A stretch of 64,000 nucleotides of DNA from Eubacteriales bacterium (GTDB lineage Bacteria; Bacillota; Clostridia; Oscillospirales; CAG-272), in NCBI GenBank assembly GCA_045629725.1, contig JAZQRT010000015.1, forward strand, positions 4,189 through 68,188. The letters are read 5' to 3'. The position numbers and the translations under genes are program-made. The notes under the pieces are model-generated. The model was not told the origin of the DNA. It searched no databases and saw only the letters and a program-made list of their open reading frames with translations. Shown piece by piece: positions 1-64,000 of the stretch. The first letter of the stretch is position 1; every line of letters begins with the position of its first letter.

Positions 1-2220
1 CGTGTAACTCACTCTTACCGATAAATTCTCCTTTTCACCCACATACGTCGAAAGGTCAAGATAAAATTTCAGCCTTACACTATCTCCGAAAATTCCGGAA
101 ATCCCGGCGATGGTCGTTTTGTCTTCGCTTCCTTTATCATAATTATAGACTGAAGTGAGCGTTATTTCGTCACCTGTTTTATAGCTTGCATATTCCTTCT
201 GCTCCTCGGTGAGTACGGAATTTGCAAGGGCATCCGTTCCGTAGTTAAAATACAACTGTGCCATTGAACCGTAATTCAGCATATCAACAAGGAGGGTCTT
301 CTCCGATGCAGTTGCTTCAGGATTGTTCAATCTGTTCTTAGCGTATACGCTTATGCCATACTCATAGGTTTCATAAACATATTCTATTCCGTCTTTTTCT
401 ATATGAAGAACTGCATTTACTGCATCGTTCATTTCCTTGGCGGCAATTCCTCTTACGTAAAATACGTAATACTTTCCGCTTTGAACATATTCCGTCATGT
501 TTACAACAAGTGATTCTCTGTCATCTCGGTACTCGCGGGTTACTACAGTATACATACTGTCCGCCCCCTCAAGCATTTCCGCTTTAACGTACAGCTTGAT
601 GGTCATTTTTGACTGGTATATTACAGATGCTCCGGCAAAGCCTACTCCATCCATGTAGACAACATCGGGAGCAAACGCCAGTCCACAAGAACAATAATCG
701 TCCTCAAAGCTATGCTCCTCTGGTGTATATTCCGCATTGAACACGGTATCATTCAAAAGAGGAGTGAAAGCCTTGTCCCAATTTGAAAATGTATTATGAA
801 AATCATCATCTACATATATATCATCGAGATTTCCTTCAAACGAGGGAATATCACCGATCATGTATTCCTGCTCATATGTACCTGAGCTGTAATTCCATGT
901 TACCGTGAAATTTTTCTCAAAAGGCTCTTCAAAAAGGAAATCTTCGCCGTAATAATCCTCTCTACCGTAAAGATAGATCTTACCCTCATCAACATAGGAT
1001 GAATAAAAGAGCATATCCTCATAGCCTTCAACTTCAAACTCAAGCTTGTTTTTTGTAACAGGGTCAAATGCCACGATCTTTTCTTGAGTGTTGAAATAAA
1101 GCAAATTATTGTAATAGCTGAGTCCAGAATACACAACCGAGTAATAGGAATTATGCGCTGCATTGGCATACCACTTGTCGGGGATATCCAAAACCGATTC
1201 ATAGGAAAGAGTTGTCTCGTCAAATTTACAAAGACTTATTTTTTCATTATTCAGGAAATAAAGCTCCCCGCCTGCCGCCACAAAGGGAGATCTTATATCC
1301 TCCCAAAATACAGAATCGTACGTTGTAGACGTACATGTATATTCCGATGTCCAATTATAATGTTCTCTGTTCGTGATTTCTGCATCGCTGAGAAGAAAAT
1401 AATTATGACGGGCATAAAAAGGTTTTCCGGGATCGGTCTCCGAACTTATGGGGTCATCCCAAGTAGCATCTATATGATAATACTTACCGTCTAATTTCAC
1501 CACGTTCCAAATATGGTTCATAGCATCGCTCGTTGCCCATGAAACCTCAATTCCAAGCTCCTTATAGCAACCAATAAGCGTAAGTGTGTATGCCTGGCAA
1601 ACACCCGTTTTATTTTTTATAAAATTATAAGCATCGTATATTGTATAGCTAAGGTCATATTGATAGTTGGCGCAGATATAATCGTGCACATAAAGAAGCT
1701 TCTCAAGATCTGTGGGAAGCGTTTTTGCAACATCGGTGATCTTTTTGATCTCTGCATTATAGACCTCAAGTGCAGCTGCATATTCATCTTTATCCATTAT
1801 ATAATTAGGATAGTACGCTACAACATACGAACCGTATGAATAACTATAACTATTATCACAATGGAAAAATTCGGGATAACTGTTTAAAAAATCAGTAACC
1901 AATGTATGAAGCTCGTCTGGTGTAAGCTTATATTTACTTATGTCAATTTCGTCTTCCATGCTCAGAATACCATCATATAAAACCTGTTCAACGGTCTTTT
2001 CACCGTTTGAGGTCAAATACTTCGGTAACTTTGCAAAATTCACATCTTCATAGGAATTCAAATTTCCGCTTTTCGGAAATCCACCCAATGACATTGACTC
2101 AATAGATGCGCTTTCAATTACAAGCTCACCCTCAATATCCGCATATGCCATACTGCCGAAAATTATTATCGCCGCCAAAAGCGAGATGCTTACCAAAGCA
2201 ATAAATAATTTCTTTTTCAT
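1..2220 (-). CDS. secreted transglutaminase-like (Cys/His/Asp core) protein; 3' end lies beyond the left window edge
   Basis: The minus-strand frame is open from nt 2220 to nt 1 (checked triplet by triplet). It is missing from the ORF track only because it has no stop inside the window. ATG at 2220 is preceded by AGAGAGGA. The N-terminus MKKKLFIALVSISLLAAIIIFGS looks like a signal peptide. GVCQAY ... NHIWNVV ... YYHIDATWDD resembles the catalytic core of transglutaminase-like peptidases. Confidence 0.7.
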   Translation of the reverse strand, partial: MKKKLFIALVSISLLAAIIIFGSMAYADIEGELVIESASIESMSLGGFPKSGNLNSYEDVNFAKLPKYLTSNGEKTVEQVLYDGILSMEDEIDISKYKLTPDELHTLVTDFLNSYPEFFHCDNSYSYSYGSYVVAYYPNYIMDKDEYAAALEVYNAEIKKITDVAKTLPTDLEKLLYVHDYICANYQYDLSYTIYDAYNFIKNKTGVCQAYTLTLIGCYKELGIEVSWATSDAMNHIWNVVKLDGKYYHIDATWDDPISSETDPGKPFYARHNYFLLSDAEITNREHYNWTSEYTCTSTTYDSVFWEDIRSPFVAAGGELYFLNNEKISLCKFDETTLSYESVLDIPDKWYANAAHNSYYSVVYSGLSYYNNLLYFNTQEKIVAFDPVTKNKLEFEVEGYEDMLFYSSYVDEGKIYLYGREDYYGEDFLFEEPFEKNFTVTWNYSSGTYEQEYMIGDIPSFEGNLDDIYVDDDFHNTFSNWDKAFTPLLNDTVFNAEYTPEEHSFEDDYCSCGLAFAPDVVYMDGVGFAGASVIYQSKMTIKLYVKAEMLEGADSMYTVVTREYRDDRESLVVNMTEYVQSGKYYVFYVRGIAAKEMNDAVNAVLHIEKDGIEYVYETYEYGISVYAKNRLNNPEATASEKTLLVDMLNYGSMAQLYFNYGTDALANSVLTEEQKEYASYKTGDEITLTSVYNYDKGSEDKTTIAGISGIFGDSVRLKFYLDLSTYVGEKENLSVRVSYT

Positions 2221-2445
2221 AATATCCTCTCTTTCTGAAATAAACAGAGCGACGCTAAAGAACAATATTTGCCCTTTCGTCGCTCCGCAATATTTATTTG
2301 GTCTTCATTAAACCCGTATAAAAAATTCAAAAGGTCTTGGGATGAAGTCACTCCCCTGCGGTCGCAAACCAATACTGATAAAAATGATCGTTACTACATG
2401 GGTGAAAATGGCTTGCCGCCAAGACTCACCGACTACCGTAACTGC

Positions 2446-3570
2446 TTATTTTGCATTCATCTTGAGATATGCGTTTATGAATCCGTCAATGTCACCGTCC
2501 ATTACTGCGCTGATGTTTCCGTCTTCATAGCCTGTTCTGGTATCCTTTGCAAGAGTATAGGGCATGAATACGTATGAACGGATCTGTGCTCCCCACTCTA
2601 TATTTGTTTTTACACCCTGAATATCCTCGATCTTCTCAAGCTTCTCACGGGCTTTGATCTCCATAAGCTTACTCTTGAGCATCTTCATGGCTGTTTCCTT
2701 GTTCTGAAGCTGGCTGCGCTCTGTCTGACATCCAACTACGATTCCTGTGGGAATGTGAAGGATTCTGATGGCAGATTCCGTCTTATTTACGTGCTGACCG
2801 CCCGCTCCGCTGGACTTGTGAGTTGTGATCTCAAGCTCATCCTCTCTGATCTCAATGGAGCCGTCGTCATTGAACTCGGGCATAACCTCAACAGAAGCAA
2901 AGGAAGTATGTCTGCGTCCCGATGAGTCAAAGGGAGATACTCTTACAAGTCTGTGTACTCCGTTTTCGCTCTTGAGATAACCGTAGGCGTTTATACCCTC
3001 AACCATGATGGTTGCACTCTTGATTCCCGCTTCTTCTCCGTCAAGCCAGTCGATAAGCTTTACGTTGTAACCATGCTTTTCACCCCAACGGGTATACATA
3101 CGGTAAAGCATGAGCGCCCAGTCCTGTGCCTCTGTTCCTCCGGCACCCGGATGAAAGGACAAAATAGCATTGTTTGCATCATATTCTCCGGAAAGAAGAA
3201 CCTCAATACGCATTTGAGCCTCAATCTTTTCGATCTCCTCAACGTCTGCAAGTATCTCCTCTGTAAAGCTTTCGTCGGATTCCTCAATTGCAAGCTCGTT
3301 GAGATCCCACGTATCTGCATGCTTTTTTACAAGTGCCTCATAGGCACCGATCTTATCCTTGAGCTGCTTGATCTCGCGAAGAATCTTTCCTGAATTCTGC
3401 TGATCCGACCAAAAGGCTGCATCAGTGGTTTTTGCCTCAAGCTCCTCTACCTTTTCTTTAAGTTCTGTAATTCTAAGGGCTGATCCCAGATCTATGATTG
3501 CCCCCTTAAGTTCGCCAAGCTTTCTCTTGGCTTCATCAAGCTGTATGATCAAAACGCTATCCTCCTTCAT
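2446..3570 (-). CDS. prfB: peptide chain release factor 2
   Basis: 374 aa with the SPF tripeptide (VSPFDSSGRRHTSF) and the GGQ motif (SGAGGQHVNKTESAIR). Collinear with full-length RF2. Confidence 0.95.
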   Translation of the reverse strand: MKEDSVLIIQLDEAKRKLGELKGAIIDLGSALRITELKEKVEELEAKTTDAAFWSDQQNSGKILREIKQLKDKIGAYEALVKKHADTWDLNELAIEESDESFTEEILADVEEIEKIEAQMRIEVLLSGEYDANNAILSFHPGAGGTEAQDWALMLYRMYTRWGEKHGYNVKLIDWLDGEEAGIKSATIMVEGINAYGYLKSENGVHRLVRVSPFDSSGRRHTSFASVEVMPEFNDDGSIEIREDELEITTHKSSGAGGQHVNKTESAIRILHIPTGIVVGCQTERSQLQNKETAMKMLKSKLMEIKAREKLEKIEDIQGVKTNIEWGAQIRSYVFMPYTLAKDTRTGYEDGNISAVMDGDIDGFINAYLKMNAK

Positions 3571-3627
3571 GCTTCGGGCTTCCCCGTAGTCTTTTAAGTA
3601 TACGTATATTTTACCTTATTTTGTAAT

Positions 3628-4404
3628 TTATTTGACCTCGAACATATTGGATGAGTATACTTCACATTCAATAGCTCCGTCAATTTTGTTTATTAATTGT
3701 GCTAAATATTTGCACACAGGATTTTCTGTATAAAAATGTCCTGCTGTAAATACAGGAAGTCCGCTTTCCGCGCTGTCAAGCGCCTTATTATATCCGCACT
3801 CCCCGGTCAGCAGACAATCTGCCTCCATTGATATTGCTTCTTTTATGGCATCTGCGCCGCTGCCACCCAAAATTGCAACCCTTTTGATCTTTTTATCAAT
3901 TCTCGTATATTCAACATACGGTGCAGAAAGTTTCTCTTTTACGAACTGTGCAAAATCCTCACAGGTCATCTCGTTTTCAAGATATCCTATGCGCCCCATG
4001 GGCTGTTCATCAACCGTAAGCGCCTCAATATCACGAAGCTCCAGCGCATCGGCAAGAGCACTGTTTACATGCTTCACATCAAGACGCGTGTGTAATGAAA
4101 TGGCAGAAATTCCGTAATTTATGAGCTTACACACTCTTTTCCCTGTGATATCACCGTAGCTTATACTTTTCATAGGTTTAAAAATCAGTGGATGATGTGA
4201 CAGGATAAGATCAAAACCGCCTTTTTTTGCATACTCGATTACAGGAAGTGTTATATCAAGAGCAACGAGCACTCGCTTTATTTCCTTACCTGCGTCAAGA
4301 CAAAGCATCTCGCCGTCATTGTCCCAATCGCAGGAAAGAGCTTCGGGAAGTACGTCACTGATATTTGAATAAAGCTCAGAATATTTCATCATTTTCCCTC
4401 TCAA
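3628..4404 (-). CDS. Nif3-like dinuclear metal centre protein (YqfO family)
   Basis: 258 aa with the SHHPLIFKP motif. It lies directly downstream of trmK and overlaps it by 29 nt, as in the yqfN-yqfO pair of Bacillus. Confidence 0.85.
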   Translation of the reverse strand: MRGKMMKYSELYSNISDVLPEALSCDWDNDGEMLCLDAGKEIKRVLVALDITLPVIEYAKKGGFDLILSHHPLIFKPMKSISYGDITGKRVCKLINYGISAISLHTRLDVKHVNSALADALELRDIEALTVDEQPMGRIGYLENEMTCEDFAQFVKEKLSAPYVEYTRIDKKIKRVAILGGSGADAIKEAISMEADCLLTGECGYNKALDSAESGLPVFTAGHFYTENPVCKYLAQLINKIDGAIECEVYSSNMFEVK

Positions 4405-5032
4405 GATATTTAGTAATCATATTAAGAAGCTCTCTTTCCTCGGCAATATTATGATTTCCGCCTTCCGTCTTTGACTTTATCTTATACTCAGTCTGACGCT
4501 TAAGCTTTTCAATACACAAAAGCGTTACCTCATCCCGTCTTGACAGATTGATCCTTCCGATATGAGCATCAAGCGGCGTGATGTGATAGGGCTCACCTGT
4601 ATATTCCACAAGCATAACGCGGTATATATGCCCCCCGTCCTTTACCCAAAGATCATCAAGTATCAAAAATCCCTCTCCTGCAAAAAGACGCGACATATCC
4701 TCAATTGAGGACATAGGCTGAAGAATGAGCTTGGGACGACAGGTTTTGACAAGAGAATTATTGATTATTCGAAAAATAAGCTCTCCGCCCATTCCGCAAA
4801 CGCTGACCGCATCAAATTCTCCTGCAAAAAGGCCTGCCATTCCATCGCAAAGTCGGGTGGATATTCTGTTTTCAAGCCCATGCGCTGCAATATTATCCTC
4901 TGCGTTTTTAACGGGTCCTTTGTTTATATCCGTTGCAATGGCAGACTTTATTTTTCCGCTCTCGCAAAGATATATCGGCAGATACCCGTGGTCGCTTCCG
5001 ATATCCGCAAGAACCGCTCCTCGAGGTATCAT
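4376..5032 (-). CDS. trmK: tRNA (adenine(22)-N(1))-methyltransferase TrmK; true start probably upstream at a non-AUG codon
   Basis: VLADIGSDHGYLPIYL and the class I SAM-methyltransferase layout. The in-frame upstream codons read IIKLDKRLRAVAD, matching the usual TrmK N-terminus, and follow a GGAGGG site (see finding). Confidence 0.85.
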   Translation of the reverse strand: MIPRGAVLADIGSDHGYLPIYLCESGKIKSAIATDINKGPVKNAEDNIAAHGLENRISTRLCDGMAGLFAGEFDAVSVCGMGGELIFRIINNSLVKTCRPKLILQPMSSIEDMSRLFAGEGFLILDDLWVKDGGHIYRVMLVEYTGEPYHITPLDAHIGRINLSRRDEVTLLCIEKLKRQTEYKIKSKTEGGNHNIAEERELLNMITKYLERENDEIF

Positions 5033-5106
5033 ATCAGCTACCGCTCTGAGCCTTTTGTCAAGTTTAATGATAAATATCCCTCCCGAGATTCAAATGTCAC
5101 GATCTC

Positions 5107-5307
5107 TTACTTTGTTGCAAGATAGTCGTTTATACGCTGGATAAGCTCCTCAGCATCCGTGCCGTGAACCGCACATGCTGCTTCAATGCTCTCTCCTCTT
5201 GAGTGAGGACAGCCAAGGCAGTGCATTCCCATTTCAAGGAAGAACTGTGCTGTTGTAGGATCAAAATCAAGAACATCTCCGATAATTGTTTCTTTTGTAA
5301 CTGTCAT
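5107..5307 (-). CDS. DUF1858 / hybrid-cluster-protein-associated redox disulfide domain protein
   Basis: 66 aa with FFLEMGMHCLGCPHSRGESIE, which contains the CxxC typical of this small family. Confidence 0.75.
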   Translation of the reverse strand: MTVTKETIIGDVLDFDPTTAQFFLEMGMHCLGCPHSRGESIEAACAVHGTDAEELIQRINDYLATK

Positions 5308-5407
5308 GGTTTAATCTCCTTCATTTTAAAAATGGATAACAAGCAAAGTAATCCGTGTATATTATAACATATTCGCCGAAAAAGTCAAACTTGATTACCG
5401 GAAAATC

Positions 5408-5436
5408 TTGAATTTTTTTTGTGTTTGTGATATGAT
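5408..5436 (+). promoter_or_regulatory. sigma-A type promoter upstream of the HIT gene
   Basis: TTGAAT, 17-nt spacer, TATGAT; located 57 nt upstream of ATG 5493. Confidence 0.5.
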
Positions 5437-5492
5437 ATACGTATAGCGTCCTATAAATAATTAAACTATAATAAAATCGGAGGGACAATAAA

Positions 5493-5831
5493 ATGAATTG
5501 TATTTTTTGCAAAATAATAAGCGGAGAGATTCCATCAAAAAAGGTATATGAAAATGACAAGCTTCTTGCTTTTTATGATATCAATCCCCAATCTTCCATT
5601 CACATTCTCGTAATTCCCAAGGAACACATTGCTTCTGTTGATGAAATAAACGAGGACAATGCCGATATCGTTGCGGAAATATTCAAAAACATTCCCAAGA
5701 TTGCCCTCCACGCAGGTATCCACGGTGGTTACAGAGTTGTTTCAAACTGCGGCGAAAACGCATGTCAAACAGTACACCACCTTCACTTCCACATTCTCGG
5801 CGGAGAAAAACTCTCCGAGCAGATGGCATAA
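5493..5831 (+). CDS. HIT family (HinT-like) nucleotide phosphoramidase
   Basis: 112 aa with the histidine triad HHLHFHILGG. RBS is GGAGGG. Confidence 0.9.
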   Translation: MNCIFCKIISGEIPSKKVYENDKLLAFYDINPQSSIHILVIPKEHIASVDEINEDNADIVAEIFKNIPKIALHAGIHGGYRVVSNCGENACQTVHHLHFHILGGEKLSEQMA

Positions 5832-5871
5832 TATAAGATACAAAATAAATTTCAGAAAGGTCGGGTTATAA

Positions 5872-7098
5872 TTGATAGAAAATAATAATTTTGAAAACAA
5901 TGGCAATGTAACCTCCGCATCTGAACTCCCTGAAAGGGAGCCAAAAGCGGAATTCGACATCAAAAGCTTTAACTCATATTCTCAGCCATATACGCACCAA
6001 GCAGAGCCTCCGCGCCAAGATACCGTGCCGCTCAGCTCATCAGAAGCACCGATCAAGCATCTTTCGCCCGATGGCTCATACTATACCCCCGAGGTACCCA
6101 CATGGTATTACGGATATAATGAAAATTCGGCAAAGCCACCCGTTGATCCCGCTCTTGAAGCACGTTTATTCAAAAAAGATCTGAGACGAAGATTTTCCTA
6201 CGTTGCATTTATGATTCTTGCAATGTTCTTCATATATCAGTTTGCAGGATCTCTTGCTCTTGGCATATACGCTGCCATGACAAATACAACGATTGAGGAT
6301 CTTTCTCAAACAGCCACCATGATCATCGGTACCCTTTCGATTGCTCTTGTGGGATTCCCCGTTTTGCTTCTTATGTTACTTCCCAAAAAAGCATCAAAGC
6401 CCATAAAATCAAAAACCAATCCAATCAAGCTGCTTCCTTACCTCACCATATCAGCTCTGTGTGTAATCTCAGGTGTTTTGCTTGGAAGCATTATTAAATC
6501 TGTACTTGGCGAGATCTTGGGAGCTGAGATGCAGGATATCGTATCAAGCGGACTTGAAGGCGTTCCGTTATGGCTGATCTTTATCTTTGTTTGTGTTTTC
6601 CCAGGAATATTTGAAGAGCTTATATTCCGCAAGCTTGTAATTGATAAAACAAGAGAGTTTGGTGATTTTGCGGCAGTTGTTTTTTCCGCCCTCACCTTTG
6701 GAATATTCCACGGAAATTTCGAGCAGTTCTTCTACGCATTCTTCACAGGTCTCCTTTTTGGATACGTATATGTAAAAACAGGACGCATTCTTTACACTAT
6801 AATCCTTCATACTACGGTAAATTTCTGCGGTTCAGTGGTTACAACCCTTATTCAGGATTCCACCGTCGCACAGTTGATTTATCTGATTGCAGTTTTTGTT
6901 ATCGGATTTATAGGCTTGATCGCCCTTGTTTTTGAGATAATTGACAATCACAAAAAATTCAACGATGATATAGGAATTCAAAAAATAGGCGGAACAGACG
7001 TTATTAAGGGTATATTCTTGAACCCCGGCGCTATTACGTTCTTTATTGTATTTATCTATGTTTTTGTTGAATATACACTTATGTCCTTCAGCTTATAA
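5872..7098 (+). CDS. CPBP family intramembrane glutamic endopeptidase with a long Pro/Ser/Tyr-rich N-terminal tail
   Basis: TTG start. Motifs FEELIFRKL and FGIFHGN lie within a polytopic membrane region. The first ~110 aa are low-complexity and non-hydrophobic. Confidence 0.8.
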   Translation: MIENNNFENNGNVTSASELPEREPKAEFDIKSFNSYSQPYTHQAEPPRQDTVPLSSSEAPIKHLSPDGSYYTPEVPTWYYGYNENSAKPPVDPALEARLFKKDLRRRFSYVAFMILAMFFIYQFAGSLALGIYAAMTNTTIEDLSQTATMIIGTLSIALVGFPVLLLMLLPKKASKPIKSKTNPIKLLPYLTISALCVISGVLLGSIIKSVLGEILGAEMQDIVSSGLEGVPLWLIFIFVCVFPGIFEELIFRKLVIDKTREFGDFAAVVFSALTFGIFHGNFEQFFYAFFTGLLFGYVYVKTGRILYTIILHTTVNFCGSVVTTLIQDSTVAQLIYLIAVFVIGFIGLIALVFEIIDNHKKFNDDIGIQKIGGTDVIKGIFLNPGAITFFIVFIYVFVEYTLMSFSL

Positions 7099-7100
7099 TC

Positions 7101-7982
7101 ATGAAAAAATATAACGCTTGGCTTACCGTCAACAGCTTTTTAAACACAAAAAAGTTTTCGGAGCTTTATTCATATCTTCTTGAGGCAGCAGAGAAAAGGG
7201 ATATCCTGCTTGAGATTAAAAAAACATCGGATATTCCTTTTTGCTCCGATGCCCCCCCTAAAAACAAGCCCGACTTCATTCTTTGGTGGGATAAAGACGT
7301 AAACCTTGCCGCGCTTTATGAAAATGCGGAAGTGAGGCTTTACAATTCCTCCCGAGCCATTGAATACTGTGACAACAAGGCTAAAACCGTTTTGGAGCTA
7401 TCAAAAAACAAAGCTATTCCCCTACCCCGCACCATTTTTGCACCCAAGACCTTTGCAGGCATCGGATATACAGATCTTTCTTTTCTTGATCACGCCGAGG
7501 ACATCCTCGGATATCCAATGATAATTAAGGAATGCTACGGCTCCTTCGGTGCACAGGTCTACCTTGCAAAGAACCGCCCCGAAGCCGAAAGCATTATAAA
7601 AGAAAGAATTATCGACCGCGAATTTATAATGCAGGAATTTATATCCGAGTCCTTTGGCAAAGACGTCAGAATAAACGTGGTGAAGGGACACGCTGTTTGC
7701 AGTATGATGCGCCATAACCCTGATGATTTTCGATCAAACATTACAAACGGCGGAAAGACGGTACTCTACGAACCCACAAAGGAGCAAATATCCGCAGCGG
7801 TTATTGCCACGGAAACACTCGGACTTGATTTTGCAGGTGTTGACGTGCTTTTCGGGAAGGACGGAGTACCCTATATTTGCGAGGTAAACTCCAATCCGCA
7901 CTTCAAAACAACTCTTGACTGTACGGGAATTAATCTTGCAGACCATATACTTGAGGGAATTATTGAGGATCTTGAAAAATGA
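7101..7982 (+). CDS. RimK-type ATP-grasp ligase (paralogue 1)
   Basis: 293 aa. YPMIIKECYGSFGAQVY ... DFRSNITNGG ... FAGVDVLF ... ICEVNSNP follows the RimK/LysX ATP-grasp pattern. Starts 2 nt after the CPBP stop. Confidence 0.8.
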   Translation: MKKYNAWLTVNSFLNTKKFSELYSYLLEAAEKRDILLEIKKTSDIPFCSDAPPKNKPDFILWWDKDVNLAALYENAEVRLYNSSRAIEYCDNKAKTVLELSKNKAIPLPRTIFAPKTFAGIGYTDLSFLDHAEDILGYPMIIKECYGSFGAQVYLAKNRPEAESIIKERIIDREFIMQEFISESFGKDVRINVVKGHAVCSMMRHNPDDFRSNITNGGKTVLYEPTKEQISAAVIATETLGLDFAGVDVLFGKDGVPYICEVNSNPHFKTTLDCTGINLADHILEGIIEDLEK

Positions 7983-8830
7983 AAGGGTATATTTTATACG
8001 ATCGAGAGGGCATATTGCGCAACCGCAGCTTTGCCGAGGCTATAATCGACCACGCTGAAAAAAGAAGCGTGAAAATCGAGATACTGCTTCGCGAGGACGT
8101 TCTGTGCACCATGCAGGACTCAAAGCTCTGCCTTGTTTCAAAAGATGGCAGGTCAATTACTGCGGATTTTATAATCAACAGATGCATCGACCCTCTTTTT
8201 GCCGAATTTGCAGAGAAATCAGGCATTAAAGTTTTTAATTCCGCTGAGGTTTGCAGAATATGCAACGACAAGCGCCTCACGCATATTCATTTTGCAGAAA
8301 AAGGCATTCCCATGGCAAACAGCGTTTTTCTCAATAAATATGACGAAGGATATTCTCCGAGTGAATATCCGAAGGTCCTTAAGGCTCCCGCAGGGCACGG
8401 CGGAAACGAAGTGTTTTTTATAAAAAACGAGATAGAATTAAAATCTCACAGCTTTACCCAAAGACTGATCCAGTCACCTGTAAAGACTCTTGGAAAGGAC
8501 CTCAGAGTTTACGTTTTAAACGGAGAGATACTCTCATCTGTGCTCAGGAGCTCCTCTCGGGATTTCCGAAGCAATTTTTCTCTTGGAGGCTCGGCGCAGA
8601 TCTATTATCCCTCCGAAAGAGAAAATGATCTTATAAAAAAGGTAATTGATGCTCTGCCAAAAGGAGCACTCTACGTTGGTATTGATTTTATTTTTGACGC
8701 AGACAAAATGCTTCTCAACGAGGTTGAAGACATCGTCGGCTCAAGAATGTTGTACCAAAAGACCTCCATCCCCGTCCATGAGCTTTTCACGGACAGCATT
8801 ATTAACGAAATGAACAAAGGAGAATCATAA
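7979..8830 (+). CDS. RimK-type ATP-grasp ligase (paralogue 2)
   Basis: 283 aa. DFRSNFSLGG ... VGIDFIF ... LNEVED follows the same pattern. ATGA start/stop overlap with paralogue 1. Confidence 0.75.
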   Translation: MKGYILYDREGILRNRSFAEAIIDHAEKRSVKIEILLREDVLCTMQDSKLCLVSKDGRSITADFIINRCIDPLFAEFAEKSGIKVFNSAEVCRICNDKRLTHIHFAEKGIPMANSVFLNKYDEGYSPSEYPKVLKAPAGHGGNEVFFIKNEIELKSHSFTQRLIQSPVKTLGKDLRVYVLNGEILSSVLRSSSRDFRSNFSLGGSAQIYYPSERENDLIKKVIDALPKGALYVGIDFIFDADKMLLNEVEDIVGSRMLYQKTSIPVHELFTDSIINEMNKGES

Positions 8831-9420
8831 TGGAAAACAAGGTTTTAAATGTTGCTGAGTGCAAGGAAAGATTTTTGAAGATCTGCCGTGAGAAAATAAA
8901 CCGCCCCGGACTTGAAAATCTTATTGAATGGCTCGAAAAAAGCGATTTCTTTTCTGCACCCGCAAGCTCCAAATTCCACGGAAACTATATCGGCGGACTT
9001 TGTGAACATTCCCTCAACGTATATGACGTTGCACTCCATTTGAAAGAAAAATACATGCCCGAGGGCATTCAGGATGAAAGCATCGCTATCGCGGCGCTTT
9101 TCCACGATCTTTGCAAGGTACACTGCTATAAAAAAGGCTTCAGAAACGTAAAAAACGATGCGGGTGTTTGGGAAAAGAAGGAAGTTTGGGAAATTGACGA
9201 GCGTCTGCCCCTCGGTCACGGCGAAAAAAGCTGTATCATTCTCCAGTGGTTCATCCGTCCCACAGTTGACGAGCTCATCGCTATACGTTGGCATATGTCA
9301 GGCTTTGACAAATCCGTTATCGGCGGCGACTATTCCATAAGCAAGGCTCAGGACTTCACTCCCCTTTGCGGACTTATTCAAGCGGCTGACATGATCGCCT
9401 CAAACCTTGTTGAAAGATAA
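8830..9420 (+). CDS. HD-domain metal-dependent phosphohydrolase
   Basis: 196 aa with FHG...CEHSL and LFHDLCK (His...His-Asp signature). TAATG overlap with the preceding gene. Confidence 0.75.
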   Translation: MENKVLNVAECKERFLKICREKINRPGLENLIEWLEKSDFFSAPASSKFHGNYIGGLCEHSLNVYDVALHLKEKYMPEGIQDESIAIAALFHDLCKVHCYKKGFRNVKNDAGVWEKKEVWEIDERLPLGHGEKSCIILQWFIRPTVDELIAIRWHMSGFDKSVIGGDYSISKAQDFTPLCGLIQAADMIASNLVER

Positions 9421-9423
9421 TTT

Positions 9424-9777
9424 ATGAATTTCAAGAAGGTTCCCAACCCCAAAAACAAGCTTTTTATTATCTTGGGGTTTTCGATATACGTTGTCGTCAT
9501 GCTCCTTACAGGTACCACTTGCCCCTTTAACAGATTTCTCGGGATAGTTTGTCCCGGATGCGGAATGACAAGAGCTCTTATTTGCGCTCTCCAGTTCAAA
9601 TTTGCCGATGCTTTTGACTACCACATGATGTTCTGGAGCATACCTCTGCTTTTCCTTTATTTTATTTTCGAAGGGAAGCTTTTTCGGAATAAATGGGCAG
9701 ATCGCGTCATATTAATTATTTTGTCAGTGGGATTTCTTATCAATTGGATCACAAGCATTATTTACGGAATTGGCTGA
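9424..9777 (+). CDS. DUF2752 family small membrane protein
   Basis: 117 aa with CPFNRFLGIVCPGCGMTRAL followed by hydrophobic helices. Confidence 0.65.
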   Translation: MNFKKVPNPKNKLFIILGFSIYVVVMLLTGTTCPFNRFLGIVCPGCGMTRALICALQFKFADAFDYHMMFWSIPLLFLYFIFEGKLFRNKWADRVILIILSVGFLINWITSIIYGIG

Positions 9778-9902
9778 AATTTGACGTTTTTTCCTTAAAA
9801 ATGTATATATTCGCAGAAATTACTATTGACAAAACGTTTACATTATGTTAAACTATGAACGATATTGGAAACAATAATTACTTTTATATGGAGGACTTTA
9901 AA

Positions 9903-10298
9903 ATGTTTTGCAAAAACTGTGGCGAACAGCTCAACGAAAACCAGGCAATCTGCGTTAAGTGCGGCGTAAAGGTTGGCGAAGGTTCAACTTTCTGCCCCAA
10001 CTGCGGCAACACAACAGCTCCCGATGCTGAGTACTGCCTCTCTTGCGGCGTTGCTCTTAAGAAGGCTGATAAGGCAGCAGACGCTCCCCTTGCAGGCAAG
10101 GACAAGATCGTTATCATTCTTGTTTGTCTTTTCCTCGGTGGACTTGGAATTCACAACTTCATGATGGGCGAAACAAAGAAGGGTATCGTAAGAATCGTTG
10201 CTTCTTTCCTTTGCGGACTTGGCGGAATTCTTGCTCTTATCGACCTTATCAAGATTTTGATGGACAAGTACGTTGTAGATCCTACAAAGCTTATCTAA
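9903..10298 (+). CDS. double zinc-ribbon / TM2-domain membrane protein
   Basis: The start is moved to the ATG preceded by GGAGGA (MFCKNCG...). Two CxxC...CxxC ribbons are followed by LFLGGLGIHNFMMGETKKGI, a TM2-like segment. Confidence 0.75.
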   Translation: MFCKNCGEQLNENQAICVKCGVKVGEGSTFCPNCGNTTAPDAEYCLSCGVALKKADKAADAPLAGKDKIVIILVCLFLGGLGIHNFMMGETKKGIVRIVASFLCGLGGILALIDLIKILMDKYVVDPTKLI

Positions 10299-10326
10299 TC
10301 TGATACATAAGATTAAATTGCTAAAT

Positions 10327-10360
10327 AAAAATGACTGTGCAAAAGCACAGTCATTTTTAT
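10327..10360. terminator. bidirectional intrinsic terminator between convergent genes
   Basis: AAAAATGACTGTGC-aaaa-GCACAGTCATTTTT: a perfect 10-bp stem flanked by an A-run and a T-run. Confidence 0.8.
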
Positions 10361-10367
10361 TTATGTA

Positions 10368-10724
10368 TCAATAGAATTCATATAAGATCTCCTCAAATAT
10401 CTCGAAAAAGCTATTCCAAAAGATCAGATCAAATATCGTTGAAAGTATACTCATAACGATGGAACCCACAACGGACACAACAACACCGACAAGAGCTCCG
10501 TTAAGCGCAGATTTCGCCTTTTTGGGTGAATCCGAGCAAAATACGGCATATAGAATAAATCCAACAATCGGGAGAAAAAATCCCAAAAGAGAAAAGGCAA
10601 GGCTTGATTCGTCCGACTTTGAAATATTTGTTTGAGAAGCCTTCTCCTCCACTAATTTTCCGCAGTGAACACACAAAGCCGCCTTATCGTCAAGTCCGCC
10701 GCCGCAATACCTGCAATATTTCAT
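10368..10724 (-). CDS. zinc-ribbon membrane protein (paralogue A)
   Basis: MKYCRYCGGGLDDKAALCVHCG ribbon followed by two hydrophobic segments containing the PKKAKSALNGA motif. Confidence 0.6.
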   Translation of the reverse strand: MKYCRYCGGGLDDKAALCVHCGKLVEEKASQTNISKSDESSLAFSLLGFFLPIVGFILYAVFCSDSPKKAKSALNGALVGVVVSVVGSIVMSILSTIFDLIFWNSFFEIFEEILYEFY

Positions 10725-10745
10725 ATCTTACACCTGTTTAGTACC

Positions 10746-11078
10746 TTATAAACCAATGAAAAGTCCGGCTTCGAGTGTGAATAAGAAAATAAAATAAACA
10801 GCGTAGAACAAGAGCGTAAAAGCAAACGAGGCAATCGTTCCTGCGATCGCTCCCTTAAGACATGATTTAGCCTTTTTAGGCATGTTACCGCTGTTTACTG
10901 CATAAAGAACAAATCCGATAATGGGAAAGAAAAAGCTAAGAAAAGCAAGTCCCGTACTTGGTGCATCATCCTTTGCAAGATTGCTTCCCGCAGCGGGAGC
11001 TTCAAGCTTTACTCCGCAATGAACGCAAATTGCAGCTTTATCGTCCACCTGTGCACCGCAGTTATAACAATATTTCAT
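10746..11078 (-). CDS. zinc-ribbon membrane protein (paralogue B)
   Basis: The start is moved to the ATG preceded by GGAGGT (MKYCYNCGAQVDDKAAICVHCG). Same architecture and PKKAKSCLKGA motif as paralogue A. Confidence 0.6.
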   Translation of the reverse strand: MKYCYNCGAQVDDKAAICVHCGVKLEAPAAGSNLAKDDAPSTGLAFLSFFFPIIGFVLYAVNSGNMPKKAKSCLKGAIAGTIASFAFTLLFYAVYFIFLFTLEAGLFIGL

Positions 11079-11148
11079 ATATCTACCTCCATACAACATT
11101 AAAATTGACAAGTCAAAGTTTATCACACTTTCTTTGACTTGTCAATAC

Positions 11149-11949
11149 TTATATCTTCATATCATCAAAACCTTTACCGTTAAACACGGAAATTGTAGTA
11201 AATCCCGTATTTTTCAAAATTTCCACTGACTCATCGAAGAAGAAATCAAGATTCTTCGGATCGTGGGAATCACTGCCTAAAAGCAGTTTTCCCCCCCATT
11301 CCTTTATCTTTTCAAGAAGAAACGTATTTGGGTACGGAAAGGTCTTATATCCGCGGGATATCCCCCCCGTGTTGAACTCTAAATACTTACAATATTTAAG
11401 ACATTCCTTGAGGCTTTCCTCAGCAGCTTTAATATACTCGGGGTCCTCCTCGGGCATATAGCTGAACTTGGTTATAACGTCGAAGTGTCCGATAAAAGCA
11501 GGTCTTGTTTTCTCCACGTGCTCCACCATCATCTCAAAATAGCACTTTGCCATGTCAACAACGTTTCCACCAAACACTTCCCTGACGCACTCCTCCTGCT
11601 GGGCACGGGTATGGTCAATGGGATAGCATTTTCCGCTGCGGTTTATATAATGAGCAGACGCGATAATGTAATCAAACTCCTCGTCTGTCCCCTCGGAATA
11701 ATAGTCCTTTTCAAGACCGAGATAGACAGGCAATCTACCGTCATATTCACAGGCAAGTGCCTTGACCTCTCGGATATAATCAGCATATCTCTTTGCAGAC
11801 ATACAATAACTGGGATCACAGGCAGTAAAGCTATGGTCTGAAAATCCGAGAGACAGCATGTTTTTTGCAATCGCAGACTCTATGTTCTCGCGCACAGTTC
11901 CGACACCGTCGGAAAAGGTTGTGTGAGTGTGTAAATTTGAATATCTCAT
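11149..11949 (-). CDS. hisJ: histidinol-phosphatase, PHP (HisJ/HisK) family
   Basis: 266 aa with the N-terminal NLHTHTTFSDG PHP motif and DHSF. The his operon in this window has only a monofunctional hisB. Confidence 0.8.
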   Translation of the reverse strand: MRYSNLHTHTTFSDGVGTVRENIESAIAKNMLSLGFSDHSFTACDPSYCMSAKRYADYIREVKALACEYDGRLPVYLGLEKDYYSEGTDEEFDYIIASAHYINRSGKCYPIDHTRAQQEECVREVFGGNVVDMAKCYFEMMVEHVEKTRPAFIGHFDVITKFSYMPEEDPEYIKAAEESLKECLKYCKYLEFNTGGISRGYKTFPYPNTFLLEKIKEWGGKLLLGSDSHDPKNLDFFFDESVEILKNTGFTTISVFNGKGFDDMKI

Positions 11950-11958
11950 TTTATCCTC

Positions 11959-13119
11959 TTATATTACTCTTACTCTGATAACGCCCTCAAGGGATGCGAT
12001 ATGATCTTTTACCGCATCTATGTCGCATTTTGCCACGTCCATCATGGTATATGCAAGATCTCCTTTTGACTTGTTGAGAAGGTTCTCGATGTTCACGTTG
12101 TCCTTAGCAACAGCAGAGGTAATGGAGGTCAGCATGTTGGGGATATTCTTGTGAATTACGCAAATTCTGATATCTCCGCTTCGGGGCATTGATATATTCG
12201 GGAAATTTACGGAATTGGTGATATTTCCGTCCTCAATATACTCAATAAGCTCCTTTGCCGCCATGACCGCGCAGTTATCCTCGGACTCGGGTGTGGATGC
12301 GCCAAGGTGAGGAATTGCAATTACCCCCTCAACACCGAGCATTTCGTCCGTGGGGAAATCCACAACGTAGGTTGCAACCTTTCCGGTCGCAAGAGCCTCA
12401 AGCATATCCGCACTGTCAACAAGTCCGTCACGGGCAAAATTAAGAATACGCACGCCGTCCTGCATCTTATCAAGAGCAGCCTTATTGATCGTTCCCTTTG
12501 TATCCTTTGTCAGCGGAATGTGAAGTGTGATATAATCGCATTTTTCAAATATCTCACTCATATCCGTTGCTCTTTTGATATTATGAGAAAGGTTCCATGC
12601 GTTCTGGAGAGAAAGATAGGGATCATATCCATATACCGTCATTCCAAGATCGTTTGCCGCATTGGCAACAAGTACACCGATTGCTCCAAGACCGATGACA
12701 CCAAGCTTCTTTCCTCTGATCTCAGGACCTGCAAAGGCGGATTTTCCCTTTTCAACAAGCTTACCTACCTCAGCGCCCTGACCTTTAAGTCCCTGCGCCC
12801 ACTGTGTTGCGGCTGTGATCTTGCGGGATGCAAGGAAAAGCCCCGCAACCGTTAATTCCTTTACCGCATTAGCGTTTGCACTTGGTGTATTGAAAACAAC
12901 GATACCCTCATTTCCGCATCTTTCAACGGGAATATTATTGACACCCGCTCCCGCTCTGCCGATCGCAAGGAGGGATTTCGGAAATTCCACCTCGTGAAGC
13001 GCCGCCGAACGAACAAGCGCCGCAACGGGTTCTTCTGCGTTTTCGGAAATTACGTATTTTTCATCAAAATAGTCAAGACCTACCTTTGCGATCTTGTTAT
13101 ATACCTTTATATTATACAT
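11959..13119 (-). CDS. serA: D-3-phosphoglycerate dehydrogenase with C-terminal ACT domain
   Basis: 386 aa with the GVIGLGAIG Rossmann motif and 2-hydroxyacid dehydrogenase layout. TAATG overlap with serC. Confidence 0.9.
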   Translation of the reverse strand: MYNIKVYNKIAKVGLDYFDEKYVISENAEEPVAALVRSAALHEVEFPKSLLAIGRAGAGVNNIPVERCGNEGIVVFNTPSANANAVKELTVAGLFLASRKITAATQWAQGLKGQGAEVGKLVEKGKSAFAGPEIRGKKLGVIGLGAIGVLVANAANDLGMTVYGYDPYLSLQNAWNLSHNIKRATDMSEIFEKCDYITLHIPLTKDTKGTINKAALDKMQDGVRILNFARDGLVDSADMLEALATGKVATYVVDFPTDEMLGVEGVIAIPHLGASTPESEDNCAVMAAKELIEYIEDGNITNSVNFPNISMPRSGDIRICVIHKNIPNMLTSITSAVAKDNVNIENLLNKSKGDLAYTMMDVAKCDIDAVKDHIASLEGVIRVRVI

Positions 13120-14201
13120 TAAGCGTTTTCCTCCTCAAATTTCTTCATAAATTCAACAAGCTTTTCAACACCTTCCACGGGCATAGCATTATAAATGGAA
13201 GCTCTCATACCGCCAACGCTGCGGTGCCCCTTAAGGTTGATGAATCCTGCACTTGCTGCTTCTTTTACAAATTTGGCATCAAGCTCCTCATTACCTGTAA
13301 CAAAAGGTACGTTCATAAGCGAACGGTCCTCTTTTTTTACAGTACCCTTGAAAAGCTTACTCTCATCAAGGAAATTATAAATAAGCTCCGCCTTGCGCTT
13401 ATTGACCTTTTCAATAGCTTCAAGTCCGCCCATATCCTTTAACCAATGGAATACAAGTCCTGCAATATAAATGGTATACGTAGGAGGTGTATTGAACATT
13501 GAACCGTTTTCCGAATGTGTTTCGTAATTAAGCATTGTGGGTGTGATCTCCATAGCCTTACCGATAAGGTCATTTCTGATAATAACGATGGTAAGTCCTG
13601 CGGGAGCAACGTTCTTCTGCGCGCCGGCATACAGCACGCCGAATTTTGAAACGTCGATAGGCTCTGAAAGGATACAGCTTGAAATATCCGCAACAAGAGG
13701 TACGTTGCCTGTTTCGGGAATATTGTGCCACTTTGTTCCGTAAATGGTGTTATTCATACAAATGTGCACGTAATCCGCATCGGGATCAAGCTTTCCTTCA
13801 AATCCCTTGGGGATATATGAGAAGGTCTCGTCCTCACTTGATGCAACCGCTCTTACCGCACCGTAGCGCGCCGCTTCCTTGCAAGCCTTCTTTGCCCACT
13901 GACCTGTAATGATATAATCTGCCTTATTGTTCCCTGTCATAAGGTTCATGGGGATCATGGCAAACTGAGTGGACGCTCCTCCCTGCAAAAACAGCACTGT
14001 GTAATTATCGGGAATGTTCATGATCTCTCTGAGTGTTGCCTCAGCATCGTCTATGATCGCCTTATATTCCTTTGATCTATGTGACATTTCCATTACCGAC
14101 TGCCCCGTACTTCCGTACTCTAAAAGCTCGGAAGCCGCCTTGCGGAGAACTTCTTCGGGCAACATTGAAGGTCCTGCACTAAAATTAAATACTCTTGACA
14201 T
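13119..14201 (-). CDS. serC: 3-phosphoserine aminotransferase
   Basis: 360 aa. N-terminus FNFSAGPSMLPEEVL and overall layout are typical of SerC. RBS is AGGAGGA. Confidence 0.95.
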   Translation of the reverse strand: MSRVFNFSAGPSMLPEEVLRKAASELLEYGSTGQSVMEMSHRSKEYKAIIDDAEATLREIMNIPDNYTVLFLQGGASTQFAMIPMNLMTGNNKADYIITGQWAKKACKEAARYGAVRAVASSEDETFSYIPKGFEGKLDPDADYVHICMNNTIYGTKWHNIPETGNVPLVADISSCILSEPIDVSKFGVLYAGAQKNVAPAGLTIVIIRNDLIGKAMEITPTMLNYETHSENGSMFNTPPTYTIYIAGLVFHWLKDMGGLEAIEKVNKRKAELIYNFLDESKLFKGTVKKEDRSLMNVPFVTGNEELDAKFVKEAASAGFINLKGHRSVGGMRASIYNAMPVEGVEKLVEFMKKFEEENA

Positions 14202-14247
14202 TGTTTTTTCCTCCTAATGGATTTATTTATCTTAATTATATGATATT

Positions 14248-14532
14248 AAAAAATAAAAACGCCTCGACATAAGGATACCCTTAAGTCAAGGACGAAAAAT
14301 ATTCGCGGTGCCACCTTGATTCACAGCTAAAAACCATGCTCTCTGCAAGATACAAACATATCTTTTGCAACTGACGTGTGCCATACGTCGCAGCCTACTA
14401 CCCTTTCAACTGCGCCCTCTGCGGTCCATTTGATGATCCGTGTTCTGCCCGGCTCTCAGCCTCCCGAGCTCTCTGTGAGAGCGTAACCACCTTTATCTCC
14501 GCTTCAACGGTTTAAATTATTAAATTTAGAAT
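14248..14532 (-). promoter_or_regulatory. T-box leader (probably Ser-specific) controlling serC-serA
   Basis: Minus strand carries AGAGAG and a GGCUGAGAG distal-loop-like element. The T-box core is AUCAAGGUGGCACCGCGAA. The antiterminator can be drawn as UCAAGG / bulge UGGCACC / GCGAA-loop-UUCGU / CCUUGA. A long terminator hairpin follows, ending in UUUUUAUUUUUU. Confidence 0.8.
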
Positions 14533-14538
14533 GGAGCT

Positions 14539-14567
14539 ATTATAGCACCAACAATTCAATTTGTCAA
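14539..14567 (-). promoter_or_regulatory. promoter of the serCA T-box leader
   Basis: Minus strand reads TTGACA, 17-nt spacer, TATAAT. Confidence 0.7.
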
Positions 14568-14754
14568 TGGTTTTTTAAAAAATAATTCATATTTAAAGGC
14601 GTTTTACAAATACATGTATACAATTTTCTGAAATTTACAATAAATTTCCTGTTACACCGTAAAAAACGGCGCACCGCCGCAAGGTAAAAGTTCACCTTAC
14701 GCAAGTGCATCTCCTTTAAATTGTTTTACTCTAAAACAGAATGATCTTTTACTA

Positions 14755-14798
14755 AACAAAAAAGCACGGCTTTCCGCATTGGATAAGCCGTGTTTTTT
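14755..14798 (-). terminator. intrinsic terminator after rplL
   Basis: CACGGCTT-loop-AAGCCGTG stem followed on the minus strand by CTTTTTTGTTT. A second hairpin plus U-run (CGGCGGTGCGCCGTTTTTT) lies at about 14665-14690. Confidence 0.8.
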
Positions 14799-14814
14799 AT
14801 AGCTTTCGTTAAAA

Positions 14815-15189
14815 TTACTTAACTTCAACTTCAGCGCCTGCAGCCTCGAGCTGTGTCTTGAGAGCTGCTGCATCTTCCTTAGAAACGCCTTCCTTGATAG
14901 CCTTAGGAGCGGACTCAACGAGGTCCTTAGCGTCCTTAAGTCCGAGACCTGTGATCTCACGAACTGCCTTGATAACGTTGAGCTTGGAAGCACCAGCGGA
15001 CTTGAGGATTACGTCGAACTCTGTCTTTTCCTCTTCTACGGGAGCTGCTGCTACTGCGCCGCCTGCTGCTACGGGAGCTGCTGCGGATACGCCGAACTCC
15101 TCTTCAAGTGCTGCTACGAGATCCTTCATCTCGAGAAGTGTAAGTGCTTTTATTTCTTCAAGAATGCCTGTAATTTTTTCGCTTGCCAT
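14815..15189 (-). CDS. rplL: 50S ribosomal protein L7/L12
   Basis: 124 aa with an Ala-rich hinge and the C-terminal LKDAKDLVE...AEVEVK. Confidence 0.97.
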
Positions 15190-15286
15190 TTTAAAATACC
15201 TCCGAAAATATATTTTTTGTTTTTGTTTTAGTTTTAGTTTTTATTTTTAAATTTGTTTTGTGGGTTTCCCCGTGATCCGCTACTGA

Positions 15287-15802
15287 TTACTCAGCCTCTG
15301 CGGGTGTGCCTTCAGCCTTATCAATAATAGCCTGAAGCGCGTAAGCAAGTCCGTAAACGGGGCTCTTCATGCAGCCCATAACCTTGCATACGAGTGTTTC
15401 CTTGTTGGGTGTGCTTGCAAGTTCTTCTACTGCCTTTGCGTCGATAACGCCGCCATCAACAAAACCTGCCTTAAGCTCGAATGTGCTAACCTTATCTGCA
15501 TACTCCTTGAGGATCTTTGCAGGAGTTACCTCATCCTTTGTGCTGAACGCAACTGCGCACATTCCGAAAAGACTTTCCTTGATTGCACCGTATCCAGCCT
15601 CTTCCATAGCTCTGCCGATGATTGAGTTCTTGTATACCTTGTACTCTACATCTGCCTTACGAAGATCTGTACGAAGCTTTGTATCATCCTCAACTGTAAT
15701 ACCCTGATAAGTAACAACAACTGCTGACTTAGCTTCCTTAAGCTTCTCAGCAAGCTCTGCAACTACCTGTTTCTTCTGTTCAAGTACCTTTACACTTGGC
15801 AT
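15287..15802 (-). CDS. rplJ: 50S ribosomal protein L10
   Basis: The start is moved to the ATG preceded by GGAGGTGG (MPSVKVLEQKKQVV...). L10 layout. Confidence 0.93.
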   Translation of the reverse strand: MPSVKVLEQKKQVVAELAEKLKEAKSAVVVTYQGITVEDDTKLRTDLRKADVEYKVYKNSIIGRAMEEAGYGAIKESLFGMCAVAFSTKDEVTPAKILKEYADKVSTFELKAGFVDGGVIDAKAVEELASTPNKETLVCKVMGCMKSPVYGLAYALQAIIDKAEGTPAEAE

Positions 15803-15817
15803 TTGTTCCACCTCCAT

Positions 15818-15975
15818 AATTATTTGAAAATCTCAAAGGGCATTTTTAAGCAAAAAAAAGCACCTTTTAGGCTTCACAAAACCGAAAAGGCAACAAACAA
15901 CAGTATAAATGTTATATGTTTCTCCTCGGTAGGAAAGTTTGCACTTTTACTGAAACCTACTGTCTTTGGATTTAC
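15818..15975 (-). promoter_or_regulatory. rplJ 5' leader, probably an L10-leader type attenuator
   Basis: The ~160-nt leader lies between a near-consensus promoter and rplJ. It contains a CCTTTT...AAAAGG hairpin followed by TGCTTTTTTTT. The assignment to the L10-leader family rests on position and the attenuator, not on a covariance-model score. Confidence 0.5.
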
Positions 15976-15981
15976 CTCGAT

Positions 15982-16010
15982 ATAATATCACACTTTTTCC
16001 TGTTTGTCAA
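15982..16010 (-). promoter_or_regulatory. promoter of rplJ-rplL
   Basis: Minus strand reads TTGACA, 17-nt spacer, TATTAT, immediately after the thiN stop. Confidence 0.7.
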
Positions 16011-16018
16011 TAGCTTTT

Positions 16019-16636
16019 TTAATTTTTTTCAAAAATAATTGCAATTTTTCCTCTGGCTGTAATTTTTCCCTTTTTCTTACAAAATTCATTACTTACCCCG
16101 AGGGGATAGCCTTCTGTGAGAATAATTTCCTCTCCGTCATATTTAAATCCGCAAAGGGTAACACGAGCCTCACCCTCAAGAGCAAAAACGGAAACGTAGG
16201 AATACCCCTTGTTTTCAAACTCTCTTTCTTCATCGCACAAAATTGCAATATCGCAATTTTCATCAACGATATTACAGATCATTCCCTTCTTAACGATACC
16301 GAGTGCGCTTTGTATATTGGCAATAGTATGGGAAAGGCGCCGACCGCCAAGCGCTCCGTACAAAACGAAGCTTTTATAGCCGCGCTCCATACCGAGTCTT
16401 ATACCCGCCTCCATGTCCGTCACGTCCTTTTCCTTTGGCAAGCGAACTGTATTTGAAAAATCGGGTGTATACCCAAGGGAGTCGAAGTCACCTACGCAGA
16501 TATCACAAGGAATTCCAAAAGACCTGAGATACCCATATCCTCCGTCACAGGCGATAACTATATCCCCTTCTTCCCTTTTTAAAAGCTCCGGCGTGAAATC
16601 TCCTGCTCCCACAACGCGGCATACACCCTTTTTCAT
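16019..16636 (-). CDS. thiN: thiamine diphosphokinase
   Basis: 205 aa with VGAGDF...IACDGG...GDFDSLG motifs. Confidence 0.85.
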   Translation of the reverse strand: MKKGVCRVVGAGDFTPELLKREEGDIVIACDGGYGYLRSFGIPCDICVGDFDSLGYTPDFSNTVRLPKEKDVTDMEAGIRLGMERGYKSFVLYGALGGRRLSHTIANIQSALGIVKKGMICNIVDENCDIAILCDEEREFENKGYSYVSVFALEGEARVTLCGFKYDGEEIILTEGYPLGVSNEFCKKKGKITARGKIAIIFEKN

Positions 16637-16648
16637 AGTTTAACCTCT

Positions 16649-17491
16649 TTAAATATTTTTCTTTTTGTTTATGCCCTTAACTGCCATAATTACAGCGAGA
16701 ATAAGGACACATACTACATTTATCACGATAAGCCACTTGACAGTATCACCGCCGATCGAGGTAATTCCCGTAATATCAAACTCACCGCTTTCGTTCTGCA
16801 TCGCGGAAAACAGAGTTATAACGTCATATATAAATCCTGCAAGAAGCGCCGCACCGCCGACAATATCCATTACAACGATTCCGGTGCTTTCCTTTTCCTG
16901 CTTTTTTCTGACGGGCAATTCCTTTGAAAAGTCCATTCTGCCCGATACGTAATATACCGCCGCTACAGTAATGAGCGTTTCGGGTATCATAAACGCCGCA
17001 TTATAAAGCAGTGAATACCAAAACGCCGCTGTGGTGGGTATGGAAAGTCCTGCCCAAACGGTACATCCCGATATCACGTGGCAAGTATATCTGAGCGCAC
17101 AGCAAAGGAACGCACCCGAGATCATGGCAGCGGTTTGATTTTTCACCGTCTTGCGGAACACCCCGCCAAGTCCGCACACCGCAAAGGCTACAACGTAGTC
17201 AAGGAGTATCACCGCAACAACGGATTGCCAAGTGGTAACGTATGACAGAGTTGAAACGGAAAGGAGCTGCTGAATAACACCGTATAAGAACGCCGTAAAG
17301 CTTCCCCAAGCAGTGCCGTGTCGGTAGGCAATTATCATAATGGGCATCATTGAAGCAAGTGTGAGGGAGCCGCCGTAGGGCATTTCATAAAGCTTCAGCA
17401 CACTGAGAACTGTTGCAAGGGCTATGAGTATGGCGCTTTCGGTAAGTCTTTTTATCTTACCGCTTTTTGTAAGTTTTTTGTTTTCGTTCAT
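16649..17491 (-). CDS. thiT: thiamine transporter ThiT (ECF S-component type) with a ~85-aa C-terminal membrane extension
   Basis: The start is moved to the ATG preceded by AAGAGGA. It is polytopic, directly downstream of a TPP riboswitch and upstream of thiN. Confidence 0.75.
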   Translation of the reverse strand: MNENKKLTKSGKIKRLTESAILIALATVLSVLKLYEMPYGGSLTLASMMPIMIIAYRHGTAWGSFTAFLYGVIQQLLSVSTLSYVTTWQSVVAVILLDYVVAFAVCGLGGVFRKTVKNQTAAMISGAFLCCALRYTCHVISGCTVWAGLSIPTTAAFWYSLLYNAAFMIPETLITVAAVYYVSGRMDFSKELPVRKKQEKESTGIVVMDIVGGAALLAGFIYDVITLFSAMQNESGEFDITGITSIGGDTVKWLIVINVVCVLILAVIMAVKGINKKKNI

Positions 17492-17590
17492 TTTAATCCT
17501 CTTTCCGAAAATCTGCGGCACAATCTTTCTCCAACCTCTTTGTCCTCAAAAGCCTTTTCTGACTATCGCTCTGCAGTACGACAGCCATTT

Positions 17591-17765
17591 TGAAAACAAA
17601 ACGGGTACACAACCTTTGTTGCATACCCGATATTTTTAATTCCTGCGATCATATTTTGATCTTTACTTGATCTTTAAATCTTCCTACGCCGGTATTATCC
17701 GTATCAGGTTAAAGGGTTCGGTTTCCCGTCTCAGCTAAGGCAACTGCCGTCGCACCCCTGATTTT
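17591..17765 (-). promoter_or_regulatory. TPP (THI-box) riboswitch with terminator expression platform
   Basis: Minus strand reads CAGGGGTGC...CTGAGA...ACCCTTTAACCTGATACGGATAATACCGGCGTAGGAAG. Further on, GGGTATGCAAC-aaag-GTTGTGTACCC is followed by GTTTTGTTTT. Confidence 0.9.
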
Positions 17766-17782
17766 CATTTAATTGTAGATTG

Positions 17783-17811
17783 ATTATACACCTAAATTGA
17801 TGATTTGTCAA
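17783..17811 (-). promoter_or_regulatory. promoter of the TPP riboswitch-thiT-thiN unit
   Basis: Minus strand reads TTGACA, 17-nt spacer, TATAAT. Confidence 0.7.
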
Positions 17812-17825
17812 GAGAATATTTATTT

Positions 17826-18776
17826 TTATCCCGGTCCAAGAATTTTTTCATAAATAACAATCTCGATCTTCGTCACTTCTTCCATGCCGACTAGCTCCTT
17901 GAATATTTCAAAGGTAAACTCGTCGACATTGTGATTATATCGCGAGGACAAACTCGATGCTCTTGAGAGAAATCTGATTCTTGTGCAGCCGTATTCCTCA
18001 TCCCAATACACCAAAAAATTCAAATTTCCAACTTCCTCCGAAGTCAGTGATTTTCCGTATACTCTAAACTCCAATTCATAATTAAAATATTGGTCATAAA
18101 AGTATTTATATTTTTCGCAAAACTCGTTAAAAATACCTTCTATATCCTTTTCTTCATCTATCGGATTTTGAACTGTATAACCGTAATTCTTCGGCTTCCA
18201 TTTCAGTTCTTCAAGAACTATTTCTGCCTTGGTAACGTTTTCTATTTCAAGGGCTTCCTTAAACATCTCATAAGAAAACCGGTTGAGGAGCTTTATACCA
18301 TCCGCACTAACTGAACTCGGCACAAATCTGAGATTTATATAGCCTTTCTCAAGATACCACACATTGACAAAAACCAAATCACCTACAAAATAATTGCTGT
18401 CTAAATCATTTCCGTATAGTCTAAACTCCAACTGAAAATCAAGTCCCTTTTCAAAAAGTTCCTTATATTTTTCGCAAAATTCCGAAAATATCACTTCAAG
18501 ATTTTCTTCTTTATCAAAAGGCTTTTCGATCACATAGCTTCTGCCACTGAATTCCTCGGTTTCATCAGTAATTGTGGTTTCTTCGGAAGTAGGAGTGACG
18601 GTAATATCTGTATCGGGTTCCTTTGTTGTAGTCGGAACGGGTGTCGGAACATATGAAGCCGACACTGAGCCTTCCGTGCTCGTGGGCTCAGGAGTGGGTA
18701 CGGTGTTCACGTTACAGCTTGAAAGCATTGTTAGTAACGCAACGCAAAGTAACAACATTGAAATCGTTTTTTTCAT
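17826..18776 (-). CDS. lipoprotein of unknown function with two tandem ~115-aa repeat domains
   Basis: The signal peptide has the lipobox LLTMLSSC. A Thr/Pro/Glu-rich linker follows, then two similar domains (FSEFCEKYKELF...LEFRLYG... and FNEFCEKYKYFY...LEFRVYG...). Confidence 0.6.
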   Translation of the reverse strand: MKKTISMLLLCVALLTMLSSCNVNTVPTPEPTSTEGSVSASYVPTPVPTTTKEPDTDITVTPTSEETTITDETEEFSGRSYVIEKPFDKEENLEVIFSEFCEKYKELFEKGLDFQLEFRLYGNDLDSNYFVGDLVFVNVWYLEKGYINLRFVPSSVSADGIKLLNRFSYEMFKEALEIENVTKAEIVLEELKWKPKNYGYTVQNPIDEEKDIEGIFNEFCEKYKYFYDQYFNYELEFRVYGKSLTSEEVGNLNFLVYWDEEYGCTRIRFLSRASSLSSRYNHNVDEFTFEIFKELVGMEEVTKIEIVIYEKILGPG

Positions 18777-18839
18777 TTTATCACTCCTTTATTTTTTTCC
18801 TACGTCAATAGTACCATAAAGTCTGATAGAAGTCAAGTT

Positions 18840-19754
18840 TTATCCTTTTACCGTTGTTGTAGAAAACATCACGGGCGCGCGCATAAGGAGGGGGCGAATT
18901 ACGGCGTATATACGGCGCGCATCGTCCTCGGGCAGGGGATTTTTGCCCCTTCCGCACTCAAGGGTAAGGCATGGGATCTTACACTCCCTTGTTACCCAAT
19001 CAAGAAGTCCACCCATTGATGCTGTGCCTTCGGTTCGGGATATGCGGTATCCCGTAAGCTTCGAGGCAAGACGGGCATTTTTCATAGACGCTTCAAGGGC
19101 ATAGCCTCGGCTTTCACAGTATATTTCCTCCCCCTGTGTGTGGAGGGAGATTATATTCCTCGGACGCTCGCTTCTGATATAGTGGCAAAGAGCAGCGCAC
19201 TCCGGCTCACTTTCGGGATATTCTCCCGAATATTTACTCCGAGCTCCGCCAAACAGTCCCATTTCATGCTCTATTCCCTTATAGTGGGCAAACATATCGT
19301 TATAGTTATGGTTCAGGTCAACTCCCCTGCCGTTTGCCTGCCAAGCGGTGAAATCATCACCTCCGCCATTCATACGTTTAAGACGGTCATACATAATATC
19401 GTCATGGGAAACACCCCTAACGCTTATCTCAACGCCGTCGGGATTCAGCATGGGAACAATATCCACCCTGCGGGTATTTACAAAAAGCTCCCTGTCAACG
19501 CCTCCGATCCTCTTGCCTTCACGAAGAAGCGCACTGACTTCCTTTATATATTCAAGGAGGAGCGCCGAGGTTATGCCCTCGGCACCGTGGTGTGCTCCGA
19601 CGTAAAGCACCTTTTTCTCTCCCTTGCCGATACTCACCATGGGGATCTCCCGACCTCTGTATGAACGCCCCACGGCTTTTACGGTTATATGCTCGCTTTT
19701 CGAATCAATGGCTTTAAGCTCGGACATCACTCTGTCCCACGTTATCCTCTCCAT
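18840..19754 (-). CDS. M14 family zinc peptidase (gamma-D-glutamyl-meso-diaminopimelate peptidase-like)
   Basis: The start is moved to MERITWDRV (ATG preceded by GGGGGA). Motifs are GAHHGAEGITS, PMLNPDG and SLHTQGEEIY. Confidence 0.8.
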   Translation of the reverse strand: MERITWDRVMSELKAIDSKSEHITVKAVGRSYRGREIPMVSIGKGEKKVLYVGAHHGAEGITSALLLEYIKEVSALLREGKRIGGVDRELFVNTRRVDIVPMLNPDGVEISVRGVSHDDIMYDRLKRMNGGGDDFTAWQANGRGVDLNHNYNDMFAHYKGIEHEMGLFGGARSKYSGEYPESEPECAALCHYIRSERPRNIISLHTQGEEIYCESRGYALEASMKNARLASKLTGYRISRTEGTASMGGLLDWVTRECKIPCLTLECGRGKNPLPEDDARRIYAVIRPLLMRAPVMFSTTTVKG

Positions 19755-19927
19755 CGCACAATCCCCCAAGGAAACAATTAGGTTAATTATTATTATGATA
19801 TGCAAAAAAGCTAATCGGCACCAAAAAAAAATACGTGTTTTCATTGTTTGGTTTTTAAAACGATTTTTCCGCCTTGAAATTTGTCATTATCCAAAACAGA
19901 GTAATTTCCTATTTAACAAAAAAGCTA

Positions 19928-19956
19928 TTGCATTTTATAGGATATTTTGATATAAT
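19928..19956 (+). promoter_or_regulatory. promoter of the HprK-like/PqqD operon
   Basis: TTGCAT, 17-nt spacer, TATAAT. Confidence 0.55.
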
Positions 19957-20014
19957 ATTGTTTATGTTGAGGATGGTATGCCCTACAGATCAAACGGCAT
20001 AAAAGGAGAGCACA

Positions 20015-20740
20015 ATGACAAAGCTGGACAGATACAGAATCGCTGAAACTGAGATCGGTATACGTTCACCCTATGAAGTACACCGAAGCTTTTGTAAGGA
20101 TTACGTATCAAGCGATAACGAAATACCCGAGCTTATTATCGACGTCACCGAGGAAGACATCAAAAAGGAGTTTTCCAATTACAAGACCTATACCCCCACC
20201 CCCGAGGGCGCTTCCCTTTCCCTTATTTTCAGAAAGCTTAGTGAGTATATCATAAAAAAAGGAGGCTTTATGATGCACAGTGCCGTCATTGAATACGGCG
20301 GACGTGCATACGCCTTTACGGCTCCCAGCGGAACGGGTAAATCCACACACATAAAAAATTGGAAAAAGCTTCTCGGCGATAGAATAAATATTGTCAACGG
20401 CGACAAACCCATCATCATACGCAAAAACGGTATTTTTTACGCCTGCGGAACGCCGTGGGCAGGAAAAGAAGGCTGGCAGAGAAACGTCTGTGTTCCCCTT
20501 GGCGGCATTTGCAGAATAAAAAGAGGCAGTGAAAATCGTATCCGAGGTTTAACCTCCGGAGATTGCGCCGAGATCGTTCTAGCAGCAACTTTCATTCCGA
20601 ACGAAACAGAACTTTTAGTGACCCTTTTAGATTCCGTGGATGAATTTTCCGCGTCGGTTCCGGCTTATGAGATTTATTGCACCGCAGATGAAATCTCCGC
20701 TGTAGTTTCGTTTGAAGCAATGACGGGAGATAATATATAA
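20015..20740 (+). CDS. HPr-kinase-like P-loop protein (HprK C-terminal-domain-like serine kinase fold; function unknown)
   Basis: 241 aa. A Walker A-like FTAPSGTGKSTH lies after a beta-rich N-terminal half. Its size and its pairing with a PqqD-like gene recall HprK-related kinases of peptide-modification cassettes. The call was made by eye only. Confidence 0.5.
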   Translation: MTKLDRYRIAETEIGIRSPYEVHRSFCKDYVSSDNEIPELIIDVTEEDIKKEFSNYKTYTPTPEGASLSLIFRKLSEYIIKKGGFMMHSAVIEYGGRAYAFTAPSGTGKSTHIKNWKKLLGDRINIVNGDKPIIIRKNGIFYACGTPWAGKEGWQRNVCVPLGGICRIKRGSENRIRGLTSGDCAEIVLAATFIPNETELLVTLLDSVDEFSASVPAYEIYCTADEISAVVSFEAMTGDNI

Positions 20741-20770
20741 ACAACAAAAACATATAAAAGGAGTGGCCTT

Positions 20771-21040
20771 ATGAAACTTAAAGAAACCTTTATCGTCAGA
20801 CACATGGGTGATAAATGCGTTGCAGTCCCCACAGGAAAGGTTAGCTTGACATTTAAGGGAATGATAACTCTCAGCCCTACCGCCGAGGTTCTTTTTAACC
20901 TTTTGAAAAAGGGTTGTGACGGGACCCTCGATCTTGCAAATGCTCTTTGTGCAGAATACGACGTAGATTTTGAAAAAGCTAAGTCAGACGCAGAAGCATT
21001 TGTTTCAAAGCTTGAAAGCGCGGGGCTCCTTGAGGACTGA
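20771..21040 (+). CDS. PqqD family protein (RiPP-recognition-element-like peptide chaperone)
   Basis: 89 aa. LSPTAEVLFNLLKKGCDGTLDLANALCAEYDVDFEKAKSDAEAFVSKLESAGLLED follows the PqqD winged-helix pattern. Confidence 0.7.
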   Translation: MKLKETFIVRHMGDKCVAVPTGKVSLTFKGMITLSPTAEVLFNLLKKGCDGTLDLANALCAEYDVDFEKAKSDAEAFVSKLESAGLLED

Positions 21041-21041
21041 C

Positions 21042-22013
21042 ATGAATAAAAAAAACATTTCTTTAATTATTTCGATAGTAATTACACTTGCCGTGGCCTT
21101 AAGCTGTGTTTTTATTTTAACAAGAAACAAGCCCAAAGACTTGACAAGTGAAAAAATAAACGAGCTTTACTCACAAAAAAGCAAAATTAATTACGAGATC
21201 GACAAATACCGAGTAAGACTTGAAGAACTCACCGTTACCAAAGCGGGGCTATTCATTTTATTTGAAAATCTTGAGGAAACACTTATAGAAAACGCTCTGC
21301 CCTTGCTCCAAGAAAACGAGGATTATAAAGCCATCGTTAAAGTATCTCCCGACGAATACCAAAACAGTATATTGCTGGACGAATTGGAAGAACAAGGGTG
21401 GGAATTTGCAATAGGCTTTGATGGAAATTATTCCTTTCCCGAAAGCGATAAGGATGCTGCCGCAGCACTTGAGGATCACATTGGTCTTTACAGTGAAAAC
21501 GGTAAAATCCCTTCCATCATCAGCTTTTCCTCGGGAAATGCAAGTTATCGCCGTGCATTTGACGAGGTTTTGGAAAAATATGATATTAAAGTAGTGATTG
21601 CTCCCAAAGTTTTTCTTGCGGGCGGCAACGAATTTCTTGATTATGATCACGAAACCGGTCTTTTGAAGATTCCCTGCGTTCCTTTTTCTGTTACAAATAC
21701 AGTTGAAGCCATAGTGAAAACTCACATAGCCTCTAATAAGCCTCTTGTTTTGTCAATCAAACATCTTGAAACCAACGTTTCCTCGAACTCCGATAAGCTT
21801 TCGGAGGAAAAATTCACACTTATGCTTGAATATATCGAGAAATATGACAAGCTGCACGTCGGAAACAGTTTGTCTTACAGAGAATTTATTGTCTCGGAAC
21901 ACTCAAAAAACATTGATGAGTACACAGATGTCCTGAAAAAAATCGAAGAATGCGAAAAAAAGATCGCATCAATCGATAAAGAAATAAACGAACTTATGGA
22001 TCCAAAAAAATAA
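21042..22013 (+). CDS. membrane-anchored protein of unknown function with coiled coils flanking a globular domain
   Basis: The start is moved to MNKKNISLIISIVITLAVAL (ATG 1 nt after the PqqD stop). One N-terminal TM helix, with heptad-like segments at both ends. Confidence 0.5.
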   Translation: MNKKNISLIISIVITLAVALSCVFILTRNKPKDLTSEKINELYSQKSKINYEIDKYRVRLEELTVTKAGLFILFENLEETLIENALPLLQENEDYKAIVKVSPDEYQNSILLDELEEQGWEFAIGFDGNYSFPESDKDAAAALEDHIGLYSENGKIPSIISFSSGNASYRRAFDEVLEKYDIKVVIAPKVFLAGGNEFLDYDHETGLLKIPCVPFSVTNTVEAIVKTHIASNKPLVLSIKHLETNVSSNSDKLSEEKFTLMLEYIEKYDKLHVGNSLSYREFIVSEHSKNIDEYTDVLKKIEECEKKIASIDKEINELMDPKK

Positions 22014-22018
22014 ATATT

Positions 22019-22540
22019 ATGAAAATTATCAATTATATTACCCGAGAAAAACTGATCTGCTTTTTTCTTATCGTTGCTATTTTGGCAACAATAATATTTA
22101 TTTTTTCTAACTCCTTAAAAAACAAAGCAGAGTCCTCTGTGGAAAGCTCCAATGTTGCAAGTACCGTAAAGCCGGTTATCGATCCTTCGAATAAGATCCC
22201 CTTCCAAACATTCGAGTATTTTGTTAGAAAATACGCCCACTTCCTTGAATTTATGCTTTTGGGAGCCGAGCTTTTCGCTCTCCTTTTTACACTTTCTAAA
22301 AGCAATCTAAAAAACATAAAGCTCACAGGATATTTATCCATACTTTTGATATCCACCCTTACAGCGCTTGGCGACGAAACACTGCAGATTGCCACAAACC
22401 GCGGCGCCGCTCTCACGGACGTATGGATAGATATTGCAGGATCATTTACAGGAACGGTTTTATGCTTCCTCTTCCTTATCTTCGTTTTATTCCTGACAAA
22501 ACGAATTCAATCAAAAAAAGTCATGTCCGATGGGGATTGA
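22019..22540 (+). CDS. VanZ-like family membrane protein
   Basis: 173 aa with FVRKYAHFLEFMLLG and LGDETLQ motifs and four hydrophobic segments. Confidence 0.65.
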   Translation: MKIINYITREKLICFFLIVAILATIIFIFSNSLKNKAESSVESSNVASTVKPVIDPSNKIPFQTFEYFVRKYAHFLEFMLLGAELFALLFTLSKSNLKNIKLTGYLSILLISTLTALGDETLQIATNRGAALTDVWIDIAGSFTGTVLCFLFLIFVLFLTKRIQSKKVMSDGD

Positions 22541-22608
22541 CAGGCGCAAGAAAAAAACATATAATAAATACGTTAATGTAGTATTTAATTTTCAGAAAGG
22601 TTAAAGTT

Positions 22609-23310
22609 ATGGAAAATAATAACAACAGTTACGAAATAAATCTTGAAAAAATAACCGATGTTTTCAGACAATTTTATATTTGGATTCTGCTTGCAGTCAT
22701 TCTTTTCGGTTCTCTTGCAGCAATATTTACGGAATTGTTTATTGCTGACACCTATTCCACCAGTGTTTCATTTTACGTTAAGGACAGCGAATCCTCATCT
22801 ACAACCACAACTCAGCAGTACAGCGCTGCAGACACCCACGTTTATACTTCAATGGCAATCCTCTCAGCGGGAGAATGCCATGAAACATTGGGCATAAAGG
22901 GAAAAGCTGTTTCAATTACTTCTACAAAAAAAGAAAAAACCCCCATGTTCATCGTTAAGGTTTCAGGAACAGATAAGTATGTAGCTTACGAGGTTGCTGC
23001 CATCATAAAAGACGAGCTGCCGGGATACGTTTTCTCAAAAACACAAACGGGAAGCCTCAGCGTTTATGACTTTACCGGCATTGATACAGTTCCCGACGGT
23101 CCCAATCTTATGAAAAACGTTGTTATTGCCGCATTTATTGGATTTGTACTTAGCTTTGCTTTCTTCTTCCTTCGTATAATCCTTGATACAGAAATACATT
23201 CGGAAGAAGATATTCGTTCCAATTACCCCTACCCGATTCTTGGTGCTATTCCTTCAATTACAGAGGAATCCCAATCTGAAGGCGGCTATTATTCATATCC
23301 AAGAAAGTGA
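22609..23310 (+). CDS. Wzz/CpsC-type polysaccharide chain-length determinant (BY-kinase transmembrane modulator)
   Basis: 233 aa with N- and C-terminal TM helices around a periplasm-like domain. It precedes and overlaps the kinase gene. Confidence 0.75.
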   Translation: MENNNNSYEINLEKITDVFRQFYIWILLAVILFGSLAAIFTELFIADTYSTSVSFYVKDSESSSTTTTQQYSAADTHVYTSMAILSAGECHETLGIKGKAVSITSTKKEKTPMFIVKVSGTDKYVAYEVAAIIKDELPGYVFSKTQTGSLSVYDFTGIDTVPDGPNLMKNVVIAAFIGFVLSFAFFFLRIILDTEIHSEEDIRSNYPYPILGAIPSITEESQSEGGYYSYPRK

Positions 23311-23327
23311 TTACGAAAGGAGAAGCC

Positions 23328-24116
23328 ATGATTAGAATATTCGATAAATTCAAGAAAAAGCCTAAGCGTCACGTTTCAACTCGAAACTACAAAAACAAAC
23401 TTCTCTCAAAGGACTCTCCCTTTGCAATGACAGAATCATTTAAAAAGCTGAGAACCAATCTCCTTTTCGCAGCGGCGGGCGCTGAATGTCCCGTTATTGC
23501 AATTACCTCTACATTTCAGGAAACCGGTAAATCCATTATTATAGCCAACCTCGCTATTTCCTTTGCTCAGCTTGAAAAAAAGGTTCTCGTCATTGACTGT
23601 GACCTTCGTAAACCTGCTCAGCACAAAATTTTTGGAATTGAAAACAATTCCGGACTTTCAAATCTCCTTGCCGGAATGTCCAATCAAGAGATAAGCATCA
23701 AAAAATTAAAGGAATACGACAATCTTTCACTGATCACCTCGGGAAATATTCCTCCCAATCCCGCTGAGCTTCTTGCTTCCGAAAGCATGAAAAAGCTTTT
23801 AAATGTACTTCGTCAAAAATATGATATCATACTCATCGACCTGCCACCTATCAGCATCGTTACAGATGCCGCCGTTGTTGCCAACATCGTTGATGGATAT
23901 CTTTTTGCGGTTCGTCTTGAACATGATGATACCAGCGCTGTTCAAGAAGCGATCAGAGCCCTTGAACAAACAGACGGAAAGATACTCGGCTTTGTTATCA
24001 ATGACGTTAATCCCAAGGCAGGAGGACGTTATTACAAAAATTACAACAGCAAATATTACCGTAATAAATACAAATATAATGACATTTACGAACATAGCGA
24101 AAATGATGACGATTAA
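23328..24116 (+). CDS. CpsD/CapB-type bacterial tyrosine kinase (BY-kinase catalytic subunit)
   Basis: Start at the ATG preceded by AAAGGAGAA. Walker A is TSTFQETGKS, followed by VIDCDLRKP. The C-terminal tail is Tyr-rich (YYKNYNSKYYRNKYKYNDIY). Confidence 0.85.
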   Translation: MIRIFDKFKKKPKRHVSTRNYKNKLLSKDSPFAMTESFKKLRTNLLFAAAGAECPVIAITSTFQETGKSIIIANLAISFAQLEKKVLVIDCDLRKPAQHKIFGIENNSGLSNLLAGMSNQEISIKKLKEYDNLSLITSGNIPPNPAELLASESMKKLLNVLRQKYDIILIDLPPISIVTDAAVVANIVDGYLFAVRLEHDDTSAVQEAIRALEQTDGKILGFVINDVNPKAGGRYYKNYNSKYYRNKYKYNDIYEHSENDDD

Positions 24117-24136
24117 AGCTATATCGGAGAGAAATC

Positions 24137-24832
24137 ATGCCAAATCTTATTGACTTTCACGCGCATATTCTTCCCGGAGCCGACCACGGCTCAAGATCCA
24201 GAGATACGTCGGTAAAGCAGCTTGAGCTTATAAAGAACACAGGAGCTGACACGGTTATCGCAACACCTCACTTCTATCCCTCAAACACAAAAGTTGAGGA
24301 TTTTCTCAAAAGACGAGAGTTCTGCTCGGAAAAACTTCTTGATTCCGAGGCTCCGAAAATGGGTGTGCGCGTCATTACAGGAGCAGAGGTTCTCGTTTGC
24401 GAGGGAATGGAAAGAATGACAAACCTTGAAAAGCTATGTATTCCCGGAACAAACACCATGCTTCTGGAATTGCCCGTTACAGAATGGACTGAGGGTCTTT
24501 TCGAAACTGTTGAACGTATCTCGGAGCGTCACACCGTCGTTCTTGCACACATTGACAGATACCCCCTTTCAGACGTTTTACAGTTCCTTGAATTTAAGAG
24601 CGTCTTCGCCCAAATGAATCCCGGAGAGCTCACAAAGCTTTTCCTTAACAAGAAGTATCTTGAGTTAATTGATAAGGGTTGGGTAGCAGCTCTCGGAAGC
24701 GACCTTCATTCTACAAACGAAAAGCAGACCGCCACTTTCAAAAAAGCTGTGAAAAAGCTCGGAAATGAGCGCATCAAAAAAATAATGACTCGCAGCGCCG
24801 AGCTTATAAAGGATGCTAAGTATCTGATATAA
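24137..24832 (+). CDS. CpsB/CapC-type PHP-family tyrosine-protein phosphatase
   Basis: 231 aa with N-terminal IDFHAHILPGADHGS. Confidence 0.85.
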   Translation: MPNLIDFHAHILPGADHGSRSRDTSVKQLELIKNTGADTVIATPHFYPSNTKVEDFLKRREFCSEKLLDSEAPKMGVRVITGAEVLVCEGMERMTNLEKLCIPGTNTMLLELPVTEWTEGLFETVERISERHTVVLAHIDRYPLSDVLQFLEFKSVFAQMNPGELTKLFLNKKYLELIDKGWVAALGSDLHSTNEKQTATFKKAVKKLGNERIKKIMTRSAELIKDAKYLI

Positions 24833-24926
24833 AAAGTCCAATAGGTATCTGCTTTAGAGCAGATTTTAAGTATTATCAAAAAATGTAGAGAACGACATCC
24901 TCAAAAATGATATAAACCGAACGATA

Positions 24927-24949
24927 CGGAAAGTCGAGGACGCCTGTCC
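24927..24949 (-). repeat. 23-nt GC-rich repeat, copy 1 (inverted relative to copy 2)
   Basis: The reverse complement GGACAGGCGTCCTCGACTTTCCG matches 59147-59169 at 22 of 23 positions. Confidence 0.8.
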
Positions 24950-24961
24950 ATACAAAAAAAT

Positions 24962-25003
24962 AAAAAGCACTTGCGGATATACTCCTCCCGCAAGTGCTTT
25001 TTA
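24962..25003. terminator. bidirectional intrinsic terminator
   Basis: AAAAAGCACTTGCGG-loop-CCGCAAGTGCTTTTT: a 10-bp GC-rich stem flanked by an A-run and a T-run. Confidence 0.8.
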
Positions 25004-25138
25004 TTATACCGTCATCAAGCCGCTCCCCTACCACAAATAATGGATAGCGGCACTCACAAATATAAATTTCCTTTTTATAAAGTTTTTTGATCAAAACTTT
25101 TTTACAAAAAAGTTTTGTGGGATTCGGGGCAACACCCT

Positions 25139-25172
25139 GAAAAAAGGGAGATTTTTACAAAAAGCTCCCCCT
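25139..25172 (-). terminator. intrinsic terminator of the his operon
   Basis: Minus strand reads GGGAG-cttttt gtaaaaat-CTCCC followed by TTTTTT, 9 nt after the hisIE stop. Confidence 0.7.
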
Positions 25173-25180
25173 TAAAAATA

Positions 25181-25831
25181 TTACTTCGTCATTTTTTCCT
25201 GTTTCACTTTGTGGTCGATAACGTGGCGGCTTGCAAGCTCGTCATGAATGTCCTCAAGGGAAATTCCCATCTGCACCATCATTACCATTACGTGATATGC
25301 AAGGTCTGCAATCTCGTAGATCGTTTCCTTTTTATCATCAGCCTTGGCAGCAATGATGACCTCGGTCGTTTCCTCTCCAACCTTTTTGAGTATCTTATCA
25401 ATTCCTTTTTCAAAAAGATACGTAGTATACGAGCCTTCCTTTTTCTCGGTCTTTCTGCCCTTAAGAAGCTCCATAAGCCCTTCAAGAGAGAATGAGTGAA
25501 GCTCCTCGCTTTCCCAAATGGGATTTTCAAAGCATGAAAACGTGCCGAGGTGACACGCAGGACCCTGAGGCTCTACTTCAACCGTAAGAGCGTCCTTGTC
25601 GCAGTCCGCAGTGATGGAAACCACCTTCTGATAGTTTCCGCTTGTTTCACCCTTTAGCCACAATTCTTGGCGTGAGCGGCTCCAGAAGCAGGTAAGTCCC
25701 TTCTCCATTGTAATTTCAAGGCTTTCGCGGTTCATATATGCAAGGGTCAATACCTTTTTTGATCTTGTATCTACTACAATGGCAGGAATAAGACCCTTTT
25801 CGTCAAATTTAAGTTCGTCTATGTTGATCAC
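25181..25831 (-). CDS. hisIE: bifunctional phosphoribosyl-AMP cyclohydrolase / phosphoribosyl-ATP diphosphatase
   Basis: 216 aa with a GTG start after AAAGGAGAG. HisI core is [16 protein letters not shown]. The HisE tail has TTYLFEKG...EE..E. Confidence 0.93.
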
Positions 25832-25849
25832 TGTAATCTCTCCTTTGCC

Positions 25850-26608
25850 TTAAAGTCTGACGTTTATACCGTCCGCTTTAAGCTTTTCTTTTAGTTCTTT
25901 AATATTTACCTCACCGAAGTGGAATATTGATGCCGCAAGTCCTGCATCAACAAGCGGAAGCGCGCGGAACAGCTCTGTGAAATGCTCCATATTTCCCGCA
26001 CCGCCCGATGCGATAACAGGAACGGAAACTGCATTTGAAACCTTATCCAGCATCTCAAGATCAAATCCGTTCTTCACGCCGTCGGTATCGATGGAATTGA
26101 GCACCACCTCGCCCGCGCCCGAGCCAACACATCTTTTTATCCACTCGATTGCTTCCATACCCGTGTTTTCACGTCCGCCCTTGGAAAAAACGCGGAAAAC
26201 TCCGTCAACTCTTTTGACGTCTGCGGAAATTACAACGCACTGGTCGCCGTAACGCTTAGCAGCCTCGGGAATAAGCTCGGGATTTCTTATTGCTCCCGAA
26301 TTGACGCTGACCTTATCGGCACCGCACTTAAGCACTCTGTCAAAATCCTCAAGGGTATTGATACCGCCCCCAACCGTAAGGGGAATAAATACCTCTGATG
26401 CTGTTTTGGTAAGTATATCGGTAAAAAGACGCCTGCCCTCGCTTGAAGCGGTTATATCATAAAATACAAGCTCGTCAGCGCCGTTTGCACTATAATATTT
26501 TGCAAGCTCCACAGGATTTGAAACGTCGCGAAGCCCTGCAAAATTGACACCCTTTACCACTCTGCCGTCCTTTACGTCAAGACAGGGGATTATTCTTTTA
26601 GTTACCAT
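25850..26608 (-). CDS. hisF: imidazole glycerol phosphate synthase cyclase subunit
   Basis: 252 aa with KRIIPCLDV...GADELVFYDITAS...GGGI. Confidence 0.95.
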   Translation of the reverse strand: MVTKRIIPCLDVKDGRVVKGVNFAGLRDVSNPVELAKYYSANGADELVFYDITASSEGRRLFTDILTKTASEVFIPLTVGGGINTLEDFDRVLKCGADKVSVNSGAIRNPELIPEAAKRYGDQCVVISADVKRVDGVFRVFSKGGRENTGMEAIEWIKRCVGSGAGEVVLNSIDTDGVKNGFDLEMLDKVSNAVSVPVIASGGAGNMEHFTELFRALPLVDAGLAASIFHFGEVNIKELKEKLKADGINVRL

Positions 26609-27317
26609 TTGCCACCTCGATCGCTTCTTTTATGGAAATTGCGCCTGTATAATACGCCTTACCGATGATAGCTCCGTAGATTCCAAGGTCTGTAAGACGC
26701 TTTACGTCATCAATGGAAGAAACACCGCCCGATGCTATAAGATCTATCTTAAATCTTTCGGACAGCTCGCGGTAAAGCGCATGGTTTGTGCCCATCATTG
26801 CTCCGTCCTTTGAAATATCAGTACAGATTATAGTCTTTACGCCAATGGACTCCATATCGGCGCAGAAATCGTATATATCGGTGTTTGAGGTTTCCGTCCA
26901 CCCCTTGACCGCTATCTTTCCGTCCTTTATATCAGCACCAACAGCGATCTTCTCTCCGTATTTTTCAAGAGCCGCAAGGAGAAATGTTCTGTCATTCAGC
27001 GCCGCAGTTCCGAGAATCACTCTTGAAACACCGGAGGAAAGATACGTATCAACTGTTTCCATAGAGCGGATACCGCCTCCAACCTCCGTAAAAAGCCCCG
27101 ATACGGCTATTATTTTCTTTATCACTTCAATATTCGGTGTTTTGCCGCTTTTTGCTCCCTCAAGGTCAACAAGATGGAGATATTTCGCACCCGATGCGGC
27201 AAAATCAAGAGCAATTTCTTCAGGCTTGTCGCTATAAACGGTGATCTTGTTATAGTCACCCTTATAAAGTCTGACTGCTTTGCCCTCATACAGATCTATT
27301 GCAGGAAATATATTCAT
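26598..27317 (-). CDS. hisA: ProFAR isomerase
   Basis: 239 aa with IFPAIDL..GK.VRL and DISKDG motifs. Confidence 0.95.
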   Translation of the reverse strand: MNIFPAIDLYEGKAVRLYKGDYNKITVYSDKPEEIALDFAASGAKYLHLVDLEGAKSGKTPNIEVIKKIIAVSGLFTEVGGGIRSMETVDTYLSSGVSRVILGTAALNDRTFLLAALEKYGEKIAVGADIKDGKIAVKGWTETSNTDIYDFCADMESIGVKTIICTDISKDGAMMGTNHALYRELSERFKIDLIASGGVSSIDDVKRLTDLGIYGAIIGKAYYTGAISIKEAIEVANGN

Positions 27318-27318
27318 C

Positions 27319-27939
27319 CTATGCCTCCAATTCGCAAAAAGCCTTCAGTATTTTAAGTCCCACCTCACCGCTCTTTTCGGGATGGAACTGGCATCCGAAT
27401 ACGTTACCCTTGGCTACTGCCGCCGTAAGAGTTGCGCCGTATTCGGTAACGGCAATAGTATTTTCCGTGCACTGTGCCCCATGGAAGGAATGCACGAAGT
27501 ATACGAAATCACCGTCGTTTATATATTTGAAAATGGGACTTTTTTCGCCCGTGAGCTTGAGAGCATTCCAACCGATATGGGGAATTTTAAGCGCCTCGGG
27601 AATTGAATCCTTTATGGGAACGATCACGCCGGGGATAAGCCCCAGACCCTCGTGTTCGCCGTATTCATACCCCTTTTCAAGAAGGAGCTGCATTCCAAGA
27701 CAAATTCCAAGAAGCGGCTTACCGCTCTGTGCCATTTCCTTTACAAACTCAGAAAGCCCCGAGTCACGCAGCTTTTTGGCGGCGTCGCCAAAGGCACCTA
27801 CCCCCGGAAGGATTATCTTATCTGCGCTTTTCAGCACCTCTTTATCGGACGTTACAACACTTTCCGCCCCAATAGCGTTAAGAGAGCATTTCAGCGAAAA
27901 AAGGTTGCCAACACCGTAATCAACTATTGCAACCATCAA
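27319..27939 (-). CDS. hisH: imidazole glycerol phosphate synthase glutamine amidotransferase subunit
   Basis: 206 aa with LPGVGAF, GICLGMQLL and QFHPEKS. Confidence 0.95.
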   Translation of the reverse strand: MMVAIVDYGVGNLFSLKCSLNAIGAESVVTSDKEVLKSADKIILPGVGAFGDAAKKLRDSGLSEFVKEMAQSGKPLLGICLGMQLLLEKGYEYGEHEGLGLIPGVIVPIKDSIPEALKIPHIGWNALKLTGEKSPIFKYINDGDFVYFVHSFHGAQCTENTIAVTEYGATLTAAVAKGNVFGCQFHPEKSGEVGLKILKAFCELEA

Positions 27940-28523
27940 AGAGCTCCCTTCGTTGAGGGTATTTCGTCTGCAAAATCGGGATCAATTTTCACAGCCGCTC
28001 TGATAGCTCTTGCAACTGACTTAAATGCGCCTTCGATTATGTGATGAGAATTTTTTCCATCAAGCTGCTTTATGTGGAGAGTCACTCCAGCATTTCTGAC
28101 AAAGCCAAGGAAAAACTCCTCTACAAGCTCCGTATCAAAATCTCCAACCTTTTCAGTAGGAATCTCAAGACCGTATCCAAGATAATCCCTTCCCGAAAAA
28201 TCAACCGCGGAAAGTATGAGAGCCTCGTCCATGGGAAGGATCATGCTTCCGTATCTGACGATTCCCTTCTTATCTCCAAGACACTCGCGGAATGCCTTTC
28301 CAAGACAGATGCCGATATCCTCTGCAGAGTGGTGATAATCCACCTGTGTATCGCCGTCACACTTAACCGTCAGATCAAATCTACCGTGGGAGGCAAAAAG
28401 AGTGAGCATATGATCGAGAAAACCAACCCCTGTCCCGATATCCGACTTGCCCTTACCGTCTATGTTAAGGCTTATATATATCTTTGTTTCGTTCGTGTTT
28501 CTTTCAAATTCACAAGCTCTCAT
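27936..28523 (-). CDS. hisB: imidazoleglycerol-phosphate dehydratase (monofunctional)
   Basis: 195 aa with RNTNETKI...D.HH..E and NSHHIIE motifs. It has no phosphatase domain. Confidence 0.95.
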   Translation of the reverse strand: MRACEFERNTNETKIYISLNIDGKGKSDIGTGVGFLDHMLTLFASHGRFDLTVKCDGDTQVDYHHSAEDIGICLGKAFRECLGDKKGIVRYGSMILPMDEALILSAVDFSGRDYLGYGLEIPTEKVGDFDTELVEEFFLGFVRNAGVTLHIKQLDGKNSHHIIEGAFKSVARAIRAAVKIDPDFADEIPSTKGAL

Positions 28524-29583
28524 TGTTTTCCTCCAAAATCTCGGAAAGTGCTCCTATCAGCTTTTCCATCTGCTCGGCACTTCCAATTGTTATTCTGTTA
28601 TAATCGGCAATACGTTTGTCCTTGAAATGGCGGACAAGTATGCCTTTTTTTCTAAGCTCAAGGTATATTTTCTCTCCATCAAATTTCGGGTGCTTTGCAA
28701 ATACGAAATTTGTCAGAGAATCCGTAAACTCAAACCCAAGTCTTGAAAGCTCCCTCTTTGTCCATTCACGATTTTCAATAATGGTTCGGCAATTTTTTCT
28801 TGTTACGTCCTCGTTTTTGAACATAGCCTCTCCGACTGCCGCCGTCATTCCGTCAATGTTATATGGATTTGTGGAATATTTTACGGTATTAAGATCAACG
28901 ATAAGCTCCTGACATCCGACTCCGAATCCGAGTCTTGCACCTGCCATTGACCTTGATTTTGAAAAGGTCTGTGTCACAAGAAGATTATCGTATTTGTCAA
29001 CAAGGGACACCGCGCTTTCAGCACCGAAATCAACGTATGCCTCGTCGATCACCACAATATTATCGGGATTATGCTTCAATATATCCTCAATTTCGGAAAG
29101 CGAAAGAACAAGCCCTGTTGGAGCGTTGGGATTAGCGATAAATATTGTACCGCCTGCGTTATAATAATCCTCGGGCGCGATAGTGAAATCATCCCTCAAA
29201 GGAATGATCTTCTTCTCTATCCCATAAAGATCGGCAAAGACCTTATAAAATCCATAGGTTATATCTGCAAAAACTGCGGGAGTATCCCCGTCACAAAACG
29301 CCATGAATGCAAAATTGAGTATTTCGTCCGAGCCGTTGGTCATGAGTATTTTTTCACTTCCAACTCCCAGCACCTCGGATGCCGCTTTTACAAGAGCGGT
29401 ACATTCGGGATCGGGATAAAGCATTAATTTTGAGAATGCCTCATCAAGCGCCTCACGGCACGCCGCAGGTGGCGAAAAGGGCGACTCGTTTGTATTGAGC
29501 TTTATATATTTCATGTCCTTCGGTTGTTCACCAGGGATATAGGGTATGAGTTTTGATAATTTTTTACTTAAATAACGGCTCAT
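28510..29583 (-). CDS. hisC: histidinol-phosphate aminotransferase
   Basis: 357 aa with NPNAPTG and TFSKS (PLP lysine) motifs. Confidence 0.93.
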   Translation of the reverse strand: MSRYLSKKLSKLIPYIPGEQPKDMKYIKLNTNESPFSPPAACREALDEAFSKLMLYPDPECTALVKAASEVLGVGSEKILMTNGSDEILNFAFMAFCDGDTPAVFADITYGFYKVFADLYGIEKKIIPLRDDFTIAPEDYYNAGGTIFIANPNAPTGLVLSLSEIEDILKHNPDNIVVIDEAYVDFGAESAVSLVDKYDNLLVTQTFSKSRSMAGARLGFGVGCQELIVDLNTVKYSTNPYNIDGMTAAVGEAMFKNEDVTRKNCRTIIENREWTKRELSRLGFEFTDSLTNFVFAKHPKFDGEKIYLELRKKGILVRHFKDKRIADYNRITIGSAEQMEKLIGALSEILEENNESL

Positions 29584-30860
29584 TATTTATCCTCTATGCG
29601 TACCACCGCGCTCTTGGCATGGGCTGTAAGTCCTTCCTTGGTTGCAAAATACGCAACGTCCCTTGCAACCTTCTCAAGCGCCTCTGCGGTATAGTACGTG
29701 TACTGTGTCTTCTTTACAAAATCGTCAACGGAAAGAGGACTTGCAAACTTAGCGCTTCCGCTTGTGGGAAGTGTGTGGTTGGGTCCTGCAAAATAATCTC
29801 CAAGGGCCTCGGGACAGTTTCTTCCCATGAAAATGGATCCTGCATGGCGAATAGAATCAAGATAATCAAAGGGATTATCCACACAAAGCTCAAGATGCTC
29901 GGGAGCGATCTCGTTTGATATCTCGATAGCAAGTGAAAGGTCGGGAGCAACGATTATTTTTCCGTTATTGTCAATAGATGCTCTTGCGATCTCATGTCTT
30001 TCAAGAAGGGGTATCTGACGCTCAAGCTCAGCTGATACCGCCTCGGCAAGCTCATATGAGTCCGTAACGAGCACCGCACTTGCCATTTTATCATGCTCTG
30101 CCTGAGAAAGAAGGTCTGCGGCAACATGGCACGGGTTACTCTTTCCGTCTGCAAGAACAAGTATCTCACTGGGACCTGCAACCATATCTATGGACACGAT
30201 TCCATATACCTGACGCTTTGCCTCCGCAACGTATGCGTTTCCGGGGCCCACTATCTTGTCAACCTTCGGGATACTCTTTGTACCGTAGGCAAGAGCCGCG
30301 ATCGCCTGAGCACCGCCAACCTTGAATATCTTGTCAACTCCCGCGATTTTCGCTGCTGTGAGAATTACGGGATTTACTTTTCCGTTTTTCATGGGTGGTG
30401 TAACCATGAAAAGCTCGGGAACTCCCGCTATTTTTGCGGGAATTGCATCCATGAGGACTGTTGAGGGATATGCCGCTGTGCCGCCGGGTACGTAAAGCCC
30501 CGCACGGTCAACCGCCGTTACCTTCTGCCCTGTCACGATGCCCTTTTCGTCATTTATTATAAAGCTGTTTCTTACCTGCTTTTGATGGAACTTACGTATA
30601 TTTGCCGCCGCTTTTTCAAGTATTGCCTTGAATTCATCGTCAACCTCCGAATACGCCTCCTCGATCTCCTCAGTACTTACAAGAATGGAATCGAGCTTTG
30701 CTCCGTCAAATTTTTCGGTGTAACTAAGAAGCGCCGCATCACCGTTTTTTCTTACGTCATATATAATATCCGCCACAACATCGCTGACGTTTGCGGTAGG
30801 CACTTCTCTTGCAAATATATCTGAATTTGCAACCTCACCGTATTTCAAAATCTTTATCAT
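29583..30860 (-). CDS. hisD: histidinol dehydrogenase
   Basis: 425 aa with QAEHD and GPNHTLPT motifs. Confidence 0.95.
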   Translation of the reverse strand: MIKILKYGEVANSDIFAREVPTANVSDVVADIIYDVRKNGDAALLSYTEKFDGAKLDSILVSTEEIEEAYSEVDDEFKAILEKAAANIRKFHQKQVRNSFIINDEKGIVTGQKVTAVDRAGLYVPGGTAAYPSTVLMDAIPAKIAGVPELFMVTPPMKNGKVNPVILTAAKIAGVDKIFKVGGAQAIAALAYGTKSIPKVDKIVGPGNAYVAEAKRQVYGIVSIDMVAGPSEILVLADGKSNPCHVAADLLSQAEHDKMASAVLVTDSYELAEAVSAELERQIPLLERHEIARASIDNNGKIIVAPDLSLAIEISNEIAPEHLELCVDNPFDYLDSIRHAGSIFMGRNCPEALGDYFAGPNHTLPTSGSAKFASPLSVDDFVKKTQYTYYTAEALEKVARDVAYFATKEGLTAHAKSAVVRIEDK

Positions 30861-31504
30861 TTTCCCGTCACCTCGGAATCAATCTGCTCTTTAAGACTCT
30901 TTACGAGTCTCTCAATCTGTTCATTCTTGAACTTAAATCCCGATTTATTGGCAATAAGTCTTGCACTGATCGGAATTACCGTCTCAATGACCTCAAGATC
31001 ATTTTCCTTGAGAGTCGTTCCCGTTTCAACGATATCAACGATAACGTCGGAAAGTCCGAGAATGGGGGCGAGCTCAATGGAGCCATTAAGATGTATAATG
31101 TCTATATCTCTGCCAAGTCCGGCATAATACTGACCTGCTATATTTGAAAACTTCGTTGCAACGCGAAGACATCTGCTCTGATCATCGCGAAATCCCTTTT
31201 TAGCAGCAACCGCCATACGGCATCTTCCCGTTTTAAGATCAAGAAGCTCATAAACGTCGGGACGGTATTCAAGAAGTATATCCTTACCCGCAACACCGAT
31301 ATCAGCGGCGCCTCTTTCAACGTATATTGCAACATCAGAGGGCTTTACCCAAAAATATCTGACTCCCGCTTCCTCATTTTCAAATATAAGCTTTCTGTTA
31401 TTTTCTCTGATGGAGGGACATTCAAAGCCCGCCTTTTCAAACATGGAGTATACCTTTTCTCCAAGTCTTCCCTTGGGAAGAGCAACGTTAAGCATTGTCT
31501 TCAA
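30857..31504 (-). CDS. hisG: ATP phosphoribosyltransferase, short (HisZ-dependent) form
   Basis: 215 aa, ALPKGRL...DIVETGTTL, with no C-terminal regulatory domain. Confidence 0.93.
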   Translation of the reverse strand: MKTMLNVALPKGRLGEKVYSMFEKAGFECPSIRENNRKLIFENEEAGVRYFWVKPSDVAIYVERGAADIGVAGKDILLEYRPDVYELLDLKTGRCRMAVAAKKGFRDDQSRCLRVATKFSNIAGQYYAGLGRDIDIIHLNGSIELAPILGLSDVIVDIVETGTTLKENDLEVIETVIPISARLIANKSGFKFKNEQIERLVKSLKEQIDSEVTGK

Positions 31505-32609
31505 CTATCTCCACGCCCCTTTCTTTAAAACGTAAAAGCTGCTTATATCTGAGTTTTTCGGGTATTGACTTCTGAGCCATCACCGTTTTTCCGCTATCGG
31601 TAAGAAGCTTCACCGCAGCGTAAAGCGCACTGATATCCGCCTCGTCATCATAAAGTATCACCGTATCCACGTCGTACACATCTCTTTCAAAGGCAAGATT
31701 TGCAACAAGCTCGGGATATACGGCAAAGCCTATCGCTCCGCCTGTTTTTCCCATCTTACCAAGAAGCAGATCATACTGTCCTCCCGAAAGAATACTTGTT
31801 GGGATCCCCTCTACAAAGCCCTTGAATACAAGTCCGTTATAATAATTCATATCATTTACAACTGAGAAGTCAATCCTTACCGATCCTGATGGAACGATTG
31901 CGGAAATATTTTCGGCAACGGACGCAAGATCGTCTATCTGACATCTTACATCTTCATCCGCAAAGGAAGAATAAAGCTTTTCAATTACCGCTTTCGGCTC
32001 TCCATAGGTGGAAATAAGCGTCTTTATACCCTCTGCTGAAACGCCTTCAACTCCGTTCCTTTCAAGAACCTCATCAACACCGTGAAGATTTTTTTCTCCG
32101 ATACACGATATAAGCTCTCGCTTTACAGTATCTGAGATCTTAAGTGTATCAAACACCGCGGAAACGATTCCGAGATGGGATATATCAAGAACGTAGCTTT
32201 CCGAGATCTCGCCAAGGCTCTTTGCCGCAAGCATCAAAACCTCACACTTGCAGTATGTATCTATATTTCCGATACACTCAAGACCCACCTGCATTATTTC
32301 TTTAAAGCTTCCGTTATCACCGCTTCTGTATACCTTCTCATCATAATAAAGCTTCTGAACGTACTCGCCTGTATCTTTGCTGTTTTTAACAATGGACAGA
32401 GTAACGTCGGGCTTGAGTGCCATAAGCTTTCCGTTTTCCGTAAAGGTAATTATATGGTCGGATATGAGAAAGTTTTTGTTTTGAACATAAAGCTCATATT
32501 CCTCAAATTTGCTCATTCTGAACTGAGAGTATCCGAATTTACCGTAAAGACTGCGAAGCTTGAATACTGTTTTTTCATCACTCTTTAAAAGAGAGTTTTC
32601 TATCTTCAT
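31488..32609 (-). CDS. hisZ: ATP phosphoribosyltransferase regulatory subunit
   Basis: 373 aa, HisRS-like without an anticodon-binding domain, directly upstream of short hisG. Confidence 0.9.
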   Translation of the reverse strand: MKIENSLLKSDEKTVFKLRSLYGKFGYSQFRMSKFEEYELYVQNKNFLISDHIITFTENGKLMALKPDVTLSIVKNSKDTGEYVQKLYYDEKVYRSGDNGSFKEIMQVGLECIGNIDTYCKCEVLMLAAKSLGEISESYVLDISHLGIVSAVFDTLKISDTVKRELISCIGEKNLHGVDEVLERNGVEGVSAEGIKTLISTYGEPKAVIEKLYSSFADEDVRCQIDDLASVAENISAIVPSGSVRIDFSVVNDMNYYNGLVFKGFVEGIPTSILSGGQYDLLLGKMGKTGGAIGFAVYPELVANLAFERDVYDVDTVILYDDEADISALYAAVKLLTDSGKTVMAQKSIPEKLRYKQLLRFKERGVEIVEDNA

Positions 32610-32728
32610 TTCATTCCTCCGAAGGCATATACCTTCACATTCTGAGAATCATATTATTTATATAAATAAAAAGGAAGAGTTTTGCAAATCAAGGGCAAAA
32701 ATCCCCCTATTTTCAAATGGTTTTCAAC

Positions 32729-32757
32729 ATTGTAGCACAGTGAAGTTTAATTGTCAA
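32729..32757 (-). promoter_or_regulatory. promoter of the his operon
   Basis: Minus strand reads TTGACA, 17-nt spacer, TACAAT, about 115 nt upstream of hisZ. Confidence 0.65.
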
Positions 32758-32786
32758 TAGTTTTTAAAAAAATTATAGAAAACCCC

Positions 32787-32815
32787 TTGACTTTAGCAAG
32801 GTAATGCGTTATAAT
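32787..32815 (+). promoter_or_regulatory. promoter of ilvE
   Basis: TTGACT, 17-nt spacer, TATAAT. Confidence 0.65.
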
Positions 32816-32888
32816 ATTTCTCAAATTCGTCCAATAACGAAGTAATAATGATTTTGAAAATACGCTTTTTAAAGCGGTAGGAGATAAA

Positions 32889-33950
32889 ATGGATATAAAG
32901 ATCATTAAAAATCACAATCCGAAAACAATGCCTCCCGAAAACGAGTTGGGATTTGGCAAGGTTTTCTCAGACCATATGTTTATTATGGATTACGAAGCGG
33001 GCAAGGGTTGGTTCAACCACCGCATCGTTCCTTTTAGTTATATTACCATTCACCCTGCATCCACAGTCCTCCACTACGGAGCAGAAATATTTGAAGGACT
33101 CAAAGCGTACCGCACCGAGGACGGCGACATTCAGCTTTTCAGACCCCGTGAAAACGCACGCCGTATGAATTCCTCCGCAGACCGCATGTGTCTGCCTCTT
33201 ATTGATGAAGACGAATTCATGGAGATCCTCACAACCTTTGTTGACCTTGAAAAAAATTGGGTTCCCCACTCCTTTGGAACATCCCTGTATCTTCGTCCGT
33301 TTATGTTCGGTAACGACGAGTCACTTGGTGTTCACACAGTTAAATACGCAACCTTTATGATAATTGCATCCCCCTCGGGAAGCTATTATGCAGAAGGCAT
33401 CAACCCTGTTAAGATACTTATCGAAGACGAGGACGTAAGAGCTGTTAAGGGCGGAACGGGATATACCAAGTGCGGCGGTAACTACGGAGCCTCCACAAGA
33501 GCCGGAGAGCGTGCAAGCAAGATGGGTTATTCTCAGGTACTTTGGCTTGACGGAGTTGAACGCAAATATATCGAAGAAGTGGGCGCCATGAACGTAATGT
33601 TCAAAATTGACGGTAAGATAGTGACACCTGCTCTTACAGGCTCCATTCTTCCCGGTATTACGAGAAAATCCTGTATTGAGGTGCTTCGTGACAAGGGCTA
33701 TACTGTGGAAGAACGTCTCCTCAGCGTTGATGAGCTTATCTCAGCTCTTGAAAACGGAACTCTTGAAGAAGCATGGGGATGCGGAACCGCTGCGGTGGTT
33801 TCTCCCATTGGTAAGCTTTGCTATAAGGGCCGTGAATACACTGTAAACGGTGGAAACATCGGTGAAGTTACCGCTGATCTTTACTCCACTCTCACCTCTA
33901 TCCAGTGGGGAAAGACGGAGGATAAATACGGCTGGATACTTAAAGTTTAA
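32889..33950 (+). CDS. ilvE: branched-chain amino acid aminotransferase
   Basis: 353 aa with the class IV aminotransferase layout (FEGLKAYR, GGTGYTKCGGNY). Confidence 0.93.
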   Translation: MDIKIIKNHNPKTMPPENELGFGKVFSDHMFIMDYEAGKGWFNHRIVPFSYITIHPASTVLHYGAEIFEGLKAYRTEDGDIQLFRPRENARRMNSSADRMCLPLIDEDEFMEILTTFVDLEKNWVPHSFGTSLYLRPFMFGNDESLGVHTVKYATFMIIASPSGSYYAEGINPVKILIEDEDVRAVKGGTGYTKCGGNYGASTRAGERASKMGYSQVLWLDGVERKYIEEVGAMNVMFKIDGKIVTPALTGSILPGITRKSCIEVLRDKGYTVEERLLSVDELISALENGTLEEAWGCGTAAVVSPIGKLCYKGREYTVNGGNIGEVTADLYSTLTSIQWGKTEDKYGWILKV

Positions 33951-34041
33951 AATCGGAAATATACAATAAAATCAATGGACTTAGGGAAGCATTTAAACAC
34001 AAAAAATCCCAAACAAAATGCAAAAAAGTTCCCTAAGTCTA

Positions 34042-34070
34042 TTGACAAATCAACAAAAATGATATAGAAT
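34042..34070 (+). promoter_or_regulatory. promoter of the Leu T-box leader
   Basis: TTGACA, 17-nt spacer, TAGAAT. Confidence 0.65.
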
Positions 34071-34077
34071 ATGACAA

Positions 34078-34362
34078 TACAAAGACTGTGAAGGGAATCA
34101 AATTTGCAAAGGCATCCCAGAGAGCCGTCATTTGCTGTGAGACGGTATGCGAAGCGAACATAACTCATCCCTGAGTCGCCGACCGAAAGAGCTTGGCTTT
34201 AGTAGACTCGGACGGGTTCTCCCGTTACAGAGAAGTTCGTTTTGTGACGAACACAAGTGGGTGATGCTCTCACCAAAAAAGAGTGGTACCGCGGAGAACT
34301 TTTTTAATCTTCGTCTCTTTTATGCAAAAGTTATTGTTACTGATGCGTAAAGGGGATTTTTT
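34078..34362 (+). promoter_or_regulatory. T-box leader, Leu (CUC) specifier, controlling leuA-ilvBNC
   Basis: AGAGAG and CUGUGAGA elements, with AUAA-CUC-A in the specifier position. The T-box core is AAGAGUGGUACCGCGG. The antiterminator is AAAAGAG / bulge UGGUACC / GCGGAG-loop-CUUCGU / CUCUUUU. The terminator is UCUCUUUUAUGC...GCGUAAAGGGGA followed by UUUUUU. Confidence 0.8.
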
Positions 34363-34408
34363 CATTGTTAGAAAATCCCTTTAACCACGCCAAGAAAGGA
34401 TTTAAATT

Positions 34409-36088
34409 ATGAACAATACATCAAAGTATCAAAAACAATATTTTGTGCCCCAAGGCGTAACCTATGATTGGATGAAAAAGGAATGTGTTGAGAAGCCTCC
34501 CATTTGGTGCTCCGTTGACCTTCGCGATGGAAATCAGGCTCTTATCATTCCCATGTCACTTGAAGAAAAGCTGGAATTTTTCAAGCTCCTTTGTAAGGTT
34601 GGCTTCAAGGAAATTGAAGTTGGCTTCCCTGCAGCTTCCGAAACTGAATATGAATTCTGCCGCGCCATTATCGAGCAGAACCTCATTCCCGATGACGTAA
34701 CCATTCAGGTTCTCACACAGTCAAGAGAGCATATCATCGCCAAGACCTTTGAAGCTGTAAAGGGCGCAAAGAACGTTATCGTACATCTTTACAATTCAAC
34801 GTCTGTTGCACAGCGTGAGCAGGTGTTCAGAAAATCCAAGGAACAGATCATAGACATAGCAGTATTCGGCGCAGAGCTTTGCCGTAAATACCGCGAGACG
34901 GCAGATCCCGAAATGAATATCACCTTTGAATACTCTCCCGAGTCCTTCACGGGTACGGAGCCCGAGTTTGCAGCAGAGATCTGCAACAGGGTTATTGACA
35001 TCTGGAAGCCTACTCCCGAACAAAAGGTGATCATCAATCTTCCCGTTACGGTTTCTCACTCCATGCCCCACATTTATGCGGCGCAGGTAGAGTACATGGA
35101 CAAAAACCTTATAAACCGCGAAAACGTTATTATCTCCCTGCACCCGCACAATGACCGCGGATGCGCTATTGCAGACAGCGAAATGGGACTTCTTGCAGGA
35201 GGCGACAGAATCGAGGGAACGCTTTTCGGAAACGGCGAGAGAACGGGCAACGTGGATATTATCACTCTTGCTCTTAATATGTACTCTCAGGGTATTGACC
35301 CCGCTCTTGATTTTTCAAATCTTCCCGCAATCACAGAGGTTTACGAGCGTGTTACACGTATGCACGTATACGAGCGTCAGCCCTACTCAGGGCAGCTTGT
35401 ATTTGCGGCGTTCAGCGGATCACATCAGGACGCCATTGCAAAGGGTATGAAATACCGTGCGGACAGACACGAAAAAACATGGACCGTTCCCTACCTTCCC
35501 CTTGACCCCGGAGATATCGGCAGAGTATATGAAGCCGACGTTATCAGAATCAACTCTCAGTCAGGTAAGGGCGGTATCGGTTATATCCTTGAAACTCAAT
35601 TCAATCATATACTTCCTCCCAAGATGCGCGAATGCTTCGGATATCACGTCAAGAGCATTTCAGACCATGAGCACCGCGAGCTTCAGCCCGTGGAGGTATA
35701 CGATATCTTCATGCGTGATTTTGTAAACATTACAAAGTACGTTGACCTTGTAAACACAGACTTCAACACCACCGCGGACGGTATTGAGGCAGTAAGCTCA
35801 GTTACATATCACGGCGAACAGTTCGAGATAACATCCTACGGTAACGGACGTCTTGACGCCATCAGCAACGCGCTTTGTAACATCATCGGAATCGACTATT
35901 CTCTTGAAAGCTACACTGAGCATGACCTTGAGGGTAAATCAAGCTCAAAGGCAGCTTCCTACGTTGGAATCAAACACGATGGCAAGGTATACTGGGGAAC
36001 AGGTATCGACAGCGATATCATTATTTCCTCCGTCAAGGCACTTGTCAGTGCTGTTAATATAATGATCGACGAGATCGGCAAAAAATAA
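34409..36088 (+). CDS. leuA: 2-isopropylmalate synthase (long form)
   Basis: 559 aa with WCSVDLRDGNQ and HPHNDRG motifs. Confidence 0.93.
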   Translation: MNNTSKYQKQYFVPQGVTYDWMKKECVEKPPIWCSVDLRDGNQALIIPMSLEEKLEFFKLLCKVGFKEIEVGFPAASETEYEFCRAIIEQNLIPDDVTIQVLTQSREHIIAKTFEAVKGAKNVIVHLYNSTSVAQREQVFRKSKEQIIDIAVFGAELCRKYRETADPEMNITFEYSPESFTGTEPEFAAEICNRVIDIWKPTPEQKVIINLPVTVSHSMPHIYAAQVEYMDKNLINRENVIISLHPHNDRGCAIADSEMGLLAGGDRIEGTLFGNGERTGNVDIITLALNMYSQGIDPALDFSNLPAITEVYERVTRMHVYERQPYSGQLVFAAFSGSHQDAIAKGMKYRADRHEKTWTVPYLPLDPGDIGRVYEADVIRINSQSGKGGIGYILETQFNHILPPKMRECFGYHVKSISDHEHRELQPVEVYDIFMRDFVNITKYVDLVNTDFNTTADGIEAVSSVTYHGEQFEITSYGNGRLDAISNALCNIIGIDYSLESYTEHDLEGKSSSKAASYVGIKHDGKVYWGTGIDSDIIISSVKALVSAVNIMIDEIGKK

Positions 36089-36125
36089 AAACAATATTTT
36101 ACTCATCAAGGAGCAAAAAAAGTTT

Positions 36126-37802
36126 ATGAAAATGACAGGCGCAGAAATCATTGTAAATACTCTCATTGAACAGGGTGTTACCGATGTTTTCGGTTATCCG
36201 GGCGGTCAGGTGCTTAATATTTACGACGCCCTTTATAAAAACCAAGATAAGATCAACCATATCCTTACCGCGCACGAGCAGGGTGCATCCCATGCGGCTG
36301 ACGGCTACTCAAGAGCAACAGGTAAGGTTGGAGTGGTAATTACGACCTCGGGGCCCGGTGCTACAAACATCGTAACCGGTATTGCAACCGCAATGCTTGA
36401 CTCTGTTCCCATGGTTGCCATCACAGGAAACGTTCCCTGCTCCCTCATCGGAAAGGACTCCTTCCAAGAGGTGGATATCACAGGCGTTACACTCCCTATC
36501 ACAAAGCATAACTACTTCATTAACGATATCAAGGACCTTGCAGACTCTATCCGTGAAGCTTTCCGTATTGCTAAATCAGGAAGACCCGGTCCCGTGCTTA
36601 TTGATATTCCCAAGGATATTCAGGTTGCGGAATATGATTACGAGCCCCAGCCCATTACAGAAAAAATTCCCCTTCCCAAGGCAACAGAGGAGCAGATAGA
36701 CGAGGCAATAGAGCTTATCAAAGCCGCAAAGCGTCCATATATCTATATCGGCGGCGGTGCGGCAGGTCTCGGACTTGGCGAAAAGATCGTTGAATTTGCA
36801 GAAAAGATTGATGCTTACATCGGCTGTACCTTTATGGGTCTTTCGGCAGTACCCAACGATTGCCCCAGATACCTTGGTATGCAGGGTATGCACGGTAAAT
36901 ACTCCTCCTCAATGGCGCAGAAAAACTGCGACCTTATCATCGGTATCGGTATCCGTTTCAGCGACAGAGCAACGGGTAACGTTGCAAAGTATGCAAAGAA
37001 CAGTAAAATAATTCAGCTTGATCCCGATTTTTCAGAAATCAACAAGAACGTAAAGGTAGATCTCGGTATCGTTGCAGACGTTTACGATTCCTTTATGAGA
37101 ATTGCTGAAAAATCCCCCAAAAAGACAAATCCCGAATGGAATGTACTGGTTAAGGGACTTGTATCCGATCAGAAAAGATATGAAAACGAGGCAGCACTTA
37201 ATGACAAGAGCATCCTCTCTCCCAAGATGGTAATTGACTCCATCAATAAACTCAAGCCCGAAGGAACCATTATCGCAACTGACGTTGGTCAGCATCAGAT
37301 GTGGACCGCTCAGTATGCAAGCTTCGACAAGCCCCGCAGATTTGTTTCAAGCGGCGGACTTGGAACAATGGGATTCGGTTACGGCGCAGCTATCGGTGCA
37401 CACGTTGCAAGCGGCGATACAACAGTTCTCATCACAGGTGACGGAAGCTTCGGTATGAATCTCAATGAGATCGCAACAGCAGTTTCTTACAATATCCCGA
37501 TCATTACGGTGGTTATGAACAACGGAGTTCTCGGAATGGTTCGTCAGTGGCAGACGCTTTTCTTCGGAAAAAGATATTCCAACACAGTACTTGGAAGACA
37601 GACAGACTTTGTTAAGCTTGCTGAGGCTTTCGGCGCGGTTGGTATGAGAGTTCATACTCCCGAGGAATTTGAAAAAGCATTCAAGGAAGCCCTTGAGCTT
37701 GGACGCCCCGTAATTATTGACACAATAATCGACAAAGACGAGTTCGTTCTTCCCATGCTCCCCCCCGGCGGATCGATCGAAGATATCATCGTTCAGAAAT
37801 AA
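36126..37802 (+). CDS. ilvB: acetolactate synthase large subunit
   Basis: 558 aa, a ThDP enzyme (GYPGG, GLGTMGFG, GDGSF...N). Confidence 0.93.
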   Translation: MKMTGAEIIVNTLIEQGVTDVFGYPGGQVLNIYDALYKNQDKINHILTAHEQGASHAADGYSRATGKVGVVITTSGPGATNIVTGIATAMLDSVPMVAITGNVPCSLIGKDSFQEVDITGVTLPITKHNYFINDIKDLADSIREAFRIAKSGRPGPVLIDIPKDIQVAEYDYEPQPITEKIPLPKATEEQIDEAIELIKAAKRPYIYIGGGAAGLGLGEKIVEFAEKIDAYIGCTFMGLSAVPNDCPRYLGMQGMHGKYSSSMAQKNCDLIIGIGIRFSDRATGNVAKYAKNSKIIQLDPDFSEINKNVKVDLGIVADVYDSFMRIAEKSPKKTNPEWNVLVKGLVSDQKRYENEAALNDKSILSPKMVIDSINKLKPEGTIIATDVGQHQMWTAQYASFDKPRRFVSSGGLGTMGFGYGAAIGAHVASGDTTVLITGDGSFGMNLNEIATAVSYNIPIITVVMNNGVLGMVRQWQTLFFGKRYSNTVLGRQTDFVKLAEAFGAVGMRVHTPEEFEKAFKEALELGRPVIIDTIIDKDEFVLPMLPPGGSIEDIIVQK

Positions 37803-37814
37803 GAGGTGACAGAT

Positions 37815-38321
37815 ATGGATAAGAAAAATAAATTTGTCATCGCAGTTTACGTTGACAACAAATTCGGTGTACTTACCCGAGTTACAAGCATGTTCACACG
37901 CCGCGGCTTCAATATTGACGCTCTTACGGTTGGTGAAACAGAATGTCCCGAATATTCCAGAATCACCATCTCCATGAGCGGTGACGGCTACGCCAAGGAA
38001 CAGCTTATCAATCAGATGAAAAAGCTCTTCGTTGTTAAAAAGGTTGAAGTTATCGACGAAAGCGAGGCTATCAAAAGAGAGCTTGTGCTCATAAAGGTGA
38101 GAAATGATGCTGCAACCAAGAATGACGTTCTCACTGCGGTACAGATCTACAGAGCAAAGGTTATCGACTATTCATTTGATTCAATGTGCATTGAGATCAC
38201 AGGCGAACCCTCAAAGATCGATGCCTTTGTTAAACTTATGGTTCCTTACGGTGTTCTTGAAATGTGCCGCACGGGAATCGTTGCACTTGAACGCGGAAAT
38301 ACTACACTGCTTACAAAATAA
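37815..38321 (+). CDS. ilvN: acetolactate synthase small (regulatory) subunit
   Basis: Start at the ATG preceded by AAGAGGTGA. The ACT domain begins VDNKFGVLTRV..MFTRRGFNI. Confidence 0.9.
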   Translation: MDKKNKFVIAVYVDNKFGVLTRVTSMFTRRGFNIDALTVGETECPEYSRITISMSGDGYAKEQLINQMKKLFVVKKVEVIDESEAIKRELVLIKVRNDAATKNDVLTAVQIYRAKVIDYSFDSMCIEITGEPSKIDAFVKLMVPYGVLEMCRTGIVALERGNTTLLTK

Positions 38322-38349
38322 GCGGCGCAATATATATTTTTTAAATTAA

Positions 38350-39381
<1,032 letters not shown>

Positions 39382-39395
39382 TTATTATTTCTATT

Positions 39396-39451
39396 TCAAG
39401 GGCTTCGCCCTTCGATCTACCAAAGAACCTTTCCCGGAAAGGTTCTTTGGA
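39396..39451 (+). repeat. two GC-rich hairpins in the ilvC-ilvD spacer (no U-tract)
   Basis: AAGGGC-ttc-GCCCTT followed by CCAAAGAACCTTT-cccgg-AAAGGTTCTTTGG, a perfect 13-bp stem. Confidence 0.6.
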
Positions 39452-39572
39452 ATCTCCAAAAACTTTCGAAATTTTTTTCAAAGTTTGTGAAGATGATTAA
39501 ATTATTCTGCAAAAAAACATTTTAATTTTCCTTTTACTAAAGTTATTGAAAGGTTCGTAAAAATAAAAAATC

Positions 39573-41234
39573 ATGATTAAAGATACAATAGTTGACGGAT
39601 TCCAGAATGCGCCCCACCGCAGTCTTTATCACGCATTGGGGCTCACAGACGAGGAGCAATCCCGTCCTCTTATCGGAATCGTAAGCTCATACAATGAGAT
39701 CGTACCCGGTCACATAAATCTTGACAAGATCACACAGGCGGTAAAGCTTGGTGTTGCAATGGCAGGCGGTACACCCATTATGTTCCCTGCGATAACAGTA
39801 TGTGACGGTATTGCCATGGGACACACAGGAATGAAATATTCCCTTGTTACCCGTGACCTTATTGCAGACTCAACCGAGGCTATGGTTATGGCGCACGGAT
39901 TTGACGGACTTGTTATGATCCCCAACTGTGACAAGAACGTGCCCGGACTTCTCATGGCGGCGGCAAGACTCAATATTCCTACCGTATTTGTAAGCGGTGG
40001 TCCCATGCTTGCAGGACGTGTTGAAGGTAAAAAGCGCAGTCTTTCCTCAATGTTTGAAGCAGTTGGTGCATATAATGCAGGAAAGATCAACGAAGAACAG
40101 CTTGTAGAATTTGAGCGTAAGGTATGCCCCACATGCGGCTCTTGCTCGGGAATGTACACTGCAAACTCAATGAACTGTCTGACAGAGGTTCTCGGAATGG
40201 GACTTTGCGGAAACGGTACTCTCCCCGCAGTTTACTCTGCAAGAATCGAGCTTGCAAAGCACGCAGGTATGCAGATCATGGAGCTTGTAAAGAAAAACAT
40301 TCGTCCCCGTGATATTATGACACCTGCCGCTATCCGCAACGCTATCACTGCGGACATGGCGCTTGGATGCTCCACAAACAGTATGCTCCATCTTCCCGCA
40401 ATCGCAAACGAATGCGGTATCCCCTTTGACCTTGACGAGGTAAACGCAATCAGCGAAAAAACTCCCAATCTCTGTCATCTTGCTCCCGCAGGTCCCACTT
40501 ACATGGAGGATCTTTACGAGGCAGGCGGTGTATACGCAGTGCTGAAGGAGATCGACAAGCTCGGTCTTATCGACACGTCCGTTATGACGTGCACAGGTAA
40601 GACACTTGGAGAAAATATTGCAAATTCCGTAAATAAGGATACCTCCGTAATTCGCACTGTTCAAAATCCCTATTCCGCAACAGGTGGAATCGCAGTCCTC
40701 AAGGGTAACCTTGCTCCCGACGGATGCGTTGTTAAAAGAAGTGCCGTTGCTCCCGAAATGCTCGTTCACGAGGGGCCTGCAAAGGTATATGAGAGCGAAG
40801 AAGAAGCAATTGCGGCAATTTACGGCGGAAAGATCGAAAAGGGCGACGTTGTTGTCATTCGTTACGAAGGCCCCAGCGGCGGTCCCGGAATGAGAGAAAT
40901 GCTCTCCCCCACATCCGCTATTGCAGGTATGGGACTTGACAAGGACGTTGCGCTCATCACCGACGGACGTTTCTCCGGTGCAACAAGAGGCGCCTCCATC
41001 GGTCACGTTTCTCCCGAGGCTGTAAGCGGAGGTATTATCGCTTACGTTAAGGACGGCGACATTATTTCCATAAATATTCCCGAGTATTCAATCACCCTTA
41101 AGGTTTCCGATGAGGAGCTTGAAGCACGTAAAGCTGAAATGCCCATCAAGAAGAAGGAAAATCTCTCAGGATATCTTAAGCGTTACTCCGCACAGGTAAG
41201 CTCTGCTGACCGCGGTGCAATAATCAACAGATGA
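39573..41234 (+). CDS. ilvD: dihydroxy-acid dehydratase
   Basis: 553 aa with [14 protein letters not shown] and CPTCGSC motifs. Confidence 0.95.
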
Positions 41235-41253
41235 TCCCAAGGAGGATAACAAA

Positions 41254-42525
41254 ATGTCAATGACAATGACACAAAAAATTCTTGCCGACCATGCAGGACT
41301 CCCCTGTGTTTCGGCAGGAGATCTGATCCTTGTTAATCTTGACAGAGTTTTGGGAAATGACATCACATCTCCCGTAGCAATCAGAGAATTTAACAAGATC
41401 GGTGTAGAAAACGTATATGACAAGGACAAGGTGACCATGGTTATGGACCACTTTGCTCCCAACAAAGATATCAAAGCCGCAGTACAGTGCAAGATGTGCC
41501 GTGATTTCTGCAACGATAAGGAGATCACACACTTCTATGACGTTGGTCGTATGGGAATTGAACACGCGCTCCTTCCCGAAAAAGGACTTGTTGTTCCCGG
41601 TGACGTTGTTATCGGCGCTGACTCCCACACATGTACCTACGGTGCTCTTGGTGCTTTCTCAACAGGTGTTGGTTCAACGGATATGGCTTGCGCTATGGCA
41701 TCGGGCAAGACTTGGTTCAAGGTTCCCTCTGCCATCAAATTCGTACTTAAGGGCAAGCTCAACAAATTCGTTTCAGGTAAGGACGTTATCCTTCACATTA
41801 TCGGTATGATCGGTGTTGACGGCGCTCTTTACCGCTCAATGGAATTCACAGGCGAGGGCGTTAAGTCACTTTCCATCTTCGACCGCCTTACAATTTGTAA
41901 CATGGCTATCGAGGCAGGTGCTAAAAACGGAATCTTTGAAGTTGACGAGGAAACTGTAAACTACGTAAAAGAGCGTTCTGACCGCGAGATCAAGGCATAC
42001 AAGGCTGACGCTGATGCGGAGTATGACGAAATTTATGAGATCGACCTTTCCGCGATCAAGTCAACAGTAAGCTTCCCCCACCTTCCCGAGAACACGAGAA
42101 CTATTGACGAGGTGGGCGATATCGTGATTGATCAGGTGGTTATCGGTTCATGCACAAACGGTCACTACAAGGACCTTGAAGAAGCGGCTAAGATCATTAA
42201 GGGACATAAGGTTGCAAAAAACGTAAGAGCAATCATTATCCCCGCAACACAGGATATCTACCTGAAGGCTATGGAAAACGGCTTGATCAAGACCTTTATT
42301 GAAGCAGGATGCGTTGTTTCAACACCCACCTGCGGTCCTTGCCTTGGCGGTTACATGGGTATTCTTGCCGCAGGTGAAAGAGCTGTTGCTACAACTAACC
42401 GTAACTTTGTAGGCAGAATGGGCGACATTACCTCCGAGGTTTACCTTGCAAGCCCCGCAGTTGCCGCTGCAAGTGCTATTCAGGGTAAGATCGCTGACCC
42501 CCTCAGCATCGAAATAAAGGAGTGA
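41254..42525 (+). CDS. leuC: 3-isopropylmalate dehydratase large subunit
   Basis: 423 aa, aconitase family (GADSHT, GSCTNG, CGPCLG). Confidence 0.92.
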
Positions 42526-42529
42526 TAGT

Positions 42530-43024
42530 ATGAAATTTACAGGAAAAGCAATTAAATACGGTGACAACGTTGACACCGACGTTATCATTCCCGCAAGATA
42601 TCTCAATACCATTGATAAAAAAGAACTTGCTTGCCACTGCATGGAGGATATCGACAAGGACTTCGTAAATAAGGTAAACAACGGCGATATTATGGTTGCA
42701 GGAAACAACTTCGGTTGCGGCTCATCCCGTGAGCATGCCCCCATCGCCATCAAGGAAAGCGGGATCTCCATTGTTATCGCAAGAAGTTTTGCAAGAATAT
42801 TCTACCGCAACGCAATCAATATCGGTCTTGCGATCCTTGAATGTCCCGAAGCTGCCGATGCTATTGAAGAAGGCCACATCGTTGAAGCAGATCTTGACAA
42901 GGGTGTAATTTACGATAAAACAACGGGGGCTGAATTTATAACAAAGCCCTTCCCCGAATTCATTCAGAAAATCATCACAAACGGCGGACTTGTTGAATCC
43001 GTACGCCGCGGCGATATAAAATAA
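42530..43024 (+). CDS. leuD: 3-isopropylmalate dehydratase small subunit
   Basis: 164 aa with [14 protein letters not shown]. Confidence 0.92.
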
Positions 43025-43033
43025 GGATATACT

Positions 43034-44101
43034 ATGAAATACAATATAGGACTTTTAAAGGGTGACGGAATAGGACCCGAGATCGTTGACGAGGCTGTCA
43101 GAGTTCTTGAGGTTATCGGAAAAAAATTCGGCCACGAATTTATCTTCACACCCTATCTTATAGGCGGTATCGCCATTGATACCACGGGAAAGCCTCTCCC
43201 CGAGGAAACTGTTGAAGGCTGTCTTGCCTCCGACAGCGTAATTCTCGGTGCGGTGGGCGGTCCCCGTTGGGACACACTTCCCGGCAACCTTCGCCCCGAA
43301 AAGGCACTTCTCGGCATTCGTGCCGCTATGGAGCTTTTCACAAATCTCCGTCCCGCAAAGCTTTACCCCGCACTTAAGGATGATTGCCCCCTCAGACCCG
43401 ATATCGTTGAAAACGGCTTCGATATCATGATAGTTCGCGAGCTTACAGGCGGCATCTACTTTGGTGAACGCGGTATGCGTGAGGGCAAATACGGTGAGGA
43501 GGCATACGATACAGAATGCTACAGCCGCATGGAGATCGAAAGAATTGCAAGAGTTGCTTTTGACGCCGCAAGAAAGAGAAATAAGCGTCTTACAAGCATT
43601 GATAAGGCAAACGTTCTTGAATCATCAAGACTTTGGAGAAAGGTGGTTCACGAAATTGCCGAGGAATACCCCGACGTTGAATGTAAGGATATGCTCGTTG
43701 ACAATGCGGCAATGCAGCTTGTGAGAAATCCCTCTCAGTTCGACGTTATCGTAACCTCCAATATGTTCGGAGATATCCTCTCTGACGAGGCTTCTCAGAT
43801 CACAGGATCCATCGGTATGCTTCCCTCCGCATCTCTTGGCAGCACCACCCGCGGACTTTACGAGCCCATTCACGGCTCTGCTCCCGATATTGCAGGCAAG
43901 GGACTTGCAAACCCCATCGCCACAATCCTTTCCGCAGCAATGATGCTTCTTTATTCCTTCGGTCTTAAGGAGGAATCCGATGCCATCATAAATGCAGTTG
44001 ATGAGGTATTGAATGAGGGCTGGCGTACTGCCGATATCGCTCACGGTAAGGATGCCCTTTCCACAAAGGAAATCACCGACAAGATCATCGAAAAGCTTTG
44101 A
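43034..44101 (+). CDS. leuB: 3-isopropylmalate dehydrogenase
   Basis: 355 aa with GDGIGPEI and [12 protein letters not shown]. Confidence 0.95.
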
Positions 44102-44107
44102 TTTCCC

Positions 44108-45283
44108 ATGGATAAAATAAGTAAACTATACCAAGAACTTTGCACCGTCAGCATATTTTCCGAGATCTTTAAAAAGCCGTACTTCAAATATTTCTTTGAT
44201 TACTGCCACTCGGGAACAACGGATGAAAAGCTTATAAACTATTCAAAATTTGTCGGAGAAATATACAAAAACGGTGTCAACCTTACGGAAATTGTAAAAA
44301 AATCCGTGTTTGAGGATGAGAATGTTTTTGTAAAATGCCATGCATCGGGAAAGGACGTAAACCGTAGTATTGAAAAAGCCGCCATGTATGAGCTTCATGT
44401 TCTTTCGAAGTTTGCCTCCCTTTCGGCGGATGATTTTCGCATTGAATTCAATGAAATTGAATATATTCCCGAATTCGATTCCTACAAAACGGATATCACG
44501 GGGGAATATCTTGAAAGGGTGCAGAACATCGAAAAATACGGTTACGGAATATTTGCCTCCCACGGAATGTTCAGACTTTCAGAGGACGGAACTATTATTC
44601 CCATTACGGCACCCGACAAGACCACCATTGATTCTTTTGTCGGATATGCTGCCGAAAGAGGTAAAATACTCGAAAATACCGAAATGCTTCTCACGGGGCG
44701 TCCCGCCGCCAACGCACTTCTTTACGGAGATGCGGGAACGGGAAAATCCTCAACGGTAAAGGCTCTTGCAAATCACTTTTATGAAAAGGGTCTGCGCCTT
44801 ATTGAGGTTCGCAAAAACCAGCTTTTGTACCTTCCCAAGATCATGGGTGAGATAAACTCCAATCCCCTTAAATTTATAATTTTCATTGATGACCTGTCCT
44901 TCAACAGTAACGATGATAATTTCAGTATGCTTAAGGCAACTCTTGAAGGCTCTGCATCGGCAAAAGCGGATAATGCAGTGATATATGCCACAAGCAATCG
45001 ACGTCATATAATAAAGGAAAGCTTCTCTGAACGTGAAGGCAGCGATATTCATCGCAATGACACCGTTCAAGAAACACTTTCCCTGTCCGAGCGTTTTGGT
45101 TTGCGAGTTATGTTCGCAAAGCCCGAAAAACGGCTTTATCTTGAGATTGTTCATGAGCTTGCAAAAAGACGAGGACTTAATATTCCCGAAAAAGAACTTG
45201 ATCTGCAGGCAGAAGCCTTCGTGCTTCGCCACGGATACCGCTCCGCCAGATGTGCCGAGCAATTTATTGACAGCCTAATGTAA
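44108..45283 (+). CDS. DUF815-type AAA+ ATPase of unknown function
   Basis: 391 aa with Walker A LLYGDAGTGKSSTVKAL and Walker B-like FIIFIDDLSF. Starts 6 nt after the leuB stop. Confidence 0.7.
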   Translation: MDKISKLYQELCTVSIFSEIFKKPYFKYFFDYCHSGTTDEKLINYSKFVGEIYKNGVNLTEIVKKSVFEDENVFVKCHASGKDVNRSIEKAAMYELHVLSKFASLSADDFRIEFNEIEYIPEFDSYKTDITGEYLERVQNIEKYGYGIFASHGMFRLSEDGTIIPITAPDKTTIDSFVGYAAERGKILENTEMLLTGRPAANALLYGDAGTGKSSTVKALANHFYEKGLRLIEVRKNQLLYLPKIMGEINSNPLKFIIFIDDLSFNSNDDNFSMLKATLEGSASAKADNAVIYATSNRRHIIKESFSEREGSDIHRNDTVQETLSLSERFGLRVMFAKPEKRLYLEIVHELAKRRGLNIPEKELDLQAEAFVLRHGYRSARCAEQFIDSLM

Positions 45284-45314
45284 TTTATAATTAGTCAGAA
45301 AGAAGAAAATTAAA

Positions 45315-46517
45315 ATGTTGACACTCGACAATGTTTACAGAGCTAGTTTTGCCCTCAAAGGTATCATTCGCAAAACCTCTGTTATCTCAGCCCCTAAGCT
45401 TGTTAAAGGAACCCAGCTTTATCTTAAAACAGAAAACCTCCAAACAACAGGTTCATTCAAGATAAGAGGCGCATACTACAAAATGTCCAAGCTCTCCGAA
45501 GAAGAAAAAGCAAGAGGTGTTGTTGCCTGCTCCGCGGGTAACCATGCTCAAGGCGTTGCCCTTGCGGCGCAAAAAAACGGCATCAAAGCCGTAATTTGTC
45601 TGCCTGACGGCGCACCTATTTCAAAGGTTGAAGCTACAAAAAGCTATGGCGCAGAGGTTAAGCTTGTTGAGGGCGTTTACGACGATGCTTACAACACGGC
45701 TCTTGAGCTCCGTGACAAGCAGGGCTACACCTTTATCCACCCCTTCAACGACGAAGACGTTATTGCAGGTCAGGGTACAATCGCCCTTGAGCTTGTTGAA
45801 CAACTTCCCGACCTTGATGCGGTTATCGTACCCATCGGCGGCGGCGGACTTATTGCAGGTATCGCCTACACCATCAAATCTCTTAACCCCAACATCAAGG
45901 TATACGGAGTTCAGGCAAGCGGTGCCCCCTCCATGTATAAATCAGTAAAGGAAGCAAAGATCAAAACCCTTGACTCTGTTTCCACTATCGCAGACGGTAT
46001 TGCTGTAAAATGTCCCGGTGACCTCACATATAAGATCTGCAGCGAATACGTTGACGATATCGTTACTGTTACCGATGACGAAATTTCCGCCGCTATTCTT
46101 GCTCTTATGGAACAGCACAAGCTCGTTACCGAGGGTGCAGGAGCAACCGCTGTTGCCGCCGCTATGTTCGGTAAGCTTGATATTAAGGACAAAAAGGTGG
46201 TTTGTGTTCTCTCGGGTGGTAATATTGACGTTACTATCCTTTCAAGAGTCATTTCCCGCGGTCTTTTGATGTCTGGAAGAAACTGCTCTCTTTTGATCGA
46301 GCTTGTTGATAAGCCCGGTCAGCTCAAGAATGTTTCTGCTCTTATTGCCGATATGGGCGGTAACGTTATATCAATTCACCACGAACGAGCAAACGAAGGC
46401 TCCGATGTAAACGGATGTTATCTCAGAATCGTTCTTGAAACAAGGAATTTTGAGCATATCAATGAAATCAGACAGGCTCTTACGGACGCAGGCTTCAAGC
46501 TTCTGCAAGTATTTTAA
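45315..46517 (+). CDS. ilvA: threonine ammonia-lyase (biosynthetic type with C-terminal regulatory domain)
   Basis: 400 aa with the PLP site TGSFKIRGA, plus SAGNHAQG and GGGGL. Confidence 0.92.
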   Translation: MLTLDNVYRASFALKGIIRKTSVISAPKLVKGTQLYLKTENLQTTGSFKIRGAYYKMSKLSEEEKARGVVACSAGNHAQGVALAAQKNGIKAVICLPDGAPISKVEATKSYGAEVKLVEGVYDDAYNTALELRDKQGYTFIHPFNDEDVIAGQGTIALELVEQLPDLDAVIVPIGGGGLIAGIAYTIKSLNPNIKVYGVQASGAPSMYKSVKEAKIKTLDSVSTIADGIAVKCPGDLTYKICSEYVDDIVTVTDDEISAAILALMEQHKLVTEGAGATAVAAAMFGKLDIKDKKVVCVLSGGNIDVTILSRVISRGLLMSGRNCSLLIELVDKPGQLKNVSALIADMGGNVISIHHERANEGSDVNGCYLRIVLETRNFEHINEIRQALTDAGFKLLQVF

Positions 46518-46534
46518 TCAAGGAGTAAATTATT

Positions 46535-46909
46535 ATGATAACTAAAATTTCCACAAATAAAGCTCCCGGTGCTATCGGACCTTATTCTCAGGCTGTTGTA
46601 TTCGGAAATATACTTTTTACTTCAGGTCAGATCGCGATCAATCCCGCAAGCGGAAACGTTGAAGAATCTACCATCGAAGGACAGACCGAGCAGGTTATGA
46701 AAAACCTCGGTGCAGTACTTGAAGAAGCAGGTTCTTCCTTTGAAAAAGCTATCAAAACCACCTGTTTCCTTGCAGACATGGCTGATTTTGCCGCTTTCAA
46801 TGAGATCTACGGAAAATATTTTACAGGCAAGCCCGCACGCAGCTGCGTTGCCGCAAAAGCACTTCCCAAGGGCGTTCTCGTTGAAGTTGAAGTAATTGCA
46901 GAAATATAA
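46535..46909 (+). CDS. ridA: RidA family reactive enamine/imine deaminase
   Basis: 124 aa, GPYSQAV...GQI...ARSCV...LPKGVLVEVE. Confidence 0.92.
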   Translation: MITKISTNKAPGAIGPYSQAVVFGNILFTSGQIAINPASGNVEESTIEGQTEQVMKNLGAVLEEAGSSFEKAIKTTCFLADMADFAAFNEIYGKYFTGKPARSCVAAKALPKGVLVEVEVIAEI

Positions 46910-46936
46910 ATACTTGTTCTGATATCCTGCAAACAG

Positions 46937-46980
46937 AATAATAATACCCCGACAGAAAAATCTGTCGGGGTATTATTATT
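46937..46980 (+). terminator. intrinsic terminator after ridA
   Basis: AATAATACCCCGACAG-aaaaat-CTGTCGGGGTATTATT followed by ATT. Confidence 0.8.
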
Positions 46981-46987
46981 CAAAAAA

Positions 46988-47012
46988 GACCGTGCACCGG
47001 CACGGCCTTTAA
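46988..47012 (-). terminator. intrinsic terminator after the prs-like gene
   Basis: Minus strand reads GGCCGTGCCGGTGCACGGTC followed by TTTTTTG. Confidence 0.7.
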
Positions 47013-47025
47013 AGTAAATATTAAA

Positions 47026-48144
47026 TTAAACCTTAAGCTTTCCTTCAGCAACAGCCTTGTCGATATAAGCATAGATCTTGTCCTTGGGATCAAGAAGTGT
47101 GCTTATAGTACCGTCACGGTTGATCTGGTCGATAAGAAGTGCAACGTACTTTCTGAGGTCAACCTCCTGATACCAGGGGCTTGCAAGAACCTCGGGTGCA
47201 CGGTATGTGAGGTTTGTTGTAAAGATCTTTGCAATAGTTCCATCAGCATATGCCTTATCAAACATTTCAAGACCGTTACAGAAAAGACCAAATGTTGCAA
47301 ATGCAAATACTCTCTTTGCACCCATTGCCTTAAGCTTCTGAGCAACGTCGATCATGGAGCCGCCCGAGGAGATCATATCGTCAACGATAATAACGTCCTT
47401 GCCCTCAACAGAGTTTCCGAGATACTTGTGCTCAACGATGGGGTTTGTTCCGTTTACGATTCTTGAATAGTCACGTCTCTTGTAGAACATACCAAGATCA
47501 AGCTTAAGAACGGATGAATAGTACATACAACGGGACATTCCGCCTTCATCGGGAGAAACGATCGCTACGTTATCTGCGTTAAGTGTAAGATCCGGTACTG
47601 TATTGATGAACGTCTTGATCATCTGATATGTAGGCTGTGCGTTATCAAATCCATGGAGAGGAATTGCATTCTGCACTCTTGCATCGTGTGCGTCAAAAGT
47701 GATTATATTTGTAACACCCATTGCAACGAGCTCCTGAAGTGACTGAGCGCAGTCAAGGGATTCTCTTGTGGAACGCTTGTGCTGTCTTCCTTCGTAGAGC
47801 ATGGGCATAATAACAGAGATTCTTCTTGCCTTTCCGCCAACAGCTCCGATAATTCTCTTGATGTCGCAGAAATGATCATCGGGGCTCATGGGGTATTCCT
47901 TACCGTACATCTTATAAGTTGCGCCGTGATTAAATACGTCTGCAATGATAAAAAGATCATGTCCTCTGAGGGATTCTTTGATAAGTCCCTTTCCTTCTCC
48001 GCTGCCGAAACGTTCGCAGCTTGCCTTAATGATGAAGCTTGTATCAGTGTTTCTTGAAGCCTTGATATAGTTATCAACAACTTCAGTGAAAGCCTCGCTT
48101 CCCTTCATCCCGAAAATACTGAGATCGCCAAAAAACTCTGCCAT
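47026..48144 (-). CDS. prs: ribose-phosphate diphosphokinase family protein (long, atypical form)
   Basis: Start at the ATG preceded by GGAGGA. The PRPP-binding loop is VIIVDDMISSGGSM, and FDAHD and the RQ-K loop are present. At 372 aa it is longer than the ~315 aa class I Prs. Confidence 0.75.
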   Translation of the reverse strand: MAEFFGDLSIFGMKGSEAFTEVVDNYIKASRNTDTSFIIKASCERFGSGEGKGLIKESLRGHDLFIIADVFNHGATYKMYGKEYPMSPDDHFCDIKRIIGAVGGKARRISVIMPMLYEGRQHKRSTRESLDCAQSLQELVAMGVTNIITFDAHDARVQNAIPLHGFDNAQPTYQMIKTFINTVPDLTLNADNVAIVSPDEGGMSRCMYYSSVLKLDLGMFYKRRDYSRIVNGTNPIVEHKYLGNSVEGKDVIIVDDMISSGGSMIDVAQKLKAMGAKRVFAFATFGLFCNGLEMFDKAYADGTIAKIFTTNLTYRAPEVLASPWYQEVDLRKYVALLIDQINRDGTISTLLDPKDKIYAYIDKAVAEGKLKV

Positions 48145-48385
48145 TGATATATCCTCCGAAAAAATCAATATTTATCTATTAATAATTCTACCATAAAATA
48201 AAAAAAAATCAACAGTATTTCGACAAAAAATTACTTGATTTTATAAATTTGTGTTTTAATCTAACAAATCCCTTGTATTTAATGGATAATTGTGATAAAA
48301 TGTACACAAGAAACAGTAGAATTTTATTATGTGACAATGATATACAATATATTCGGTCACAGTTGTGACAAAAAACGGAGGAACG

Positions 48386-49345
48386 ATGAGGGAGATCATA
48401 ATAAACAAAAACGATGCAGGGCAAAGGCTTGATAAATTTATCACTAAAAAATTCAAGACAATGCCCCTGCCCCTTATGTATCGGTATATAAGACAGAAAA
48501 AGATAAAACTAAACGGAAAAAGAGCTGAAATAAACACCATGCTTTCAGAGGGCGATATTATAAAGCTATTCATTCCTGAGGAATTTTTTGAAGAAGGCTC
48601 CGCGGAATTTGCCTTTATGAAGCTTACTCCCCGTCTTGGTATCGTTTATGAGGACGAAAATATTTTACTTGTGGAAAAACGCTCGGGAATGATAGTTCAC
48701 AGCGACGACGAGCAGGAAACGGATACTCTCATTGACCACGTTAAGGCATATTTATACCAAAAGGGAGAGTATGATCCCAAGGCTGAAAACAGCTTTGCTC
48801 CCTCTTTGTGTAACAGAATAGACCGAAATACAGGGGGCATCGTAATTGCCGCTAAAAACGCAGAAACACTTCGCATAATCAATGAAAAAATAAGAAACAA
48901 CGAGATCACAAAGAAATATCTTTGTGCCGCTCACGGCAAACTTCCAAAAAAAGAAGCAACTCTCACAGGCTGGCTCAGAAAGGATGCCGCCTCCAACATG
49001 GTGACTGTGTATGAGAAAAAACCAAATTACCGTGATGCAAAGGAGATAATAACAAAATACCGTGTGCTTTCCGAGAAAAACGGAATGTCACTTTGCGAGG
49101 TAGAGCTGATAACGGGGCGTACTCATCAGATCAGAGCGCATTTTTCGTCCATCGGACACCCGCTTCTCGGCGATGGTAAATACGGAGTGAATCGGGACGA
49201 TAAGAAGAAGGGGTATAAGTTCCAAGCTCTTTATTCCTATCACCTCACCTTCAGTTTCAAGGGAAATGACGGAATTTTGTCCTATCTTTCGGGAAAGAGC
49301 TTTTCCGTTGATTGCGACCATATTTGGTTCTTAAAGGAATTTTAA
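48386..49345 (+). CDS. RluA-family 23S rRNA pseudouridine synthase with N-terminal S4 domain
   Basis: Start at the ATG preceded by GGAGGA. Catalytic motif NRIDRNTGG, plus TGRTHQIR. Confidence 0.85.
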   Translation: MREIIINKNDAGQRLDKFITKKFKTMPLPLMYRYIRQKKIKLNGKRAEINTMLSEGDIIKLFIPEEFFEEGSAEFAFMKLTPRLGIVYEDENILLVEKRSGMIVHSDDEQETDTLIDHVKAYLYQKGEYDPKAENSFAPSLCNRIDRNTGGIVIAAKNAETLRIINEKIRNNEITKKYLCAAHGKLPKKEATLTGWLRKDAASNMVTVYEKKPNYRDAKEIITKYRVLSEKNGMSLCEVELITGRTHQIRAHFSSIGHPLLGDGKYGVNRDDKKKGYKFQALYSYHLTFSFKGNDGILSYLSGKSFSVDCDHIWFLKEF

Positions 49346-49375
49346 AGTAATACCCAATTTATTGAGGAGGTAAAA

Positions 49376-50053
49376 ATGTTCAATATACTTGTTGCCGAGG
49401 ACGACGGCGGAACGCGTCGTCTTATGCGTGCAGTTCTTGAAGGCGGCGGATACCGTGTGATCACAGCTGAAAACGGTGTTGAAGCTCTGGAGCTTCTTGC
49501 CCATGAGCACGTGGATCTTATAGTTCTTGACGTTATGATGCCCCTTATGGACGGATATGAATTTACGAAAATTTTGCGTCAAGGCGGGGACGAAACCCCC
49601 ATTCTCATGGTAACGGCAAAACAGGGACAGGAAAGCATAAAAGAAGGCTTTATTTCAGGCACAGATGATTACATGGTCAAGCCCGTTGACGAGGAGGAGA
49701 TGCTCCTCAGAATTTCAGCACTTCTAAGACGCGCAAAGATCTCCAGTGAAAAAAAGATCACCGTGGGAGAAGTGGAATTTGACTACAACGGTTTCACATG
49801 TAAAAACAAAAACGGAATGATCGAGCTGCCGCAAAAGGAGTTTTTGCTGATATTTAAGCTTCTCTCCAACAACAATAAAATATTTACCCGCAGAAGCCTT
49901 ATGGATGAGATCTGGTCGATGGACAGCGAAACCGACGAACGTACCGTTGACGTACATATAAACCGCCTGAGAGAACGTTTCCGCGGAGTTGAGGACTTTG
50001 AGATCGTAACTGTAAGAGGACTTGGATATAAGGCGGTAATAAAACAACAATGA
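49376..50053 (+). CDS. OmpR-family response regulator
   Basis: Receiver domain (D...DVMMP...K) plus a winged-helix C-terminal domain (RGLGYK). Confidence 0.9.
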   Translation: MFNILVAEDDGGTRRLMRAVLEGGGYRVITAENGVEALELLAHEHVDLIVLDVMMPLMDGYEFTKILRQGGDETPILMVTAKQGQESIKEGFISGTDDYMVKPVDEEEMLLRISALLRRAKISSEKKITVGEVEFDYNGFTCKNKNGMIELPQKEFLLIFKLLSNNNKIFTRRSLMDEIWSMDSETDERTVDVHINRLRERFRGVEDFEIVTVRGLGYKAVIKQQ

Positions 50054-51126
50054 AAAATTTTATTAAGTTTAATATTACAACTCTCAGAAAGGTAGTAACC
50101 AGATGGTTTATTATCATTATTTCTGCATCGGGTGTTTTGTCAGCACTGCTTTTTACTGTTGCCTATTTTGCAGGAATGAAAATGACCATCGGACGAGAGG
50201 GGCTTATGATCGTGTGGCTATCCATCGTCGCCTCAACTCTTATCGGTATTCTGGTTGTAATTCCAATTTCAAGGTTTATTATCAAGCCGATACAGGACCT
50301 CAGTAATTCTGCCGATGAGATCGCACGAGGTAATTTTGACGTTAGAGTCAACGAAAAAAAAGGCCCTCGGGAGTTCCGAGAGCTTTATGAGAGCTTTAAT
50401 AAAATGGCTGAGCAGTTGGGCGAAACCGAGATGTTCCGACAAAACTTCATAAACGATTTTTCCCATGAATTTAAAACCCCCATCGTATCAATAAGAGGAT
50501 TTGCCCGTCAGCTTGAAAGAGATACAACGCTTACCGAGGAAAGGAAGCGTGAATATATATCGATAATTGCCGAGGAAGCCGAGCGTCTTTCCAATATGTC
50601 GGGAAACGTGTTGCTTCTTTCAAGGCTGGAAAATCAGCAGAGTATTTCCGGTGAGGACTGGATAGATCTTGACGAACAGATACGTCAGTGCATCCTTGTG
50701 CTTGAAAGAATGTGGAGCGGGAAGGACATTGAATTTGACGTTGAGCTTGAAAGTCTACGCTACCGCAGTAACGATGAAATGCTAAAGCAAATGTGGATAA
50801 ACATTCTTTCCAATGCGGTTAAATTTACGCCATCGGGCGGTAAGATCTTCGTTGGCGCAAAAAAGTCGGATAGCAACATTGAAGTCACCATCTCGGACAC
50901 AGGAAGCGGTATGGATGAAGTGACTCTTGAGCGTATGTTTGAGAAATTTTATCAAGCAGACACTTCAAGAGCTACAGAGGGCAACGGTCTTGGGCTTTCT
51001 CTTGTAAGACGTATTGCTGAGCTTTGCAAAGCTCGGATAGAGGTATCAAGTAAAGTGGGCGAAGGAACAAGCTTTGTAATTCTTCTTCCTGTAAGATCTG
51101 ATAACTTTGATTCTAAAGCCTGTTGA
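50050..51126 (+). CDS. sensor histidine kinase (2 TM, HAMP, HisKA, HATPase_c)
   Basis: H-box FSHEFKTP. N and G boxes are NAVKF and DTGSGM...GLGLSL. ATGA overlap with the response regulator. Confidence 0.9.
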   Translation: MKNFIKFNITTLRKVVTRWFIIIISASGVLSALLFTVAYFAGMKMTIGREGLMIVWLSIVASTLIGILVVIPISRFIIKPIQDLSNSADEIARGNFDVRVNEKKGPREFRELYESFNKMAEQLGETEMFRQNFINDFSHEFKTPIVSIRGFARQLERDTTLTEERKREYISIIAEEAERLSNMSGNVLLLSRLENQQSISGEDWIDLDEQIRQCILVLERMWSGKDIEFDVELESLRYRSNDEMLKQMWINILSNAVKFTPSGGKIFVGAKKSDSNIEVTISDTGSGMDEVTLERMFEKFYQADTSRATEGNGLGLSLVRRIAELCKARIEVSSKVGEGTSFVILLPVRSDNFDSKAC

Positions 51127-51946
51127 ATTTTGTTCTGTAGGAGCACCTTTGGCAAAGGTTTTCAAGGGCAATATGTTTTTTGAATCCTTCGAGCATGGCT
51201 TGGACGCGCTCCGATGACATTATATCCTCAATTTTATCATTGAATATATTTCCCAGTGTGATAGCGCCGTCACTGTCAAGGCAGCAAGGAACCACACGGC
51301 CGTCAGAAAGTATACCGATCTGTTCGCGAAGACCGAGACAAAAGGCTTCTCCCTCGTATATGGGTGCTTCGGCATCGGGCCAATCGAATTTCTTGTCCCA
51401 TTCAAGAAAAATGCGGTCAGCAAGACGGAATCCCTTTTTGGTATTTACCCATTCGGCAGTGAAATACTGCCGGCAAAGCTCAAGAATCTCGGAGTTCAAT
51501 ACCTCAAGTCCTCCGGAATTCCAAAGACGAAAGACTGCAAAGGTGCCCTCCGCTGCGGCTTTTGATGCAAAATCAAAGCACCCTCTGAGATATGCCTCCA
51601 TATCCTTTGAAAGATTGGCTTCAAAGCTGTGAAGGGAAATGTTCACACGGTAAAGACCGCACCCGAGTATACTGTCACCCATTTTTGGAAGAAGTGTACC
51701 GTTGGTGGTCAGTATTGGGCGAATACCTGCCTTATTTGTTTCTTTTATAAATTCAGGGAGCAGAGGATGAGCGGTGGGCTCTCCCATAAGGTGAAAAAAC
51801 ACACTTTTTGCATAGGGCGAAACGGCACGGAGCGCCGACGAAAATTCCTCTTGAGTCATGGTTTTTGGTGCTCTTTTGGTCTTATGGCAAAAGGAGCAGT
51901 CAAGATTGCATATATTAGTTATTTCTATGTACACGTTTGAAAACAA
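51113..51946 (-). CDS. radical SAM protein with C-terminal SPASM/twitch-like Cys cluster
   Basis: 277 aa with a TTG start. CNLDCSFC (CxxxCxxC) lies at residues 13-20. The C-terminal region reads GRVVPCCLD...CQRCSY. Confidence 0.75.
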   Translation of the reverse strand: MFSNVYIEITNICNLDCSFCHKTKRAPKTMTQEEFSSALRAVSPYAKSVFFHLMGEPTAHPLLPEFIKETNKAGIRPILTTNGTLLPKMGDSILGCGLYRVNISLHSFEANLSKDMEAYLRGCFDFASKAAAEGTFAVFRLWNSGGLEVLNSEILELCRQYFTAEWVNTKKGFRLADRIFLEWDKKFDWPDAEAPIYEGEAFCLGLREQIGILSDGRVVPCCLDSDGAITLGNIFNDKIEDIMSSERVQAMLEGFKKHIALENLCQRCSYRTKFNRL

Positions 51947-52074
51947 AAAATCACATCCTTTGGTTTATCATTATTATACCCGTTAGTAAGATGAATTGTC
52001 AAGTATTATATTCTTGTTGACATTCATTATGAGGTGTGATATATTATAGTCAAGGAAAACGGGAGGGAAATATA

Positions 52075-52632
52075 ATGAATTATAACAAGAATGATTTTGA
52101 TTTTTGCAGATCATATATGGTCGCAGATGAGAGAATAATATGGAAAGGAAAGCCTGACACAAAGATTCGTTTTTCTTCCGATCTTCATACCTTGGTGTTT
52201 GGAATATTTTGGCTTGGTTTTTCCTTGTTTTGGTGCTCCGGAGTATACGCAAGCGGCGGTGGAATGATGGCTTTTTTTGGTCTTCCATTCGTGGCTATCG
52301 GTATTTATCTTGTTGTGGGAAAGCCGATTCATTCCGCAATTAAACGCAAGAATACCGCATACGTTATAACCAATATGAAGATCATTCGCGCCTGCGGAAA
52401 CAAGATCGACACCATGGACGGCAGAGATCTGCCAAGACTCAACATAAAGGGCTTCAGCGACGGAATGGGAACTATCCATTTCGGAGAACAGATAGTTTAT
52501 AGAAAAAACAACAGGACCTACAACGGCTATTCGGGCGGTGATTTCTGTCTTGAGGCTGTTCCGGTAAAAGAAGTTCAAATGGCGATCAATGAAATGATAG
52601 AGGCAAACTCATCTAACGTTACAGCTGAATAA
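52075..52632 (+). CDS. small membrane protein of unknown function
   Basis: Start at the ATG preceded by GGGAGGG. Two central TM helices and a beta-rich C-terminal part. A TTGACA-17-TATATT promoter lies at about 52017-52045. Confidence 0.55.
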   Translation: MNYNKNDFDFCRSYMVADERIIWKGKPDTKIRFSSDLHTLVFGIFWLGFSLFWCSGVYASGGGMMAFFGLPFVAIGIYLVVGKPIHSAIKRKNTAYVITNMKIIRACGNKIDTMDGRDLPRLNIKGFSDGMGTIHFGEQIVYRKNNRTYNGYSGGDFCLEAVPVKEVQMAINEMIEANSSNVTAE

Positions 52633-52656
52633 AGAATGATCAATCAAAAAATATAT

Positions 52657-52700
52657 GGGTATGTAAAACTCAGCTTGAGCTTTTTGCATACCCGTTTTTT
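52657..52700 (+). terminator. intrinsic terminator
   Basis: GGGTATG...CATACCC followed by GTTTTTT. Confidence 0.7.
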
Positions 52701-52715
52701 ATAGTATCACTTAAC

Positions 52716-52758
52716 AGTAAAGAAAAAGACTATGAAAGCCTATACTCTCATAGTCTTT
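52716..52758 (-). terminator. intrinsic terminator after the anti-sigma gene
   Basis: Minus strand reads AAGACTATGA-loop-TCATAGTCTT followed by TTTCTTT. Confidence 0.6.
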
Positions 52759-52811
52759 TGGGTTGCGCTTCAACCCTTTTTTGAAATTTGGAAAATTATT
52801 TTATTGGATGC

Positions 52812-54008
52812 CTATTTTTTTATTTCGCTTTCCGTATATTCCAATATCTCTCCTTTTTTTGAAGAAATCTTTATATCATATCGCGTTGATTCATTTTTTA
52901 CATATATATGATAAATGAAGCTTCCGTCCTCTTGCAAAGTAATGCTCTTATAATACAATCCCTTAACCTCAAAGCTGAGTTTGTTTGCAAATATCCTACC
53001 TGCTTCAGTAGGCGTTATATGTCCCTCGGGAACTTCCATGAGTGAAATTATTATTGCGCTCGGAAGGTCAGGCGCGCTTCTGTTCAAATACTCTCCTGTA
53101 ATAGCATCTATTATCGAAGTAGCAACAGTGCCGCCTATGCTTTCCTTTATCATATACCTTACTTTATAAACGGCACGGCCTTCTTCAACACATAAAATAA
53201 CTGATGGGAATTTTAAATATTTTTCATTTATTCCCATGTTTTTAAAGGAATCTTTCACCTTTTGAACTGCTCCGTCTTTGCCAATGTATTCCACGACAGT
53301 CTGTGTAAAATCATCATCTCCCAATAAATGACAGAGCTCCGCTACCGAAAGCTTGGCAAGAGCACTGTACCTCATTTCTGTCTTAAGTTCAGGTCTTGCT
53401 TCCAAAATAGTATTGATAAGCTGAGCCTTTCCTGTTGAAATTCCGTATTGTTTCGCAATAGATTTCAGTTCCTTGTCAACTTTTATCATCTGGCTAATCA
53501 ATTCCACGTCAAAATTATCCGTGTTTATAAGAGAGTCTATCTCCTTTGTCAGCCTTTCACAAAGCTCCGTAGTATCCTTCTCGCCTTCAACTGTAAGCAG
53601 GATCGAATTGGTTATGGAATCTATATACCCCTTAGTAAACATTGACCCTACAAGGGCGTTCACCGTGACCTCAATACTGCTGCCATTAAAATCCATGTTT
53701 CCGACAACCTGAGCGCCATCTTCATTAAGGGGCACCACCTCCAATACTTTTTCCTTTTCGTTGACTTTTATCTCAAGGCTTGGATTTACGTCAAGAGAAA
53801 CCGTTGTAGCAACTGCATAATTATTTTGGTAAATAAAAACTCCCGCAAATCCAACCAATAAAATTACAAGCCCCATACAAACTGCCGCAGCTTTTCGATC
53901 AAAGTAAAAATTCCATTTTTTATTCTTTACCACTTCCGACGGCGCCGCTTCAAGGATCATTTCCTCGTCTATGCCTCCAAGCTGTATATAAATATTTTTA
54001 TTCGTCAT
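52812..54008 (-). CDS. membrane-anchored anti-sigma factor with extracytoplasmic PepSY-like repeats
   Basis: 398 aa with a short cytoplasmic N-terminus and one TM helix (AAVCMGLVILLVGFAGVFIY). The C-terminal half has PepSY-like patterns. 4-nt overlap with the upstream ECF sigma gene. Confidence 0.65.
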   Translation of the reverse strand: MTNKNIYIQLGGIDEEMILEAAPSEVVKNKKWNFYFDRKAAAVCMGLVILLVGFAGVFIYQNNYAVATTVSLDVNPSLEIKVNEKEKVLEVVPLNEDGAQVVGNMDFNGSSIEVTVNALVGSMFTKGYIDSITNSILLTVEGEKDTTELCERLTKEIDSLINTDNFDVELISQMIKVDKELKSIAKQYGISTGKAQLINTILEARPELKTEMRYSALAKLSVAELCHLLGDDDFTQTVVEYIGKDGAVQKVKDSFKNMGINEKYLKFPSVILCVEEGRAVYKVRYMIKESIGGTVATSIIDAITGEYLNRSAPDLPSAIIISLMEVPEGHITPTEAGRIFANKLSFEVKGLYYKSITLQEDGSFIYHIYVKNESTRYDIKISSKKGEILEYTESEIKK

Positions 54009-54562
54009 ACAATAAAGCCCTCCTTATCAAGAAATTTTTTTAGTTTTTTTCGTGTTCTGTGAAGAAGTACGGTCACGGCGTTTTCACTCATGCGGTATTC
54101 CTCGGCGATCTCGGCAACTGTGCTTGAGTACCAGTACCTACGTAAAAATATCTTTCTCGTCCTTTGAGGCAGAGAATGCAAAAAATTATTAAGGGACTGC
54201 CTCAAAGCAACGCTGTCACCGATATCACTTCCGCTATTACCATCGGGAATACACTGGGTAAGTTCGTCCAATACCATCATAACTTCCCCGCATCTTTTTA
54301 TCGCATGCTTTTTTTCATACACGTTTAAGGAAAGAGTACGGGAAATCAATCCAACGTAAGATTTCAAAGACTTGGGTGAGGCAGGAGGGATAGTTATCCA
54401 AACTTTGAGATATATATCGTTTTCTACCTCGTCAACATCATCGTCGTTTGATAGAATCTGAGCGGCAATATACCTGCAGTACCGTCCATATTTTGCTTTA
54501 GTTTCAAAAATTGCACGTTCCTTACGTTCTTTATAAAGCTCGATTATGTCTTTATCCTCCAT
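54005..54562 (-). CDS. ECF-type RNA polymerase sigma-70 factor
   Basis: 185 aa with region 2 (YCRYIAAQIL...DDVDEVENDIYLKVW) and region 4 (YSSTVAEIAEEYRMSENAVTVLLHRTRKKLK). Confidence 0.85.
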   Translation of the reverse strand: MEDKDIIELYKERKERAIFETKAKYGRYCRYIAAQILSNDDDVDEVENDIYLKVWITIPPASPKSLKSYVGLISRTLSLNVYEKKHAIKRCGEVMMVLDELTQCIPDGNSGSDIGDSVALRQSLNNFLHSLPQRTRKIFLRRYWYSSTVAEIAEEYRMSENAVTVLLHRTRKKLKKFLDKEGFIV

Positions 54563-54681
54563 GTTCTCACTCCCTTCGTTGATTTTTAGTATATCTGCTT
54601 CACATTCAGTATTTTAAAGGTCCCTTCACCCTAATAAACAGGAAACACTTGTATTTTATTACATACTATTTTATTTTTTCG

Positions 54682-54722
54682 GAAATAAAAAGGCTGTAAA
54701 AACCACCTCGAGTTTTTCAGCC
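54682..54722 (-). terminator. intrinsic terminator after the histidine kinase gene
   Basis: Minus strand reads GGCTGAAAAAC-loop-GTTTTTACAGCC followed by TTTTTATTT. Confidence 0.65.
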
Positions 54723-54742
54723 CATTTATTGTTATATAAATT

Positions 54743-56182
54743 TTACGGTGTGGGAAGCACCACTGTAAAGCAGCACCACTTCTCTTCCTCGCTGTCAACA
54801 CTTATCCTGCCGCCCATGGCTTCAACGATGGTGCGTGAAATATAAAGTCCAAGACCAACGCCCGATTTATCAAGTCCGCGGCTCTTATCCGCTTTATAAA
54901 ATCTGTCAAAGACATATTTCAACTCATCCTTAGGTATGCCCTTTCCCTCGTTATAAACCTCGATCTTAACTTTTTTTGTTTCAGGCTGTGTAACCTTAAG
55001 TCTTAAAATTCCCTTTTCATAGGAGAATTTAATGGCGTTATCGACGAGATTATATATAACCTGATGTATCGCATCCGAATCTGCAAGCACGGACATTTTT
55101 TCCCTTTCAAAATCAATATCAACATCAAGCTTTTTAGCTTCAATTCTTGACTCGTTTGAAAGCATGATCTCAACGGATTTGGAGCATATATCAAACTCTT
55201 GGATATTGAATTTGCGGTCGCCCGCTTGGATACGCGATATATCAAGCAGCGTTCCCACAAGCCTTGAAAGACGCCTTACCTCAGTTGCAACGATGCCGAG
55301 ATAATAATCCTGCTTTTCTCTCGGGATCGCTCCGTCAAGTATACCGTCAATATAACCCGAAATTATGGTCATAGGAGTTCTCAGGTCATGTGAAACATTG
55401 GCAAGGAATCCGCTCCTTAATTTTTCAAGCTCGGAAAGTGATTCCGCCATGCTGTTCATTGTGGTTGCAAGCTCTGCTATCTCGTCCTTTCCAACCACCT
55501 GTACTCTTACGTCAAAATTACCGACAGCAAAGCATTTTGCCGCTTTATCTATATTCTTAAGAGGAATTACGATCCTTTCCGAAATGAAATAGCATCCGAT
55601 CATTCCGGCAATAAGGACGAGTATGGCAATTTTGGACATAGTTCCAACCATACTGCTTACAAACGCCGACACACCCTTTACAGGTGACGCTGCAAACACG
55701 ATTCCGTGATGATCTCCTGTAGATAGCTCAATGGCGTTTATCCAATATTCCTCAGCAAAAAAGCCCTCCACCTCGCCTGTATATGAATATGAATGCTCCG
55801 ATCTTAATACTTCATTCATCATAAACTGCGGAACAGTCTTGTTTCTGAGCTTTGCACCGCTGCTGCAAACACTCACGCTTCCATTGGGATTAGCTATAAA
55901 TATTACTGTATTGGTACAATCTGCAATTCCCGAAAGCTGAGTTTCAAGTGAATCGCCTTCATCCTTTATAAATGAAAAATAATCTTTTCCCTCGTCATCC
56001 TCTATGTATTCCGCATATACTCTGTCCACCATTACCTTTACAGATTCTGCCGCATGAACAACACTGTTTGTCTTTTCGTTTGAGGAAACCATTCCCACAA
56101 ACATAAAATACAAAAACGAAAAGCTCACTGCAAAGGTCAATAAAAAGCACAGCATATATTTGACAAAAACACTTTTAAACAT
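54743..56182 (-). CDS. sensor histidine kinase (2 TM, extracytoplasmic domain, HAMP, HisKA, HATPase_c)
   Basis: Start at the ATG preceded by AAAGAGGTG (MFKSVFVKY...). H-box is VSHDLRTPMT; G boxes are present. Confidence 0.85.
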   Translation of the reverse strand: MFKSVFVKYMLCFLLTFAVSFSFLYFMFVGMVSSNEKTNSVVHAAESVKVMVDRVYAEYIEDDEGKDYFSFIKDEGDSLETQLSGIADCTNTVIFIANPNGSVSVCSSGAKLRNKTVPQFMMNEVLRSEHSYSYTGEVEGFFAEEYWINAIELSTGDHHGIVFAASPVKGVSAFVSSMVGTMSKIAILVLIAGMIGCYFISERIVIPLKNIDKAAKCFAVGNFDVRVQVVGKDEIAELATTMNSMAESLSELEKLRSGFLANVSHDLRTPMTIISGYIDGILDGAIPREKQDYYLGIVATEVRRLSRLVGTLLDISRIQAGDRKFNIQEFDICSKSVEIMLSNESRIEAKKLDVDIDFEREKMSVLADSDAIHQVIYNLVDNAIKFSYEKGILRLKVTQPETKKVKIEVYNEGKGIPKDELKYVFDRFYKADKSRGLDKSGVGLGLYISRTIVEAMGGRISVDSEEEKWCCFTVVLPTP

Positions 56183-56195
56183 TCTGCACCTCTTT

Positions 56196-56227
56196 AAACA
56201 AAAAGCGGCACCGTTGTTCGATGCCGC
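56196..56227 (-). terminator. hairpin plus U-run between the response-regulator and kinase genes (possible internal attenuator)
   Basis: Minus strand reads GCGGCA-tcgaacaacgg-TGCCGC followed by TTTTTGTTT, inside the 78-nt spacer. Confidence 0.45.
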
Positions 56228-56260
56228 CTGTAATATCTGACTTACCGTCAAAATCCATGA

Positions 56261-56953
56261 TTATTCAAAAACCTCAAATTTGTAGCCAACGCCCCAAACT
56301 GTCTTGAGTGCCCATTTATCGGAAACACCCTCAAGCTTTTCACGAAGACGCTTTACATGCACGTCAACTGTACGTGAGTCACCGAGATAATCAAAGCTCC
56401 AAACCTTGTCAAGAAGCTGATCTCTTGAGAAAACTCTGTTGCAGTTGGAAGCAAGGAAATACAAAAGGAGAAGTTCTTTGGGCGGAATATCCACACTCTT
56501 TCCTTTAAGCTTAAGCTCATACTTCTGCTTGCTTATCTCAATATTATCAAATCTTACAACCTCATCGGACTCAGTTGTTTCTCTGGGATTTGAACGGCGA
56601 AGAACAGCCTTGATTCTTGCAGAAAGCTCCTTCATATCAAAAGGCTTAACAATAAAATCATCCGCTCCAAGCTCAAGTCCGAGAACCTTATCAAAAGTCT
56701 CACCCTTTGCCGTGATCATGATAATAGGCTTTGACGAAACCTCTCTGATCTGGCGGCAAACCTCCCAGCCGTCTTTTCTCGGGAGCATAATATCAAGCAG
56801 AACAATATCCGGATCATAGGATTTGAAGGAACTAACACCTTCAACTCCGTCGTTTGCGGTCTTAACTTCATATCCGCTGTTTTCAAGATAAAGCTTTATC
56901 ATCTCGCATATATTCACGTCATCATCAATGACGAGGATTTTTGTATCCATCAT
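56261..56953 (-). CDS. OmpR-family response regulator
   Basis: 230 aa with a receiver domain plus a winged helix (WGVGYKF). Confidence 0.9.
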   Translation of the reverse strand: MMDTKILVIDDDVNICEMIKLYLENSGYEVKTANDGVEGVSSFKSYDPDIVLLDIMLPRKDGWEVCRQIREVSSKPIIMITAKGETFDKVLGLELGADDFIVKPFDMKELSARIKAVLRRSNPRETTESDEVVRFDNIEISKQKYELKLKGKSVDIPPKELLLLYFLASNCNRVFSRDQLLDKVWSFDYLGDSRTVDVHVKRLREKLEGVSDKWALKTVWGVGYKFEVFE

Positions 56954-57167
56954 AATATTTTACCTCCCTAAATTGTACTAAAAGCCAATTTTCTAAACTA
57001 TATTAGTATTTTACACTATTTTACCATCTTTGTCAACAGTTATATATGAAACATTTATACATAAGTGAAAATATTTTTTAAATAATTGATAAATAAACTT
57101 GATTATTTCAGTTTTTTGTATTATAATGCCTTTTGAATATATTATTTTCACTTTTATGAGGTATTCT

Positions 57168-58265
57168 ATGAAACTTGGTATCGTAGGTCTTCCCAACGTG
57201 GGAAAAAGCACTCTTTTTAACGCTCTTACAAACGCGGGAGCGGGTGCTGCCAACTATCCTTTTTGTACTATCGAGCCTAATGTGGGCGTTGTTACAGTTC
57301 CCGACGAAAGGCTTGATTATCTTGCTGAAATTTACTCTCCCGAAAAATACACTCCCGCAACAATAGAATTCGTTGATATTGCAGGACTTGTTAAGGGTGC
57401 TTCCAAGGGTGAAGGACTTGGAAATAAATTTCTTTCACACATTCGTGAGGTAGATGCAATCATTCACGTTGTCCGTTGCTTTGAAGACGGAAACATCATT
57501 CATGTTGACGGTTCAGTCAACCCTCTGCGCGACCTTGAAACTATCAATCTTGAGCTTATCTTCTCCGATATTGAGCTTATTGAACGCCGTATCGACAGAA
57601 CAAAAAAAATACTCAAGGGCGATAAAACAAAGGAAGCAGAGCTTGCACTTCTTGAAAGACTCCATGCTGAGCTTGAAGAAGGCAGACCTGCAAGAGCAGT
57701 TACTATGACTGAAGACGAGCATGAAATGATCGCTGACATGCCCCTCCTTTCCGCAAAGCCTGTAATTTACGCGGCAAATATTGCAGAAGAAGACGTTGCC
57801 GAGGGCGGACGCTCCTCCGAGCTTTTCCTTGCTCTTGAAAAATACGCTCTGTCAGAAAATTCGGGAATCCTCCCCGTTTGTGCTTCCATTGAGGCTGAGC
57901 TTTCCGAGCTCGACCGCGAGGATAAAGAGGTTTTCCTTGCAGATCTTGGAATCACAGAATGCGGTCTTGACAAGCTTATCAAGGAAAGCTACTCTCTCCT
58001 TGGTCTTATAAGCTTCCTCACCGCAGGTCCCAAGGAGGTTCGCGCTTGGACAATCACAAGAGGCTCCAAGGCTCCCAAGGCTGCCGGAAAGATCCACAGT
58101 GATTTTGAGCGTGGATTTATCAGAGCAGAGGTTATTGCCTACAATGATCTTGTGGATTGCGGCGGAAATATGGTTGCTGCAAAGGAAAAGGGACTCATCA
58201 GAAGCGAAGGTAAGGATTACGTTATGAACGACGGCGATATCGTTGTATTCAGATTCAACGTTTAA
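57168..58265 (+). CDS. ychF: redox-regulated ribosome-binding ATPase YchF
   Basis: Start at [22 protein letters not shown]-terminal TGS-type domain. A TTGATT-17-TATAAT promoter lies upstream. Confidence 0.93.
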
Positions 58266-58442
58266 GCCGATATATAGCCAAAAAAGAACTGTTTTCGGAG
58301 AAATTTGAAAAAGTGTTGTCACTTTTTCACTTTACAAACCTTAATCGGTTCTTTTTTTGTATATTATACCGTTGACACAGATAAACATATATTATATAAT
58401 ATACTTAAATAAACTTTATCGAAAGGAATCGAGGCGATAGGA

Positions 58443-58994
58443 ATGGAAGAAAACAAGTCAAAAACACCAAAGCTGCGCACAGACGCTGAATTCGAAGTGC
58501 TTGACCTGTATAACGAAAATGCCGAACCAACGGGCAGAACGATCCTTCGCGGAACACCTATCAAAAACGGGGAGTATTCCCTTTCGGTACACATGTTTAT
58601 TTATAACTCCAAGGGTATGTTTATTCTCCAAAAGCGTTCCAAAAAGAAAAAATCCCTACCGGGAGTTTGGGGAGTGACCTGCGGTGCCGCCATGTCCGGA
58701 GAGGACAGTATTTCTGCCGGTATCCGTGAAGCCAAGGAGGAGCTTGGTCTTGAGCTTGATCCGGAATCCTTTGAATTTATTGAAAAGATAAAGCGCCGTT
58801 ACAGCTTTGTGGACATTTATTTTGTTAAAGCCAAATTTGACATCTCAAAATGCGTCCTCCAGAAAGAAGAAGTCGAAAGCATCAAGCTTTCCTCTCCCAA
58901 GGAGCTTCTCAACATTATTATGGCATCCCCGAATATCAACAGCACCTATTCCGCCGCCGTCAAACGCGCCATGAAGGAACGCGGGCTGATTTAG
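58443..58994 (+). CDS. NUDIX hydrolase
   Basis: The Nudix box is GAAMSGEDSISAGIREAKEELGL. Confidence 0.85.
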   Translation: MEENKSKTPKLRTDAEFEVLDLYNENAEPTGRTILRGTPIKNGEYSLSVHMFIYNSKGMFILQKRSKKKKSLPGVWGVTCGAAMSGEDSISAGIREAKEELGLELDPESFEFIEKIKRRYSFVDIYFVKAKFDISKCVLQKEEVESIKLSSPKELLNIIMASPNINSTYSAAVKRAMKERGLI

Positions 58995-59093
58995 GGTTGT
59001 TTATTGGGAAATTCTCGTGGAGAATGCTTTTTGAAAAAAAGCACCCTCCCCATACCCCTTGCGCAAAAACTTTACTAAAAAGGATTTATATTT

Positions 59094-59133
59094 ATTAGTG
59101 CCCCTATTCATATTTGTGAATAGGGGCACTAAT
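59094..59133. terminator. perfect 17-bp hairpin between convergent genes
   Basis: ATTAGTGCCCCTATTCA-tatttg-TGAATAGGGGCACTAAT with AT-rich flanks on both sides. Confidence 0.65.
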
Positions 59134-59146
59134 TTATAAAGCTGTG

Positions 59147-59169
59147 GGACAGGCGTCCTCGACTGTCCG
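59147..59169 (+). repeat. 23-nt GC-rich repeat, copy 2
   Basis: GGACAGGCGTCCTCGACTGTCCG. It is self-complementary (GGACAG...CTGTCC). Confidence 0.8.
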
Positions 59170-59275
59170 AGTACAAACCTTCCCTTTACTTGCCAAGGCT
59201 CAGGCGAAGTTGCCTTCTTGGGTGGGAAAATGTGTCACCCGTAAGGGTGACGGATAAAGTGTCTTGCACGTAAAG

Positions 59276-59962
59276 TCACTCCGATATGTAAAAGGGTTCG
59301 CCAAAAGCACCGTTATATTTTTTAAAGGAATATATATCCCCCACTTCATATTTTTCATACTCGGCATAAGTTACCTTAACATCAAATTCTCTGCCGTCAA
59401 TTTCAATTTCAAAAGAATATTCATCAGGAGATTTTCTGCGTCTCGTCACATCTTTATCAAGTATCACAGCTTCCACAGTTGTAGGCTCCGTGGTATCCAG
59501 TACATAATTCAGATGTGAGATATAAATTGATGCAAGAAAGGTAATGAATACCGCTATTAATAGTCCGATAAGCACTGTCCCAAACTTTTTCATTTTCTTC
59601 ACCATTATAACTGTTATAAAAATACCACCTGCTATTCCCACGAGAAGGGACACCGCCCAAAAGGGCAAAAATGAATCGTTTTCAAATGAATACATAAAGC
59701 CATATATTCCCAAAACAAAAAATGAGGAAAGCCCAAGCCACATAAATACCTCGTTAAATATGTATATTAGCTTACTTGTTTCTCCCTTTTTCTTAAAACA
59801 ATGATCCAGCAAAAAAACAGCTACAGGTCCCAAGAGCATTCCTATAACACCCGAAGTTATAAATACTTTTGTGGGTAATATTTCTCTTGCAGAAAACATC
59901 AGAGCCACAACAATAACCGCAATTATATACGATCTTAAACTGGTTTTATTTTTTTTCTTCAC
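59276..59962 (-). CDS. polytopic membrane protein of unknown function
   Basis: The start is moved to a GTG 9 nt after AAGGAGG (MKKKNKTSLRSY...). Five or six hydrophobic segments, then a soluble C-terminal beta-rich domain. Confidence 0.55.
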   Translation of the reverse strand: MKKKNKTSLRSYIIAVIVVALMFSAREILPTKVFITSGVIGMLLGPVAVFLLDHCFKKKGETSKLIYIFNEVFMWLGLSSFFVLGIYGFMYSFENDSFLPFWAVSLLVGIAGGIFITVIMVKKMKKFGTVLIGLLIAVFITFLASIYISHLNYVLDTTEPTTVEAVILDKDVTRRRKSPDEYSFEIEIDGREFDVKVTYAEYEKYEVGDIYSFKKYNGAFGEPFYISE

Positions 59963-60671
59963 CCAACAAAACCTCCTTGTTTGTTCCGTAAAAGATATCA
60001 TCATGCCCCGAAATCAGTTTAAAGAACTCCTCGAGACGGTTCCAATCGCTTGACGTAAAATCCATTTCGTAGGAATGTCCCCAAATATAGAATATCTGAG
60101 GCTTATCGGGCTTCATTTCAATAAACCTCTTGCCCATTTCCATCATTCTGTCAAATTCCATTATATGATACACATTCGGGTCGAATCTATACAGATTTTC
60201 CTGTATATCAAAGCTATCGGTATTTGTGATGGTACGGCAGTATTTTATCTTGGTATTATTTTTTATAATCTTTGCAACTCTGTCATCATTGTTAACACCT
60301 CCGCAGGGGTATGCCATTCCAACAATGGGATAGCCAACAAGAGCTTCAAGATTCTTTCTGTCCTCCTCTACCTGCCTTATTATCTCCTCCTCGGGAAGCT
60401 CTGTGAGATTGGGATGCGTGAGAGTATGAACTGCCACCTCGTGCCCCTCGTAAAGCATTTTAACGTGGCTCGGATGCACCTTATAATGGGATATCTTCAT
60501 TCCGTTTCTTATAAGCCTTCCATGTGTGCCGTGAAGCTCGGAATTTATATTAAAGGTACATTTGAGGTTATATTTATTTAAAAGCTCCACAAGTCTGAAA
60601 TCCTGTGTAACTCCGTCATCGTAGCTGAAGGTGACGGCTTTTTTCTTTTCCTTTGTCCATTCGGGATACAT
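59946..60671 (-). CDS. polysaccharide deacetylase (NodB-type) family protein
   Basis: 241 aa with FSYDDG...HTLTHP motifs. Confidence 0.8.
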   Translation of the reverse strand: MYPEWTKEKKKAVTFSYDDGVTQDFRLVELLNKYNLKCTFNINSELHGTHGRLIRNGMKISHYKVHPSHVKMLYEGHEVAVHTLTHPNLTELPEEEIIRQVEEDRKNLEALVGYPIVGMAYPCGGVNNDDRVAKIIKNNTKIKYCRTITNTDSFDIQENLYRFDPNVYHIMEFDRMMEMGKRFIEMKPDKPQIFYIWGHSYEMDFTSSDWNRLEEFFKLISGHDDIFYGTNKEVLLGEEKK

Positions 60672-60797
60672 TCATCATCACTCCTTTTTCATAATTATAT
60701 CACGTTTTTTTGATCTTGTAAATACGGGACTGAATAAACTTCCGTAAAATGGGAATTTTATAACTGATATACATTTGAATATTTCTGAGGTGATAAT

Positions 60798-61808
60798 ATG
60801 CAAAAAGGAATCGTAAAACTGAAAAATCCGCCGAGCATACACTCATGGGCTTGTGTCGGAGGTGAGAAAGAATGGGAAGGACCGCTGGGTGATAAATTCG
60901 ATCACATTGATGAAACGAACCGTTTTTCCATGGATACATGGGAGCAATCCGAAAACGAGGCTCAGCGTCTTTCTTTTAATTTTGCTCTTAAAAAGGGGGA
61001 TCTTGCTCCCGATGATATAGATGCCCTTTTCGCAGGGGACCTTATCAACCAGTGCACCGGCTCTGCCTACGGACTTTTATCCTTTGATATCCCATTCTTC
61101 GGTATATACGGTGCCTGCTCCACCTCTGCCGAGGCGCTGACGCTCAGTGCTCTTTGTATTGATTCGGGGCACTACGATAAATGCGGAGCGGTGTGCTCCT
61201 CCCATTTCTGCTCAGCAGAACGTCAGTTCAGATATCCTCTTGAATACGGAAACCAACGTACCCCCACCTCCCAGTGGACCGTAACGGCAGCAGCCTCCTT
61301 CATTGTATCAAAAGACGGAAAAGGACCTTATATCACTGAGGTCATGCCCGGTATAGTTTATGACGGCGGCATCAATGACGCAAATAACATGGGCGCTGCA
61401 ATGGCACCTGCCGCTGTTGAAAGCCTCCTTAAATATTTCCGAACCTCGGGCAAGAAGCCCTCCTTCTTTGACGGAATTTTCACGGGAGATCTTGGATATG
61501 AGGGACATTCCATCGTCATTGACCTTATGCACCGAGAGGGATATACCCTTTGGGATAATTATTACGACTGCGGAATGCTCATCTATGATAGGCAAAAACA
61601 AGATATGCACGCAGGAGGCTCGGGCTGCGGCTGCTCCGCTTCAGTCCTTTGCACTCACATTCTTCCAAAGCTGAAAAGCGGCCTGTGGCATGACGTTTTA
61701 TATATCGCAACGGGTGCTATGATGAGCCCAGCAAGTATACAACAAGGGCTTTCCATACCCGGAATTGCTCATATTATCCATATATCAAGCAAAAAGGAGA
61801 AAAATTAA
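60798..61808 (+). CDS. spoVAD: stage V sporulation protein AD
   Basis: 336 aa, thiolase-like, collinear with Bacillus SpoVAD (AGDL.NQ, GACSTS, SAERQFRYP.EYG, GGSGC.CSA). Confidence 0.92.
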   Translation: MQKGIVKLKNPPSIHSWACVGGEKEWEGPLGDKFDHIDETNRFSMDTWEQSENEAQRLSFNFALKKGDLAPDDIDALFAGDLINQCTGSAYGLLSFDIPFFGIYGACSTSAEALTLSALCIDSGHYDKCGAVCSSHFCSAERQFRYPLEYGNQRTPTSQWTVTAAASFIVSKDGKGPYITEVMPGIVYDGGINDANNMGAAMAPAAVESLLKYFRTSGKKPSFFDGIFTGDLGYEGHSIVIDLMHREGYTLWDNYYDCGMLIYDRQKQDMHAGGSGCGCSASVLCTHILPKLKSGLWHDVLYIATGAMMSPASIQQGLSIPGIAHIIHISSKKEKN

Positions 61809-62173
61809 TGGATTTTTACGATTACCTAAATTCATTCATCGTGGGCGGTCTTTTCTGTGTTGTGGCACAGATACTCATCGACAAAACAAAGCTTACTCCC
61901 GCAAGGATCCTTGTTTCTTACGTAGTTGCAGGAGTTGTGCTTTCCGCTATCGGCATATATCCTGCCATCGTTGAATTTGCAGGTGCAGGAGCGACCGTGC
62001 CTCTCACGGGATTTGGTCACAATCTTGCAGAGGGTGTAAGAACGGCAGTTGATGAAAAAGGGCTTATCGGCGCAATAACGGGAGGACTTACTGCCTCGGC
62101 AGGGGGAATCAGCGCCGCAATTTGCCTTGGATTTCTCACAGCACTCATATCAAGGAGCAAAATGAAGGGATAG
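61808..62173 (+). CDS. spoVAE: stage V sporulation protein AE (SpoVAEb-type)
   Basis: 121 aa with GGLFCVVAQILID..KLTPA and GAGATVPLTGFGH. Confidence 0.88.
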   Translation: MDFYDYLNSFIVGGLFCVVAQILIDKTKLTPARILVSYVVAGVVLSAIGIYPAIVEFAGAGATVPLTGFGHNLAEGVRTAVDEKGLIGAITGGLTASAGGISAAICLGFLTALISRSKMKG

Positions 62174-62427
62174 GCGGTGATAATATCAGGAAAATAAAGA
62201 TATTTCCCTTTTCATCAATAGACGCTATCGGAGACAAGATTGTGGGAGAACTTCACGAAAACGGTGAGGTGGAGCTTTTTTGTCACGGGGAGGGCTCTCT
62301 TTCCTGCGTTTTTTTAAGCGTTAACGCCGCCAAGGAATGTATGATGGGTGAATACTCCGTAGAGCTTGTCCGAGCCGTTGTGAGAGGGACCGAGGGCGCT
62401 TTTCTTATAAAGGCTGTGAAAACTTAA
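62122..62427 (+). CDS. small hypothetical protein, possibly SpoVS/Alba-like fold; start uncertain
   Basis: The by-eye pattern IKIFPFSSIDAIGDKIVGELHENGEVELFCHGEGSL resembles LKVSAKS.PNSVAGALAGVLRERGAAEIQAIGAGAL of SpoVS. The only in-frame ATG overlaps spoVAE by 52 nt. Confidence 0.35.
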   Translation: MPWISHSTHIKEQNEGIGGDNIRKIKIFPFSSIDAIGDKIVGELHENGEVELFCHGEGSLSCVFLSVNAAKECMMGEYSVELVRAVVRGTEGAFLIKAVKT

Positions 62428-62493
62428 TATTCTCAAACTCGGCGAAATAATGCTCGGACATTTTTCACCGAGTTTTCATTTTCCATATCGGGG

Positions 62494-62522
62494 TTGACAT
62501 TAATTTAGGTGTGTGATATAAT
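62494..62522 (+). promoter_or_regulatory. promoter of the rnf-like operon
   Basis: TTGACA, 17-nt spacer, TATAAT (consensus). Confidence 0.7.
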
Positions 62523-62551
62523 AAACCATATTTATTTTGAGGATTGAAATT

Positions 62552-63724
62552 ATGCAGTATACATTGACAGGCGGAATAAAATACAGAAAGAAGCGCTACA
62601 AGGAACAGCCCTGCCCTGATTTTGTACCGAACGAGGTCAGCATTTTTTTAAAGGATGCTACACCTATTACGAACGTTGGAGAGCTTGTAAAAAAAGGGGC
62701 ACCGATTGCAAAAAATGATGAAGGCTTTACTATCTATGCCTCTATAACAGGTGAAGTAACAAGCCTTGACGATGGATTTATTACCATTGCTGTAAAAGAA
62801 AAAGAAACTGAAACAGACGAAATTACACTTTTACCCGAATATACGGGAGAACTCAACGCCGAAAGCCGCGCGGACCTTGCAAGATATCTTCTTGCCGCAG
62901 GTCATCCTGACAGCGCGGAAATGGACATAAGACGGGATTTCGGCAATACCAAAAGAGTCATATTGAATTGCATATCCTCTCCTGATCCCAAGGATGCGGA
63001 AAGGATAATTGACGGTGCTAAGACAATTCTCCTCTCCATCGGCATAAGAAGTGCAGTTGTAGCCATTTCCAAAAAAGATACCAAGTTTGCTCGTGCCATC
63101 GAAAAATGCAAATATGACAGGAACATGTTTTTAATTGCCATGCTCCCCGTTTCCCATCCTCTTGAATCCCCCGTTGCCTTGAGATCGGCTCTGATTCCCT
63201 CCGCCAATGATGATAATTGCTTTGTTCTTTCCACGTCATCATGTATTGCAGCTTACGAAGCCGCGGCGGAACGAAAACCCTTTATCGGGCACAATATAAG
63301 GGTGATTTACAAAAGCTCCTCCTATCATATTTTTTGCCCCTTTGGAACCATGGTAAAGGATATAAAAGAATATTTTGCCCCCATACTTCAAAGGGACGCG
63401 GAAGCATTGTCCATATGCACGGGTATCTCCGGAATCGGCATTTCGCTTTCGGACAGCACTGTTATTGGAGATGATATAACTGCCCTTACTATTACAAAAA
63501 AAATTATCTCCTGCTCCGAAAAGCCCCCTGTGTGCATAGCCTGCGGCAAGTGCAGTAAGGTATGCCCCAGAAAGCTCTCGCCCTATTTACTATACAAAAA
63601 ATCAACCGAATCATCAATTTCCGATTGTATTTCCTGCGCTTGTTGCTCTGCGGCATGCCCTGTGGGAATTCCTCTTGCGGAAACGATCACTAAGCTAAGA
63701 TGGGAGGCATACAATGAAAATTAA
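62552..63724 (+). CDS. rnfC: RnfC-like subunit with two 4Fe-4S ferredoxin motifs but degenerate NADH/FMN-binding motifs
   Basis: N-terminal GGI...hybrid-barrel region. The C-terminus has CIACGKCSKVCP and CISCACCSAACP. It is directly followed by rnfD. The positions of the usual GGAGFP and NGAECEPY motifs read HPDSAEMD and NCISSPDP. Confidence 0.65.
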   Translation: MQYTLTGGIKYRKKRYKEQPCPDFVPNEVSIFLKDATPITNVGELVKKGAPIAKNDEGFTIYASITGEVTSLDDGFITIAVKEKETETDEITLLPEYTGELNAESRADLARYLLAAGHPDSAEMDIRRDFGNTKRVILNCISSPDPKDAERIIDGAKTILLSIGIRSAVVAISKKDTKFARAIEKCKYDRNMFLIAMLPVSHPLESPVALRSALIPSANDDNCFVLSTSSCIAAYEAAAERKPFIGHNIRVIYKSSSYHIFCPFGTMVKDIKEYFAPILQRDAEALSICTGISGIGISLSDSTVIGDDITALTITKKIISCSEKPPVCIACGKCSKVCPRKLSPYLLYKKSTESSISDCISCACCSAACPVGIPLAETITKLRWEAYNEN

Positions 63725-64000
63725 ATCGATCATACCTCGCCGTCCAAAAAACACTTTAAGTTATATTTCCGACTATATCACGGCACTGCTTCCCTCACTT
63801 GTTTTTGCTGCTGTATTTTACACAAGTTCAATTATAACAAACGTACTGATCTCAGTTGCCGTCACACTTGCCCTTGAGCTTGTTTTCTCCTATGTGATGC
63901 AAAAGGAATTCGACGGAACAATGATGGTCCGCGCACTTGTTTTATGCCTTTGTCTGCCATCAAATGCCCCTGTATGGTGCTACGCCTTGGGCGGTGGTAT
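63714..64000 (+). CDS. rnfD: RnfD-like membrane subunit; 3' end lies beyond the right window edge
   Basis: Open frame from ATG 63714 to the window end. The sequence is polytopic (LLPSLVFAAVFY...LCLCLPSNAPVWCYALGG). Confidence 0.75.
   Translation, partial: MKIKSIIPRRPKNTLSYISDYITALLPSLVFAAVFYTSSIITNVLISVAVTLALELVFSYVMQKEFDGTMMVRALVLCLCLPSNAPVWCYALGGG

Follow-up and report, generated by a model that had tools for sequence, protein, structure and literature searches.

Several described systems resemble the locus examined here in part. RimK, which modifies the ribosomal protein S6, is a homotetramer of one protein, and LysX and ArgX are RimK-family enzymes that place an amino acid onto the C-terminal Glu of LysW. 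Other members of the family, namely CofF, MptN and RIMKLA/B, act on small molecules. In the tubulin code, TTLL enzymes serve as ATP-grasp writers of Glu, with the CCP metallo-hydrolases as removers. The CPBP proteases include MroQ and the Mrt proteins of C-terminal sorting. A ligase and a hydrolase are also combined in Pseudomonas, where RimK is partnered by RimB (PMC11957791).

The window, meaning the whole 64-kb stretch of DNA that was analysed, contains six tightly packed genes on the plus strand, in the order HIT, CPBP, AG1, AG2, HD and DUF2752 (Table 1), where AG1 and AG2 are ATP-grasp ligases. The initial annotation read all six as one pathway, a two-step ligation module operating at the membrane. 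Its six same-strand genes and their junction lengths agree with ours, and its domain calls for all six genes are borne out by Pfam and NCBIfam profile scores. When neighbourhood conservation was checked across Clostridia, the surroundings proved largely not conserved outside AG1-AG2; the two-ligase core of the module stands, while the membership of CPBP, HIT, HD and DUF2752 is not supported.

Table 1. Features of the six-gene array and its flanks (positions in the window)
Feature	Position	Strand	Basis
Promoter-like site 5' of HIT	5408-5436	+	TTGAAT-17-TATGAT, extended-10 TG; consensus match only
HIT/HinT-like protein, 112 aa	5493-5831	+	PF01230, 93 bits; HHLHFHILGG motif
CPBP/Rce1-like glutamic intramembrane protease (predicted), 408 aa	5872-7098	+	PF02517, 74.3 bits
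AG1, RimK-family ATP-grasp ligase, 293 aa, first half of ligase pair	7101-7982	+	PF08443, 122.7 bits
AG2, diverged RimK/LysX-like ATP-grasp ligase, 283 aa, second half of pair	7979-8830	+	PF08443, 52 bits
Stand-alone HD phosphohydrolase (predicted), 196 aa	8830-9420	+	PF01966, 27.4 bits
DUF2752 small membrane protein, 117 aa	9424-9777	+	PF10825, 59.4 bits
First strong intrinsic terminator 3' of array	10323-10363	.	19-bp palindrome, A/T-run flanks

AG1 and AG2 as a conserved pair

The two ATP-grasp genes were described as diverged RimK-family paralogues, and this is what they are: AG1 and AG2 are 26% identical, and the DFRSN..GG motif is present in both, reading DDFRSNITNGG and RDFRSNFSLGG, respectively, in the translations. 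AG1 shares its Pfam and NCBIfam family and its catalytic motifs with RimK, and it passes TIGR00768 rimK_fam, the model of the RimK-family alpha-L-glutamate ligase subfamily (163.8 bits, cut-off 143.4). Its nearest solved structures by sequence are those of RimK (7qyr and 5zct, E ~1e-21), and with its predicted fold (AF2, pLDDT 93.6) Foldseek retrieves ArgX, RimK and LysX at TM ~0.8. Invariant in 23 AG1 homologues are K143, the GSFG loop, DFRSN-GG, D248 and E261-x-N263. AG2, whose start overlaps the AG1 stop (ATGA), reaches 100 bits against TIGR00768, which is under the cut-off, and has LysX and ArgX as its closest solved relatives; the nearest is ArgX 3vpb, with an E value of 8e-12 in the sequence comparison and of 5e-21 in the fold comparison (TM 0.78-0.80; predicted structure pLDDT 94.4). 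Residues K135, G142, Q165, D174, R176, R190, N199, G203, G204, D236, E248, E250, D251 and R256 are invariant in 42 AG2 homologues. Given that the Lys, Arg, Asp and Glu residues of the ATP-grasp site do not vary and that full folds are predicted with confidence, both ligases look catalytically intact. Because AG2 carries E-x-E-D where LysX and ArgX, like ATP-grasp enzymes generally, have E-x-N, its chemistry may depart from the usual, or its role may be a regulatory one.

Both proteins miss every NCBIfam equivalog cut-off, and neither belongs to a clade of known function. The LysX equivalog cut-off is 275.6 bits, whereas the scores here are 66 and 112; no LysW-like small acidic zinc-ribbon gene lies next to AG1-AG2, and their neighbourhoods are without lysine or arginine biosynthesis genes. 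The likeness to TTLL/CCP is one of functional analogy only, as the TTL Pfam similarity is marginal and homology ends at the ATP-grasp superfamily; the hydrolase is of another family, and AG1-AG2 are bacterial and probably membrane-linked. No published characterisation of the pair was found.

Whereas RimK is built from one protein, here two diverged paralogues occur together and are sometimes fused. The AG1-AG2 unit is conserved over hundreds of gut Clostridia. Among 89 non-redundant loci drawn from Lachnospiraceae, Oscillospiraceae, Eubacterium, Christensenella and Acetivibrio, AG2 adjoins AG1 downstream on the same strand in 77; the junction is at most 3 nt in 46 of these 77 pairs and is an ATGA overlap in 27. 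Natural fusion proteins with AG1 at the N-terminus and AG2 at the C-terminus fall into four 50%-identity clusters (P0361, P0363, P0368 and P0423), most of which are seen on several contigs. The pairing and the natural fusions uphold the proposal of a dedicated two-ligase unit. We are confident that AG1-AG2 is the functional unit, and that the other four genes are not its general partners.

Partners in other lineages and the probable acceptor

In seven lineages (L004, L007, L023, L027, L043, L063 and L088), two genes are located directly upstream of AG1. One encodes an FGase-like amidohydrolase, the family assignment of which rests on PF05013 matches, and the other encodes U440, an unnamed protein of 405-446 aa that is predicted to be a tail-anchored membrane protein. 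In an eighth lineage (L073), the FGase-like gene alone is upstream of AG1. On the AG1 tree, these loci appear at scattered positions; the two genes adjoin the pair in only ~10% of loci, and the 64-kb window holds neither of them. U440 has a C-terminal transmembrane helix, after which comes a conserved LSSKRNMR motif, and it gives a weak CDC48_N/double-psi barrel signal. In L175, the order is FGase-like, AG1, and a fusion of AG2 with U440. The membrane link proposed for the array receives indirect support from U440 in these other lineages, but not from CPBP. A ligase accompanied by a possible product-trimming hydrolase recalls RimK and RimB (PMC11957791), although the hydrolase here is of an unrelated family and a tail-anchored membrane partner is found on the AG1-AG2 side.

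On balance, we favour a reading in which AG1-AG2 forms the core, a two-site carboxylate-amine ligase that would add Glu to a C-terminus, with the other four genes not required. The RimK-like AG1 and the LysX/ArgX-like AG2 would cooperate, probably in a hetero-oligomer whose two active sites differ. Each ligase would convert a carboxylate to an acyl-phosphate and then couple it to an amino acid, L-glutamate being the most likely one, and the two sites could stand for two successive or distinct additions, e.g., priming then extension. The acceptor would most likely be a protein or peptide that lies near the membrane and ends in an acidic residue, because the solved enzymes closest in sequence and in fold all act on protein C-termini (RimK on S6, LysX/ArgX on LysW). 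Taken by itself, the chemistry proposed here, in which Glu is attached to the C-terminus of a protein or peptide, is a tentative assignment. In the other Clostridia, the FGase-family metal amidohydrolase would probably be the eraser of the added residue, and U440, with its tail anchor and putative double-psi beta-barrel, would probably be an adaptor or target; with U440 as partner, ligation would take place on the cytoplasmic side of the membrane.

As originally observed, no substrate gene adjoins the pair, and a search for a small acidic-tailed ORF next to it found none. The lack of an adjoining protein substrate gene counts in favour of an alternative in which AG1 and AG2 are small-molecule ligases that synthesise or lengthen a metabolite or cofactor containing glutamyl groups, such as a CofF/MptN-like alpha-glutamyl cap, a folate or pterin alpha-glutamyl tail, an NAAG-like dipeptide, or free poly-alpha-glutamate. 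Small-molecule acceptors exist in the RimK family, the CofF and MptN models score partially, N-acyl-glutamate is the annotated substrate of the FGase family, and RimK produces poly-alpha-glutamate in vitro (PMC10375531). The gene contexts are housekeeping and variable, with formate-tetrahydrofolate ligase (fhs) downstream in 13 of 81 loci and directly after the pair in five of 79. However, the fhs linkage follows Lachnospiraceae synteny (tepA-ylzJ-ftsK upstream), every small-molecule equivalog cut-off is missed by a wide margin, and a riboswitch and T-box search found none, hence no metabolite clue. The putative barrel of U440, of a peptide-binding type, and its membrane anchor suit a macromolecular target better. 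The nearest solved relatives act on protein C-termini, and we consider a small-molecule acceptor unlikely.

The best sequence matches of AG1 are RimK structures, and it also matches a PHROG family with the annotation of an S6-modifying enzyme, which raises the question of whether the pair is the clostridial RimK proper, in which case it would polyglutamylate S6 (RpsF) while the second paralogue primes or modulates the reaction. E. coli rimK likewise stands alone, without partner genes (PMC10092738), and the RimB partnership of Pseudomonas offers a parallel to the FGase-like hydrolase. Translation-related contexts also occur, with ylxM-ffh-rpsP-rimM-trmD in L093 and a radical-SAM/TRAM methylthiotransferase gene of the RimO/MiaB type in L001. 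Yet the RimK equivalog model gives 85 bits against a cut-off of 331, and a membrane-anchored partner fused to AG2 is hard to square with a ribosomal target, which makes this an improbable assignment.

The membrane anchor of U440 would also agree with modification of a cell-envelope precursor at the membrane, e.g., by attachment of an amino acid to a free carboxylate of the peptidoglycan stem peptide or of a teichoic-acid-type polymer. Peptidoglycan D-Asp ligases of the ATP-grasp type are known, and AG2 is weakly similar to models of D-Ala-D-Ala ligase and of a putative pseudomurein ATP-grasp protein. These scores are far under the cut-offs, though, and mur, fem and cell-wall genes are not recurrent in the neighbourhoods; the carriers of the pair presumably cover families that differ in peptidoglycan type. 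An envelope acceptor is the reading to which we give least credence.

Array layout and lineage-specific neighbours

From HIT to DUF2752, the junctions measure 40, 2, -4 (ATGA), -1 (TAATG) and 3 nt. None of them holds a terminator-like hairpin, as the initial annotation said, but its companion claim of no promoter-like sequence does not quite hold under a lax scan, which gives several weak internal matches (e.g., TATACA-16-TATAAT at 7072-7099). HIT is the first gene of the probable transcript, with the ribosome-binding site GGAGGG; Shine-Dalgarno sequences precede AG2 (GAGGA) and HD (AAGGAG). The array would be a co-transcribed cluster of one uncultured Oscillospiraceae/Ruminococcaceae-like lineage, with AG1-AG2 alone as its functional core, and HIT, CPBP, HD and DUF2752 would have been acquired in this lineage as neighbours.

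The contrary proposal is that all six genes form one membrane-associated pathway, in which CPBP would cleave or anchor a substrate and the ligases would tail it, while proofreading or the hydrolysis of by-products would fall to HIT and HD. It draws on the tight or overlapping junctions, with no terminator before 10323, and on AG1, which starts 2 nt past the CPBP stop without a Shine-Dalgarno sequence of its own. Tight packing nevertheless argues for co-transcription, not for common function, and it is unexceptional in the window: 18 of 48 same-strand junctions are at most 3 nt, and further runs of five and three such junctions are present.

The proposal also points to the HIT-CPBP-AG1-AG2 order, which six related contigs retain, with AG1 identities as low as 58%. 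HIT and CPBP are upstream of the pair only in this one clade (AG1 at least 58% identical), with CPBP orthologues 5' of AG1 in L003, L084, L087, L090 and L092 alone. The six contigs form one clade by the AG1 tree, in which four of them are placed, and an unrelated flank, prfB-nif3-trmK-DUF1858, is common to five of the six, while L087 does not extend far enough to tell; descent thus accounts for the conservation. CPBP does hold the slot that U440 fills in other lineages, and across 1.08 Mb of flanks only two further CPBP genes occur (L006 and L055), both at most 2.3 kb upstream of AG1, which leaves some link of CPBP to the pair conceivable. However, the L055 copy is encoded on the other strand, behind a transporter gene, and an Rce1-like gene is immediately upstream in only three of 80 loci, all close relatives. 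Moreover, we know of no mechanistic place in acyl-phosphate ATP-grasp chemistry for HD or for HIT, with its acyl-adenylate and phosphoramidate chemistry. A six-gene pathway appears decidedly improbable.

CPBP itself keeps the annotated catalytic motifs, EELIFR (EExxxR) and FGIFH (FxxxH), as well as HTTVN (HxxxN). It has the full motif set and passes Pfam, with partial NCBIfam matches to ABC_perm_CPBP and MroQ that reach no equivalog cut-off; unlike for MroQ and Mrt, no peptide or sorting-signal substrate is encoded next to it, and only in the one clade is it linked to the ligases. The start codon is TTG, supported by MxENxN N-termini common to the orthologues. Its Pro/Ser/Tyr-rich region of ~105 aa, taken at first for a C-terminal tail, is N-terminal, and thus cannot serve as a RimK-type C-terminal substrate; across six orthologues this region is of low complexity, poorly conserved and about 50-190 aa long.

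HD and DUF2752 are both lost by 60% AG1 identity, which again counts against a single pathway. HD, a member of a large family (5915 matches; phrog_28876 at 1.6e-48), follows AG2 only at 70% AG1 identity or above; it is missing after AG2 in L003, L090 and L092, and is 116 nt from AG2 in L087. No AG, CPBP, HIT or DUF2752 gene was found in 80 loci around HD homologues. Only the window and L084 (76% AG1 identity) have DUF2752 after HD, and in L087 it is missing together with zinc-ribbon genes, as one block. DUF2752 belongs with this downstream block of small zinc-ribbon/TM2 membrane proteins. No stable structure is predicted at 9770-9860, around and after the end of DUF2752; the terminator palindrome (dG -24.8 kcal/mol, z -9.4) lies beyond the gene that follows the array and is common to a convergent gene.

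The six-gene array in the window

The window carries six plus-strand open reading frames whose junctions of 40, 2, -4, -1 and 3 nt are as the initial annotation had described them. Profile-HMM searches against Pfam and NCBIfam returned every domain that had been called from the sequence alone, and the CPBP motifs, as well as the DFRSN..GG motif of the two RimK-type ATP-grasp ligases (AG1 and AG2), are legible in the translations. The annotation had also seen neither a hairpin nor a promoter-like sequence between the genes. The first part stands, as no junction holds a terminator-like hairpin, and the second does not, as weak internal promoter matches exist. The first strong terminator lies beyond the gene that follows DUF2752 and was missed by the consensus terminator scan; it is likely a bidirectional terminator between convergent genes. 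AG1 starts 2 nt past the CPBP stop without a Shine-Dalgarno sequence, and AG2 and HD each have a good one.

Features of the window and of related loci (L followed by a number denotes a genomic locus holding homologues)
Feature	Location	Match or description	Score
HIT	5493-5831 (+)	PF01230	93 bits
CPBP/Rce1-like	5872-7098 (+)	PF02517	74.3 bits; cut-off 22.4
AG1, RimK-type ATP-grasp	7101-7982 (+)	PF08443	122.7 bits; cut-off 21
AG2, RimK-type ATP-grasp	7979-8830 (+)	PF08443	52 bits; cut-off reached
HD	8830-9420 (+)	PF01966	27.4 bits
DUF2752	9424-9777 (+)	PF10825	59.4 bits
Zinc-ribbon cluster	9855-11126	Three small zinc-ribbon membrane proteins, one with a TM2 domain	
First strong terminator after the array	10323-10363	Perfect 19-bp palindrome, A and T run flanks	dG -24.8 kcal/mol, z -9.4
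T-box leader	14285-14516 (-)	Rfam	Above gathering score
L10 leader	15846-15987 (-)	Rfam	Above gathering score
TPP riboswitch	17664-17769 (-)	Rfam	Above gathering score
T-box leader	34079-34321 (+)	Rfam	Above gathering score
Portal and peptidase genes	L003:8586-10525	P22/SU10-type portal; Prp peptidase	
CPBP gene	L006:5809-7908	PF02517 family, outside the CPBP clade	
CPBP gene	L055:5663-7862	PF02517 family, outside the CPBP clade	
CPBP orthologue	L087:488-1957	Repeat-built N-terminal region	
Four-component locus	L175:918-4575	FGase-like - AG1 - AG2::U440	

When one mechanical ORF rule is applied throughout, the window has 48 same-strand junctions, of which 18 are 3 nt or shorter; runs of 5 and of 3 such short junctions lie elsewhere in it. 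Tight gene packing is normal for the source genome, so the junctions of the array support co-transcription and little beyond it. For annotation this is a caution, as an overlapping gene run in a compact genome is not a pathway by itself. Rfam searches found neither riboswitch nor T-box ahead of the array, in the window itself or at 10 loci whose upstream gaps are long; the four elements that the window does hold are unrelated to the array. PADLOC returned a generic HIT match (ThsC2) and weak Cas3-HD matches only, with zero matches for CPBP, AG1, AG2 and DUF2752, and does not place the array in a defence system.

Conservation of the neighbourhood

AG1 homologues number in the thousands. A pattern scan of species-representative genomes confirmed at least 581 stretches carrying the AG genes, and the best 80 of these belong to Lachnospiraceae, Oscillospiraceae, Eubacterium, Christensenella and other Clostridia. 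By family HMMs, AG2 directly follows AG1 on the same strand at 77 of 89 non-redundant loci, and at one more it lies 2.5 kb downstream. The junction is 3 nt or shorter in 46 of the 77 pairs, 27 of the 77 having the ATGA overlap. All-against-all clustering found FtsK (17/81 loci) and formate-THF ligase (13/81) to be the commonest other flank families, both tracking Lachnospiraceae synteny; no family besides AG1-AG2 is general across the loci. A Pfam scan of immediate neighbours placed an Rce1-like gene directly upstream in 3 of 80 loci, all close relatives, and HD was not among the recurrent families of immediate downstream genes.

The arrangement seen in the window decays stepwise as AG1 identity falls. 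At 76% (L084) the six genes are complete and accompanied by a zinc-ribbon/TM2 gene. At 70% (L087) HIT-CPBP-AG1-AG2 is followed by a 116-nt gap and HD, with the DUF2752 and zinc-ribbon genes absent as a block, and at 58-60% (L003, L090 and L092) only HIT-CPBP-AG1-AG2 is left, followed by phage-portal or unrelated genes. At 57% (L091) the AG pair stands alone in a different context. Those CPBP-bearing loci that were placed on the AG1 tree form one clade, and wherever the contigs of such loci reach far enough upstream they have in common a divergently transcribed prfB-nif3-trmK-DUF1858 block; their likeness is thus explained by common descent. In L003 the place that HD has in the window, directly after AG2, is taken by genes for a portal protein and a Prp peptidase.

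The six genes do not occur together in independent lineages. CPBP and HIT accompany the pair in a single clade, HD and DUF2752 do so in the nearest relatives only, and AG1-AG2 alone recurs. The initial annotation had proposed that the six genes form one dedicated membrane ligation or peptide-tailing module, for which conservation of the neighbourhood was the check; that pathway is unsupported, and what remains is an uncharacterised, widespread two-ligase unit. Of the proposed module, the comparative context leaves AG1 and AG2 and takes out the other four genes.

The HD gene was also approached from its own side. Within 5 kb of HD homologues (47-61% identical) at 80 metagenome loci there was no AG1, AG2, CPBP, HIT or DUF2752, which speaks against HD as a partner of the ligases. 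The neighbours at these loci were clustered for qualitative use only, as spurious ORFs on high-GC contigs make the clustering noisy. In L104, and at five more of the loci L095-L174, HD homologues adjoin Erf-like single-strand annealing genes, and the family matches the phage phosphohydrolase PHROG phrog_28876 at 1.6e-48, which together suggest that it is often prophage-borne. The search for a solved relative of HD found none, and its PPR matches were artefacts with no qualifying stretch. The site downstream of AG2 seems insertion-prone, some of the inserts being phage-derived. Neither HIT nor HD has a part in the ligase chemistry. DUF2752 goes together with the small zinc-ribbon membrane proteins encoded downstream of it, the two being present in the window and L084 and missing as a block in L087. 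For the ORF called at 9855 a start at 9903, with a GGAGG 8 nt upstream, is more likely.

The ligase pair among known ligase classes

The two ATP-grasp genes had been read as diverged RimK-family paralogues, and they are 26% identical. AG1 scores 163.8 bits against TIGR00768, above the cut-off of 143.4, and passes this RimK-family subfamily model, whereas AG2 scores 100 bits and falls below it. By these profiles AG1 is a RimK-family member and AG2 a diverged relative. AlphaFold2 models (AF2; pLDDT 93.6 for AG1 and 94.4 for AG2) show both with a complete three-domain ATP-grasp fold resembling RimK/LysX, and Foldseek matched both to ArgX, LysX and RimK at TM 0.75-0.84. Nearest by sequence among solved structures are RimK for AG1 and ArgX/LysX for AG2.

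The full RimK-family catalytic set, comprising the ATP-binding Lys, the Gly-rich loop, the DFRSN Arg and the Asp/Glu-x-Asn Mg ligands, is present in AG1 and invariant in 23 homologues. AG2 has it with one substitution. Its ATP-binding Lys, DFRSN Arg and metal-ligand Asp and Glu are invariant in 42 homologues, and the Asn is replaced by Glu-Asp (E248-x-E250-D251, or E-x-E-D) in 42 of 42. ATP-grasp enzymes usually carry E-x-N at that position. AG2 is under selection and probably active. An exhaustive AG2 search gave 260 representatives at E <= 1e-30, among them four clusters (P0361, P0363, P0368 and P0423) of full-length AG1(N)-AG2(C) fusions of 565-593 aa, which keep the gene order and mostly occur on several independent contigs. 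Taken together, the kept adjacency, the overlapping junctions and these natural fusions show that AG1 and AG2 function as a unit. The pair is shown to be two intact RimK/LysX-type ATP-grasp ligases acting together.

The pair belongs to none of the known classes compared. Neither protein reached an equivalog cut-off for RimK, LysX, MptN, CofF, MfnD or glutathione synthase, and neither is RimK proper, LysX/ArgX, CofF or MptN. Against RimK proper (NF007764, cut-off 331) AG1 scores 85.1 and AG2 22.6 bits; against LysX/ArgX (TIGR02144, cut-off 275.6), the two proteins score 112 and 66.4 bits. Nor do the paired loci show, past AG2, a conserved small acidic-C-terminus ORF of the kind that a LysW-type carrier gene would be. 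CofF gave 64.6 bits against 300, MptN 100.1 against 350, MfnD 22.6 against 400, and the graspetide ATP-grasp maturases (TIGR04187) 19.3 against 350. Modification of S6 by the pair is a less likely function. No rpsF gene, encoding S6, lies in the window or any fetched locus.

The annotation had found no substrate gene, and the same holds more widely, as the paired loci have no conserved small ORF with an acidic C-terminus downstream of AG2. The sole match of this search, in L006, is a fragment of the next downstream gene. A graspetide-type precursor was likewise not found downstream of AG2 among acidic-C-terminus ORFs, the only kind searched. In the literature searched we found nothing on a tandem RimK pair in Clostridia, no RimK-CPBP link and no link between ATP-grasp enzymes and formylglutamate amidohydrolase. 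The pair has no characterisation that we found in that literature. At species level, several hundred Clostridia genomes or more carry it, from groups that dominate gut and rumen communities.

Partners in other lineages and predicted function

Immediately upstream of AG1, within about 2 kb, seven loci dispersed over the AG1 tree (L004, L007, L023, L027, L043, L063 and L088) carry a gene for an amidohydrolase (FGase-like) and one for an unnamed membrane protein (U440). The FGase-like protein has about 200 aa, a PF05013 amidohydrolase domain and invariant His, Glu and His; in L073 it occurs alone, without U440. U440 (405-446 aa) belongs to no Pfam or NCBIfam family, matches CDC48_N and a designed double-psi-barrel weakly, and has at its C-terminal end a transmembrane helix and, after this, a conserved LSSKRNMR motif, an arrangement that marks it as tail-anchored. 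In P0492 it is fused to AG2 (AG2 HMM 295 bits; U440 HMM i-E 8e-50), and the locus of this protein, L175, joins the FGase-like gene, AG1 and the fusion by overlapping junctions. The same four components in two arrangements make this the strongest functional association found. The 64-kb window has neither a U440 nor an FGase-like gene.

In ATP-grasp chemistry a carboxylate is activated to an acyl-phosphate, to which an amine is then coupled, and AG1 and AG2 would each catalyse this. From RimK-family membership, the pair is predicted to have alpha-L-glutamate ligase activity, L-Glu probably being the residue added. As acceptor, an acidic residue at the C-terminus of a protein or peptide is probable, since all the closest solved relatives modify such termini and U440 has a barrel of the peptide-binding type. 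A small-molecule acceptor is the main rival to this reading. In its favour, no protein substrate gene adjoins the pair; the solved relatives and the U440 barrel favour the protein or peptide terminus. The reaction would take place at the cytoplasmic membrane face in U440-bearing lineages, and modification of an envelope precursor at such a site is a less likely function for AG1 and AG2.

CCP enzymes are the erasers for TTLLs. By analogy the FGase-like enzyme may reverse the modification, as a candidate eraser. A hydrolase analogue of this role is RimB with RimK (PMC11957791).

We consider it improbable that AG1-AG2, the FGase-like enzyme and U440 make up an undescribed writer/eraser at the membrane, with CPBP standing in for the membrane partner in the window lineage. 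Across hundreds of Clostridia from gut and rumen, such a system would put Glu tails on a protein or peptide, and take them off again, on the cytoplasmic side of the membrane, and the CPBP of the window might, for example, create the C-terminus that the ligases extend. If the pair does Glu-tail proteins or peptides at the membrane, RimK-type post-translational modification would extend to Gram-positive anaerobes, and a candidate eraser and adaptor proteins would come with it.

Beyond the clade, 1.08 Mb of AG-pair flanks contain just two CPBP genes, in L006 and L055, both within 2.3 kb upstream of AG1. A gene for an ACT plus metallo-beta-lactamase protein separates it from AG1 in L006, and in L055 it lies on the opposite strand with an AI-2E transporter gene between. 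By position alone the chance of this placement is about 0.03-0.1, which weakly suggests that the link to the pair is not random. The window protein is a PF02517 member with all three motifs (EExxxR, FxxxH and HxxxN/D, read as EELIFR, FGIFH and HTTVN), and six orthologues all keep its E248, E249, R253, H280, H313 and N317. Its Pro/Ser/Tyr-rich region had been taken for a C-terminal tail, wrongly, as these roughly 105 residues are N-terminal. The six orthologues differ in the length of this region, about 50 to 190 aa, and it is unconserved save for an N-terminal MxENxN and an FDI motif. In the L087 orthologue its roughly 190 aa consist of tandem NPAPAVNSTSMV-like repeats, which shows how fast the region evolves.

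Follow-up and report, generated by a model that had tools for sequence, protein, structure and literature searches.

The kinase-RRE unit and its promoter

The window analysed here is a 64,000-nucleotide stretch of DNA from a Eubacteriales bacterium (GCA_045629725.1 JAZQRT010000015.1:4189-68188), in which four closely spaced genes, A to D, are followed on the same strand by a set of capsule-type regulators. An earlier sequence-only reading had described the four genes, and our check of the ORFs and the sequence bore out all four reading frames, their lengths and spacings, and the APSGTGKST motif of the first product. The promoter proposed for the unit, TTGCAT-17-TATAAT, is likewise present (19928-19956, + strand; TTGCAT at 19928-19933, a 17-nt spacer, and TATAAT at 19951-19956). 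It also has an extended -10 element, TGaTATAAT, and is conserved in five orthologous loci; the block CTATTGCATTTT...TGnTATAAT is kept 5' of gene A in L010, L091, L090 and L001. This promoter was not listed by a consensus scan because its -35 box fits the consensus at three of six positions. A 12-codon ORF between the -10 box and the ribosome-binding site of gene A (19965-20002) was discarded, having no space for a ribosome-binding site of its own and lying in a region that is unconserved in orthologous loci.

Gene A (20015-20740, + strand) encodes a 241-residue P-loop kinase-like protein, probably of the ScmC family, an LppK-like component with its Walker A motif, APSGTGKST, at residues 103-111. 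We found 1968 homologues; all 120 among the matches listed carry the tag of PF27840, the Pfam family named ScmC, and P0001, which is 99% identical to the gene A product, has a precomputed match to it. The gene A product itself had no match in the Pfam copy used, which does not include the newer family PF27840. A profile search retrieved 2230 clusters (50% identity) at E<=1e-30. The best NCBIfam model was TIGR04249, followed by TIGR04352, and the score of 25 bits against a TIGR04249 cutoff of 125 (E 7.7e-6) indicates that the protein is not an ScmC equivalog.

The HprK-like assignment made from the sequence alone stayed below threshold in sequence models, the matches to ScmC and HprK-related models being far under their cutoffs and neither Hpr_kinase_C nor TIGR00679 being matched in Pfam and NCBIfam. 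Since searching PDB sequences with the gene A profile gave P-loop noise alone and did not reach HPrK/P, a structural search was required. Using an AF2 model of the gene A product (pLDDT 95.4), Foldseek retrieved PEPCK (1oen, E 1e-6, TMq 0.6) and L. casei HPrK/P (1kkm at E 6.5e-6; 1kkm, 1kkl and 1jb1 at E about 1e-5, with target-normalised TM of 0.46-0.55). This match upholds the earlier assignment; the gene A product has the fold shared by HPrK and PEPCK, and its P-loop is intact. Alignment of the family revealed invariant residues H88, S105-G-x-G-K-x-T-H112, N128-G-D-K-P132 and P147-W-x-G-K-E152, all of which, H88 and D130 included, are kept in the window's protein. With HPrK/P it shares the catalytic-domain fold, the P-loop, a histidine upstream of the P-loop and then an Asp-containing strand, which reads NGD in gene A and ADD in HPrK/P; it differs from HPrK/P in giving no significant sequence match, in its N-terminal domain and in having an RRE, not HPr, as its partner. 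We infer that the protein acts as a serine kinase.

Gene B (20771-21040, + strand) encodes 89 amino acids constituting a discrete PqqD-like RiPP recognition element (RRE). Its PqqD assignment was upheld by a score of 48.4 bits for Pfam PF05402 (cutoff 23.4, E 1.2e-12), and, judged by this profile, the product is a bona fide PqqD/RRE that would deliver substrate in an RRE-dependent manner. It is nearer to the 'RRE others' class than to LppB: it shares 34% identity (E 8e-19) with WP_015045167.1, a protein of that class for which Popov et al. (PMC13381572) give a Clostridial SpI as partner, and 28% identity (E 2e-7) with an LppB. A word-indexed homologue search with gene B gave 15 matches, all of them close orthologues. 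Across orthologous loci dN ranged from 0.16 to 0.5 with dS saturated, so that dN alone is informative; by this measure gene B (73-80% identity, dN 0.16-0.22) is the most conserved of the first four genes and about equal to the Wzz and BY-kinase genes further downstream (dN 0.15-0.19), whereas gene A, gene C and the VanZ gene diverge faster.

Two membrane proteins complete the unit

Gene C (21042-22013, + strand), whose ATG at 21042 lies 1 nt past the stop of gene B, encodes a protein of 323 amino acids. It had been read as a transmembrane segment plus a coiled coil, both of which are present; that description was incomplete, however, because the protein also contains a domain of about 200 residues with the CE4/NodB fold. 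In an AF2 model (pLDDT 83) a helix at residues 4-27, corresponding to an N-terminal TM anchor, and one at 34-63, a coiled-coil stalk, precede an extracytoplasmic alpha/beta domain at 68-273 and a long C-terminal helix at 276-319. Foldseek matched the model to PdaC (6h8n, E 8.5e-5), BA0150, CE4 esterases and the pseudoenzyme BA3943, with E values of ~1e-4 and target-normalised TM of about 0.5 for PdaC, BA0150 and CtCE4. The catalytic and metal-binding motifs TFDD and H(S/T)xxH were not found in the alignment, in which FEN, FED or FEE stands at the first position, nor was there a Pfam Polysacc_deac_1 match, and on these grounds we regard the product as a pseudo-enzyme. Gene C is accordingly modelled as encoding a membrane-anchored pseudo-CE4 protein with a polysaccharide-deacetylase fold in its central domain. 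A word-indexed search with gene C gave six matches, again close orthologues alone.

Gene D (22019-22540, + strand), starting 5 nt past gene C, encodes a 173-residue VanZ-family membrane protein, with matches to Pfam VanZ (PF04892; 56.2 bits, cutoff 30.1, E 6.9e-15) and NF037970 (55.1 bits, cutoff 20, E 1e-14).

The cps regulators have a promoter of their own

The VanZ call and the calls of Wzz, BY-kinase and phosphatase genes beyond it were all sustained by family matches. A CpsC/Wzz-like (PCP2b) transmembrane activator (22609-23310, + strand) is matched by TIGR01006 (E 3.5e-17) and, on the borderline, by Pfam Wzz (25.3 bits, cutoff 25.5). It is followed by a CpsD-type BY-kinase (23307-24116, + strand; TIGR01007, 194 bits, cutoff 108), whose translation displays a C-terminal, Tyr-rich cluster, and by a CpsB-type PHP phosphotyrosine phosphatase (24137-24832, + strand; PF19567 CpsB_CapC, 79 bits, E 4.4e-22). 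All three proteins of the CpsC/CpsD/CpsB (CapA/CapB/CapC) module of Firmicutes capsule loci are therefore present with clear family matches. Unlike in those loci, no glycosyltransferase, polymerase or flippase genes come after the triad, which has the kinase-RRE unit before it and the his operon, on the opposite strand, after it.

The 68-nt gap after gene D contains no terminator, as had been stated; what had been overlooked is a perfect TTGACA-17-TATAAT promoter at 22537-22565 (+ strand), a sigma-A consensus scoring 12/12 in the promoter scan and found again between VanZ and Wzz in L010, L090 and L091. The kinase-RRE unit had been described as welded to the tyrosine-kinase module. Their adjacency is indeed kept in six loci, from several gut Clostridia, but since a conserved consensus promoter lies directly before the cps regulators, the two units are adjacent rather than welded, and functional coupling between them is argued from conserved adjacency only.

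A large Clostridial family built around the A-B pair

We found that the A-B pair forms the core of a large Clostridial family present in 384 species genomes. Among 80 species-level loci, a gene B homologue adjoins gene A (within 1.5 kb) in 52, and the two are naturally fused in P0060 and L089, so the pairing holds in related genomes. In 41 of the 80 a SipW-like (SpI-like) leader peptidase then follows; the best model for the SpI-like peptidases of these related loci is TIGR02228, as it is for bona fide LppS. An NTP_transf_5 gene together with an MsbA-like ABC exporter occurs in L013, L017, L053, L063, L074 and L089, and fusions join gene A to NTP_transf_5 (three clusters) and to an S24-like peptidase (Peptidase_S24; one cluster). 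Genes of the C family come after A-PqqD-peptidase in L017, L049, L063, L073, L074 and L089, and genuine CE4 genes adjoin gene A in L079 and L083. In related loci, a gene for a small, acidic, lipoprotein-like protein that ends in an aromatic motif often lies directly upstream; no such ORF was found beside clusters of the window type. The pair is consequently not the orphan it had been taken for, being instead a reduced form of a family that normally includes the SipW-like peptidase, NTP_transf_5 and the MsbA-like exporter. As a gene family of gut Oscillospiraceae and Lachnospiraceae it is abundant and uncharacterised.

The order A-B-C-VanZ-CpsC-CpsD-CpsB is found in five species-level loci, the window, L010, L001/L011, L090 and L091, and, minus VanZ, in L065; Wzz-BYK-CpsB lies directly downstream in all six peptidase-less, C-containing loci. 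The window cassette is thus a conserved reduced variant without peptidase, exporter, nucleotidyltransferase or precursor. With four of six defining elements of linear polyphosphorylated peptide (LPP) clusters missing, the cassette might be viewed as the decaying remnant of a full LPP-like cluster from which peptidase, exporter and precursor were deleted, leaving A and B as functionless passengers. We consider this very unlikely, as the ORFs are intact, gene A keeps all family-invariant residues, the same reduced order recurs across loci at 39-63% gene A identity, dN is far under the saturated dS with B among the most conserved genes, and the upstream promoter is conserved.

Components absent from the window

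The statement that the cassette comes without a cyclase, protease, radical SAM enzyme or precursor was upheld. A profile built from 42 related peptidases detected no SpI-like peptidase among the window ORFs, and no NTP_transf_5 or MsbA genes are present in the annotated parts of the window, including the surroundings of the cassette, whose flanks hold genes for an M14 peptidase and a lipoprotein as well as the his and ilv/leu operons. Within +-20 kb, the genes of the window, annotated as far as 52.7 kb, include neither a lasso cyclase (Asn-synthetase-like) nor a B2 transglutaminase-like protease, and the recurrent neighbour families of the 80 related loci include neither as well. A six-frame regular-expression search of the window and loci L001-L089 for the LPP leader ([YW]xxP...FET; YxxPxVLxHQxIxFETxxS) gave no credible match, only chance matches inside large proteins. 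The lipoprotein gene at 17826-18776 (- strand) was rejected as a substrate: its product has an S/T/P/E-rich linker but also two folded repeats, and it lacks the C-terminal aromatic motif that the candidates from related loci carry.

These absences could also mean that the cluster is split, with a complete RiPP pathway operating in trans in which a peptidase, nucleotidyltransferase and transporter encoded elsewhere process and export the precursor modified by A and B. There are precedents, as LPP RREs and precursors are encoded elsewhere in the genome in some Bacilli (PMC13381572), and A-B two-gene units occur in housekeeping contexts in L023, L048, L081 and L086. However, no such partners appear among the genes annotated in the 64-kb window, and a split would give no reason for the close and conserved linkage of A and B with C, VanZ and cpsCDB; we regard a split cluster as improbable.

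A different kind of partnership, with the radical SAM/SPASM gene at 51113-51946, had been raised as speculation. The SynChlorMet (SCM) cassette combines ScmC with a PqqD homologue and two radical SAM/SPASM enzymes (TIGR04249-04251), and in the window, too, a probable member of Pfam family ScmC, with ScmC (TIGR04249) as its best model, adjoins a PqqD partner. The radical SAM gene moreover weakly matches ScmF and ScmE (42 and 35 bits, where the cutoffs are 400). Nevertheless, its best matches are generic (tungsten-cofactor maturase, MoaA), marking it as a small radical SAM protein of no special affiliation; it adjoins a two-component system and lies 30 kb off, beyond the his and ilv/leu operons. 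No ScmE or ScmF genes are adjacent to A, which itself scores far below the equivalog cutoff, and the neighbourhoods of A in the 80 loci show no recurrent radical SAM family. A SynChlorMet-type link is in effect refuted.

Comparison with LPP and lasso peptide clusters

The closest known counterparts are the LPP clusters of Bacilli, LppA/K/B/S/D/N, described by Popov et al. (Nat Commun 2026; PMC13381572). Their core set comprises, besides kinase and RRE, a SipW-like leader peptidase, NTP_transf_5 and an MsbA-like exporter; the kinase group is defined by models TIGR04249, TIGR04352 and TIGR04355, of which TIGR04249 covers 67 of the 152 proteins classed as 'HprK kinase' in these clusters (PMC13381572). 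LppK polyphosphorylates Ser3 of a precursor, whose leader cleavage needs the RRE, and VanZ stands alongside the core genes in 31/126 Bacilli clusters (PMC13381572). LPP clusters and the window have in common a discrete PqqD-type RRE beside an HprK-like kinase with TIGR04249/ScmC as best model, VanZ as a frequent neighbour, and a position within or beside a capsule/EPS locus that has a chain-length-determinant tyrosine kinase, and relatives of the window cluster hold the remaining LPP core. The window cluster itself differs in having no SpI peptidase, nucleotidyltransferase, exporter or precursor with a YxxPxVLxHQxIxFET leader, in an RRE belonging to the 'RRE others' class (SSN clusters 4 and 9, from Clostridia, listed but not studied by Popov et al., PMC13381572), and in a pseudo-CE4 membrane protein that is missing from the listed LPP domains. 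Paeninodin-type lasso clusters (PadeK/ThcoK plus B1 RRE) offer a second parallel, for there a kinase of the HPrK fold acts on a serine in the precursor that the RRE recognises, adding phosphate to it, and an NTP_transf_5 tailoring enzyme and ABC exporter are present as in the clusters related to ours; in contrast, A and B are accompanied by no lasso cyclase, B2 protease or precursor, either among the annotated genes of the window or across the 80 loci.

Discussion

Neither of the two readings first offered for the cassette, a kinase system serving envelope/EPS control and a RiPP-like system with its partners encoded elsewhere, is contradicted by these results. The constant proximity of the cps regulators raises the possibility that the RRE and the ScmC-type kinase have been domesticated, B docking on the cytoplasmic tail of CpsC or CpsD, or on another envelope-assembly protein, and A (poly)phosphorylating serine or threonine there to tune capsule/EPS without any RiPP product. 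Wzz-BYK-CpsB directly after every peptidase-less, C-containing locus would fit this, as would the similar conservation of B and the Wzz and BY-kinase genes, set against the faster change of A, C and VanZ, and the tyrosine-phosphatase-family domain fused to the gene A homologue P0232. RREs of lasso and LPP systems recognise the motif [Y/W]xxPx[L/V/I] (PMC13381572), which the CpsC tail of the window and L010 formally fits with Y-x-x-P-I-L. Yet the xxYPILGxIP stretch is generic for CpsC-type tails, the first Tyr of the motif is absent in L011 and L065 despite the same gene order, the cps genes are driven by a separate conserved promoter, and many A-B pairs lack a nearby BY-kinase, which occurs within 10 kb in only 8 of the 80 loci. 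Taken together, we regard this regulatory role as unlikely. Of the CpsC segments considered as RRE ligands, the tail GGYYSYPRK was rejected, GGYYSYP being unconserved (...YSYSRK in L010, different again in L011 and L065), and YPYPIL was set aside because xYPILGxIP is common to CpsC proteins generally, and it is kept within this low-probability alternative.

We favour, at slightly better than even confidence, the view that A and B are an RRE-guided kinase pair of the LPP type and that the window holds a reduced derivative kept beside cpsCDB. Under this model, B would bind a peptide or protein by a short linear motif and present the bound substrate to A, which would use ATP to phosphorylate a serine of the substrate once or several times. 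In most relatives the pair would work with the SipW-like leader peptidase, fuller relatives adding the NTP_transf_5 nucleotidyltransferase, the MsbA-like exporter and the membrane pseudo-CE4 protein, and the small acidic lipoprotein-like gene directly upstream being the candidate source of the substrate. The window's variant retains kinase, RRE, pseudo-CE4 protein and VanZ as one operon with its own promoter and lacks the peptidase, exporter, nucleotidyltransferase and cis-encoded substrate, with the separately driven CpsC/CpsD/CpsB unit always following. We consider it most likely that the pair, guided by the RRE, phosphorylates a serine on a substrate whose gene lies elsewhere, probably with neither leader removal nor dedicated export, and that this activity is tied to the assembly or regulation of envelope polysaccharide.

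LPP systems were described only in 2026, and their Clostridial relatives were listed but not studied (PMC13381572). The window indicates that a kinase-RRE core can persist under purifying selection without processing and export machinery, and its constant neighbours, capsule tyrosine-kinase regulators and a pseudo-deacetylase, point to a role in envelope polysaccharide over antibiotic-like peptide production. A and B thereby provide a minimal two-protein system for a substrate search, for which the related loci offer a candidate class in their small acidic lipoprotein-like proteins with the aromatic C-terminal motif. If the domesticated-regulator alternative were true, serine (poly)phosphorylation would be a new layer of control on capsule/EPS synthesis in gut Clostridia.

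Layout and transcription of the cassette

The cassette consists of four forward-strand genes: gene A (20015-20740; 241 aa, ScmC-family kinase-like, with the P-loop APSGTGKST), gene B (20771-21040; an 89-aa PqqD protein, Pfam/NCBIfam E 1.2e-12), gene C (21042-22013), whose ATG start lies 1 base past the B stop, and gene D (22019-22540; 173 aa, VanZ, E 7e-15), 5 bases past C. On the same strand, 68 nt past D, follow the cps regulator genes CpsC/CpsD/CpsB (CpsCDB): a Wzz-like gene (22609-23310), a BY-kinase gene (23307-24116; tyrosine autokinase TIGR01007, 194 bits) and a CpsB gene (24137-24832; Pfam/NCBIfam E 4e-22). All structural statements of the earlier sequence-only reading (ORFs, spacings and motif) agree with the ORF list and the sequence, and its PqqD, VanZ and BY-kinase assignments are backed by Pfam/NCBIfam matches. 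The cassette promoter that it had proposed, TTGCAT-17-TATAAT (19928-19956, forward strand), is present and carries an extended -10 (TGaTATAAT); in four other genomes it is kept 5' of the orthologous operon. Cassette and cps genes had also been said to be joined by a gap with no terminator. Indeed, no terminator-like site was found in the D-Wzz gap, but our promoter scan revealed a perfect-consensus internal sigma-A promoter (TTGACA-17-TATAAT, 22537-22565, forward strand) that overlaps the VanZ stop codon and separates the cps genes from the cassette, so that the cps regulators can be transcribed independently. This promoter recurs in the same gap of three orthologous loci (L010, L090 and L091).

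The CpsCDB triad of the window (22609-24832) is an 'orphan' module, as genes for a glycosyltransferase, a polymerase or a flippase do not come after it, and a his operon begins beyond it on the opposite strand at 25181. Divergent from the cassette, on the reverse strand, lie an M14 zinc carboxypeptidase gene (18840-19844) and a gene for a 316-aa lipoprotein with an S/T/P/E-rich linker, two internal repeats of ~110 aa and no Pfam match (17826-18776); a thiamine transporter and his, ilv/leu and serA-type operons complete the surroundings. Elsewhere in the window, an apparent operon at 5872-9420 encodes a CPBP/Rce1-like intramembrane protease (408 aa), two RimK-family ATP-grasp ligases and an HD-domain protein, and may serve in peptide ligation or processing.

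A link between the cassette and the radical SAM/SPASM gene at 51113-51946 (reverse strand) had been raised as a speculation. The short, 277-aa product gave generic sub-threshold matches only (tungsten-cofactor maturase, MoaA), and the gene is convergent with a PhoR/WalK-like two-component pair (49376-51126); we rejected the link, regarding the gene as an unrelated, small generic radical SAM gene beside a two-component system. That the ScmC-family gene A marks an SCM radical-SAM cassette deserves almost no credence.

Predicted functions of genes A, C and D

Gene A had no match in the local Pfam copy, and against NCBIfam its P-loop region gave sub-threshold matches only, to ScmC (TIGR04249, 25 bits) and to HprK-related kinases A and B. 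A large protein collection contained 1968 homologues which, among the matches listed, all belong to the newer Pfam family PF27840 (ScmC), and a profile search against 1.84 billion cluster representatives retrieved 2230 clusters at E<=1e-30, a number that rises to 7680 with the cutoff at E<=1e-10. In the alignment H88, S105-G-x-G-K-x-T-H112, N128-G-D-K-P132 and P147-W-x-G-K-E152 are invariant. The AF2 model (pLDDT 95.4) resembles ATP-dependent PEPCKs, with E 1e-6 and a TMq of up to 0.6, and also, at E about 1e-5, the L. casei HPrK/P catalytic domain, so the 'HprK-like' label given earlier is right at the level of the fold; it does not extend to family membership, as gene A, judged by its sequence matches, is not a member of the HPrK/P family. 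Homologues of A are fused to PqqD (P0060 and L089), in three clusters to NTP_transf_5 and in one to Peptidase_S24, and these Rosetta-stone fusions support a predicted functional coupling of A with all three. Further fusions join A to the tyrosine-phosphatase-family domain Y_phosphatase3 (P0232) and to DUF3737 (P0154).

For gene C, a word-indexed search returned close orthologues only. Its AF2 model (pLDDT 83) has a TM helix (4-27) and then a long helix (34-63); beyond these lie an alpha/beta domain (68-273) and, at the C-terminus, another long helix (276-319). Thus, the transmembrane segment and coiled coil described from the sequence are both there, but that description was incomplete, because the alpha/beta domain has the CE4 fold, resembling the CE4/NodB polysaccharide and peptidoglycan deacetylases PdaC, BA0150 and CtCE4 as well as the CE4 pseudoenzyme BA3943. 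The TFDD and HxxxH motifs were not found in gene C, whose product is therefore most likely a non-catalytic, extracytoplasmic protein, carried on a coiled-coil stalk, that binds glycans or acts as a scaffold. The C-family profile also catches genuine CE4 polysaccharide deacetylases (LTFDDG, HTYSH) directly 5' of A in L079 (2880-4115) and L083 (8714-9919), both ending 7 nt before A, with no PqqD gene detected nearby in either locus. Gene D is an ordinary VanZ protein.

Related clusters in other genomes

A pattern scan in which a single genome stood for each GTDB species picked up relatives of gene A in 384 genomes, nearly all of them uncultured Oscillospiraceae, Lachnospiraceae or 'Eubacteriales', and 80 loci were then examined with profiles built for the purpose. 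In 52 of the 80, A has a PqqD gene no more than 1.5 kb away. Just over half (41/80) encode a soluble S24/S26-type peptidase of ~150 aa (GxSMxP ... H ... GDN), usually in the arrangement A-PqqD-peptidase with overlapping or abutting genes. Fuller clusters (for example L017, L053, L063, L074 and L089) gain a C-family gene, an NTP_transf_5 gene (Pfam E 3.5e-37) and an ABC_membrane+ABC_tran exporter of ~550 aa. CpsCDB is present in 8 of the 80, in at least three different arrangements; direct regulation of CpsC/CpsD by the kinase-RRE (RiPP recognition element) pair, which would make the neighbouring regulators its targets, is an unlikely explanation.

Two overlapping scans showed that about 20 of the 80 loci have a small ORF directly 5' of A, whose stop codon precedes the start of A by 2-53 nt, or a divergent one ~500 nt off. 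These ORFs, spanning L016-L074 (for example L068 9709-9969, L020 9748-10005 and L017 9391-9858), begin with a predicted lipoprotein signal peptide, followed by a very acidic Ser/Thr/Asp/Gly-rich low-complexity stretch, and end in short aromatic motifs (GWSPFF, EYGPLF, GQFGAFF, DWNPWF, GPGWTPPQKN, GPDWTLPQQ, GPGYTVPIPPDYTK, GFGPLIDG and GWGPIQKL; also GPGYTVPIPP). With one fixed filter, 15 such ORFs fell in the 1-kb flanks of the kinase-RRE-peptidase core (147 kb) versus 0 in the other 944 kb, in loci that are not phylogenetically independent and include several unrelated sequence types. We infer that they are candidates for the substrate or precursor on which the canonical Clostridial clusters act. 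No acidic lipoprotein-like ORF accompanies clusters of the window type. A conserved ~219-aa membrane protein, 'c4', with no Pfam match, is encoded directly upstream of A in nine loci (L035, L038, L043, L060, L061, L075, L077, L080 and L085), all without an acidic lipoprotein gene.

Relation to linear polyphosphorylated peptide clusters

Linear polyphosphorylated peptide (LPP) clusters, published in May 2026 (PMC13381572), have as their core an SpI (signal peptidase I-type) leader peptidase LppS, a discrete RRE LppB, an HprK-like kinase LppK, an NTP_transf_5 protein LppN and an MsbA-like exporter LppD. LppK places up to four phosphates on core Ser3 of a precursor with the leader YxxPxVLxHQxIxFET, which LppS removes in an RRE-dependent manner (PMC13381572). 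The 'HprK kinase' group was assigned by TIGR04249 (67), TIGR04352 (65) and TIGR04355 (11), VanZ lies alongside the core in 31 of 126 clusters, and capsule loci house LPP clusters, the studied locus adjoining a chain-length-determinant tyrosine kinase gene (PMC13381572). The core of this Bacilli system is the gene set of the fuller Clostridial A-PqqD-peptidase clusters, whose peptidase has the same top NCBIfam model as bona fide LppS, archaeal-type signal peptidase I TIGR02228, at a sub-threshold score. In Supplementary Data 1 of that study, SpI-RRE pairs from Clostridia (SSN clusters 4 and 9) are entered with 'RRE others', precursor not determined (PMC13381572). Window B is closer to one of these (34% identity, E 8e-19) than to an LppB (28% identity, E 2e-7). 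Together with the shared gene set, this suggests that the Clostridial A-B family is an uncharacterised sister of LPP.

The window cassette itself lacks four of the six features that define an LPP cluster, and we therefore do not class it as an LPP BGC. Neither an SpI-like peptidase nor NTP_transf_5 nor an MsbA-like exporter was found in the annotated parts of the window, and a six-frame scan of the window gave no LPP-type leader, in keeping with the earlier statement that protease and precursor are missing. It is improbable that the pathway is split across the genome, its other genes lying outside the cassette. The same peptidase-free order, A-PqqD-C-VanZ-Wzz-BYK-CpsB, occurs in L010, L001/L011, L090 and L091, and without VanZ in L065, whose A is about 39% identical to that of the window. 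Compared with the window, the proteins of L010, L001, L090 and L091 have amino acid identities of 48-63% (A), 39-80% (B), 32-48% (C), 40-46% (VanZ), 47-75% (Wzz) and 59-76% (BYK). With dS saturated, dN is low for B (0.16-0.22), as for BYK and Wzz, and higher in A (0.3) and in C and VanZ (both 0.5). The conserved order and low dN argue that the reduced cassette is maintained by selection rather than freshly deleted; a decaying remnant is very improbable. The orthologous loci L010 (2682-5046), L090 (15593-19398) and L091 (55-3870) contain a second Wzz/BY-kinase/CpsB triad nearby, accompanied in the latter two by an S11 D-Ala-D-Ala carboxypeptidase.

We conclude that the window cassette represents a reduced but conserved form of an LPP-like kinase-RRE system in Clostridia, which explains its seemingly 'orphan' status; the sequence-only observation is thus confirmed, while its interpretation is supported in part only.

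A predicted role at the cell surface

By analogy, the cassette most likely works like the kinase-RRE step of an LPP cluster. In the best-supported reading, B would bind a linear motif of the substrate and present it to A, which would phosphorylate serine as in LPP. In the window variant there would be no leader cleavage and no export of the product by dedicated cluster genes, and the substrate may be encoded elsewhere or be a protein of the envelope-polysaccharide machinery. The recurrence near A of CpsCDB, CE4 or pseudo-CE4 proteins, VanZ and, by our reading of the sequences, a Wzm/Wzt-like exporter in L046 points to a role for this B-guided phosphorylation system in surface-polysaccharide assembly or control.
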